From NCBI GenBank assembly GCA_048941015.1, contig JBHLNZ010000025.1:1591-44452 (forward strand): a stretch of 42,862 bases of DNA. Reading direction: 5' to 3'. Origin of the DNA: Promethearchaeota archaeon. GTDB lineage: Archaea; Asgardarchaeota; Lokiarchaeia; Sigyniarchaeales; SOKP01. The notes under the pieces are model-generated. The model did no database searches and was not told where the DNA came from. It saw only the letters and a program-made list of their open reading frames with translations. A program made the position numbers and the translations under genes. Shown piece after piece: positions 1 to 42,862 of the stretch. The stretch's first letter is position 1. Each line of letters opens with the position of its first letter.

Positions 1-455
1 CACTCTTCTTTAACATCTAAACCTAAAGCTTTATACCAACCTGAACGCATATTAAAACAGCCACATTCATAATCATCTGTAACTTTAAGCTTTTTTACTT
101 GCTCTATTACAGCACATTTTTCAACTACCCCTAATAACTCATTCTCAGAAACATACTCAAATCTATAAGACATTGAAGGTGGTGGATAATAGAATTCCAT
201 AGCAGTTATACAGATATTATAAAGATCATTAATGTTTTTTACTTCCGGCAAATTTAAAGCGTTAATCAAACGAAACATCATTACTTTTCCCATTTCAGAA
301 ATTATCATCTTATTGAGTTTATTTCCTTTTTCCCATCCAAATTCACGAACGATAGCCATTTGAGTTCTCGCATCATGAGACATCCAATTCTTTCGAAGGA
401 TTTCTACCTTTGATTCTTCAGATAACGAATTTATTAGATTAACTCGTTCTATCAT
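1..455 (-). CDS. DUF6125-like hypothetical protein (partial, runs off window start)
   Basis: Not in the ORF track. Manual translation from ATG 455: MIERVNLINSLSEESKVEILRKNWMSHDARTQMAIVREFGWEKGNKLN...VEKCAV...YECGCFNMRSGWYKALG. The KNWxxHD motif and Cys pattern resemble DUF6125. The frame is open to the window edge. Confidence 0.7.
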   Translation of the reverse strand, partial: MIERVNLINSLSEESKVEILRKNWMSHDARTQMAIVREFGWEKGNKLNKMIISEMGKVMMFRLINALNLPEVKNINDLYNICITAMEFYYPPPSMSYRFEYVSENELLGVVEKCAVIEQVKKLKVTDDYECGCFNMRSGWYKALGLDVKEE

Positions 456-588
456 AATGAAATAATTTATAAGAAAACTTAAATTCATTTTCGATCTATC
501 ACAACCTTTTTTAGGTTGAATAAATGTTAAAATTGAATAAAACATACATTTAATTTAGTTAAGTAAAATCAAATAAACTAATTCTGAG

Positions 589-1494
589 TTGAAATATAAT
601 TTGAATAAAAATACAAATGAAATTTTAGAAGAGATTAGAGAATTTCTAAAAAATTCAGATCTTACTACCTATGGGGTAAATACTTATTTAAGCTTATTAC
701 GTTCGGATGACCTAACTGCTAGAGAATTAAGTGAAACTTCAGAAGTTCCAATAGGAAGAATATATGAAATTTTGGAAGAATTAAAAAATAAGGGAATGAT
801 TATAGTTCAGGATTCACGGCCAAAGAGGTATCGGTCCATTCCCTTTAATGTAGCACTTAAAAACTTAATCTCCTATTTAGAGAATAGAAATAAGAATAAA
901 TTATCTTTTTTATATGGTCAGGCACAAGCCTTAGAGACAAAAATATATGAATCGGATTTATTAATTAAAAAAGGACCATCAAAGACCTTTTGGTCTACTT
1001 CGTTTGGAGCAAAGCCGATTTTATTGCTTTATTCAAGTACTTTAAAAGAAATTCAGGAAGAAATATTAATGACAGGTTTTTTAAATGAAAGTACACTCAA
1101 AGTCCTTCCATATGGAGATCTAATCTATAATGGACTTTATAATGCTTTGCAACGTGGAGTTCGAATAAAATATTTATGGAGTTTTGAATACGATAAACGG
1201 CCCCTAACCGAAGATATTATAATTAATGCAAAAGAGTTATATTCTAATCTAAAAACAAGCCTTGAGGATTTATACAAATTATCCACTGAGATTAAAGGTT
1301 TTGAAATGAAGTACATTTTCACAAGGATTCCCTCATACTACGATATTTTTGATAGAAAACGTATTTTATTTAAATTACAAGATCCCTCCAAATCATACGA
1401 GATATTTTCATGCCTAAATATATTATATCCACACCTAGCTGAAGAATTAAGAAAAACTTTTCTAAGAGTTTGGGAAATAGAAGCTACGGAATGA
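589..1494 (+). CDS. TrmB-family transcriptional regulator
   Basis: N-terminal wHTH (YLSLL..LTARELSETSEVPIGRIYEILEELKNKGMI..SRPKRY) typical of TrmB, plus a C-terminal effector domain (ALQRGVRIKYL, DIFDRK). TTG start. Confidence 0.9.
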   Translation: MKYNLNKNTNEILEEIREFLKNSDLTTYGVNTYLSLLRSDDLTARELSETSEVPIGRIYEILEELKNKGMIIVQDSRPKRYRSIPFNVALKNLISYLENRNKNKLSFLYGQAQALETKIYESDLLIKKGPSKTFWSTSFGAKPILLLYSSTLKEIQEEILMTGFLNESTLKVLPYGDLIYNGLYNALQRGVRIKYLWSFEYDKRPLTEDIIINAKELYSNLKTSLEDLYKLSTEIKGFEMKYIFTRIPSYYDIFDRKRILFKLQDPSKSYEIFSCLNILYPHLAEELRKTFLRVWEIEATE

Positions 1495-1522
1495 TTTAAA
1501 GCCATTCCTTATTCATTTCTTT

Positions 1523-2311
1523 TTACTCCTCCTTGAAGGGATATTTTAGGAGATATTGTTTATATTCCTGTTTTGTGGTTTTTCTAAGGCTATTTTCAGC
1601 TCCACAATTTTCGCAATTCTGCCCCATAAAACTCGAGTAATTTGAACAATTCTCGCAAAAATATGGATTCGCTAACTGAAACTGTTTATATGAAACTGAT
1701 CGTTGTTCATTTACTTTTGATATAGACGATTCGTAACTGAGAGTCGGTGATAACCAAGCGAACAGAACTGTAAGAAGAATAGCTATTGGAATTACTATCA
1801 TAAAAGTATAAATTAAAAAGCTTGATTCTGGAAAATAGAACAACAGTACTAATAATATCAGCTCAATTGAGATAATTATTATTACTAAAATTAAAAATTT
1901 ATAGGATTTCTTCAATACAATTTTTCTTTTCTCTTTTTTTTTAATTTCAAAATACCTTTCATTATGCCACCCAATAAAAGCTATTACACTACCGATAAAA
2001 AAAATTAGAAGTCCCGTGATTAGTTCAACTATAGGTAATCTAAAAATTAAGACAATAGCTATTAATCCATAAAACATCCCGATAAGTAAATATCGTTTAG
2101 CACTAGATGTGCCTTTATAATAAGCCAAAATTACTCCAACAATACCTATAGCTCCAAAAGTTAAATCAATTAAACTAAAAATTAAATACATTATATTACT
2201 GAAGTCTATTCCATATATTAAGGCTAAAATCCCCCAATATACTCCAGAACCTAAAAGAAGCATTCCCCCCGTTAAACTTATAAAAAGCCCAATTTTGGAT
2301 ATATTTTTCAA
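1523..2311 (-). CDS. Multi-pass membrane protein with C-terminal zinc ribbon
   Basis: About 6 hydrophobic segments and a C-terminal CENC-x9-CENC. Confidence 0.75.
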   Translation of the reverse strand: MKNISKIGLFISLTGGMLLLGSGVYWGILALIYGIDFSNIMYLIFSLIDLTFGAIGIVGVILAYYKGTSSAKRYLLIGMFYGLIAIVLIFRLPIVELITGLLIFFIGSVIAFIGWHNERYFEIKKKEKRKIVLKKSYKFLILVIIIISIELILLVLLFYFPESSFLIYTFMIVIPIAILLTVLFAWLSPTLSYESSISKVNEQRSVSYKQFQLANPYFCENCSNYSSFMGQNCENCGAENSLRKTTKQEYKQYLLKYPFKEE

Positions 2312-2456
2312 GATAAGTTTCCCCTTTTACGTACGACTCAAAGAACACTAAATTTTTTTATACATATAAATTGAAGCTTTTTTATATAAACCTTTTTGAT
2401 ATGACTGATATTAAACTTCTAATATATTTGTTTAAAAATTATTCTGAATATATTTT

Positions 2457-2609
2457 ATGAAGGGAATGAGAATGAGAAATCAACCTGAGATTAAGTATCT
2501 AAAGTATCGTCATCCTGAATTTCTTCAGACTATCGATAATGAAGAAACCAGAGTCATTCGATTATTCTTAAAAAGAGATATCGAGAATATTCAACAGGTA
2601 ACCCAATAA
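2457..2609 (+). CDS. Small hypothetical protein (up to 50 aa)
   Basis: Below the ORF-track cutoff: MKGMRMRNQPEIKYLKYRHPEFLQTIDNEETRVIRLFLKRDIENIQQVTQ*. Fills an intergenic gap, has coding-like composition and is followed by a T-tract. Start is uncertain among three ATGs. Confidence 0.45.
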   Translation: MKGMRMRNQPEIKYLKYRHPEFLQTIDNEETRVIRLFLKRDIENIQQVTQ

Positions 2610-2705
2610 CTGTTTTTTATATTCTTTTTAAAAAAAGATTATTTTTAAAATATCGATGAAAAATTATCACTATTTTTAAGGAGTGATAAATTAATTGTTT
2701 TTTGT

Positions 2706-3179
2706 ATGAAATTAGATGATGTAGATCTAGAAATTTTAAAATTTCTAAGTCAAGATGGGAGAAAAACTTATCATTATATTGCTGAAAAGTTAAGTAAATC
2801 TCCTGTTACAATTAAAAAGCATGTAGAAGAATTAGAAGAATTGGGTATTATTAAAGATTATGGCGTAAAAGTTGATTATGAAAAGTTAGGCTATAACATA
2901 ATTGCTGCGATTGAAATCACTATTTCAAAGGGAAAAATGTTGGATGAGGAAAAAAGAATATCGGAAAATCCCCATGTTTTTGGAGTTTACGACGTAACAG
3001 GAGACTCCGATGCACTAGTTCTAGCAAGATTCAAAGATCGTAAAGAACTTAGTGCCATGATAAAGGATCTTCATAAATGGCCCAATGTAGAGCGAACAAA
3101 TACTCATATTATCCTTAACATTATTAAAGAAGGAACTTCCCTCTCTAAATTGATTGAAGAGGACAGCAAAACTGAATAA
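2706..3179 (+). CDS. Lrp/AsnC family transcriptional regulator
   Basis: LDDVDLEILKFLSQDGR..IAEKL..LEELGII HTH plus RAM domain (VYDVTGDSD, NVERTNT). Confidence 0.95.
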   Translation: MKLDDVDLEILKFLSQDGRKTYHYIAEKLSKSPVTIKKHVEELEELGIIKDYGVKVDYEKLGYNIIAAIEITISKGKMLDEEKRISENPHVFGVYDVTGDSDALVLARFKDRKELSAMIKDLHKWPNVERTNTHIILNIIKEGTSLSKLIEEDSKTE

Positions 3180-3341
3180 CCTAAATGATTAAGTTACTAT
3201 ATATGAGTCTACATTCCTTTCTTTTTGAAATTTATCTAAAAAGAATTGCTCATTTTTAGTTTTATTACTAAATTTGTCGGGGGTCATCTCTTAAATCTTT
3301 GAAATCAAATAATTCAGTTAAACTAAATTTGGTGAGTTATA

Positions 3342-3560
3342 ATGGTTATTAATACGTTAAATAAAAGTGAAATAACTTTAAGAGAAGAATTAATAGAAAT
3401 AAACCAGGAACTCGAATTAAATTTTTCTAATTTAATTATTCCCTTTTCTAGGTTTTTTAAAAAAGAAACACCATTAGATATTTACACTGGGAAAGAAAAA
3501 ATCCCTTTCCATGAAAAGGATTCAGAATTTAAAAGTATTCTTATTCAAGAATTCCTATAA
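3342..3560 (+). CDS. Hypothetical protein
   Basis: 72-aa ORF with a GGTGA SD-like motif just upstream; no recognisable motif. Confidence 0.55.
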   Translation: MVINTLNKSEITLREELIEINQELELNFSNLIIPFSRFFKKETPLDIYTGKEKIPFHEKDSEFKSILIQEFL

Positions 3561-3692
3561 TTTTAACTTTTTCTCCTATATTCATCACCAAAAGATTCAA
3601 GATATATTTGAAATAATTGTTAAATAGCTTGATTTCTTAACAAATACTTGTTCTAATTAATTTAGAAATCCAATTAATTTAGAGGTGATTGT

Positions 3693-5300
3693 ATGAAATC
3701 ACGACTATTTCGAATAGTATGTATGATTTTTGTGATTTTTAATTTAGTTATGGTTATACAAGGTAATTACTTTTATATAACGAATCTATCAGAACGCCAA
3801 AATGTACCAAAAATACATTTAAAGACTACTCAATCTAATCCTCAAATTCAATGGGGTCCAAATGGAACAGAAATAATCTCAGAAATTAATTCGCAAGCAC
3901 CTATTGGGTTATGTACTGATAATTTAGGTAATAGCATAATAGTGTGGAGTGATTCAAGGAATGGCCCATATTCTGATATTTATGCTCAAAAGGTTAATTC
4001 AAATGGAGTGTCGTTATGGGATATTAATGGCATTGTAATCTGTGATTACAATGATAGTCAAGGATTTATAAAGATGTGTTCTGATGGATTAGGCGGGGCG
4101 ATAGTTGTATGGGTCGATGAGAGAGATGATTTAGGTGATATCTATGCTCAGCGGGTTGATAGTAATGGAGCAATATTATGGGATGTTAATGGAACAATAA
4201 TCTGTAATGATAATAGTTTCCAATATGATGCTGATCTTTGTAGCGATGGTAGCGGTGGGGCTATTATAACTTGGCGCGATGATAGAAATGGAGATGAAGA
4301 TGTATATGCTCAACATATTAGTGCAGCTGGAAATACTCTATGGGATGATAATGGCACAGCGATATGTAATTTAGCTGAATATCAAGGAGACCCTGTTATT
4401 TGTTCAGATGGCACTGGAGGAGCAATTATTGCATGGGTAGATTGGAGAAATGCTGCGTTCGGGGTTGATATTTATGCTCAAAAAATAGCAGGAAATGGTA
4501 GTATGTTATGGACAGAAAATGGTACTGGAATCTGCACTTCCACGGGTGGAGGAGGTGACTCGTTAGTAATATCTAATGATGGCTTTGGTGGAGCCATTAT
4601 TGCTTGGAAAGATTCTAGAGATATTTTATTAACTGGTATGGATATTTATGCCGATAGAATTAACGAAAATGGTATTTCTCAATGGCATTTTGATGGTAAA
4701 GCAATTTGTACAATATCTCCTGATCAATATAACCCTTATCTTTGTGTTGATAATAGTGGAGGAGCAATAATCGCTTGGACAGATGGGAGAGGTGGTATGG
4801 TAACAGAGTATGAAATTTATGCCCAGAAATTAGATCCAGATGGTAATATTCAATGGGTTTCAAATGGTAAATGTGTTTGCAATGCGTCTTATGATCAATG
4901 GCTCTCAGGAATAATCAATGATGGAAAGGGTGGGGCTATTCTAGCTTGGATTGACGAAAGAAATGGAGATGAAGATGTTTACGCTCAAAGAATAAATTCT
5001 GAGGGAGATGCTCTCTGGCAATCAAATGGTATTGTTATCTGCAATGCAGAAGATGACCAAGATGCTGCTTTCTTAGCCAATGATGGAAAAGGTGGAGCCA
5101 TTATTATGTGGTCTGATTCAAGAAATGATGTGAGTGATATTTATGCTCAGCGTGTGATATATACACCAACTACCGTCGAAGAGAATGGCATACCATTAGG
5201 AAATTGGTATCTAATATTCATATTCATAACTTGTTTTGCACTGATAATTATCAATCTACAAAGAAAAAAGAACGGTAAAATTCTTAAAAATAATTATTAA
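3693..5300 (+). CDS. Cell-surface repeat (predicted 8-bladed beta-propeller) protein with C-terminal sorting/anchor signal
   Basis: Signal-peptide-like N-terminus and 8 copies of a ~55-aa repeat (DGxGGAIIxWxDxR..DIYAQ+IxxxGxxLW..NGxxIC). C-terminal GIPLGNWYL + TM helix + RKK. GAGGTGA SD. Confidence 0.85.
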   Translation: MKSRLFRIVCMIFVIFNLVMVIQGNYFYITNLSERQNVPKIHLKTTQSNPQIQWGPNGTEIISEINSQAPIGLCTDNLGNSIIVWSDSRNGPYSDIYAQKVNSNGVSLWDINGIVICDYNDSQGFIKMCSDGLGGAIVVWVDERDDLGDIYAQRVDSNGAILWDVNGTIICNDNSFQYDADLCSDGSGGAIITWRDDRNGDEDVYAQHISAAGNTLWDDNGTAICNLAEYQGDPVICSDGTGGAIIAWVDWRNAAFGVDIYAQKIAGNGSMLWTENGTGICTSTGGGGDSLVISNDGFGGAIIAWKDSRDILLTGMDIYADRINENGISQWHFDGKAICTISPDQYNPYLCVDNSGGAIIAWTDGRGGMVTEYEIYAQKLDPDGNIQWVSNGKCVCNASYDQWLSGIINDGKGGAILAWIDERNGDEDVYAQRINSEGDALWQSNGIVICNAEDDQDAAFLANDGKGGAIIMWSDSRNDVSDIYAQRVIYTPTTVEENGIPLGNWYLIFIFITCFALIIINLQRKKNGKILKNNY

Positions 5301-5757
5301 TTCTTTTTTATTTTTTAAAGATATTAGCGCCAGTAATTAGAGTATATGTAATTCATGAATTTCTATAATATTTATTTTATCTTTATTATTAACTTTCAAA
5401 TATTACCATTGGATTCTTAAGATTATAATACAAGACTATTGTAATCGATTACAAGGTTTCATCAATGACTTGCCTGATTTTTGCTGGATCTTCTTAAATC
5501 TTTATCGAATTTTCTGAACAATTTTCATATAAAAAGATCAACTTTATATATCAGAAGGAAACGATATGAACAAATTATTAATTCTCTGTTCAGAATAATA
5601 AACTTGTTTAGTTTAAATGGAAAAAAATAAAAAAAATTGGGAAATATCAACATAAACCAAAACATTTTTTAATAAGCTTTACCATTTAATAATTAAATAA
5701 AACAAAATGGGATATTTTTCCCACATCAACAAAAAGTAATCAAGTCTAAAAATTATT

Positions 5758-6012
5758 ATGATTGTAGAAGAATCAAAATCAAAGGCTAAGGTCGTTAGAT
5801 TGGCGAGCATGAAAGTGCCGCGTACATATGAGCAAATTTGTTTGGATAAGCTAAAGGAAATTGGAAGATCCACAGCTAGAGAGTGGTCTACAGCTATGGG
5901 ATATCATACTCCAAATTCATTAGCAAAAGTCATAAGAAGAATCAAAGCTAAATCACCGGAAAAGCTGAAGATTTATGGTAATCGAAAGCCAAGGCTCTAT
6001 GAAGCCGTATAA
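5758..6012 (+). CDS. Small winged-helix DNA-binding protein
   Basis: Basic 84-aa protein: LDKLKEIGRSTAREWSTAMGY..NSLAKVIRRI..KPRLY resembles a wHTH. Confidence 0.65.
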   Translation: MIVEESKSKAKVVRLASMKVPRTYEQICLDKLKEIGRSTAREWSTAMGYHTPNSLAKVIRRIKAKSPEKLKIYGNRKPRLYEAV

Positions 6013-6074
6013 ATTTTTAATTTTTAGATTTAGAAATAAATATGAAAAATTAAATAAGTGAGGTAAAAAAATTA

Positions 6075-6401
6075 GTGTTTAAATGTTCAGCTTGCGGGAA
6101 GGAATATTCTTATGGCAGATTTTTGAGCCATGAATGTGGAGAGCATATAATAAATCATGGTTTTTTATTCGAAGATGATAGGAAACAATATGAATGGAAT
6201 CCGAATCCTATAGTAAAACCTAATCAATCAGATATTAAAGTACTGAAAAAGTATTCCTCTAAAGATTTTCAAATTCTTGAAGAAGAATATTCAAAATTTG
6301 ATAAAGAAAGTGTTTATAAATGGAATTGCGAGGCTCCAATAGAAATAAATAGCATTCCCCTAAGCGATACTAATATTCATTGTTTTTTATTATATGAGTA
6401 A
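6075..6401 (+). CDS. Hypothetical protein with N-terminal zinc-finger-like motif
   Basis: FKCSACGKEY..LSHEC (C-x2-C-x11-H-x-C). GTG start with GAGGT upstream. Confidence 0.6.
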   Translation: MFKCSACGKEYSYGRFLSHECGEHIINHGFLFEDDRKQYEWNPNPIVKPNQSDIKVLKKYSSKDFQILEEEYSKFDKESVYKWNCEAPIEINSIPLSDTNIHCFLLYE

Positions 6402-6497
6402 AAATCTTGAGATCCTGAGATCTATAGACATGATATAAGTTCCATAGGACTAGAAAACTTGAAACGAGATTTCTAGTATTTGATTTGGTGAGTATAA

Positions 6498-7691
6498 ATG
6501 AATTGGAAAAACTATACTTCCTTACCTAAAAAATTTAGGAATCAGAGAGTGTTTGATGGGTGTGGGATATCAGGATTTATTAATATCGACGGTAGTAGAG
6601 TTTCAGGTGAAAGAGTTGTTGAAATGTTATGTATTTTAAAAGAAAGGGAAAATGGTCTTGGCGCAGGGTATGCTGCATATGGTATCTATCCTAAATATAA
6701 AGATCATTATGCATTCCATTTTCTTTTTGACAATGAGATAGCAAAAATAAAAGTTATAGAATATCTCGAAAAAAAAGGTAACATTATCCATTCTGAGCCG
6801 ATTCCGACAAACCTACCTAGCAATATTGACAATCCTCCTATAACTTGGAGAATATTTTTTGAACCTGAGAGGAGTTGTGATCTAAATTGTGATGAAAAAA
6901 TTGTTAAAATAGTAATGGATATCAATTCAAATATAGAAAATGCGTTTGTTATGTCCTCTGGAAAAAATATGGGAGTATTTAAAGGAAATGGGTGGTCAAA
7001 CGAAATTGCAGATTTTTACAAGATCTCAGACTATAAAGCTTATATGTGGTTAGCACACTCAAGGTTTCCAACAAACACACCTGGTTGGTGGGGTGGTGCT
7101 CATCCATTCAATCTTTTAAATTGTTCAGTGGTTCATAATGGAGAAATAACTTCTTATGGAACTAATAGAAGATACTTGGAATCATTTGGGTACAAATGTA
7201 CATTATTCACCGATACAGAAGTGATTGCCTACTTAATTGATCTATTAATCCGAAAGCATAAAATTCCAATACCTATCATGACTATTGCTTTAACACCACC
7301 ATTATTTGAAGAGATTGAAAGATTAGACAAAGAAGTTCAAATATTATATAAAAGCATAAGGGCGACATATAGAAGTGCTATGCTAAATGGACCATTTTCT
7401 ATTGTTATCGGGTATTCAGATCCAATTCCTACCCTAATCGGATTATCTGATAGGAAAAAATTACGTCCACTAGTGGTAGGAATTTCTGAGAATGATAATA
7501 CTATTTATATGAGTAGTGAAGAAGCATCTTTTAGAAGATTAATGATTAATGATAGCGATTTTAATTTAAAAGAGGTTTGGCATCCAAAAAGTGGTACTGC
7601 TGTTATAGCAGAACTAGGTAAAGGATTAATAAGAAAAGGATTTGAGATACCAATAAAAAAGAGTAATTCATCTCGAGTGGAGGTTTTTTGA
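6498..7691 (+). CDS. Glutamate synthase, class II glutamine amidotransferase subunit (split archaeal GltB domain 1)
   Basis: Propeptide then CGISG Ntn nucleophile, ERENGLGAG, AHSRFPTNT, AHPF, HNGEI, LNGPFS, DRKKLRP. Confidence 0.92.
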   Translation: MNWKNYTSLPKKFRNQRVFDGCGISGFINIDGSRVSGERVVEMLCILKERENGLGAGYAAYGIYPKYKDHYAFHFLFDNEIAKIKVIEYLEKKGNIIHSEPIPTNLPSNIDNPPITWRIFFEPERSCDLNCDEKIVKIVMDINSNIENAFVMSSGKNMGVFKGNGWSNEIADFYKISDYKAYMWLAHSRFPTNTPGWWGGAHPFNLLNCSVVHNGEITSYGTNRRYLESFGYKCTLFTDTEVIAYLIDLLIRKHKIPIPIMTIALTPPLFEEIERLDKEVQILYKSIRATYRSAMLNGPFSIVIGYSDPIPTLIGLSDRKKLRPLVVGISENDNTIYMSSEEASFRRLMINDSDFNLKEVWHPKSGTAVIAELGKGLIRKGFEIPIKKSNSSRVEVF

Positions 7692-9212
7692 ATGGTCTTA
7701 TCTCATGAAATTATTTCATATTTTAAAGTGAATATTAATCGAGAGGCCTGTAAGAAATGTAAAAGTTGTATTAATAATTGTTCATTTGGAGTTTTATCCT
7801 TTACCGGAGAGCAAATTGTTGCTGAACATCATAAATGCGTAGCTTGTCAGAGATGTGTTGTAATGTGCTCAGAAGAAGCAATATATATTTCTCAGAGTGA
7901 ATCATGTTTACCTCCTCACGGTAATTATACACGAAAGATCCGTAATATTATTTGGGCTCAATCTGGCAGTGGAGGTATTTTACTTTCTGCAACTGGAAAC
8001 GATAGACCAATTAGATCAATATTTGATGACCTACTTCTTGATGCTTGTCAAGTAACTAATCCCAGTATCGATCCACTCCGAGAGACTATTGAAACTAAAA
8101 TCTTTTTTGGACGAAAACCAAAGAAACTTGATTTTATTGTAGAATCTGATGATTGGAATAATATATCCTTAAAAACGAACATTTTACCCAATGTTGAACT
8201 AAATATGCCGATTATGATTGGACATATGAGTTTAGGATCAATTAGTTATAATGCATGCCAAGCAATATTTCAAGCTGCAAAAGAATTAAAAATAGTTGCT
8301 GGCTCTGGAGAAGGTGGACTACATCCTGATTTCTATGAATATGCACCAAATATAATTACTGAAATTGCTTCAGGACGATTTGGAGTTGATATTAATTACT
8401 TAAACAATGCAGCGGGTATAGAGATAAAGATTGGACAAGGAGCAAAACCGGGTCATGGAGGGCATTTACCAGGAGAAAAGGTAAGCAGTTTAATCTCCCA
8501 AACACGAATGATTCCTAAAGGAAGTGATGCATTATCTCCTTATCCGCATCATGATATCTATTCAATTGAAGATCTGGCACAATTAATTGCAGCATTAAAG
8601 GAGTCTACAAGATATAGTGTTCCTGTTGGGGTAAAAATAGCAGCAGTTCACAACTCAGCTCCAATTGCAGTAGGTGTAGTAAGGAGTGGAGCAGATTTTC
8701 TAACTTTAGATGGATTCAGAGGTGGAACTGGTGCTGCTCCAAGGATTATAAGAGATCATGCGGGCATTCCTATTGAATTAGCTATTGCTGCTGTAGATAA
8801 AAGACTCAGGGAAGAGTGCCTAAGGGAAGAAGTAACTTTAATTGCCGGTGGTTCAATTCGATATTCTGCTGACTTAATAAAAGCTATTGCTTTAGGTGCC
8901 GATATGGCTATGTGTTGTATGCCAGTATTAATTGCAATGGGATGCAGAGTTTGTCAGCAATGTTTTAGAGGTCTTTGTTCATGGGGTATTGCTACACAAA
9001 AAGAATATCTAGTAAAAAGATTGGATATTTCAATTACGAAAAATAGGATAATAAATTTATTTCATTCATGGAATGAAGAATTAAAAGAAGTGTTAGGAGC
9101 GATGGGAATTGATTCTGTCGAATCACTCCGATCAAATAGAGATCGTTTAAGATACATTGGTCCAAATCCGCATATAGCAGAAATTTTAGGAGTAAAACAT
9201 GCAGGTGAATAA
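7692..9212 (+). CDS. Glutamate synthase FMN-binding subunit with N-terminal 2[4Fe-4S] ferredoxin (archaeal GltB domain 2)
   Basis: Two CxxCxxCxxxC motifs, QVTNPSIDPLRE, MSLGS, GEGG, EIKIGQGAKPGHGGHLPGEKV, PHHDIYSIEDL, and a [3Fe-4S] motif (C..CQQC..G.C.WGIATQ). Confidence 0.95.
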   Translation: MVLSHEIISYFKVNINREACKKCKSCINNCSFGVLSFTGEQIVAEHHKCVACQRCVVMCSEEAIYISQSESCLPPHGNYTRKIRNIIWAQSGSGGILLSATGNDRPIRSIFDDLLLDACQVTNPSIDPLRETIETKIFFGRKPKKLDFIVESDDWNNISLKTNILPNVELNMPIMIGHMSLGSISYNACQAIFQAAKELKIVAGSGEGGLHPDFYEYAPNIITEIASGRFGVDINYLNNAAGIEIKIGQGAKPGHGGHLPGEKVSSLISQTRMIPKGSDALSPYPHHDIYSIEDLAQLIAALKESTRYSVPVGVKIAAVHNSAPIAVGVVRSGADFLTLDGFRGGTGAAPRIIRDHAGIPIELAIAAVDKRLREECLREEVTLIAGGSIRYSADLIKAIALGADMAMCCMPVLIAMGCRVCQQCFRGLCSWGIATQKEYLVKRLDISITKNRIINLFHSWNEELKEVLGAMGIDSVESLRSNRDRLRYIGPNPHIAEILGVKHAGE

Positions 9213-10050
9213 AAACATGATTGTAGAGGAATCTAAAGGAAAAACTCTTAAGATTGGATCAGAAGATATAAGAAGGATAGATACTGCTCCGAATGGGAAC
9301 CCAATTGATTATAGGGAATTAAATGCTATTATACATGAAGCAATAAACGCTAATTATAAAAAGATTATTTTAAATAATGTTTGTGGACAAAGATTCATAG
9401 GAGCTGGTCTACAAGGTGACATAGAAATTACGATTAATGGTATTCCTGGAAATGATTTAGGAATTTTCATGGATGGTCCTAAAATCATAGTTAATGGAAA
9501 TTGTGAGGATCAGTCTGGAAACACAATGAATGATGGAATAATGATAATAAACGGTGATTGTGGAGATGTAATAGGATTTTCATCTAGAGGGGGGAAAATT
9601 TTTATTAGAGGTGATGTTGGTTATAGAGTTGGTATTCATATGAAAGAATTTGAGAATAGATTTCCGTTATTAGTTATTGGGGGAACGACTAAAGATTTTT
9701 TAGGTGAATATATGGCGGGTGGAAAGATAATTGTGCTAGGATTAGAATTTTTGCCTAATAATTCTATAGTCGAAAATCAACATCCTATATGTGGTAATGA
9801 ATTAGGAACAGGAATTCATAGTGGAAGAATTTATCTTCGAACAGATGAAGATTTAGAAAATAAACTAGGTGTCGGTGCAAAATGCTTTGAACTTTCAAAA
9901 GAAGAACAACAAGAAATCAATCCTTATATATCAGAGTTTTGTAATTTATATAACATTCCAATAGAAATTATTAGAGAAAAACCATTTAAAATAATTAAAC
10001 CAATCTCGAAAAGACCATTTGGTGGGAATTATTGTAGTCAGTTAATTTAA
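9199..10050 (+). CDS. Glutamate synthase GXGXG beta-helix subunit (GltB domain 3)
   Basis: GQRFIG, GNDLG, GNTMNDG, GYRVGIHM, GEYMAGG repeats. Overlaps the previous gene; a start at the second Met (9217) is possible. Confidence 0.93.
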   Translation: MQVNKNMIVEESKGKTLKIGSEDIRRIDTAPNGNPIDYRELNAIIHEAINANYKKIILNNVCGQRFIGAGLQGDIEITINGIPGNDLGIFMDGPKIIVNGNCEDQSGNTMNDGIMIINGDCGDVIGFSSRGGKIFIRGDVGYRVGIHMKEFENRFPLLVIGGTTKDFLGEYMAGGKIIVLGLEFLPNNSIVENQHPICGNELGTGIHSGRIYLRTDEDLENKLGVGAKCFELSKEEQQEINPYISEFCNLYNIPIEIIREKPFKIIKPISKRPFGGNYCSQLI

Positions 10051-10074
10051 ATAATAAAAAAATTTTTAGAAATA

Positions 10075-11865
10075 TTATTCTGTTAATTCTTCTAATTGAT
10101 TAACAAAGTCTTCATATTGATTTATCCCAAGTTTCCAAAAATCAGGTTTAGTTATATCTAAATCCATTATTTCGCCTAATTCTTCTGGTGATAAGCTACC
10201 TCCAGCTTTTAAAAGTTTCTTAAATTTTGGAACAAAACTTTTTCCTTCAGTTTTATATTTGCGATAAAGAGCATAAACAAAAAGCTGAGCATAAACGTAA
10301 GGATAATTATAAAATCTGAAATTAGGGATATAGTAATGGCCTTTCATAGCCCATTCGTAATCCATTTCGTCAAACCAGTCAACGGAATCGCCATAAATCT
10401 TATCTCTCGCTTTAACCCAATACTTTGAGATTGCTTTCCCAACTAAAGCTTCTTTATTTTTAATGGCATCGTATAGACCTTGTTCAAACCATACTCGAGA
10501 ACTCACTTGAAATGCTGCTTGTCCTGCTTCATCTAATACTTGAGCTAAAATTAACTTTTTTTCTTCAATTGAATCCGCTTTAGATAATAATAGATCTGTT
10601 AGTAATAGTTCACCAAAAATGGATGCTGTTTCGGCTACAGAAGCACCAGGATGAAGATTAAAGATAGTTTGTTCACGTGAGGCCATGTATCCATGAATTG
10701 CGTGTCCTAATTCATGAGCAAGAGTATAAATTTCTTTTAAACTTCCAGTAAAGGATAATAATATATAACTTGATTTACCATTATACCAAGTATCACAATA
10801 TGCTCCGTTAGTTTTTCCTTTTCTGACTGCGGCATCGATATGTTTTTTTTCAAACATATCACTCGCATAAGTTTCAAAAGACTCATCAAAATTTCGATAT
10901 GCTTCTAAGATTAGTTCTTTTGTTTCAATCCAAGACCAATTTTTGCTTTTAGAACTCGGAAGTGGAGCGTGTACATCAGCACAGCTTAATATTGGATATC
11001 CTAAAATCTTCGCTTTAATATTTAAATATCTTTGATATACTCCTGCATTTTCTTCCATAGTTTTCATTAAATTATCAATAATTTCTTGTGTTGTATCATT
11101 CGCTATAAAACTATGATGCATTGGACTATCGTATTTTCTTCTTTCAGTTATTTTTAACCAATCACTAAAAATGTTTCTTAAAGCAGTTGAATATACAATT
11201 TCTTCCTTTCCAAGCGTCCCATAAATAGATTTATTAGTAGAAATTCTCGTTTCTCTATCTGGGTGGGTAAGTAGACTGTTAGCTTCTCCATAGGATAATA
11301 CTTTTTCTTTACCCTCAACATTAACAATATATTCTCTACTATTAAGCCATTCAGATTGTAGTTCACTCCAAGCCTTTATTCCAAACTGATCCTTCTCTAG
11401 GATAATTTGTTCTTCAACTTCCGAAAGTAGATGAGGAGCTATTCTTTTAAATTTTTTCAAATATTGCTTGTACCCTTTAAGTACGTAATCTTCTGCAATT
11501 TCTGTTCTCGTTTGCATTAATTTTCCAATTTCAATATCTATAAAAGTAATTTTTTTTAAGATTTCAGTTTGAAAATCATCAATCTTTTTCTTTAAACCTT
11601 TTGCTATTAGATCATTCTGATTTGCATCATATAATCTATTAGCATATAAATCTAAATCTCCTAAATCAGCAATTAGTTTCTCATTCTTTTTAATCAAATC
11701 AAGAAGGTCTTTTGGTAAGAATTTTGATGAGTAAATTTTACCCTTATAATTCTTGACAAGTTGGTCTGCCATTTTATTAATAGAATCACTAGTTTCAGAA
11801 ATCTTTGGATCTTCTGGACTTAAAAATATATCGGTTAAATCCCAAGCAATCTCATTTTCCGTCAT
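10075..11865 (-). CDS. pepF: M3B oligoendopeptidase F
   Basis: WDLTDIF start, GKTNGAYC, TLAHELGHAIH (HExxH), AETASIFGE, FYNYPYVYA. Confidence 0.93.
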   Translation of the reverse strand: MTENEIAWDLTDIFLSPEDPKISETSDSINKMADQLVKNYKGKIYSSKFLPKDLLDLIKKNEKLIADLGDLDLYANRLYDANQNDLIAKGLKKKIDDFQTEILKKITFIDIEIGKLMQTRTEIAEDYVLKGYKQYLKKFKRIAPHLLSEVEEQIILEKDQFGIKAWSELQSEWLNSREYIVNVEGKEKVLSYGEANSLLTHPDRETRISTNKSIYGTLGKEEIVYSTALRNIFSDWLKITERRKYDSPMHHSFIANDTTQEIIDNLMKTMEENAGVYQRYLNIKAKILGYPILSCADVHAPLPSSKSKNWSWIETKELILEAYRNFDESFETYASDMFEKKHIDAAVRKGKTNGAYCDTWYNGKSSYILLSFTGSLKEIYTLAHELGHAIHGYMASREQTIFNLHPGASVAETASIFGELLLTDLLLSKADSIEEKKLILAQVLDEAGQAAFQVSSRVWFEQGLYDAIKNKEALVGKAISKYWVKARDKIYGDSVDWFDEMDYEWAMKGHYYIPNFRFYNYPYVYAQLFVYALYRKYKTEGKSFVPKFKKLLKAGGSLSPEELGEIMDLDITKPDFWKLGINQYEDFVNQLEELTE

Positions 11866-11982
11866 TAAAATCGCTTTATCATTTATTTTGAAGTATAAAA
11901 AGTAATTCTATCTAATTTTATAACAAACTTATACTTTTTTCTTTTTAATCGAAAACATTGATTAGAGTCAAAATTAGATTAA

Positions 11983-13536
11983 TTATTCATACTCTATAGT
12001 ACTGGGTGGTTTATTCGAGATATCATAAACAATTCTGTTAAAACCCTTTACTTCATTAATAATCCGAGTTCCAATTTTCTCTAACAATTCCCAATCTAAT
12101 TTAGCAAAATTTGCTGTCATTGCATCAAGTGATTCTACAGCGCGAATAGAACAAATATATTCATAAGTGCGGTAATCACCCATTACACCAACAGTCTTAA
12201 CTGGTATAAGCACGCAAAATATTTGCCATAAATTACGATATATACCCGCATTTCTAATTTCTTCAATAAGAATTCTATCTGCTTCTCGTAGAGTATCAAG
12301 TCGATCTTTAGTAACTGGACCAATGCATCTAACTGCTAAACCTGGTCCTGGAAAAGGATGTCTATATACCATTTCTTCTGATAATCCTAACTGAATCCCT
12401 ATTTTTCTAACTTCATCTTTATATAAATCTTTAAGAGGTTCAATCAATTCAAGTTTCATATCTTCGGGAAGTGTAACATTATGATGAGATTTGATTTTTG
12501 CTGCGGCGTTACTGGTTGCTGCTGTTTCTACTCTATCTGGATAAATGGTACCTTGAGCTAGATACCTGATATTTGGAAATTCACGTTCAATCTCAAAAGT
12601 TTTTTCTTCAAATACCTCAATAAATGTATGTCCAATTATTTTTCGTTTTTCCTCTGGATCTTCTACATCCGTTAACTTATCCAAAAATATTTTTTCAGCA
12701 TTAACATAATGAAAATTCTTAAAACCTAACTTCTCTCTAAATGTTTTTTGAACGTTTAATTCTTCATATTTACGTAATAAACCATTATTTACGAAAATAC
12801 AATGCAATCGATCTTCAATTGCTCTATGAAGTAGCATCGCTGTAACTGAAGAATCAACACCACCACTTAAACCTAAAATTACTCTATCCTCATTTCCAAC
12901 TTTTTTTTGGATTAGTTCGATAGATTTTTTTATCCAATCTTGAAGTTTCCACTCCCTTTTAGATTTTGCAACTTTTAAAACGTAATTTTCTAAAATTTTC
13001 ATTCCATTTGGTGTATTTGTTACTTCTGGGTGGAATTGAACTCCAAATATTAAATTCTTGTCGTCTTTATATGCTGCTATTGGGCAATTCAAGGTATTAG
13101 CTAATATTTTAAAACCTTTAGGAAGCTCTATTACTTGATCTCCATGTGACATCCAAACAATTTGATTAGTCTCTAAAGAATCAAATAATAAATCACGATC
13201 TAATATTGTTAAAGCTGTTTTTCCATATTCTTTTTGCTCTTTTGATTGGATATTCCCTCCTAATTGATGAATAAGTAAATGAAAACCATAACAAATTCCT
13301 AAAATTGGAATCTTTTCGGAAATTATATGATTTAATAAAGTTTGAGGTATTTTAGGGCTATTACTTTCATAAACACTACTTGGACCACCAGATAAAATAA
13401 CTCCATCAGAATTTTTTTCTTTAAAGAGATTTAAATCTATATTATAAGGTAAAATTTCAGAATAGACTCCTAATTCTCTTATACGCCTTGCTATTAAATG
13501 ACAGTATTGTCCACCAAAATCTAAAACTAATATCAT
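11983..13536 (-). CDS. guaA: GMP synthase (glutamine-hydrolysing), fused GATase + ATPPase
   Basis: LDFGGQY, PILGICYG, GVQFHPEV, SGGVDSSV, QGTIYPD, IKSHHNV, RHPFPGPGLAVR, KPPSTIEYE. Confidence 0.98.
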   Translation of the reverse strand: MILVLDFGGQYCHLIARRIRELGVYSEILPYNIDLNLFKEKNSDGVILSGGPSSVYESNSPKIPQTLLNHIISEKIPILGICYGFHLLIHQLGGNIQSKEQKEYGKTALTILDRDLLFDSLETNQIVWMSHGDQVIELPKGFKILANTLNCPIAAYKDDKNLIFGVQFHPEVTNTPNGMKILENYVLKVAKSKREWKLQDWIKKSIELIQKKVGNEDRVILGLSGGVDSSVTAMLLHRAIEDRLHCIFVNNGLLRKYEELNVQKTFREKLGFKNFHYVNAEKIFLDKLTDVEDPEEKRKIIGHTFIEVFEEKTFEIEREFPNIRYLAQGTIYPDRVETAATSNAAAKIKSHHNVTLPEDMKLELIEPLKDLYKDEVRKIGIQLGLSEEMVYRHPFPGPGLAVRCIGPVTKDRLDTLREADRILIEEIRNAGIYRNLWQIFCVLIPVKTVGVMGDYRTYEYICSIRAVESLDAMTANFAKLDWELLEKIGTRIINEVKGFNRIVYDISNKPPSTIEYE

Positions 13537-13890
13537 GATTGATAGTTAAAAAATTATTTAGTTTTTGTAGGTATTTTGATAAAGTAAAAGAATAATTCGT
13601 TAAATAAAATAATAATTATGGAGATATAATCTTCTCTCGAACTTAATTTTTGGGTATATACAATATATAGTGTTTTATTTCAGAAACGTATCAAATATTT
13701 TGTTTTCATTAAATATAATTTATATTTTGTATATTTCTAAAAATATCTTTTTCAAAATTCCCAGTTTCTTCCCCCATTCTCTCAATAAATTGAAATTATT
13801 TTAAATAATTGTGCCCATTATATAGAAATATTGAAAAAAAATCAAAAAAAATATTAAAAGAATATAACAATCACAAAGGTTAAATAAACT

Positions 13891-15141
13891 ATGAATGAAA
13901 CATTAGACCCATTTAAAATTTCTCAAATCCAACTTCAAGATGCATGTAAATTAAAGGGGTATGATAAAGGAATTTATGATGCCTTAAGTGAACCCGAACG
14001 ATTTGTACAAATAAAAATTACTATGAAAATGGACGATGGTTCAATAAAGACTTTTAGAGGATTTAGGAGCCAATATAATTCCGCTCGTGGCCCAATGAAA
14101 GGAGGAATTCGATGGCATCCAGAGGAAAGTGCATCATTAGTGAAAGCTTTAAGTGCGTGGATGACTTGGAAAACAGCATGTGTAGATATCCCCTTAGGAG
14201 GAGCAAAAGGAGGTATAATTTGTAATCCAAAAGATATGAGCAATAAAGAACTAGAAACTTTAGCTCGAAGCTATATTAGACAACTTGCTGATTTTATTGG
14301 CCCAAATATAGACGTCCCTGCACCTGATGTTTATACTAACCCACAAATTATGGCTTGGATGATGGATGAATATGAAAAAATTGTTAGGAAACATGCACCA
14401 TCAGTAATTACAGGAAAACCATTACCTCTTGGTGGAAGTGCTGGACGTTCTATAGCTACAGCAAAAGGAGGTGTTTTTACTATTAGAGAGGCAGCAAAAG
14501 ATATAGGTTTAAATTTAAATGGTGCAAAAGTAGCAATTCAGGGATATGGTAATGCAGGTTCATGGGCAGCTAAAATTCTTCAAGATGATTTTAATTGTAA
14601 GATTATAGCTGTCTCAGATTCTAAAGGAGGAGCATATAATGAAAATGGACTTGATGCATATCAAGCTTCTGATCATAAAGAAAAGACAAGATCGGTTGTA
14701 GGTACAAAAGGTACTAAAGAAATTACGAACGAAGAACTACTGGAATTAGAGTGTGATGTCTTAGTGCCCGCAGCTCTCGAAAATGAAATAACTAGAAAAA
14801 ATGCAGATAATATAAATTGTAAGATTATTGCAGAGTTAGCAAATGGACCAACAACTCCAGAAGCTGATCAAATTCTTTTTGATAAGGGTATCCTTGTTAT
14901 TCCTGATTTTCTCTGCAATGCAGGTGGAGTTACTGTCTCTTATTTCGAAATGGTCCAAGGATATTATAGTTACTTTTGGACTGAAAAAGAAGTATTTGTT
15001 GCTTTAGACCGAGTAATGACAAATGCATATCATTCTACTGTCGATCAAGCGCGAAAATTTAATTCTAATAACAGAATGGGCGCTTATATGATCGCTATTG
15101 AAAGAGTTACAGATGCTATGAGATTAAGAGGATGGATATAA
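13891..15141 (+). CDS. gdhA: Glutamate dehydrogenase (Glu/Leu/Phe/Val family), paralog 1
   Basis: GPMKGGIR, MTWK, PLGGAKGG, DVPAPDV, TGKP, QGYGNAG, ANGPTT, PDFLCNAGGVTVSYFE. Confidence 0.95.
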   Translation: MNETLDPFKISQIQLQDACKLKGYDKGIYDALSEPERFVQIKITMKMDDGSIKTFRGFRSQYNSARGPMKGGIRWHPEESASLVKALSAWMTWKTACVDIPLGGAKGGIICNPKDMSNKELETLARSYIRQLADFIGPNIDVPAPDVYTNPQIMAWMMDEYEKIVRKHAPSVITGKPLPLGGSAGRSIATAKGGVFTIREAAKDIGLNLNGAKVAIQGYGNAGSWAAKILQDDFNCKIIAVSDSKGGAYNENGLDAYQASDHKEKTRSVVGTKGTKEITNEELLELECDVLVPAALENEITRKNADNINCKIIAELANGPTTPEADQILFDKGILVIPDFLCNAGGVTVSYFEMVQGYYSYFWTEKEVFVALDRVMTNAYHSTVDQARKFNSNNRMGAYMIAIERVTDAMRLRGWI

Positions 15142-15268
15142 AATTTCTTTTTCTCTTCTTTTTTTAAAAAATAAATAATAGATTCAAATAGATAAGAGTC
15201 TAAATATTAATATAACCATATTTTAAAGATTTTAATTTGAAAATTCTTAACTTAAGTAGGTTTTTTTT

Positions 15269-16519
15269 ATGGAAATAAATCCTTTTGAAGTTGCAAAAAA
15301 ACAAATCGATATTGTCGCTAAAGAAATGGGATTAGATAAGAATATTACAGAATATCTTAAAAGAATAGAAAGGGCACTTATAGTTTCAATTCCAATTATA
15401 ATGGATGATGGCACTCTCAAAATATTTGAAGGATATAGAGTCCATCATTCAACAGTAAGAGGTCCTGGAAAAGGTGGAATTAGATTTGCTCCGAATGTAA
15501 ATTTAGATGAAGTGAAAGCACTTGCTACTTGGATGACATGGAAAACAAGTTTATTAAATCTACCTTTAGGAGGTGCAAAGGGGGGAGTTCGAGTTGATCC
15601 AAGAAAGTTATCAAAGAAAGAATTAGAAAGGCTTACTAGAAGATATACTGCAGAAATAATTAATATTATTGGACCAGATATTGATGTTCCTGCTCCTGAT
15701 GTAAATACCAATGCACAAATAATGGCTTGGATTATGGATGTATATTCCATGCAAAAGGGTAGATCTGTTCCTGGAGTAGTTACTGGAAAGCCCATCGAGA
15801 TTGGTGGTTCTGTAGGAAGAGAACCGGCTACTGGAATGGGTTTATATTTTGTTTTACAAGCAATATGTGAAAAATTGGACTTAGACCTAAAAAACCTAAA
15901 TATTGTAATCCAAGGATTTGGTAATGTAGGTGGTACTATTGCGGAATTATTATTTAACCATGGTTGTAAAATTATAGCTATTTCAGACGTAACATCAGGG
16001 CTTTATTATGACAAAGGTTTGGATATTAAGAAACTATTAGAATGGGTAAAAGATGGTAATTATCTTAAAGATTATAAAAACCAGAATTATAAAAAAATAG
16101 TAAATGAAGAATTATTAATCCTTAAGTGTGATGTACTTATTCCCGCTGCTATTGAAAACCAAATTACTAAAGAAAATGCTGATAAAATAAATACAAAGAT
16201 CGTTTTAGAAGGTGCAAATGGGCCTACAACTCCAGAAGCAGACGAGATATTATATAAAGAAGGAATTCATGTAGTTCCCGACATACTTGCAAATAGCGGT
16301 GGAGTGACTGTATCTTACTTTGAGTATATACAAGATATCCATTCCTATTTTTGGAAATTGGATCGTATAAACAAAGAACTTAAAAGAATTATATTAGAAG
16401 CATTTGAAGATACATATAAAATCTCACTTGAACGTAAAATCCCATTACGTACAGCTGCATATATTATCGCTGTTTCTCGGATTGCTAAAGCAATAGAATT
16501 AAGAGGGATCTTTCCTTAA
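15269..16519 (+). CDS. gdhA: Glutamate dehydrogenase (Glu/Leu/Phe/Val family), paralog 2
   Basis: GPGKGGIR, GGAKGG, DVPAPDVNT, QGFGNVG, EGANGPTT, NSGGVTVSYFE. Confidence 0.95.
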   Translation: MEINPFEVAKKQIDIVAKEMGLDKNITEYLKRIERALIVSIPIIMDDGTLKIFEGYRVHHSTVRGPGKGGIRFAPNVNLDEVKALATWMTWKTSLLNLPLGGAKGGVRVDPRKLSKKELERLTRRYTAEIINIIGPDIDVPAPDVNTNAQIMAWIMDVYSMQKGRSVPGVVTGKPIEIGGSVGREPATGMGLYFVLQAICEKLDLDLKNLNIVIQGFGNVGGTIAELLFNHGCKIIAISDVTSGLYYDKGLDIKKLLEWVKDGNYLKDYKNQNYKKIVNEELLILKCDVLIPAAIENQITKENADKINTKIVLEGANGPTTPEADEILYKEGIHVVPDILANSGGVTVSYFEYIQDIHSYFWKLDRINKELKRIILEAFEDTYKISLERKIPLRTAAYIIAVSRIAKAIELRGIFP

Positions 16520-16538
16520 TTATTTTCTTAAATACTTA

Positions 16539-17834
16539 TTAAGAAAATGGAATTAAAACAAGGAGAAATCCTAAAGCACATAGTAAATGAATGATCGCAA
16601 AAAGCGCTCCCATTTTAAATAATCTTTTATAATTAAGATTTTCTACTCCGTTATCCCTTGCCACTTTGAGAGTCATCATATCACATGCAGCTCCTTGAGG
16701 GATAAAGTTTCCCCCGAGATTTACTGCTATAATTAAAGAAAATAAGAGTGGAACAGAAGGAAAACTGAAGCTATTGATTAATGTACTAATTATTGACATA
16801 AATATTAAAGCTGTAGGAGTATTAGCTACCAATCCTGATATAAAACTTATAATTATGAGCAATATAAAGGATAACAAAATCGGATTTATCGATTCAAATG
16901 GCAAACTAGCAAAAATTTCGTCAAATCCTGCTTCTATAAGAGATCCAACAATAACATACAATGCAATAAAGAAAAATATTATTTCCCATTCAATATCTCC
17001 AAGTAACTCTCCCATTGCCTTCTTTGTAAATTTTTTATTTATTAATACTAACAATAATGCCGATATTATTGCTGTTAAATATAGTAGAGGTAAAATAGCG
17101 AAAAGCATTATTGTAATAATTATCGCAATGCTATTAAAATAAAAAAATTTTTTATTTTTTATCATAATATCAGCATCTACTAATTCTAATACAAATCTCT
17201 TCTGTTGATCTTCTATTTTTGGTTCCTTTGATAAAATAAATTTATCAATTAAAAAGACCGTAAGAAATAATAAAGCAAACGAGAAGATCCAATAGTACTG
17301 AATAAAGTAAAAAGTATTCAGTCCAAATTGTTGTGAAATAATAATATTTTCTCCACTAGAAAAGGGTGTAATTATAGAACCTATATTTATACAAATTGTC
17401 ATACCTAATAGGTAGGTACCTGCTCTGATTTTTAAAAAATAGCAAAGACGGACTACAACTGGTGCGAGTATTAGTACAACTACAACATCAGTAATAATAG
17501 CTGCTAATAGGGTTGTTATTATACAAAGAAGATATAAAAAGACTCTCTGATCCCCTTTTGAAATCTTGAACAACTTGACTGCCACATACTCAAGTACGTT
17601 TGAATCTTGGGCGATCTTTGTTATAATACTCATGCTTAATATTATTATTATAGCAGGCCATTCAATAAATCCCACAAATCTTTCGAATGGAAGCCCTAAT
17701 TCTATCCCAGTAATTGTAGCACCATAAAACATACATAATAAAGAAATAGCTACAAAATCTAAATCCTTAATTGAGTAACTCGCAATTATAAGTCCAAATA
17801 ATATAAAAAGCAGAATTAATAATGGTACATTCAT
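16539..17834 (-). CDS. SLC13/ArsB/NhaD (ion transporter superfamily) permease
   Basis: About 12 TM segments; NIGSIITPFSSGENIII, IEWEIIFFF, SGLVANTPT, NLGGNFIPQGA. Confidence 0.88.
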   Translation of the reverse strand: MNVPLLILLFILFGLIIASYSIKDLDFVAISLLCMFYGATITGIELGLPFERFVGFIEWPAIIIILSMSIITKIAQDSNVLEYVAVKLFKISKGDQRVFLYLLCIITTLLAAIITDVVVVLILAPVVVRLCYFLKIRAGTYLLGMTICINIGSIITPFSSGENIIISQQFGLNTFYFIQYYWIFSFALLFLTVFLIDKFILSKEPKIEDQQKRFVLELVDADIMIKNKKFFYFNSIAIIITIMLFAILPLLYLTAIISALLLVLINKKFTKKAMGELLGDIEWEIIFFFIALYVIVGSLIEAGFDEIFASLPFESINPILLSFILLIIISFISGLVANTPTALIFMSIISTLINSFSFPSVPLLFSLIIAVNLGGNFIPQGAACDMMTLKVARDNGVENLNYKRLFKMGALFAIIHLLCALGFLLVLIPFS

Positions 17835-17945
17835 AATTACTCAAATTGAAGATCTTAGATTAGTATTAATAATGTAAGTAAACCTATTTTAATAAATCTA
17901 ATTAAATTATGTTCATTGAAGTCTCTTATATATTAAAATTAAGAA

Positions 17946-18794
17946 TTACTTCAATAGAAAGAGCTTTAAAAGGAATGTGAATAAATTTAATTCATTTAGA
18001 AGAGAAATATTTGAAATTAAATAATCAAATATATTTTCTTTAATGAAAAAGTGAAGACATCTTTCATATCCTTGTTCTTTTTTTATTAATTGAACTATTC
18101 TCCTAATTAAGTTTATGATTTGTTTTTCTACGACTAGCATATCACACTTAGTCGGATCTATACTTATAATATTAATACCAGAATTTCTATCGAAAGTGAA
18201 TTTTCGCAATTCACTGCTACTTTTTACATAATCATGGTTAAGGTAATTTTTAAACATTATTTCAATTTGTCCATATATTTTTTCTTTTATTTCAGAAGTT
18301 AAATGTCCTTCAATTACATTCATAAGCAAATTAAGAATTTGTTGAAAGATGCCTAAGATATCGAAATATTCAGCAATAGTGCTTATATCTTCGGCCGTTA
18401 ACCACTGAGAATAATATTCATCTATTATATCTTTAAAAGGATTAAAAAGATCTGTATTGCCTTTCCATAAATTTTTCCATTCTTCCTTGTTTCCTTTTAC
18501 ATAACGGTCAATAAACGTATTCATTATAATATTTAATCGTGCTTTTAACATATCTCCATGAACATTTTTCTCAGAGGCTGCAACAAACAGCAAATTTAAT
18601 TCTTTATCTTCTAAATATACCCACCTTAGCCCTCCCATGTCTATACTTTCAATTCCTGATTGAAATTCAAAAACAGTGAATTGGTTTAATGCTGCTAATA
18701 ATCCAGAAACTAGATCCTCATCTAATGCCAAATCCATGTATGCTTTATATAATAAAGTAATACCACTTTCAGAATCTAAGATCCATATGTTCAT
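17946..18794 (-). CDS. Longin-like domain protein with C-terminal helical domain
   Basis: N-terminus IWILDSESGITLL..DEDLVSGLLAALNQF..IESIDMGGLRWVY..LLFVAAS is the pattern typical of Asgard longin-like domains. Confidence 0.75.
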   Translation of the reverse strand: MNIWILDSESGITLLYKAYMDLALDEDLVSGLLAALNQFTVFEFQSGIESIDMGGLRWVYLEDKELNLLFVAASEKNVHGDMLKARLNIIMNTFIDRYVKGNKEEWKNLWKGNTDLFNPFKDIIDEYYSQWLTAEDISTIAEYFDILGIFQQILNLLMNVIEGHLTSEIKEKIYGQIEIMFKNYLNHDYVKSSSELRKFTFDRNSGINIISIDPTKCDMLVVEKQIINLIRRIVQLIKKEQGYERCLHFFIKENIFDYLISNISLLNELNLFTFLLKLFLLK

Positions 18795-18882
18795 TTACTT
18801 AACCTTTTTGACCCTTTTGTGTCTGATAATATAAATTAATTATTAAAATAAATGTCTTTGTTAAACTAAAAAGAACTCTAAT

Positions 18883-19368
18883 TTATAATATATCCTTAAG
18901 ACTACTTGTTTTACAATACTTTTGTAAATTTCTTAGCATATCAGTTACTTTCATTTGTAGAGTTAAATCAGCCGCTCCCCCCATCATATTAAGGAAATCA
19001 CTAGTCAATACTAGACTTTCAATAAAGACACCAACTTTAGATTTATTAGAAGACAAAGATTTAATTCTCAAACGACCTTCTAGTTGTTTCACATCTTTAT
19101 TATTTCTTACATTAAATTCTATTAATCTTCCTTTTTCTCCTTGCTCGCCCTTATCTTCCAATACTAATTCGCCTTCCATCTCTATTGGAACATTGATAAC
19201 ATCAATTTTATCGTAAATCTTACTAAATAAAACGTTGGGAGCTATAAATTTAGCTTCCATTCCTTTTGTGGGTTTTATTGTTTCCCAAAATTTAGCCTTA
19301 TATATTGTCTTAATAAGTTCATCTTTATTACAATTATCTATTTCTAAAACTTTTGAAATCTTAGTCAT
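18883..19368 (-). CDS. Hypothetical protein, possible START/SRPBCC (CoxG-like) fold
   Basis: 161 aa: N-terminal strand, helix with FW..IKP, run of beta strands, long C-terminal helix. The fold call is tentative. Confidence 0.5.
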   Translation of the reverse strand: MTKISKVLEIDNCNKDELIKTIYKAKFWETIKPTKGMEAKFIAPNVLFSKIYDKIDVINVPIEMEGELVLEDKGEQGEKGRLIEFNVRNNKDVKQLEGRLRIKSLSSNKSKVGVFIESLVLTSDFLNMMGGAADLTLQMKVTDMLRNLQKYCKTSSLKDIL

Positions 19369-19451
19369 AATAAGGATCTAAAATCTTCTTCTATTAATTT
19401 TTTTATGTTTTATATAAATCCTCTCATTAAAGAAATTTCAAGAAAAAAGCT

Positions 19452-19667
19452 TTAACTATCATTAGTGTCTCTAAATAACCGACTTCCTTCGATATCACGT
19501 TCCTCATTGCAATTGGGGCATATCCAAGTAGTCTCATTTTTCTTTATAGAATTTAAGCATTGATCGCATACTGTTATATCACAAATACAATAAAAACATT
19601 GATCAAGCTTATTTTGACAGTCTTTTCCACAAATATAACAATTAGGGGGATATTTTGATTTAGCCAT
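19452..19667 (-). CDS. Stand-alone C4C4 RING-like zinc finger protein
   Basis: C-x2-C-x13-C-x-C-x4-C-x2-C-x12-C-x2-C. Start placed at ATG 19667 (MAKSKYPP) rather than the track's 19700. Confidence 0.75.
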   Translation of the reverse strand: MAKSKYPPNCYICGKDCQNKLDQCFYCICDITVCDQCLNSIKKNETTWICPNCNEERDIEGSRLFRDTNDS

Positions 19668-19764
19668 TTTTTCAAATTCAAAAATATTTATAATAATCAA
19701 TATTATACTTTTAATTTAAAAAATTATTTTATTTATTAATTTTAATGAGTTTAATTTAGATAAA

Positions 19765-19959
19765 ATGAATAAGTTAAAATCAAGAATTCAGTTACTTAGC
19801 TTATTTTCAATATTTTTCGTTTATAGTGCTATAAAAGCATTATTTAATAACAATCCAAGTGAATTCTTTATCTGGTTATTAATTACAGCAATATATATTG
19901 TTTCTTTGGTTATACTATACTTTGTCGTGAAAAATTGGCAAAAAGAACAAACAATATAG
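19765..19959 (+). CDS. Small two-TM membrane protein
   Basis: 64 aa with two hydrophobic helices. Confidence 0.65.
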   Translation: MNKLKSRIQLLSLFSIFFVYSAIKALFNNNPSEFFIWLLITAIYIVSLVILYFVVKNWQKEQTI

Positions 19960-19983
19960 TTATTAAATATAATGAGTTTACCT

Positions 19984-20259
19984 TTACTTTCTTTTTTTAA
20001 AAAAGTCAGAGATCATTCCATCGATTCCAAGACTTTTTAATAATGTATCTTTTACATTCATTTGAATCGTTAATTCACTCATCTGTCTGAGCGCATTTTC
20101 TAATGTTTTTGAAAAAGTCTCACTCATTTCTTTTATCGTACCAGATGTCATTTGTAATGATTCTCTTATTGCGATAGTAGTTTCATGAATTTCAGCAGTC
20201 ATTTTTTCCATGCTAATTCTCATTTCTGTAAGTTCTTTCTTCAAATCTTTGATGCCCAT
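19984..20259 (-). CDS. Small coiled-coil protein
   Basis: Heptad-like Met/Leu/Ile pattern, ending LGIDGMISDFFKKRK. AGGAGA SD upstream. Confidence 0.75.
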   Translation of the reverse strand: MGIKDLKKELTEMRISMEKMTAEIHETTIAIRESLQMTSGTIKEMSETFSKTLENALRQMSELTIQMNVKDTLLKSLGIDGMISDFFKKRK

Positions 20260-20393
20260 TAGTTTTTTTCTCCTAATCTGTTTTTAATTTTAAAATTGTT
20301 CAGCTAAGTTTTAAATTATTTATTATAATAATTAATCTTTTAAGACTTATATTGTATGTTTCTAATAAGGAAAATTAAAAAAATTTAGTTAAC

Positions 20394-20540
20394 ATGTCTG
20401 AATGGAAAAATAGGATTGAAAAATGCGAACCAGAAGATAATTTCTGTTCTGGATGAGGAATTATTGATGGTATACTCAGCTCTATTAGATATATAAAAAA
20501 GAAACGTCAAGAAAAAAATAAAAAGAATCTCAAGGATTAA
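20394..20540 (+). CDS. Candidate 48-aa selenoprotein (CxxU), in-frame TGA at 20454-20456
   Basis: MSEWKNRIEKCEPEDNFCSG(TGA)GIIDGILSSIRYIKKKRQEKNKKNLKD(TAA). The frame stays open and protein-like for 27 codons after the TGA. Confidence 0.5.
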
Positions 20541-20558
20541 ATCATCAAATATTAGGAT

Positions 20559-20593
20559 TTAATCTTAAAGGTTTTGCCCGAACCCGAGATTAA
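20559..20593 (+). other. Stem-loop downstream of the CxxU ORF (candidate SECIS-like element or terminator)
   Basis: TTAATCTT-AAA-GGTTT-TGCCC-GAACC-C-GAGATTAA: 8-bp lower stem, 3x1 internal loop, 5-bp upper stem. Confidence 0.45.
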
Positions 20594-20632
20594 TTTTCAC
20601 TTCTTTTTTCAATTATATAAAATATTATAATA

Positions 20633-21997
20633 TTAGGGTTTTTTAGGGCCTTCTCCTACTTTTCGGTATATGAATCCCTTTTGTTCAACTGTTTTTTTAT
20701 CAAATATATTTCTCCCGTCAATAATAATAGGAGTTCTTACTTTCTCTTTTAATTGATCAAGATTAATATCATAATATTCTTTATGGTTTGTAGCAAATAT
20801 AAGAACATCAGCATCTTTAACAGCTTCATCAAAATCTGAAGTTAATTCCGTAAGCTGAAAATTTCGTTCTTTAACATATGGATCATGAGCTATATACGTG
20901 ATATTATGTGAGTGGTATCTTTTCGTGAGTATATTTATGATATTCTCAGTCGGAGTATTACGCGTATCATCCGTATCTGCCTTATAAGAAACTCCCATTA
21001 AAGCGATCTTCAAATTATCAACTAACTTATGGAGATCCCTAAAAACGTCCTCCATTAATTCTACCATATGTTTTGGCATAAAATCGTTTAAATTTCTGGA
21101 ATATGGAATAAGTTTAATCTTTTCTTCATTTTTTTTATCTGTCCATTTTTCATAACCGTTCAAAAGAAGCCAAGGATCTTTCGTTAAACAATGTCCGCCA
21201 ACACCAGAACCAGGATAATGCATCATCCTATCATGCCTATAATTTATTAATTTAACAATTTCAAATACATTTCTGTTAAAATCTTCACATAACAGAGCCA
21301 TTTCATTTGCAAACGCAATGTTTACATCCCTATATGCATTTTCAATACATTTTGTCAGTTCTGCTGTGAGTGTATCAGTAACCTGTAATTCTTTCTTCAC
21401 TACTTTTCCATATAAGAATTTAGCCTTTTCATTTGCTTCGGGGCATCCTCCCCCAATTACTCGAGGAAAGTTGATAATATACTCTAGTAATTTTCCGGGC
21501 ATAACGCGCTCAAAAGAAAAAACTAAATAAAAATCTTTCCTTCTTTCTAAACCACTTCCATCTTCTAAAATAGGCTTGACAATATTATCTGTGGTTCCGG
21601 GAGCAACAGTGGATTCAATAATTATAGTTGTTCCTTTTTTTATATGTTTAGATATTTTTTGAGATACTTCAATCAATGATTCATATCTTGGAATTTTACT
21701 TTCTAATTCTACTGGAGTTTGAACATCAATTAAGATATAATCCGCATCATTACATGCTTCATAACTATCGGTAACATGAAATTTTTTATTTTTGACGATT
21801 CTTGCGATTAATTCGTCTAAACCAGGCTCTTCTCCTTCGAATGGACTTTTTCCGTTATTTAACCATTCAATTTTCCAACCTGACCTTTTTGATCGTCTTT
21901 GGATACCTGTTACATGAAATTCATCAACATCGGCCAATAATGCTGCCATGGGAATCCCTACATAGCCCATTCCAATAACTACTATATTTATAGTCAT
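20633..21997 (-). CDS. Nucleotide-sugar dehydrogenase (UDP-ManNAc/UDP-GlcNAc 6-dehydrogenase family)
   Basis: VIGMGYVGIP, VQTP, IESTVAPGTT, ERVMPG, KCIENAYRDVNIAFANE, GVGGHCLTKDP, YKADTDDTRNTP, DGRN. Confidence 0.93.
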   Translation of the reverse strand: MTINIVVIGMGYVGIPMAALLADVDEFHVTGIQRRSKRSGWKIEWLNNGKSPFEGEEPGLDELIARIVKNKKFHVTDSYEACNDADYILIDVQTPVELESKIPRYESLIEVSQKISKHIKKGTTIIIESTVAPGTTDNIVKPILEDGSGLERRKDFYLVFSFERVMPGKLLEYIINFPRVIGGGCPEANEKAKFLYGKVVKKELQVTDTLTAELTKCIENAYRDVNIAFANEMALLCEDFNRNVFEIVKLINYRHDRMMHYPGSGVGGHCLTKDPWLLLNGYEKWTDKKNEEKIKLIPYSRNLNDFMPKHMVELMEDVFRDLHKLVDNLKIALMGVSYKADTDDTRNTPTENIINILTKRYHSHNITYIAHDPYVKERNFQLTELTSDFDEAVKDADVLIFATNHKEYYDINLDQLKEKVRTPIIIDGRNIFDKKTVEQKGFIYRKVGEGPKKP

Positions 21998-22104
21998 TTT
22001 ATTACCAAACTAAATTTATGAGAATTTTTAGAAATTATTATTATCTTTAATTATTCATTATTGAAAAAATTTTATTCTAAACAAAGGGAAAAAATTGATC
22101 TAAG

Positions 22105-23286
22105 TTATGCTTTATTCTGCCTTTTAATCCTCATCCCAAATAAAAATCTTAAGGCATTTACTTTTCTTATGATTAAAACTAAACCCATAATAATAACAAA
22201 TGATAATGAACTGATGATTAGGTATTTTGAAAAAATATTCAGATCCAACCTAACAATATAGAATCCAACTATGACTATTATTGTCTGATGCAATACATAA
22301 AACGGCAAGACAATTTCATTTAAAAATTTTCGTGATTTATGATCTTTATTAAGATACTTGCTTGCTAAAGCTAAAACAACAATCATCCAGCTCCATCCGT
22401 TTATTACACGAAAACTGTAGAATAAAAGATCAGAAAGTTGTAATGTATTATCCAAAAGCGTATTTTGAAAAATTATCATAATTATAAGAACTAAAAATGT
22501 TGTAATAAAACCAAAAATTATGCTAATATTTCTATTTTTTTCAATAACTTCTTTAAATTGGACATTAGAAGCAAAAATATAGCCATAAATAAAAAGGATT
22601 AAATATGAAAAGAGGTTCCAACCTCCAAATTCCAAATAGTCAACAAAAATATTAATGAATTCTGTGAAAATTAAAGGAATCATGAGCAATAATATTATTC
22701 CTGGTTTTTTTAGAGAATTAGATAATCTTGAAATTTTTATCAGATTTTCTTCTTTTCTTAGATAAATAAAAGGTTTTAAAGTTACAAACGTGAAAATAAG
22801 AAGAACAAATAAAAACCATAAATGATGTCCTACCCATGAAAAATTTCCACCAAACCCATACAACCCTTCAAAATAGCGAGGATAAAATTCAAAAAAGGAT
22901 CCTGTAAATTCTCCTTTGCTTACTCTTTCAAGATAAACCTGTATAGATACATGCGTAAACATCCCTACAACAAGAGGTATCAAAAGGCGTATAATTCTAT
23001 CTTTTAAATATAAACCACTTTTTACGAAGCCTAAAGCATAAAATGTACCCATTCCCGCAATAATAAAGAAAATAGGCATTCCAAATCCAGATAACATTAC
23101 TTGAGCTATTGTAATCCCCATATCTAATTCATTATTTTTAACATGCCAATCAAAAGTATCAAAAAATCGTGAACAATGGAATAAGAATACTAGTACTGTG
23201 GCAATTATCCTTAACCAATCAAGATCATAACGCCTTTCGAACTTACTTATTTCTAGTTTTGATACACCCTCTTTATCTAATTTCAA
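22105..23286 (-). CDS. Acyltransferase-3 family membrane protein (OpgC/MdoC-like)
   Basis: RRYDLDWLR, MPIFFIIAG, RLLIPL, HLWFL, PFYVLHQ; about 10 TM segments. Confidence 0.9.
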   Translation of the reverse strand: MKLDKEGVSKLEISKFERRYDLDWLRIIATVLVFLFHCSRFFDTFDWHVKNNELDMGITIAQVMLSGFGMPIFFIIAGMGTFYALGFVKSGLYLKDRIIRLLIPLVVGMFTHVSIQVYLERVSKGEFTGSFFEFYPRYFEGLYGFGGNFSWVGHHLWFLFVLLIFTFVTLKPFIYLRKEENLIKISRLSNSLKKPGIILLLMIPLIFTEFINIFVDYLEFGGWNLFSYLILFIYGYIFASNVQFKEVIEKNRNISIIFGFITTFLVLIIMIIFQNTLLDNTLQLSDLLFYSFRVINGWSWMIVVLALASKYLNKDHKSRKFLNEIVLPFYVLHQTIIVIVGFYIVRLDLNIFSKYLIISSLSFVIIMGLVLIIRKVNALRFLFGMRIKRQNKA

Positions 23287-23413
23287 GTATCTTACCTCTT
23301 AAAGGAAAAATTTATGATAATTATTTTTTACATTGCTCTTATATTTATAGTTATCTCAATAATGCTAGGAAGTTAATTTTATTTAAAAAAAGTAAAAATA
23401 AGTTTATTATTTC

Positions 23414-24109
23414 TTAAGGTTTCTTTTTCATGTAAGAACTTCCTTTTACTGCTTTAAGTATCCCTGCGGCTATTGCTCCAGCAATAAATCCTCCTACATG
23501 AGCAAAATGAGCTGTTGATCCCATACCAAATGGATCATAGAGAGAATAAATAGCATAAGTTATTTCTGCAATAAAATATGTTAGGATAAAATAGCCTGCA
23601 CTTACTCTTCTCATTGAGGTGCCTGATGCTGATGGAAGATAAAATTTGTTTTTAGGATATAGAATTAAATATACTCCCATAAGGCCGAATATTGCTCCTG
23701 AAGCTCCTAAAGAAGGTATATCAGACAATGTTACTCCTGGTATAATTTCCCCCGGTATAATAACTGTACTCAATGCATGAAGTAAACTACCACATAAACC
23801 TGAAAGTAAGTAAACAATAAGATAATAAATATGACCCATTGCATGCTCACAATTGTCGGTAATTACTATGAAAAACCACATATTCATGATTATATGTACG
23901 ATATCACCATGCATAAACATAGAAGTTAGTAGTGTCCATAATTTCTGCCCCGCAAAAAATTCTGCTGGAACAAATGCATATTCAATATGCATTTGACCTG
24001 CTGGATCCAGTAATTGCCATATAAATACAGCTATATTAGCGAATAATATTATTACTGAAAAATATTGTTTGAAAAAGGGTATTTTATCACTTTCTGCTTC
24101 TAAAACCAT
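23414..24109 (-). CDS. Rhomboid intramembrane serine protease
   Basis: TSMFMHGDIVHIIMNM, catalytic GASGA, AHFAHVGGF. Confidence 0.95.
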   Translation of the reverse strand: MVLEAESDKIPFFKQYFSVIILFANIAVFIWQLLDPAGQMHIEYAFVPAEFFAGQKLWTLLTSMFMHGDIVHIIMNMWFFIVITDNCEHAMGHIYYLIVYLLSGLCGSLLHALSTVIIPGEIIPGVTLSDIPSLGASGAIFGLMGVYLILYPKNKFYLPSASGTSMRRVSAGYFILTYFIAEITYAIYSLYDPFGMGSTAHFAHVGGFIAGAIAAGILKAVKGSSYMKKKP

Positions 24110-24256
24110 TTTTAATTCCTTGTAATTATTTATTTATAATTTTATTATTATTGATTCATAATAGTTTTAATTATTTTTAGTAAATTAAAAAATCTAGATA
24201 ATAATGAATAAATTGAAAATTTAAAACTTAAAATTTGATTAAATCTTAATTTATCT

Positions 24257-25456
24257 ATGAAATTAGGAAAATCTAGTCTTCATGATATAGCAAAAATCAG
24301 TCCAGATTCTGTAAAGCGTAAGCGAATCTCGAGTTATGACAGAACTGGTGGAAATCATGATTGGATTGATGTTAAACCTGGTGAAATGGTTATTTTAGCT
24401 GAACAAGAAGCCGCTGGATGCATTAAACATATTTGGTGTACAATGTCATGTAAATCAAAATATTACTTACGCAATATCATTATTAGAATGTATTGGGATG
24501 GAGAATCTGATCAAAATCCAAGTGTAGAAGTTCCAATTGGAGATTTTTTCGGAGTTGGTCATGCAATGAAAGTGGAATTCGTTTCATTACCTTTACAGAT
24601 GACTCCTAGGGGAGGAAGGGGTTTTAATTGTTGGTGGCCTATGCCATTTTCTACTAAATTTAAAATAATTTTAGAAAATGACAATCCAAACCTTTTGAAA
24701 TTTTATTATTATATTGATTATGACATCTATGAGGATGGATTTGAAAACGAAAAATCTTATGGAAGATTTCATGCACAATGGCGTCGTGAAAATCCTACAA
24801 AACCTAAGCTAGTTGATAAAGAAACTGGAGAAAAGTTTACCAAACGAAAACCCATAAGATTTAATTACGTAGGAGGTAAAAATACAGAACCCTTAGAAGA
24901 GAATTATCGGATATTAGAAGCCAAAGGAAAAGGGCATTATGTAGGGTGTCATTTAGATATAGATAATATCACTTTCTTTCCGTTTATTAACTGGCCTGGT
25001 GAAGGTGATGACATGATCTTTATTGATGATGGTGTTGATAAGAAGAAACCCACACTTTATGGTACTGGAACTGAAGATTATGTCAGTCAAGCTTATGGGC
25101 AAGGAAAGCAATACTTTGCTCCTTACTTTGGCACAATCAAGCCTGGTGGTTTTAATTTCTGGGGTAATATTACTTATTATCGTTTTCATATCGAAGACCC
25201 AATTTATTTTAACAATAAAATCATTGTCACTATTGAACACGGGCATGATAATCATCGAAGTGATGATTGGTCATCAACAGCATATTGGTATCAAATCGAA
25301 CCTCATGATCATAATCTATTTCCACAATTATTAGACCGAAAAGGGAGACAACCTAGATCCCATGTTTCTCATATTATAAGAAAATCATTATGTTATTTAA
25401 TAATTATAACATTGATAACTTTATCATTATTCTGGATGATCTATCAGTTTTTCTAA
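24257..25456 (+). CDS. DUF2961 / GH172 glycoside hydrolase with C-terminal TM helix
   Basis: SSYDRTGGNHD, HIWCT, PSVEVPIGDFFG, NCWWPMPF, GEGDDMIFID, GTGTEDY, YRFHIEDPI, IEHGH, SSTAYWYQ. Confidence 0.9.
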   Translation: MKLGKSSLHDIAKISPDSVKRKRISSYDRTGGNHDWIDVKPGEMVILAEQEAAGCIKHIWCTMSCKSKYYLRNIIIRMYWDGESDQNPSVEVPIGDFFGVGHAMKVEFVSLPLQMTPRGGRGFNCWWPMPFSTKFKIILENDNPNLLKFYYYIDYDIYEDGFENEKSYGRFHAQWRRENPTKPKLVDKETGEKFTKRKPIRFNYVGGKNTEPLEENYRILEAKGKGHYVGCHLDIDNITFFPFINWPGEGDDMIFIDDGVDKKKPTLYGTGTEDYVSQAYGQGKQYFAPYFGTIKPGGFNFWGNITYYRFHIEDPIYFNNKIIVTIEHGHDNHRSDDWSSTAYWYQIEPHDHNLFPQLLDRKGRQPRSHVSHIIRKSLCYLIIITLITLSLFWMIYQFF

Positions 25457-25482
25457 AAGAAGTACTTTAAAATAATTTTATT

Positions 25483-25863
25483 CTATATTCCCAAAATTTT
25501 TTTTACATTATTCAGGAGTTCCTTGCCAGAAATGACTTTTACTAAATACCCATCTGCTCCTAACTTTTTTCCCATTATGATATCTTCATTAAAATTTTTA
25601 ACAGTTAATAGTACAACAAGTATATGTTTGTATTTTGGATTTGATTTGATTTTCTCTAAAACTGTATATCCACTCATCTCAGGCATCATAATATCCAAAA
25701 GAACAAGTGCTATATCCTCATAGCTTTTCTCAATTATATCTAACGCATCTCTTCCACTTTGGCATGTAATTGTATTATAATTCTCCAGTTTTAAGAATTC
25801 TTCCACTAAATGAACTATATCGGGCTCATCGTCAACTACAAGAATATATTTCGGATTCTCCAT
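25483..25863 (-). CDS. Single-domain response regulator receiver (CheY-like)
   Basis: ILVVDDEP, LLDIMMPEMSG, LLT, GADGYLVK. Confidence 0.93.
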   Translation of the reverse strand: MENPKYILVVDDEPDIVHLVEEFLKLENYNTITCQSGRDALDIIEKSYEDIALVLLDIMMPEMSGYTVLEKIKSNPKYKHILVVLLTVKNFNEDIIMGKKLGADGYLVKVISGKELLNNVKKILGI

Positions 25864-26083
25864 TATGATTCTACAACTATTATTTTAATTACAAGGACTT
25901 GATTCCTATAATATTTTTCATTTTCATCTTTATAAAATTTCTAATTTTTAAAGTTTTGATCGATATCATCAAGAAAAACTTAGTAATCGAAATTTAAAGC
26001 TGAAATTAATAACTGCTTAAGGTTTTTAAATTTACATTATTTGGTTTAAAATAGAATACGAAATTTACATTAATGTTAAAAAT

Positions 26084-26464
26084 TCACTTATTCAAAATCT
26101 CTTTAACATATGCTAAAAGGTCTTTCCCTGAAAATGGCTTGGTTATATATCCATCTGCCCCAAGATCCTTACCTTTTTGCATGTCTTCATTAAAACTCTT
26201 TACAGTAAATAAAATTACTAAAATATGTTTATATTTTTCATTTGATTTGATAGATTCAAGAACTTTATAACCACTAAGTCCTGGCATCATAAGATCAAGA
26301 AGGATCAGAGAAATCTCTTGATGCTTCTCTTCCAAAATTCTCAAAGCATCTTTTCCATTATTACAGGTAATTGTTTTAAAATCTCCCAATTTCAAGAACT
26401 TCTCTGTAAGACTTACGATATCGGGTTCATCATCTACTATTAATATTGTCGTTTTATCTGTCAT
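26084..26464 (-). CDS. Single-domain response regulator receiver (CheY-like)
   Basis: ILIVDDEP, LLDLMMPGLSG, LFT, GADGYITKPF. Confidence 0.95.
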   Translation of the reverse strand: MTDKTTILIVDDEPDIVSLTEKFLKLGDFKTITCNNGKDALRILEEKHQEISLILLDLMMPGLSGYKVLESIKSNEKYKHILVILFTVKSFNEDMQKGKDLGADGYITKPFSGKDLLAYVKEILNK

Positions 26465-26560
26465 TTTAATTTTGTCTTACTCTTAATAAGTCTTTATGAT
26501 TTTAATAATACCATATATCAACTTATATAAATAATTTATCTGATCGTCATTTTTTGATCT

Positions 26561-27220
26561 TTGATGGATAGAAAAAATAACATTCCAAAGTTTCCGGAAT
26601 CATATTTGGGAGATAAATCAAATGAATATGAAAATTCTACTTCAATGGAGAGAAATCAAAAAAGAACAACGTTAATTACTCTTCAATATTTATTCGATGA
26701 AAAATTGAACAATATAGGTTTTGAAGATGTTTTAAAAGAAAATACGTATCTGATTTTAGATTTAGGATGTGGTACAGGATTTTCAACAGAGATTTTATTA
26801 GCAGAAGGATTTAGAGTAATCGCGGTAGATATTTTAATTGATATGCTCTCCAAAGCTGTTAAAAAGAAGCATTTCTTTCCTAATAATAATAATGTAGAAT
26901 ATTTATTAGCAGATATTAATCACTTACCATTTAGAATTAATTCAATAGATCTAGCTATCTCAATATCCGCTTATAACTTCATAATTTACGGTAAAGAGGA
27001 CATTCTTGAAATAAACAAAACTGTTAATAATTCTGCTAAATACCTACATGAAATTCTTAAACAAAATGGGAGAATTGTTTTAGAATTCTATCCTAAGGAT
27101 GATGATGAATTATACTTATTTATCTCTTCATTCATAAATAATGGTTTTAAAGGATTTATGGTAAAAAATAATCCTCGACAAAAAGGGGGTCAAACTTTCT
27201 TATTATTGAAAAGCTGTTGA
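26561..27220 (+). CDS. Class I SAM-dependent methyltransferase, Bud23/WBSCR22-like
   Basis: ILDLGCGTG, AVD, LPFR..SIDLAISISA, EFYPKDDDE, GFKG. Start is at TTG 26561 or ATG 26564. Confidence 0.8.
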   Translation: MMDRKNNIPKFPESYLGDKSNEYENSTSMERNQKRTTLITLQYLFDEKLNNIGFEDVLKENTYLILDLGCGTGFSTEILLAEGFRVIAVDILIDMLSKAVKKKHFFPNNNNVEYLLADINHLPFRINSIDLAISISAYNFIIYGKEDILEINKTVNNSAKYLHEILKQNGRIVLEFYPKDDDELYLFISSFINNGFKGFMVKNNPRQKGGQTFLLLKSC

Positions 27221-27226
27221 TTTGAA

Positions 27227-28366
27227 ATGGGAACTTGTAAATTTTGCGGAAAAACAGATAATATAATATCAAATATACTAGAAATATGTCGAGATTGTAT
27301 TCTAAATAAAGATTGGAATATAGTAAAACCACACATTTTATCTGTTCATAAAGAAGTACGAAAATTAGTATATTTGCCTGAAAAACCCCCGAAAGCGAAC
27401 TCTTCTGAGGTAAAGCTAATCTGTAATTTATGTTTTAATGAATGCAAACTTTCTGCTAATGATAATAGTTATTGCGGTTTGAGAGATATACAAAAAAATA
27501 ATAGCGGAGAACTTCCTTTTCCTAAGAAATCAAAAGGATATATCCATGGATATATTGATGCAAATCCAACTAACTGTTGTAACGCCTGGTTTTGTCCTGC
27601 AGGGACATCTTCAGGGTATCCTCAATATTCAAATTATCATGGACCAGAATATGGAACATATTCATATGCTGCCTTTTTGTATGGATGCACCTTTGATTGT
27701 TTATTTTGTCAAAATGCTTCGCATAAATATTTCTCTAAAAAATATTTTTTTGATGCTGATATTATAGCAAATCAAATAGCCAAAAATGAAAAAATTACGT
27801 GTCTTTGTTATTTTGGAGGAACTCCAGAAGCGCAATTACCATTTACAATACACTTGGCAAACATTATAATAGATAAAATTAAAAAAGAAGATAAATCAAG
27901 AAAATTTCGAGTGTGCTGGGAATGGAATGGTAGTGGTAATACGGAATTAGTTGAAAAATGTATGGAGATTGCAATTCAATCGGGAGGGAATATTAAATTT
28001 GATTTAAAATCATTTAATGAAAAACTAAACATTGCTTTATGCGGAATAAGTAATAAAAGGACTTTAGAAAATTTTAAATTTTTAGCTGAAAATTATTTTG
28101 GCACAAGAAAAGGAGTTCCTGAAATGAGTGGTTGCACTTTATTGGTTCCCGGATATATTAATTATAAAGAAGTTGAGTTAATAGCTAAATTTATTAGTAA
28201 TATTAATGACGAAATTCCCTATAGTTTATTAGTATTTCATAGTGATTACCAAATGAGAGATTTACCGATTACTCCAAAAAATCAGGCATTAAAGTGTTTA
28301 GATACAGCGCAAAAATATTTGAAACATGTTAATTTAGGCAATAAGTTCTTGTTGGGTTTCTCTTAG
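27227..28366 (+). CDS. Radical SAM protein (COG1180 / AmmeMemoRadiSam-like)
   Basis: GCTFDCLFCQN (CxxxCxxC), YFGGTPE, WEWNG, KFDLK, TLLVPGY, extra N-terminal Cys clusters, and a C-terminal HVNLGN. Confidence 0.88.
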   Translation: MGTCKFCGKTDNIISNILEICRDCILNKDWNIVKPHILSVHKEVRKLVYLPEKPPKANSSEVKLICNLCFNECKLSANDNSYCGLRDIQKNNSGELPFPKKSKGYIHGYIDANPTNCCNAWFCPAGTSSGYPQYSNYHGPEYGTYSYAAFLYGCTFDCLFCQNASHKYFSKKYFFDADIIANQIAKNEKITCLCYFGGTPEAQLPFTIHLANIIIDKIKKEDKSRKFRVCWEWNGSGNTELVEKCMEIAIQSGGNIKFDLKSFNEKLNIALCGISNKRTLENFKFLAENYFGTRKGVPEMSGCTLLVPGYINYKEVELIAKFISNINDEIPYSLLVFHSDYQMRDLPITPKNQALKCLDTAQKYLKHVNLGNKFLLGFS

Positions 28367-28478
28367 TACCTATATTTTTAGAATTAGATAATAAAATATT
28401 TATTTTAAAAATAATTATCGTTCTTACTATTATTTATTCGAATATCAATAATATTTAAACTAAATAAGCTGGGAAACA

Positions 28479-28784
28479 TTGCAGAAAGCAAGAATTAGAT
28501 TATCATCGACAGAATTAAATTCTTTACAATCTGTTTGTGAACAAATAGAAAGTGTCTGTAAGAGTCAAGGAATTAAAAAATACGGACCTATTCCTTTGCC
28601 AACTAAGCATTTAAAAGTACCTACAAGAAAGGCACCCTCTGGTCAAGGGACTGCTACATGGGCGAAATATGAGATGCGTATACATAAAAGACTTTTTGAA
28701 ATAATAGCAAATGAAAGAAGCATGCATCTTATAATGAAAATTCAGATACCTGAATCAGTATTAGTCGAAATTGAATTAATGTAA
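28479..28784 (+). CDS. rpsJ: 30S ribosomal protein uS10
   Basis: KARIRLSS, GPIPLPTK, PTRKAPSGQGTATW..YEMRIHKRL. TTG start. Confidence 0.97.
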   Translation: MQKARIRLSSTELNSLQSVCEQIESVCKSQGIKKYGPIPLPTKHLKVPTRKAPSGQGTATWAKYEMRIHKRLFEIIANERSMHLIMKIQIPESVLVEIELM

Positions 28785-28887
28785 AAAATTTTTACTTTAT
28801 TAAATTATCTTTTAATTATATTTATATCATTAAACCACTATAACTCTATTAAATAAGAAGAATTTTGAGTTATAATTATTAATACTT

Positions 28888-29619
28888 TTGATTTTTATGG
28901 CGGATTTTCATACTAAAACTTTTTATGGCCAAAAATCAAGTTTAACCATTACAAGTCCAGCAAAGATGGTTCCATATATTTTTTTGAGTTGTATTCACAG
29001 AAAGGAAGATGGATCATGGGAGCAAACGATTAAAGGAGAAGGAAAAACTGTAAAATTATCAATTGAAGAAATTATATGCATTCTTGAAGTCCTTAATAGA
29101 AAAAGTGCAAATTGGAGAGGTTATCATGTTTTTAAAGAACGAAAGACTGAGATTTATGTTGGATGGGAAGATGAATCACGAAAAGTTATCCAAGTCAAAA
29201 TCGGTGATTATAAGAAGAAATTAAGATTTCCAAATTTAAATTTCATTACCTTATTACTTGAGCATATTTTACTTGAGAAAATTGAATTTGCTACAAGTGG
29301 GACTTTTGAAACAAAACTAAAAGAAGAAAAGGAAGATGAAGAGAGTGAGTATGGACTATTTTCAGAACACATAACTGCTAGGGATGGATTGCAAGTAGTA
29401 GAAACCACAGAATACGGAGTAACGCATAAAACAATAGAAATAAATGCAGAAATTAAGGTTGAAAGTCCAAAAGCCTTGTTAATAACTTTAGATTCAGGAG
29501 AGGAATTTTGGTTGCCTAAAAGTACAATTCATTCATCTTTTGATGTAAATGAAAAAAATAAATTTCAAAAATTAATTGTAGATCAATGGATTATCGAAAA
29601 AAATAAAATACTTAAATGA
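28888..29619 (+). CDS. Two-domain hypothetical protein (N-terminal Whirly/PC4-like, C-terminal small beta domain)
   Basis: Long ORF with an acidic linker; C-terminal ESPKALLI..FWLPKSTI..QWII. The likely start is ATG 28897. The fold call is tentative. Confidence 0.6.
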   Translation: MIFMADFHTKTFYGQKSSLTITSPAKMVPYIFLSCIHRKEDGSWEQTIKGEGKTVKLSIEEIICILEVLNRKSANWRGYHVFKERKTEIYVGWEDESRKVIQVKIGDYKKKLRFPNLNFITLLLEHILLEKIEFATSGTFETKLKEEKEDEESEYGLFSEHITARDGLQVVETTEYGVTHKTIEINAEIKVESPKALLITLDSGEEFWLPKSTIHSSFDVNEKNKFQKLIVDQWIIEKNKILK

Positions 29620-29784
29620 ATAAAAAGAAAATATATCAAAAATTTTATGGGAAACCTATTTTCTTAAACTTAGTCTTATTAGTTTTAAATTTAGGATTAC
29701 TTATATCAAAGATAATATGAAATGAAATAAAAATTAATATTATTACGAAATTTAATTTAATAATTATTCTTTTAAGAGATTTTT

Positions 29785-30615
29785 ATGGAATTAAGTATTG
29801 ATAATTTGAAAAATATTGCATTAATGGTCTATAAGAAAATTCATCCTTTAATAGGAATGAAAGAAGCAGCTCAAAAGTCAGAATTAGGTGCTGGAGGAGA
29901 TATAACTATGCTTATAGATACTGTTGCAGAAAATGTTATTATCGAATCTTTAAAGCAACTAAATGTAGATATCTTATTAATAAGTGAAGAGATAGGTGAA
30001 ATATTCATTGGAAATCGTGATAGAGCAATAAAAAGTAAAAGAGTTCTAATTGTAGATCCTTTAGATGGCTCAAATAATGCAGTTAGAGGGATTCCATATA
30101 GTTCTGTATCTTTAGCATATGCGGAAGGAACTCATATGAAAGATATTATAAAAGCAGTAATTATTGATATATATACTAAGGATGTTTACTGGGCAGTAAA
30201 GAATAAAGGAGCATTCTTAAATAATAATCCTATTTCTGTATCTGAAATAGATATAACAGAGAAATGTTTCTTTGAGTTAAACCTTCCAATGAAAAATTTA
30301 TTTACGTATATTAATAAATTAGCTCCTATAATTAAAAGATTTTATCGTGTTAGAATTTTAGGGAGTAGCGCTTTAACATTATGCCATATAGCGAAAGGAA
30401 GTATGGAAGCTTTTATTAATTTAAGAACCAGTAATAGATTGGTGGATGTTGCCGCAGGATTTTTAATTCTAAAGGAAGCTGGTGGAAAAATTTTTTCAAT
30501 AAATGGAACTGCTATTGATAGGGAGTTATCTATAAACACTAAATTCCCTTTTGTAGCTTGTAATGCAAAAATTGAGCTTCTTTTAAAAGAAATGATGACT
30601 TCAGAGCGACTATGA
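29785..30615 (+). CDS. suhB: Inositol monophosphatase / FBPase class IV (bifunctional archaeal type)
   Basis: GAGGDIT..ID..AE, ISEE, VDPLDGSNNA, RILGSSAL, DVAAG..ILKEAGG. Confidence 0.9.
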   Translation: MELSIDNLKNIALMVYKKIHPLIGMKEAAQKSELGAGGDITMLIDTVAENVIIESLKQLNVDILLISEEIGEIFIGNRDRAIKSKRVLIVDPLDGSNNAVRGIPYSSVSLAYAEGTHMKDIIKAVIIDIYTKDVYWAVKNKGAFLNNNPISVSEIDITEKCFFELNLPMKNLFTYINKLAPIIKRFYRVRILGSSALTLCHIAKGSMEAFINLRTSNRLVDVAAGFLILKEAGGKIFSINGTAIDRELSINTKFPFVACNAKIELLLKEMMTSERL

Positions 30616-30651
30616 TTAGTTTTTGAGAACCAAAGGTTAGAGGATTAAAAA

Positions 30652-31254
30652 ATGAGAGAAATGAATCGATTATCTCGAGAATTTTTTAATAGAGAGACTC
30701 AAAGTGTAGCTAAAGACTTAATAGGAAAATACCTTGTTAGAAAAATACCTGATAGCATCCTTATAGGTAAAATAATTGAAGTTGAGGCTTATCTTGGTCC
30801 TAATGATAAAGCTTGTCATACTTATAATTATAAAAAAACCGAAAAGACAAAAACTATGTATCTTAAACCAGGTACGCTATATATTTATTTCATTTATGGT
30901 ATGTATTTTTGTCTTAATGTTATCACAGAACCAGAAGGAATACCTTGTGCGGTTCTAATAAGGCAATTATATCCTATTGAAGGAATCGAAATTATGAAAG
31001 AAAATAGAAAAGTAAGGATTGGAATGAATTATAAAAATTTATTAGATGGACCTAGCAAATTATGTATGGCTATGAACATTACAAAAAATCATTTCAATGG
31101 AAAGGATTCATGTGCTTCAAATTCTGAACTCTTTTTTACAGAAGGGGAAAAAGTTTCTCAGGAAAGTATAGTTATGGGGAAGAGAATTGGAATCGAATAT
31201 GCTGAAGAAGATCAAGAACGTTTATTACGTTATACATTATTAGAAAATATCTAA
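30652..31254 (+). CDS. mpg: 3-methyladenine DNA glycosylase (AAG/MPG family)
   Basis: VAKDLIGK, IIEVEAYLG..DKACH, YIYFIYGMYFCLNV, AVLIR, GPSKLC, RIGI. Confidence 0.95.
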   Translation: MREMNRLSREFFNRETQSVAKDLIGKYLVRKIPDSILIGKIIEVEAYLGPNDKACHTYNYKKTEKTKTMYLKPGTLYIYFIYGMYFCLNVITEPEGIPCAVLIRQLYPIEGIEIMKENRKVRIGMNYKNLLDGPSKLCMAMNITKNHFNGKDSCASNSELFFTEGEKVSQESIVMGKRIGIEYAEEDQERLLRYTLLENI

Positions 31255-31431
31255 TTTCGGGTATCATTTTAATTTACCCAATTTATCATTCCAGTTTTTC
31301 GCGTGAAATATTTTATATATGAGCATAATACTTTGCTTTATTTTTAATAAAAATCAATATATTTAAATATCAAATCTTTGACTTTTCATTTAGTTAGAAT
31401 AATTATTCATAATATAATATAGGTTAATTTT

Positions 31432-31881
31432 ATGGGAAAAGACGCATTAAAATTTTTTCATGCATACATTAATGAAATGATTGATGTAGGTGGAGAAAAT
31501 TTACCAAGAGCAGTAAGTACAAAATTGGGAGGGAAATTGGGGAGTTTATATAAAAACAGAGGGTATAATGATTTAGAAAGCGCCTTAAAACAAATATATA
31601 AAGTTTTGGGTGCTAAGCCAAAAATCAAAAAAATAGGCGAAAATATATATGATATAAAAATAAAACACTCGAAGAGATTCTGTCCAATAGGGGGCAAAAG
31701 CAATCCAAATCAAGCCAAAATAATTCAAGTTAATATTTGCTACCCATATACAAAGAGTTTTTTAAACGCTCTATTTCCAAATTGGCATTTTAATGCAGAA
31801 ATAAAGCATTGTATTGTAGCTAATAGTTTTAATAATTATTGTCATTATACACTTGAAATAAAAGAGAAAAATAATCACTAA
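31432..31881 (+). CDS. MetOD1 / V4R-like small sensory domain protein
   Basis: Helical N-terminus, FCPIG, ICxxxxxF, HCIV..YC: the Cys pattern of MetOD1/V4R-like domains. Confidence 0.6.
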   Translation: MGKDALKFFHAYINEMIDVGGENLPRAVSTKLGGKLGSLYKNRGYNDLESALKQIYKVLGAKPKIKKIGENIYDIKIKHSKRFCPIGGKSNPNQAKIIQVNICYPYTKSFLNALFPNWHFNAEIKHCIVANSFNNYCHYTLEIKEKNNH

Positions 31882-31982
31882 TTATTGAATTTATACTATT
31901 TTTTAGGATATTTCGATTAAATATCCATCATTTCAATATTACCACTAAATAATTTTATATTTTATATTGAATTATTCATCTT

Positions 31983-32287
31983 GGACAACCTGGGCAACGT
32001 CTGAAGTCCCTATGCTGGACGGACCGCAAAATGCTCATAGCGGAAATTGCCCGATTTAAGGTCTTATGAGTTGTTGGTATCCAATTTTATATTCCGTCGA
32101 AGTGCTCCCTATAATGGTGGGTGCTTGTGGCGTTATCTTCTGTAGGGAAGATATAAGCCCGTAATTGCGAACCCGGCCAGGCCAGGGATGGAGCAGCCGT
32201 AAGTATAGGTGTTCACGCTTTATAGTAAGGGCATGGAGGGGTATATTATCTGGTCATATCTACAGAATTAAGATCGAGGATCGGGTT
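31983..32287 (+). ncRNA. ffs: Archaeal signal recognition particle RNA (7S RNA)
   Basis: GC-rich island of ~305 nt. Helix 8 CGGC-CAGG-CCA-GGGA-TGG-AGCA-GCCG, helix 6 ATCTTCT-GTAG-GGAAGAT, Alu hairpins CGTCTG/TGGACG and CCGC/GCGG with complementary loops (TATG/CATA), 5'/3' pairing AACCTGG/TCGGGTT. Upstream TTTATAT and downstream oligo-T. Ends are approximate. Confidence 0.93.
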
Positions 32288-32293
32288 TTTTTT
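32286..32293 (+). terminator. Oligo-T terminator of SRP RNA
   Basis: T8 run directly after the 3' strand of helix 1. Confidence 0.6.
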
Positions 32294-32459
32294 ATACTTT
32301 TTCTTTAGCGATTAATTTCTTATTTAGATCTCTTTTAATTATTGAAATAAATTCTTTAGTATCTGGAAAGATATATACTATATTATCTCCATCGTCTTCA
32401 ATAGTTATTTCTCTTATATACTTGCCTTCAACCTTAGTTTTCATATCATTCAGAATCAT
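32292..32459 (-). CDS. Small hypothetical protein
   Basis: MILNDMKTKVEGKYIREITIEDDGDNIVYIFPDTKEFISIIKRDLNKKLIAKEKV looks protein-like; start is uncertain. Confidence 0.5.
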   Translation of the reverse strand: MILNDMKTKVEGKYIREITIEDDGDNIVYIFPDTKEFISIIKRDLNKKLIAKEKV

Positions 32460-32624
32460 AATAAAGTAAATCAAAACGAGCTTCAAAAAAGCTCATAATA
32501 TCGACATAATATAGGTTGGAATTATAGAGATTTTAAGCATAATAATTAATTGGAGCTAAAATTAAATTGAGATCTAAAATTATGAAAATTAATTAAAATA
32601 TAAATCAATTAATATTATTTAACA

Positions 32625-33728
32625 ATGTCAAATGAAATTGTTTATGTTGAAGCTCGGATCTTAGAAAATTTTATGAGAGACGTTTTCATTGGATTAGACG
32701 TTCCACCAGATGATGCAAAAATAATAGCAGAAGTCTTGATTACTTCAGATCTTAGAGGAATTGAATCTCATGGAATACAACGGTGTAAAATGTATTATGA
32801 CCGTATAAAAGAAGGGATATACGAAACAAAAACTAAGATCGATGTCATTAAAGATGGACCGACTACTGCTTTATGGGATGGAAATTGCGGTATGGGACAT
32901 GTTATTGCGTACAACGCTATGAAAACTGCAATAGAGAAAGCTCGAAAGTATGGATTAGGTGCAGTAGCCGTTAGAAATTCCACACATTTCGGAATTGCAG
33001 GATATTACTCCCTCATGGCGATAAAGGAAGGAATGATAGGACTAGCAGTAACTAACGCACGTCCCTCTATTCCGCCTACTTTTGGAGTTGAACCAATGTT
33101 AGGAACTAATCCTCTTACTGTTGGAGCTCCTACAGATGAAGGATTTCCATTTCTTATTGATTGTGCAACTTCAATTATACAGAGGGGGAAAGTAGAGGTT
33201 TATAGTAGAATAAATAAATCTTTACCAGAAAATACTGTTATAAATGATAATGGAGAAACTATAACAAATCCCAATAAAATATTAGAAGCAATGCTTCATA
33301 GGAAAGCAGCATTACTACCTTTAGGAGGAAAAGGTGAAGATACTGCTGGTTATAAAGGATATGGGTATGCGACTGTGGTCGAACTTTTATCTGCAGCTTT
33401 ACAAGAGGGAATTTATCTTAGAGATACACTTGGAATTGAAGAAAACGGGCAAAAAAGGCTTAAAGTGGGTCATTTCTTTCTAGCTATGAATACCGATTCT
33501 TTTATTGGACTTAATTCATTTAAGAAGACTGCGGGTAATATTATGAGGGAATTGAGAAGTTCTAAAAAGGATCCTTCAGCAGAAAAAATTTACACAGCAG
33601 GAGAAAAAGAACATTTAGCTGAAAAAGAAAGGAAAAGAATAGGAATTCCCTTGAACGAGAGCCTTCAAATTGATATAAGAGTTATGCAAAAAGAGCTAAA
33701 TCTCAAAGATTATAATTTTCCATTCTAA
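32625..33728 (+). CDS. Ldh_2 family (malate/L-lactate/sulfolactate) oxidoreductase, paralog 1
   Basis: SDLRGIESHG, VRNSTHFGIAGYY, GTNPL, DCATS, GYKGYG, GHFFLA, YTAGEKE. Confidence 0.93.
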   Translation: MSNEIVYVEARILENFMRDVFIGLDVPPDDAKIIAEVLITSDLRGIESHGIQRCKMYYDRIKEGIYETKTKIDVIKDGPTTALWDGNCGMGHVIAYNAMKTAIEKARKYGLGAVAVRNSTHFGIAGYYSLMAIKEGMIGLAVTNARPSIPPTFGVEPMLGTNPLTVGAPTDEGFPFLIDCATSIIQRGKVEVYSRINKSLPENTVINDNGETITNPNKILEAMLHRKAALLPLGGKGEDTAGYKGYGYATVVELLSAALQEGIYLRDTLGIEENGQKRLKVGHFFLAMNTDSFIGLNSFKKTAGNIMRELRSSKKDPSAEKIYTAGEKEHLAEKERKRIGIPLNESLQIDIRVMQKELNLKDYNFPF

Positions 33729-33965
33729 TTACTTAATTATGACAAGAATGTCTAATTAGTCATTCTTTAAATTATTTTGAATATTTTTAATAATAATCCT
33801 ATAATTTTTGCTTTTTACGTCATTTCGGATCGTTTCCTCTTAATAACTATAAATTATCATTGTTAAATTAAGAGTTTCACTAACTTTCACCTTATATTAA
33901 ATAGGATTTTAATTAAATAGAAGGTAATTAAATTATTTACACCAATGATTTTTTTGTGATTTTGA

Positions 33966-35108
33966 ATGCATACTACAAAAGCTAAAGATAATAGTATAAA
34001 AATTTCTAATGAAGAAATTTACTATATCAAACCAAATATTCTTAAATCTTTTATTAAGGACGTTTTCCTCAAACTTGGAGTACCTAAAAAAGATACAGAT
34101 ATTATTGCAGATGTCTTATTAACTTCAGATCTAAGGGGTATTGATTCTCACGGAATCCAAAGATGCAAAATGTATTATGACCGCATAAAGCAAGGAATCT
34201 ACAATCCAAAAACTAAAATAAAAATAGTCAAAGATACTCCTACTACAGCAGTAATAGATGGAGGTTGTGGAATGGGTCCAGTAATTGGTTATTTCTCAAT
34301 GAATTTAGCAATCAAAAAAGCTAAGAAGTATGGTTTAGGTGCTGTTGCTGTCAGAAACTCAACGCATTTTGGAATAGCAGGTTATTATTCCCTTATGGCA
34401 ATAAAAAAAGGCATGATCGGAATTACAACAACAAATGCTAGACCTGCAGTACCACCTACTTTTGGTGTAGAACCTATGCTAGGAACGAATCCTCTGACTG
34501 CTGGTGTTCCTACTGACGAAAAATTTCCCTTTTTAATAGATTGTGCTACATCGATTATACAAAGAGGTAAGGTGGAAGTATACAAAAGAATCCATAAAAC
34601 TTTACCTGATGGAGTAATAATAACTAAAAATGGAATAACTGAAAATAATCCTACAGAAGTATTACATGATCTTGAAGAGAATACTGCAGCTTTATTACCC
34701 TTAGGAGGAGAAGGTGAAAATACTTCTGGTTATAAGGGATATGGGTATGCAACATTAGTAGAAATTTTATCATCTGCTTTACAGAATGGAGTTTTCCTTA
34801 AGGAAACTGCAGGGGTTATTGAAGAAGGTAAGAAAAAGTTAAAAGTTGGACATTTTTTCTTAGTTATTAATATTGAGAATTTTACTCAGTTAAACAAGTT
34901 TAAGATAAATGCTGGAAATATTATGAGATGTTTAAGAAGATCTAAAAAAGCCCCTGGAAGAGATCGTATATATACAGCTGGTGAAAAAGAATATGAAAAT
35001 GAAAAAGAAAGGCGAGAATTAGGTGTACCGCTTAATAAAAGTTTGCAAGATGATATCAAGATAATGCAAACTGAACTCGGTTTAGATAAATATATTTTCC
35101 CTTTTTAA
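33966..35108 (+). CDS. Ldh_2 family oxidoreductase, paralog 2
   Basis: Same motifs as the upstream paralog (SDLRGIDSHG, RNSTHFG, GTNPL, GYKGYG). Confidence 0.93.
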   Translation: MHTTKAKDNSIKISNEEIYYIKPNILKSFIKDVFLKLGVPKKDTDIIADVLLTSDLRGIDSHGIQRCKMYYDRIKQGIYNPKTKIKIVKDTPTTAVIDGGCGMGPVIGYFSMNLAIKKAKKYGLGAVAVRNSTHFGIAGYYSLMAIKKGMIGITTTNARPAVPPTFGVEPMLGTNPLTAGVPTDEKFPFLIDCATSIIQRGKVEVYKRIHKTLPDGVIITKNGITENNPTEVLHDLEENTAALLPLGGEGENTSGYKGYGYATLVEILSSALQNGVFLKETAGVIEEGKKKLKVGHFFLVINIENFTQLNKFKINAGNIMRCLRRSKKAPGRDRIYTAGEKEYENEKERRELGVPLNKSLQDDIKIMQTELGLDKYIFPF

Positions 35109-36571
35109 TGTAATTCCTCTTTATGAAAAATTTCACCGTTGGTTCGACCTTTTAAAGGTTCTGTATGAAAGATTATCTCCTTTAATTCTTCAATATTTAG
35201 TTTTTTCTTTACTTTTTTCTCTAATTTAGTTACAATATTATGAACATAAGAAATATTCAAATCTCCATTAAAAAAAATATGTACTTCCAATACACAGAAA
35301 TCAGAAGTGGACCAGAATTCAAATCCATGATATCCTTTAATTTCTGGCTGTGTTTTAAGAATTTCTTCAAAATTTTTTTTAATTAAATTTAATTCATCTT
35401 CTTCAAATCTCCTACAAGTAAATTGTTGTGTTAAAAGGCTTTCATCTACAGTGCCTGATTCAATATGTGTAATTAAACGAGAAATAGTTGGTTCCTCTTT
35501 TTTCAATTCTTCTTCAAAATTATTACAAATAAGATGGGCTTCATCAAGAGTTAAGTTCTTATCAACTACTATTGTTATTGAAAGAAAATATGTATCTTCA
35601 ATTCTAAATACATTTAAATCTTTGAATTCTAAAATTTCATGAAATTCTGTTTTCATAGAATGAAGTAAATTAATTATTTTATCGCCTAAGGAAATTTCTC
35701 CACTTAGTGGATTCATCTCAATAATAGTTTCAACTTTATAATGTGGGAAATATATTTTAGACATTGACGATATCGCTTTAGTAATATCATTGGCATGGAT
35801 TATTGATATATGATCTTCAACAGAGAGGCGTACATCTATAAATAATTCATTTCCACTACCTCGAACTTTAAGATCCTCGACAGCATTTACATGTTCTAAT
35901 TGGAAAATCTTTTGTTTAATCTCTTCTATAATCAAAGAATTAATAGGATTTACATCAGTTAAATCAATTATACCTTTCTTAAGAAGCATAGCAGCACTGA
36001 AAATGATCCAAATCGAAACAATTATACTAAAGATTGGATCTAAAAAGGTAATTTTAAAGAAGATTACTAGTATAAAGCTAATTAAAACTATAATTGCTCG
36101 TAAAGAATCCTGAAATAAATTTAAACCTTGTACTTGAAGTGATAAAGAATTTCTTTTTTTTCCTTGCCATATCAAAATTCTTGAAAAAACCACATTAATT
36201 GAAAAAGATATGATTAATATTTGAAGTCCAAAATTGGGATTATTTACGCTATATAATTGGTTCATTATGACTTCAATGGCATTTATAATTAGAAAAAAGT
36301 ATGTAGTAATTAGGAATACGCCTTGTATCATAGCGCCAATTGAATCCATTTTAGAATGTCCATACATATGTTCATAATCAGGAGGTTGTAGACTTAGATA
36401 TATTGAATAAATCGTTAAAAACACAAAAACTATATCCGATAAAGTATCTACAGTTTCAGATAAAAAGCTCAAACTGCCTGTTATTAATACTCCAATTAAT
36501 TTTAAAATAGACTGGAGTATAATTATTAAAAATGCAATAATTCCAAACTTGAGTTTAATATTCATTTTCAA
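35105..36571 (-). CDS. Cation diffusion facilitator with three C-terminal dimerisation-type domains
   Basis: TGSLSFLSETVDTLSD, PPDYEHMYGHSKMD, LDPI; 6 TM segments; three CTD-like repeats (..AH.I...E, ending IEMNP / HIES / HTEP). Confidence 0.9.
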   Translation of the reverse strand: MKMNIKLKFGIIAFLIIILQSILKLIGVLITGSLSFLSETVDTLSDIVFVFLTIYSIYLSLQPPDYEHMYGHSKMDSIGAMIQGVFLITTYFFLIINAIEVIMNQLYSVNNPNFGLQILIISFSINVVFSRILIWQGKKRNSLSLQVQGLNLFQDSLRAIIVLISFILVIFFKITFLDPIFSIIVSIWIIFSAAMLLKKGIIDLTDVNPINSLIIEEIKQKIFQLEHVNAVEDLKVRGSGNELFIDVRLSVEDHISIIHANDITKAISSMSKIYFPHYKVETIIEMNPLSGEISLGDKIINLLHSMKTEFHEILEFKDLNVFRIEDTYFLSITIVVDKNLTLDEAHLICNNFEEELKKEEPTISRLITHIESGTVDESLLTQQFTCRRFEEDELNLIKKNFEEILKTQPEIKGYHGFEFWSTSDFCVLEVHIFFNGDLNISYVHNIVTKLEKKVKKKLNIEELKEIIFHTEPLKGRTNGEIFHKEELH

Positions 36572-36664
36572 AAAATTAAAAAAAACTCAATTAAAAATTT
36601 TGAATTAAGAATTAAAGATAAAGTTTTACTTAAGAAAAATAAAAAATTAGATTTATAATTATTA

Positions 36665-37897
36665 TTACAATTGTCTTGGGACTGTGATTTCGATATCCGA
36701 AATAGGATAAGAAGCACAAGGATGAATATAGTTGAATTTTTTGTCTGCTTCTCTACGCCAATCTGATATGGGACTTATAAAGACTTGACCGGATATGAGC
36801 AAAGAACGACAGAAGCCACACTCACCAGATCTGCATTTTGAAGGAGGAGCAAGGTTAGCTCTTTCCAATGCAACTAAAATAGATTCTATAGCCATAGCAG
36901 GAATCTGTTTTTGTAAATTGCCCATATTAACTTTTAAATTAAAAGTCTTTTCAGCAAGCTCCTGAGGAAAATCTGGAAAATTTAATATATCTTTAATTTC
37001 TCCAAATGCTTCTCTTCTTATCCTTTTTGGAGGTAAATTAAATTTCTGCATTTCTTTTTCAACGAAATTATACATAATCTGAGGTCCACAGATGAAAAAT
37101 GAGCAATCTTCTATATTACAATATTTTTTGATAATATCTGCAGTGATAAAACCTTGTTCACATCCTTCTAAAGAAACCTCTTCACAACTCAATACATATA
37201 TTACTTTAATTTTATCAGGAAATTTCTTTTCATATTCTTTAAATTCACTATAATAGATAATATCATCTTCTTCACTACTACCATATAATAAAGTTAATTT
37301 AGCATCTATAGTCCCTGCAATTATCGCTTTAGCTATAGAACGGAATGGTGTGATTCCGGATCCACCAGCAATCCCTACTATATTTTTTGAATCTCTTAAT
37401 GGTTCATAATAGAAAAATCCTTCAGGACCAGAACTTTCAACTTTAGTACCAACTTTCCAGTTATCAAATATATAATGGGTTAAAAAACCATGCTCTTCCT
37501 TTCGAATTGTGAGCTCATAATATCCATCTAAAGAATCGTTTGGAGAGGATGCAATAGAATAAGGCCTTGTTATCTCTACACCATTAATATTCACTTTAAG
37601 ACTCAAATATTGTCCTGGTCTGAAATAAGCCAATTCCTTTGTATTTAATTCAGGATCCGGTATAACTTTAAATGTTTTAGTTGTTTTGGTTTCTTGTTTT
37701 ATATCACTTATCTTTAAATATTGGCGTTCTGGATGGAGTTTCCTAGCAAGATCATTTATTAAATCTTTTGTAATTGGTTCTGCTGAAGCATTCTCTATTC
37801 GTTTTTTTCGTTCAGGAACTAATTTCGTAAAAGCAAACAAATCCTTTATATTGCTTCTTATAGTAACATTTAATCTTTCTTTTTCATCTTTACTCAC
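36665..37897 (-). CDS. FAD/NAD(P)H-binding (FNR-type) reductase with C-terminal [2Fe-2S] ferredoxin
   Basis: FRPGQYL, RPYSIASS, AGGSGITPF, FICGP, EAFG, CRSGECGFC...C. GTG start overlaps the upstream TGA, with an AGGTGA SD. Confidence 0.93.
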   Translation of the reverse strand: MSKDEKERLNVTIRSNIKDLFAFTKLVPERKKRIENASAEPITKDLINDLARKLHPERQYLKISDIKQETKTTKTFKVIPDPELNTKELAYFRPGQYLSLKVNINGVEITRPYSIASSPNDSLDGYYELTIRKEEHGFLTHYIFDNWKVGTKVESSGPEGFFYYEPLRDSKNIVGIAGGSGITPFRSIAKAIIAGTIDAKLTLLYGSSEEDDIIYYSEFKEYEKKFPDKIKVIYVLSCEEVSLEGCEQGFITADIIKKYCNIEDCSFFICGPQIMYNFVEKEMQKFNLPPKRIRREAFGEIKDILNFPDFPQELAEKTFNLKVNMGNLQKQIPAMAIESILVALERANLAPPSKCRSGECGFCRSLLISGQVFISPISDWRREADKKFNYIHPCASYPISDIEITVPRQL

Positions 37898-39465
37898 TGT
37901 AAATCACCTTTTCTACTTAATTTTTCTAAAGTTAGAAGTGCTGAAGTATATCCGTCAGACATAGCACTACTATATCCATGAACCCTTCTTCCAAAACCTC
38001 CAGCAAATTCAAGTCCTTTTATATAGACGTCTTGCCCCATCATCATTAATCTGGGAATTAAAGAATCCCAAGATTCCGGTTCATAACCATATATGATACC
38101 ATTATATGTTCTTGTAAATCTTGCGTAAGTTACAGGCGTAGATACTTCGATTTCTTCTATATGATCTCTTATCGAAGAGCCCGTTGCTTGTTCAAAATCT
38201 ATAATTAATTTTTCAGCTATCTCATTTTTAATTCTAAAATAATCTTCTGGTTTAATATTTTCCCATGCTTCTGGCTTAAAAAGTGTTGTTATGTACATTA
38301 TACAGGTTCCTGGAGGAGAACAATCAGGATTTACAACATTTAGAACTACTGTAGCTTGACCTGCAGGTGCTTTAAGTTCTTTCCAAGAATCGTATATTTT
38401 TTCAGTTTTCATTGAATCCATAATGAAATAACTATATTCTTTAAGCCCTAATTTTTCAGCACTAACATCCAACCCTAAATATACACAGAAACCTGATAAT
38501 CCATGAATTCTTGCATTTACATCTTTAAATGCAATCTCAGGAACTTCTGATTTTGGGTAAATTAGTTTATTATAAGTTAATGTCGGAGAAGCATTACAGA
38601 TTACATAATTAGTTTTGATTCTATCTCCCTTTGATGTTTCAATACCGATAACGTTTCCATTCTCTACAAGGATCTTTTCTACTCTGGTGTTATATTCAAT
38701 TTTGCCTCCATATTCTCTAATTTTAACATCAAAAGCAGTAGTATACTCATGAGAACGGTTTTTTGGAATATAACCTCCACGTAATATATAAACTAAAACC
38801 ATAGAAGCATAAATTGTAAAGTTTATTCTACTCATAGGGAGTCCCATATAAGCCCAATATCCATTGAGAATGTTTTGTGCTCTGTCAGGGATTCCTAAAG
38901 CGTCTTCAACTTCCTTAGTAGAATATGCTGCAGTTTTAAGAAAATTTGAGTATTCCTTCATCAAAATCCCCTGATCGGGCTTTCCATGTGTTTTTCCAAA
39001 ATATTCGAATGCTTCCCTAATTTCTTGAGCAACATCAAAGAATTTTTGAACCGATGCTTTACTACCAGGTACTTCTTTTTCAATAGTATCAATAAAATCC
39101 TCTATACCAAATGGTAAAGTAATATCTAATTTATCTTCTGGATTAGTTAAAATTAGTCTGTATGCCTCTGGTACGCGTAAAAATTCAGCATCTAAATTAA
39201 ATTTATCTTCTAGCATTGTTCTAATACTTCCTTTATTTTCTTGAGGACCATAACTAGCTAATTCATGGAGGGATGTCTCAAATTCAAACCTACCCCTTAC
39301 AAAACTAGAAGCAAATCCACCCGGTAAGTTATGTTGTTCTAAAAGTAAAACCTTTTTTCCAGCTTTAGCTATTTGGGCTGTAGCTGCTAATCCTCCATTA
39401 CCAGCACCGATGACTACAACATCATAAGTATCTATTATTTCTTTTTCTTTATTTTCAGCAAACAT
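37894..39465 (-). CDS. Phytoene desaturase / retinol saturase-like (COG1233) FAD oxidoreductase
   Basis: DVVVIGAGNGGL, EQHNLPGG..F.RG.FEFE, TPVTYARFT..GIIYG, GLEFAG. Start placed at ATG 39465 (GGGGT SD-like upstream) instead of the track's 39525. Confidence 0.88.
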   Translation of the reverse strand: MFAENKEKEIIDTYDVVVIGAGNGGLAATAQIAKAGKKVLLLEQHNLPGGFASSFVRGRFEFETSLHELASYGPQENKGSIRTMLEDKFNLDAEFLRVPEAYRLILTNPEDKLDITLPFGIEDFIDTIEKEVPGSKASVQKFFDVAQEIREAFEYFGKTHGKPDQGILMKEYSNFLKTAAYSTKEVEDALGIPDRAQNILNGYWAYMGLPMSRINFTIYASMVLVYILRGGYIPKNRSHEYTTAFDVKIREYGGKIEYNTRVEKILVENGNVIGIETSKGDRIKTNYVICNASPTLTYNKLIYPKSEVPEIAFKDVNARIHGLSGFCVYLGLDVSAEKLGLKEYSYFIMDSMKTEKIYDSWKELKAPAGQATVVLNVVNPDCSPPGTCIMYITTLFKPEAWENIKPEDYFRIKNEIAEKLIIDFEQATGSSIRDHIEEIEVSTPVTYARFTRTYNGIIYGYEPESWDSLIPRLMMMGQDVYIKGLEFAGGFGRRVHGYSSAMSDGYTSALLTLEKLSRKGDLQ

Positions 39466-39668
39466 TATTATAACCCCTATTTCTTTTACAAAATTTAATA
39501 TTACGTCAATAAATCTATAAAACAATTTATCTTTTTTTTATCCCAGAAATTATTATACTTAATTGTCAATAAAATAAGATCCAATAAAATCGAAATTTTA
39601 ATTTCAATAAACTTAAAATACAGTATTAGTTAATCTATTAATTAATACGATTTTAAAGTGATATCTAA

Positions 39669-42635
39669 ATGAGCGATTTAGAAATAGAAGAAAAAATTGA
39701 AGACTTTAAAAGTCAATTGAATTTATTAGCAATGATTTTTGATACTAGAAGAAAAATGCGAAGGGAAATATATAATGAAAAAACGGGTTTTATTTTTAAT
39801 GCTAAATATCAATTTACAACGAAAGATAATGCTGTTAATGTTTATGTAATTTTTAAGGATGGAAAGATGACTGTTGGCGAAGGGGCTATTGATAATCCTA
39901 ATATTACAATATATTATAAAGATAAGGAAACTTTGGCGCATCTATATGATAAGAGTGCTGAAGAATCTCTAGATTATCTTTTAACTAACGAGATGGGTTA
40001 CACAGGGAATATGTCATACCTCACAAAATTCTCGTATTTAACTTCACTTGTAATGGGCGCTAAAATTAAAGACTATAAAGGCCCTGAAAATCGATTAATC
40101 TATCCCATCGAAGATATTGATAAAGCAAAGAAAAGCAGAAGATTAAAGAATGAAAGTTTAAATCGTAAAATTGATAATGTCCAAGTTTTAGAGGATCCAT
40201 ATTTAGAAAAATATTCAATCGATGATTTTCCACGATTAAAGTATTTAAAGAATAGAAGATTTGCCTTAAAACCCGCAATTTGTGTCGAACGTGCAAAATT
40301 GGTAACAGAATATCATAAAGAGAATGGTTTTGAATTTGATAAACAAGGTAATCCATTTGATCCCGAACTGCGCCAAGCGGGAGCGGTAAATTATATTATG
40401 ACTAATAAGACGCCTATAATACATGAAAAACATCTATTAGCAGGGTCAACTACTACAAAGGAAGTAGGAATCCCTATGTATCCCGAACTTATTGCTACAG
40501 CCATCTGGCCTGAATTGAAAACTATTTGCGATCGTGAACTAAATCCAAATGATATTTCGGATAAAGATGCTGATATTTTAAGTTTAGAAGTCTTCCCTTA
40601 TTGGATGGAGAGGAATGTTAGGGAATATTGTAGAGCTAAATTTAATTATCCTAAATCACAAAAACTTGAAGAAGGGTGGGTTTTCTATTTCATGATGAAA
40701 ACCAACGCTATAAGCCACACAGTTCCGGGATTTCCGATGGTAATTAATGAGGGATTGATTAGTGTTAAAGAAAGAGCAGCTGAAATGGAACTTAAAGCCA
40801 CTTCTTCAGAAAAACAAAATTTTTACAAAGCTGTGCAGATTGCGATTGATGGTATTATAAATTATTCTAACCATTTAAGTGAAGAAGCATTAAGATTAGC
40901 AGAATCTCTAGATCCTAGTGATCCAGAGCAAGCAATTCGCATAAATGAATTAAAGGAAATCTCTAGAATATGTAAAAAAGTACCCGCTAATCCTGCTGAA
41001 ACGTTACGTGAAGCAATTCAATCTATATGGACTAGCTTTGTGTGTTTACATTGTGAAAATGCTAATTCTGCATTATCAATAGGACGATTAGATCAAATGC
41101 TACAACCATTCTTTTTAAAAGAGATAAAAAAGTGTAAGAATGATGAAGAAAGAGAAGAATATATAAAAAAGGCGATTGAACTTGTTGGATCCTTATTTGT
41201 CAGAATTAATGATCATGATCCACTGATGCCAAATGTAGGATGGAAATTATTTGGTGGAAGTTCTTCTGATGACACTGTAACCGTGGGAGGTGTTGATAGG
41301 GCTGGAAAGAATGCTGTGAATGATATGACTTTTATTATTTTAAAAACCAATGAAATGCTTGGATTTCAAGATCCTAATATGAACGCTCGATATTATTCGG
41401 GTATTAATTCAAAAGAATATTTGAGGCGCCTTTGTGAAGTAAATGTAAATATGGGAGCATCTCCCAGCATCCATAATGATAGAACTATGATTGAAGCCCT
41501 AGTCCATGAAGACTTTTCACTTGAAGACGCGAGAGATTGGGGTGCGACTGGATGTGTAGAACCCACAATCATTGGTAAGCATTATGGTCATACTAATTGC
41601 ATGCTTTTAAATCTTGTTGCTCCTTTAGAGATGGCATTGAATAATGGAGTTATACCACTTACTGGAGAACTGGTTGGTATTAATACAGGTGATGTAAGAA
41701 CTTCTTTTCCAACATTCGAAGACTTTCTTAATGCTTATAAAACTCAACTTAAATATTTGGCAGAACAATCAATTGAGATCAATAATTATCTCGGAGAAGC
41801 TCATAAGTATGTACATCCTACACCTTTATTATCTGGATTTTATAAGGGACCATTAGAAAAAGGTATAGACCTCATTCATGGTGGAGCTGTTTATAACACT
41901 TCTGGAGTTGCTTTAGTTGCTTTAACAGATGTAGTTGATAGTTTATTAGTTATAAGAGATTTGGTCTATAAGAAGAAAGAATTCGATTTTGGACAATTAA
42001 TGGATGCTATCCAAAATGACTTTGATAATGGTTATGCCAATATCCTTAAAAAAATAGAGCAAGTACCAAAATTTGGTTCTGGTGAAGATGGAACTCTAGA
42101 ACTGGCTCAAGATTTAGTTGATTTTTGCTATGATATATATAATTCTGCTGAAAATTATAGAGGTGGTAAATATTTGGTTGGTTACTGGTCGATTAGCTAT
42201 CATACAGGATTTGGGATGCTTACAGGAGCTTTACCTTCAGGAAGAAAAAAGGGAAAAGCCTTAACTCCTGGTTTAACACCTGCTCCTGGTACAACCGATA
42301 TCTTATTACCAAGCATTCAAAGTATTGCCTCATTAGATTATTTAAAAATGGCAAATAATGCCTCTTATAATGTTAAATTGGTACCCCATCCAGGAGATAC
42401 GCATGAACAAACCCTTGATCTTTTTACTAGCTATGTCCAAAGCTTTTTTGACTTAAATGGGATGCAATGGCAATTTAATGTAATAACTTCAGATACATTG
42501 AGAGATGCGATGGAAAATCCAGTTGACTATCGTTGGTTATTAGTTCGAGTTTCAGGATATAATGCGTATTTTACAAAATTAAATAAAAATATGCAATTAG
42601 AAATAATTGAACGGCATGAATATAAATCGCATTAA
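39669..42635 (+). CDS. Glycyl radical enzyme (eliminase-type motifs) with N-terminal SCP2-like lipid-binding domain
   Basis: ICVERAKLVTEY, PAETLREAIQSIW, SIGRLDQ, GCVEP (Cys629), ALPSGRK, QWQFNV, LLVRVSGYNAYF (Gly963). N-terminal ~125 aa has the SCP2 pattern. Confidence 0.93.
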   Translation: MSDLEIEEKIEDFKSQLNLLAMIFDTRRKMRREIYNEKTGFIFNAKYQFTTKDNAVNVYVIFKDGKMTVGEGAIDNPNITIYYKDKETLAHLYDKSAEESLDYLLTNEMGYTGNMSYLTKFSYLTSLVMGAKIKDYKGPENRLIYPIEDIDKAKKSRRLKNESLNRKIDNVQVLEDPYLEKYSIDDFPRLKYLKNRRFALKPAICVERAKLVTEYHKENGFEFDKQGNPFDPELRQAGAVNYIMTNKTPIIHEKHLLAGSTTTKEVGIPMYPELIATAIWPELKTICDRELNPNDISDKDADILSLEVFPYWMERNVREYCRAKFNYPKSQKLEEGWVFYFMMKTNAISHTVPGFPMVINEGLISVKERAAEMELKATSSEKQNFYKAVQIAIDGIINYSNHLSEEALRLAESLDPSDPEQAIRINELKEISRICKKVPANPAETLREAIQSIWTSFVCLHCENANSALSIGRLDQMLQPFFLKEIKKCKNDEEREEYIKKAIELVGSLFVRINDHDPLMPNVGWKLFGGSSSDDTVTVGGVDRAGKNAVNDMTFIILKTNEMLGFQDPNMNARYYSGINSKEYLRRLCEVNVNMGASPSIHNDRTMIEALVHEDFSLEDARDWGATGCVEPTIIGKHYGHTNCMLLNLVAPLEMALNNGVIPLTGELVGINTGDVRTSFPTFEDFLNAYKTQLKYLAEQSIEINNYLGEAHKYVHPTPLLSGFYKGPLEKGIDLIHGGAVYNTSGVALVALTDVVDSLLVIRDLVYKKKEFDFGQLMDAIQNDFDNGYANILKKIEQVPKFGSGEDGTLELAQDLVDFCYDIYNSAENYRGGKYLVGYWSISYHTGFGMLTGALPSGRKKGKALTPGLTPAPGTTDILLPSIQSIASLDYLKMANNASYNVKLVPHPGDTHEQTLDLFTSYVQSFFDLNGMQWQFNVITSDTLRDAMENPVDYRWLLVRVSGYNAYFTKLNKNMQLEIIERHEYKSH

Positions 42636-42715
42636 TTTAATTGTTTTTTTAAATTTTAATCTAAATTTTTATTTTTTACATTTTTTATTTTCTTGGATTA
42701 ACAAAATACTTTACT

Positions 42716-42862
42716 ATGATAGAAAAAACATTAATATTAGATATTAAAAGGAATGCATTAGATGATGGACCAGGGATAAGAACACTAGTTTTTTTTAAAG
42801 GTTGTCCACTTTCATGTGTATGGTGTCAAAATCCAGAAGCTAAATCTCCATTTAAAGAGCTA
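42716..42862 (+). CDS. Glycyl-radical enzyme activating enzyme (partial, runs off window end)
   Basis: Not in the ORF track. [41 protein letters not shown] carries the GRE-activase signature DGPGIRT..FxKGCxxxCxxCxNPE. Confidence 0.93.

Follow-up and report, generated by a model that had tools for sequence, protein, structure and literature searches.

The gene P0001 raises the question of which substrate a glycyl radical enzyme (GRE) acts on when it carries a lipid-carrier domain of the SCP2 type at its N-terminus. The gene lies near the end of the window, by which we mean the whole stretch of 42,862 nucleotides of a Promethearchaeota archaeon analysed here (Table 1). To our knowledge, all characterised glycyl radical eliminases use small polar molecules (glycerol, propanediol, choline, hydroxyproline and isethionate), and we know of no case of radical C–O or C–N cleavage on water-insoluble substrates in the GRE superfamily. 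A literature search for glycyl radical enzymes in connection with SCP2/sterol carrier, ether lipid, fatty aldehyde or aldehyde:ferredoxin oxidoreductase (AOR) yielded nothing relevant. With a probability of roughly 0.6, the product of the gene is the catalytic subunit of an oxygen-sensitive, uncharacterised 1,2-eliminase (dehydratase or lyase) of the GRE type which has its own SCP2 lipid-carrier domain and would convert an amphiphilic alcohol into an aldehyde in the absence of oxygen.

Table 1 Features of the SCP2-GRE locus, in positions of the window
Feature	Position	Strand	Basis
FNR-type FAD/NAD(P)-binding reductase with C-terminal [2Fe-2S] ferredoxin domain	36665..37897	-	neighbour annotation
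CrtI/carotenoid-isomerase-like flavoprotein, divergent from the GRE	37894..39525	-	Pfam, NCBIfam
SCP2-fused GRE, P0001, 988 aa	39669..42635	+	ORF call, Pfam, NCBIfam, homologues
N-terminal SCP2-fold domain, residues 1-131	39669..40061	+	AlphaFold, Foldseek, VIA-align, profiles
Conserved linker between SCP2 domain and GRE core, residues 132-189	40062..40235	+	homologue alignment, model
PFL-like ten-stranded barrel core, residues 190-849	40236..42215	+	Pfam, alignment to 5i2a
His350 codon	40716-40718	+	barrel core, alignment to 5i2a
GGSSSDDTVTVGG strand with D534 and D535	within barrel core 40236..42215	+	alignment, clade conservation
Cys629 codon	41553-41555	+	barrel core, alignment to 5i2a
Glu631 codon	41559-41561	+	barrel core, alignment to 5i2a
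Glycyl radical domain, residues 866-969	42264..42575	+	Pfam PF01228
Gly963 codon	42555-42557	+	RVSGY motif
GRE-activating radical SAM enzyme, 5' end, first 49 codons, CX3CX2C	42716..42862	+	ORF, Pfam

Both Pfam domains of the superfamily were found above their thresholds, the PFL-like domain PF02901 on residues 190–849 (E 1.3e-154, 516.8 bits) and the Gly_radical domain PF01228 on residues 866–969 (E 1.9e-21, 77 bits). The two residues which mark the superfamily are present, the radical glycine within RVxG(Y/F) and the catalytic cysteine within the Cys loop. An earlier note, made from the sequence alone, had placed Cys629 in GCVEP and Gly963 in RVSGY; both stand in the 988-aa ORF, and G628-C629-V630-E631-P632 as well as R960-V961-S962-G963-Y964 are invariant in 37 aligned homologues. 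The segment LHCENANSALSIGRLDQ was likewise found in the translation as that note had quoted it. Of the N-terminal extension of about 125 aa proposed there, the SCP2 part (about residues 1–131) was recovered; the length has to be corrected to about 189 aa, including a linker of about 58 aa. This linker (residues 132–189) is modelled mostly as coil and contains the near-invariant or invariant residues N161, L164, D169, V171, L174, D176, P177, Y178 and L179 in the homologue alignment. The full-length model is of moderate confidence (pLDDT 74.6). Since full-length homologues with 61–92% identity occur in 70 genome loci, the combination of SCP2 domain and GRE is not due to chance; the family is already present in sequence databases.

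Residues 1–131 form an SCP2 fold. The single GRE sequence remains below the threshold of Pfam SCP2 (PF02036; 12.7 against 21.3 bits, E 0.16, residues 44–122), so structure prediction and profiles were required. Eight of 39 relatives match the same Pfam family with E ≤ 0.01, and one partner protein of the split form scores exactly 21.3 bits. The AlphaFold model of the domain (pLDDT 87) retrieved 3bn8 in Foldseek at E 5e-6, followed by UbiJ-SCP2, alkylsulfatases and the SCP2-like domain of MFE-2 (1ikt). In VIA-align the best nine matches are SCP2 proteins or SCP2-like domains (Z 9.4–11.2), and a tenth SCP2 entry follows (Z 6.9) before any unrelated fold appears, the first of these having Z 5.8. 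A profile built from 88 relatives has four SCP2 proteins as its top matches in the PDB (E 0.045–0.08). The same profile matches a 146-aa protein of the source genome (E 5e-6), itself a bona fide SCP2 protein (50.7 bits on PF02036), which provides a transitive profile link. Model, Foldseek, VIA-align and profile link thus all agree on the SCP2-like domain whose fold the earlier note had wanted checked.

As measures of the relation to characterised GREs we took the cut-offs of NCBIfam, bit scores against the PDB and the position of a HypD outgroup. Against the NCBIfam eliminase equivalogs the core reaches 414 bits for HypD (cut-off 1100), 404 for CutC (1050), 357 for HpsG (1000) and 334 for HpfG (1000), and against the PflD-type equivalog 375 bits (1109). 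Every score is less than half its cut-off, and the core cannot be assigned to any of the curated GRE families. The true HypD of the genome, with 1287 bits on the HypD equivalog, is placed outside the clade of SCP2-associated GREs, so that the supposed lack of a characterised family for this core stands. A pyruvate formate-lyase proper was rejected, since the motif is Gly-Cys instead of Cys-Cys and TIGR01255 (PflB), with its cut-off of 994, gives 126 bits.

Alignment to propanediol dehydratase (PD, 5i2a) pairs H166 with H350, C438 with C629, E440 with E631 and F344 with D534; the numbering of the H350–H166 pair was confirmed by counting along the printed alignment. The single cysteine with a glutamate at +2 (C629-V-E631 on C438-V-E440 of PD) is the C-x-E arrangement of eliminases. 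In GRE 1,2-eliminases, a class comprising glycerol dehydratase (GD), PD, CutC, HypD, IslA and HpsG, the proton donor is located on the first barrel strand and is a histidine in GD, PD and HypD and an aspartate in CutC. H350 occupies this position. These active-site motifs are conserved across the clade, and the assignment to eliminase-type GREs made at the outset fits, with Glu631 and His350 in place and aldehyde oxidoreductases as recurrent neighbours. D534 and D535 are invariant on the active-site strand and Asn643 replaces the GD/PD aspartate; the head group bound may therefore differ from that of any known eliminase.

Among solved structures, Archaeoglobus fulgidus PFL2/PflD (2f3o) comes closest, with 386 bits over residues 201–982 compared to 366 bits for PD. 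This alignment spans the whole core, and both proteins share GCVE, the ISH motif and the segment E-N-x3-A-(I/L)-S-x-GR(I/L)DQ. PFL2, likewise an uncharacterised GRE, comprises 776 aa and lacks the SCP2 domain; its active-site strand reads ATNQ where the present family has SSDD, and an aspartate stands at the position of Asn643. With GD (1r8w) and PD the family has in common an activase with extra Fe-S clusters and an aldehyde-consuming enzyme encoded nearby, and the catalytic set of PD (H166, C438, E440 and the radical glycine) aligns residue for residue. The differences to both are the aspartate D534 for F344 of PD, N643 for the aspartate after the Cys loop, the SCP2 domain itself, and AOR and CoA enzymes as neighbours instead of microcompartment or alcohol/aldehyde dehydrogenase genes.

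The earlier note had seen a GRE activase start 80 bp downstream. Its ATG is found at 42716, 80 nt past the GRE stop codon, and its cluster motif reads CPLSCVWC. The gene runs beyond the contig, and the remainder was located on contig C21 (L008:78-827); C21 and the end of the window share 77 nt. Joined, the two parts encode a radical SAM enzyme of 299 aa that carries two additional ferredoxin-type clusters (Radical_SAM plus two Fer4 domains). Among 71 loci, 42 have an activase as direct neighbour of the GRE; several loci, e.g. in Desulfatibacillum, have neither informative neighbours nor an adjacent activase.

In a tree calculated from the GRE core only, with the HypD equivalog of the source genome as labelled outgroup, the SCP2-associated GREs form a single clade (SH-aLRT 100). 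Within it the fused forms make up a monophyletic group; split forms, with a separate SCP2 gene in GRE-SCP2-activase operons, constitute its sister clade. Such a stand-alone SCP2-like gene exists in 13 of 251 sampled Thermodesulfobacteriota genomes; in at least 11 of these 13 it has a related GRE on one side and the activase of that GRE on the other. On a very short contig (L092), found through an exact match to a stand-alone SCP2-like protein, a GRE lies immediately upstream of the SCP2-like gene. The SCP2 module is always kept throughout the clade, either fused or as neighbouring gene. The distribution of the family is patchy, with an abundance in Asgard archaea and Desulfobacterota. Hosts include Hermodarchaeota, Desulfatibacillum, Desulfosudaceae, Syntrophomonas, Spirochaetales and Bacteriovoracaceae; one of them, Desulfatibacillum alkenivorans, is cultured. 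The Asgard genes are nested among Desulfobacterota sequences, which suggests a transfer from Bacteria; the Asgard gene probably came from Desulfobacterota.

An AOR is encoded at most three genes from the GRE in four phyla (Asgard, Desulfobacterales, Syntrophomonadaceae and Spirochaetales). The linked AORs are non-orthologous and only 27–35% identical between phyla, and so were recruited independently; genomes with an SCP2-GRE possess 3–17 AOR genes each, a multiplicity which, like the loci lacking informative neighbours, counts against the eliminase reading. The most widely conserved neighbour is a crotonase, found in six of 12 lineage groups. In Desulfosudaceae it is followed by a FadE-like acyl-CoA dehydrogenase (ACAD) which overlaps the start of the GRE gene. 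Acyl-CoA synthetases and TetR regulators also recur, and paralogous fused GREs are located in TetR-activase-GRE-SDR clusters. At the locus in the window, the CrtI-like gene and the FNR-type reductase gene are partners with a 4-nt overlap. Only in 18 loci of the Loki/Hod type does the CrtI-like gene stand beside the GRE; three loci have a second copy, located downstream of the AOR. The link of the CrtI-like gene to the GRE is lineage-restricted and uncertain. A downstream FAD_binding_4 protein was considered as alkyl-DHAP synthase and rejected, as it matches only relatives of glycolate oxidase and D-lactate dehydrogenase, and these weakly. A polyprenyl synthase adjoins one distant GRE homologue.

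For an eliminase acting on an amphiphilic alcohol, the following course may be proposed. By analogy with the GRE family, the adjacent activase would place the radical on Gly963, from which it would move to Cys629; the thiyl radical would then take a hydrogen from the hydroxyl-bearing carbon of the substrate. Glu631 would deprotonate the hydroxyl group and His350 would protonate the leaving group (OH, OR or NR3) on the neighbouring carbon, and to judge from the residue identity with GD and PD the elimination would lead to an aldehyde. The SCP2 domain could hold the hydrophobic tail of the substrate so that the polar head reaches the active site in the interior of the core, as suggested by the analogy to alkylsulfatases, UbiJ and MFE-2. 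In SdsA1/Pisa1-type alkylsulfatases and UbiJ, which are among the top structural matches of the N-domain, an attached or partnered SCP2-like domain recruits the amphiphilic substrate; their catalytic domains are unrelated (metallo-beta-lactamase fold and Ubi metabolon, respectively), and the sulfatases carry SCP2 at the C-terminus. An SCP2 domain fused to an enzyme of lipid catabolism is also known from peroxisomal MFE-2 and SCPx, although these proteins are eukaryotic, oxygen-tolerant and non-radical and carry the domain at the C-terminus. The gene neighbourhoods point to a tungsten-type AOR which would oxidise the aldehyde to the acid and, in several lineages, to acyl-CoA synthetase, crotonase and ACAD, which might process the acid as CoA ester.

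Ether lipids of the alkylglycerol or archaeol type, long-chain 1,2-diols, and long-chain amino alcohols, sphingoid ones included, are candidate substrates; the data favour none of them. In the more specific form of an oxygen-independent ether-lipid lyase, which uses its SCP2 module to bind the alkyl or isoprenoid chain of a lipid of the alkylglycerol or archaeol type and performs a radical elimination across the glycerol head group, the proposal is speculative and unlikely. Such a lyase would either release the alcohol directly or form a 3-alkoxypropanal, and in the latter case the crotonase-fold enzyme might split the derived intermediate after oxidation by AOR and CoA activation.

Among the other explanations, an eliminase for a small, water-soluble substrate deserves the most attention, even if it is unlikely. 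The SCP2 module would then be structural or regulatory and serve in docking of the activase, oligomerisation or membrane tethering. This would agree with the substrates of every characterised GRE eliminase, with the polar active-site strand (SSSDD) and with the small non-catalytic subunits of other GREs (HPAD gamma, BSS beta and gamma). In addition, Eis-type acetyltransferases (GNATs), found among the Foldseek and VIA-align matches, contain SCP2-like folds in a purely structural role. However, the best matches of the N-domain are lipid-binding SCP2 proteins and substrate-recruiting alkylsulfatase domains, and the clade-wide retention of the module in fused and split forms also argues against this explanation. 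The same applies to the neighbours of SCP2-GREs: genes for small-molecule transporters or microcompartments are not among them, and lipid/CoA enzymes and TetR-type regulators are found instead.

Acyl-CoAs are known ligands of SCP2 domains, which in eukaryotes occur in fusion with enzymes of beta-oxidation. Together with the crotonase neighbours, the gene order in Desulfosudaceae and the match to 1ikt, this would suit a hydroxylated acyl-CoA thioester in the SCP2 domain, on which the GRE performs a radical dehydration or C–C cleavage in an unusual beta-oxidation, without an aldehyde-forming elimination of a head group. Such a role is improbable. The crotonase of the main orthologous group was rejected as an ordinary enoyl-CoA hydratase; both glutamates of PaaF are substituted and it resembles the isomerase PaaG, so production of a hydroxyacyl-CoA is not expected. 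Moreover, the independently recruited AORs would be left unexplained, and in the annotated neighbour clusters neither a 3-hydroxyacyl-CoA dehydrogenase nor a thiolase is a recurrent member.

Quite improbable is a biosynthetic or remodelling role on the membrane lipids of the host, for instance by deoxygenating or modifying a glycerol or diol head group. It could draw on the split-type operons, which encode a Metallophos-like protein, two unknown paralogues and a DUF4136 protein and lack catabolic enzymes, on the polyprenyl synthase beside the distant homologue and on the unusual ether lipids made by several hosts such as Desulfatibacillum. The patchy distribution and the transfer between domains with different membrane lipids speak against it, and TetR control together with AOR, CoA-ligase and ACAD neighbours looks catabolic.

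Very improbable, finally, is the addition of fumarate to hydrocarbons by an enzyme resembling the X-succinate synthases (alkyl- or benzylsuccinate synthase), with an alkane delivered by SCP2: a hydrocarbon would suit this domain, beta-oxidation-type genes are neighbours and alkane- or alkene-degrading lineages (e.g. Desulfatibacillum, Desulfosudaceae) are hosts, but Glu631 and His350 are conserved, MasD (9o8u, 197 bits, residues 381–982 only) and TutD (4pkc, 168 bits) score far below PFL2 and PD, the gap of 80 nt before the activase would leave no space for small-subunit genes, AOR has no role in fumarate addition, and Syntrophomonas, Spirochaetales and Bacteriovoracaceae are hosts as well. 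Among the ORFs of at least 70–80 aa called in 71 loci, a conserved cluster of small ORFs (beta/gamma subunits) was not seen. A succinate-synthase role has been put forward for PflD-like, single-Cys GREs of Asgard archaea in a paper from 2021, which names five genes of Hermodarchaeota alkyl/benzylsuccinate synthases and infers a bacterial origin via gene transfer (PMC8163825). The parts of this paper available to us do not mention an SCP2 domain for these 'Ass/Bss' GREs. Hermodarchaeota also host SCP2-GREs, and the five genes may belong to the same family; for the SCP2-GREs, judged by sequence comparison, the succinate-synthase assignment is not supported.

For the eliminase on an amphiphilic alcohol, the pairing of a whole clade with a lipid-carrier module points to radical C–O or C–N cleavage of water-insoluble substrates, possibly a new substrate class for glycyl radical eliminases. 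The family is a concrete candidate for the O2-free degradation, in sediments, of lipids whose head-group linkages are inert (ethers, long-chain diols, amino alcohols). If the enzyme were indeed an ether-lipid lyase, it would represent the first anaerobic route to break membrane ether lipids and would explain how archaeal and bacterial ether lipids are recycled by sediment Asgard archaea and sulfate reducers.

The gene at the end of the window encodes a complete glycyl radical enzyme (GRE) which is followed by its activase. Both the Cys loop (G628-C629-V630-E631-P632) and the radical loop (R960-V961-S962-G963-Y964), already recognised in the earlier note, are present and do not vary among 37 aligned homologues. 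The activase placed just downstream was likewise found, but only in part, as the window ends with the contig. Since window positions 42786–42862 are identical to the first 77 bases of contig C21 of the same genome (L008:1–77), the two contigs join; the remainder of the activase lies on C21, and the joined product of 299 amino acids (aa) consists of a Radical_SAM domain and two ferredoxin-type cluster domains. Further along C21 come a pair of aldehyde:ferredoxin oxidoreductase (AOR) genes as well as SnoaL-like, DUF1848 and FAD_binding_4 genes. The N-terminal extension of the GRE exists as described, its length being about 189 residues and not about 125.

Features of the GRE locus and related genes (plain numbers, window positions or residues; L numbers, loci with their own coordinates, L008 being that of contig C21; G000, the genome of the window; G005, a Desulfobacterales genome)
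Feature	Position	Strand	Remarks
GRE open frame	39669–42635	+	988 codons
PFL-like core of GRE	residues 190–849		Pfam
Glycine radical domain of GRE	residues 866–969		Pfam
Activase 5' end, radical SAM gene with CPLSCVWC	ATG at 42716	+	80 nt past GRE stop
AOR gene 1 beyond activase	L008:845–2731	−
AOR gene 2 beyond activase	L008:2927–4738	+
CrtI/carotenoid-isomerase-like flavoprotein and FNR-type reductase with [2Fe-2S] domain	36665–39525	−	4-nt overlap, divergent from GRE
Two tandem Ldh_2 (malate/L-lactate/sulfolactate dehydrogenase family) genes and cation-diffusion-facilitator transporter	32625–35108 and 35105–36571	+ and −
GRE-linked crotonase-fold genes	L033:14012–14863, L040:3493–4263, L044:7342–8103 and relatives
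Stand-alone canonical SCP2 gene	G000:C32:33141–33530 (L094:1486–1926)	−	146 aa; PF02036, 50.7 bits
HypD equivalog	L079:1084–3444	−	G000
Molybdopterin oxidoreductase	L110:8283–11255	+	G005; 990 aa

By profile and model comparisons the N-terminal domain is an SCP2 fold, as the earlier note had proposed. On the single sequence the Pfam SCP2 match is sub-threshold (E 0.16, residues 44–122). When 1.8 billion representatives were scanned exhaustively with HMMER, residues 1–190 retrieved 162 relatives, many of about 150 aa, and weak Pfam SCP2 matches occur in 8 of 39 relatives tested. The top four PDB matches of a profile built from 88 relatives are SCP2 proteins (E 0.045–0.08), the alignment running through the GN(M/L) helix motif, and the same profile picks a bona fide SCP2 protein encoded elsewhere in the genome (E 5e-6). 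The gene of this protein adjoins an M48-type peptidase gene and is distant from any GRE. An AlphaFold2 model based on the alignment of the relatives reached a pLDDT of 87, and Foldseek retrieved SCP2 folds nearly exclusively (best E 5e-6), among them AF1534, UbiJ-SCP2, alkylsulfatase C-terminal domains, MFE-2 SCP2L and SCP2 itself. In a second, independent structural search (all-against-representatives) nine SCP2 proteins or SCP2-like domains scored Z 9.4–11.2 and a tenth SCP2 entry Z 6.9, the first unrelated fold following at Z 5.8; a language-model look-alike search agreed weakly. In full-text literature searches no publication turned up that deals with a GRE having an SCP2 domain or partner, in line with the earlier statement that no characterised fusion of this kind is known. 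The N-terminal stretch of a molybdopterin oxidoreductase with an AhtL-like first domain (L110) also matches the SCP2-like profile (E 2.5e-7), so a carrier-like module may be joined to a second kind of anaerobic enzyme.

The SCP2-fold module is found all over the clade, either fused or encoded by an adjacent gene. A stand-alone SCP2-like gene (150–185 aa) exists in 13 of 251 sampled Thermodesulfobacteriota genomes, in at least 11 of them between a GRE gene (~805 aa) and its activase. These split-form GREs are 43–47 % identical to the core of the window GRE. In a tree of core columns only, all SCP2-associated GREs unite (SH-aLRT 100), and the split clade (99) is sister to the fused clade (100). 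From this topology the SCP2 partnership is judged to predate the fusion and to have been retained in the whole clade, and this speaks strongly for a functional module. Common to the clade are the motifs ISHT(V/I)P, E-N-x-N-x-A-L-S-x-GRLDQ, FGGSSSD, GCVEP and YWSxSxH. In P0147, a metagenomic fused homologue of 985 aa, GAMQP replaces GCVEP, so that Cys and Glu are both gone, and the glycine loop, still present, reads GISGY; this paralogue may have lost its catalytic activity. The split-type operons of Thermodesulfobacteriota (L143–L152) additionally contain genes for a 431-aa Metallophos-like protein, a DUF4136 protein, a tandem pair of paralogues (~320 aa each) belonging to no Pfam family and, in some, DUF6765.

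As to the core, the GRE lies outside every characterised family, which agrees with the earlier note. No NCBIfam equivalog reaches even half its cut-off (bits/cut-off: HypD 414/1100, CutC 404/1050, HpsG 357/1000, PflB 126/994). Archaeoglobus fulgidus PFL2, a functionally unassigned protein, is the best solved relative (386 bits) and propanediol dehydratase (PD) the next (366 bits), whereas the succinate synthases MasD (197 bits) and TutD (168 bits) score much lower. Asgard PflD-like GREs were published as succinate synthases (PMC8163825); for the SCP2-associated family this reading is unsupported. The eliminase-type core suggested earlier is retained, because H166, C438 and E440 of PD (5i2a), counted in the printed alignment, fall on H350, C629 and E631. 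The 1,2-eliminase catalytic machinery is therefore, by sequence comparison, present, but substrate-contact positions differ: F344 of PD corresponds to D534 inside the invariant GGSSSDDTVTVGG strand, and the Asp following the Cys loop in glycerol dehydratase and PD is Asn643. The genome holds eight PFL-like matches (contigs C136, C64, C58, C123, C122, C129 and C112; L079–L086), probably many for one archaeon. One of them (L079) passes the curated HypD cut-off (1287 vs 1100 bits) and none of the others fits a characterised family; in the core-only tree this HypD equivalog and other paralogues of the genome fall outside the SCP2-associated clade.

Full-length homologues with 61–92 % identity are spread over Asgard archaea (Promethearchaeota (Loki), Hod-, Thor-, Hermod- and Jord/Freyarchaeia) and Bacteria (Desulfobacterales, Desulfosudaceae, Desulfatibacillum, Syntrophomonadaceae, Bacteriovoracaceae, Spirochaetales and others). 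More remote fused paralogues (35–48 %) are located in TetR-activase-GRE-SDR clusters, and single Desulfosudaceae and D. alkenivorans genomes have up to three copies. A tree of 60 sequences places the 39 Asgard GREs in one clade (SH-aLRT 98) among bacterial sequences with a Desulfobacterales group as sister, which favours a transfer from Bacteria to Asgard archaea, with a root that depends on long-branched outgroups.

The GRE neighbours, surveyed in 71 loci, are recurrently aldehyde- and CoA-processing. An activase is present in 42 of the loci, and an AOR gene lies at most three genes away in Asgard lineages, Desulfobacterales, Syntrophomonadaceae and Spirochaetales. AORs of different phyla share only 27–35 % identity, so their recruitment was separate; given 3–17 AOR genes per genome, chance adjacency would be about 1–2 % per genome. 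A crotonase-fold protein adjoins the GRE in 6 of 12 lineage groups; in the main group of orthologues, Asgard and bacterial members share 38–43 % identity. This group resembles the isomerase PaaG: it has Ser/Gly/Ala and Tyr/Ser/Phe at the positions of the two catalytic glutamates of the E. coli hydratase PaaF and, as in PaaG, an Asp in the following loop. Its members are unlikely to be ordinary enoyl-CoA hydratases. In Desulfosudaceae a FadE-like acyl-CoA dehydrogenase gene overlaps the GRE start, and acyl-CoA synthetases and TetR regulators are further recurrent neighbours. In one Asgard subclade (L010, L012, L014, L015, L047, L063) the AOR is followed by a smaller Metallophos gene. The CrtI-like/FNR pair, found in 18 loci, is restricted to the window and its Loki/Hod-type relatives, three of these loci (L009, L019, L029) having a second pair downstream of the AOR; an unsaturated or isoprenoid lipid is a possible substrate of the pair. 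In the closest relatives the Ldh_2 genes and the transporter, which has three ZT_dimer stretches, are also kept upstream.

We propose that the SCP2 module would hold an amphiphilic substrate by its hydrophobic part and that the GRE barrel would eliminate across its hydroxylated head group, yielding an aldehyde which the AOR would next oxidise. This scheme would suit ether lipids, long-chain 1,2-diols and long-chain amino alcohols alike as candidate substrates. We see the SCP2-associated GREs as a clade of GRE eliminases that are provided with a lipid-carrier subunit and probably act on a new substrate class.
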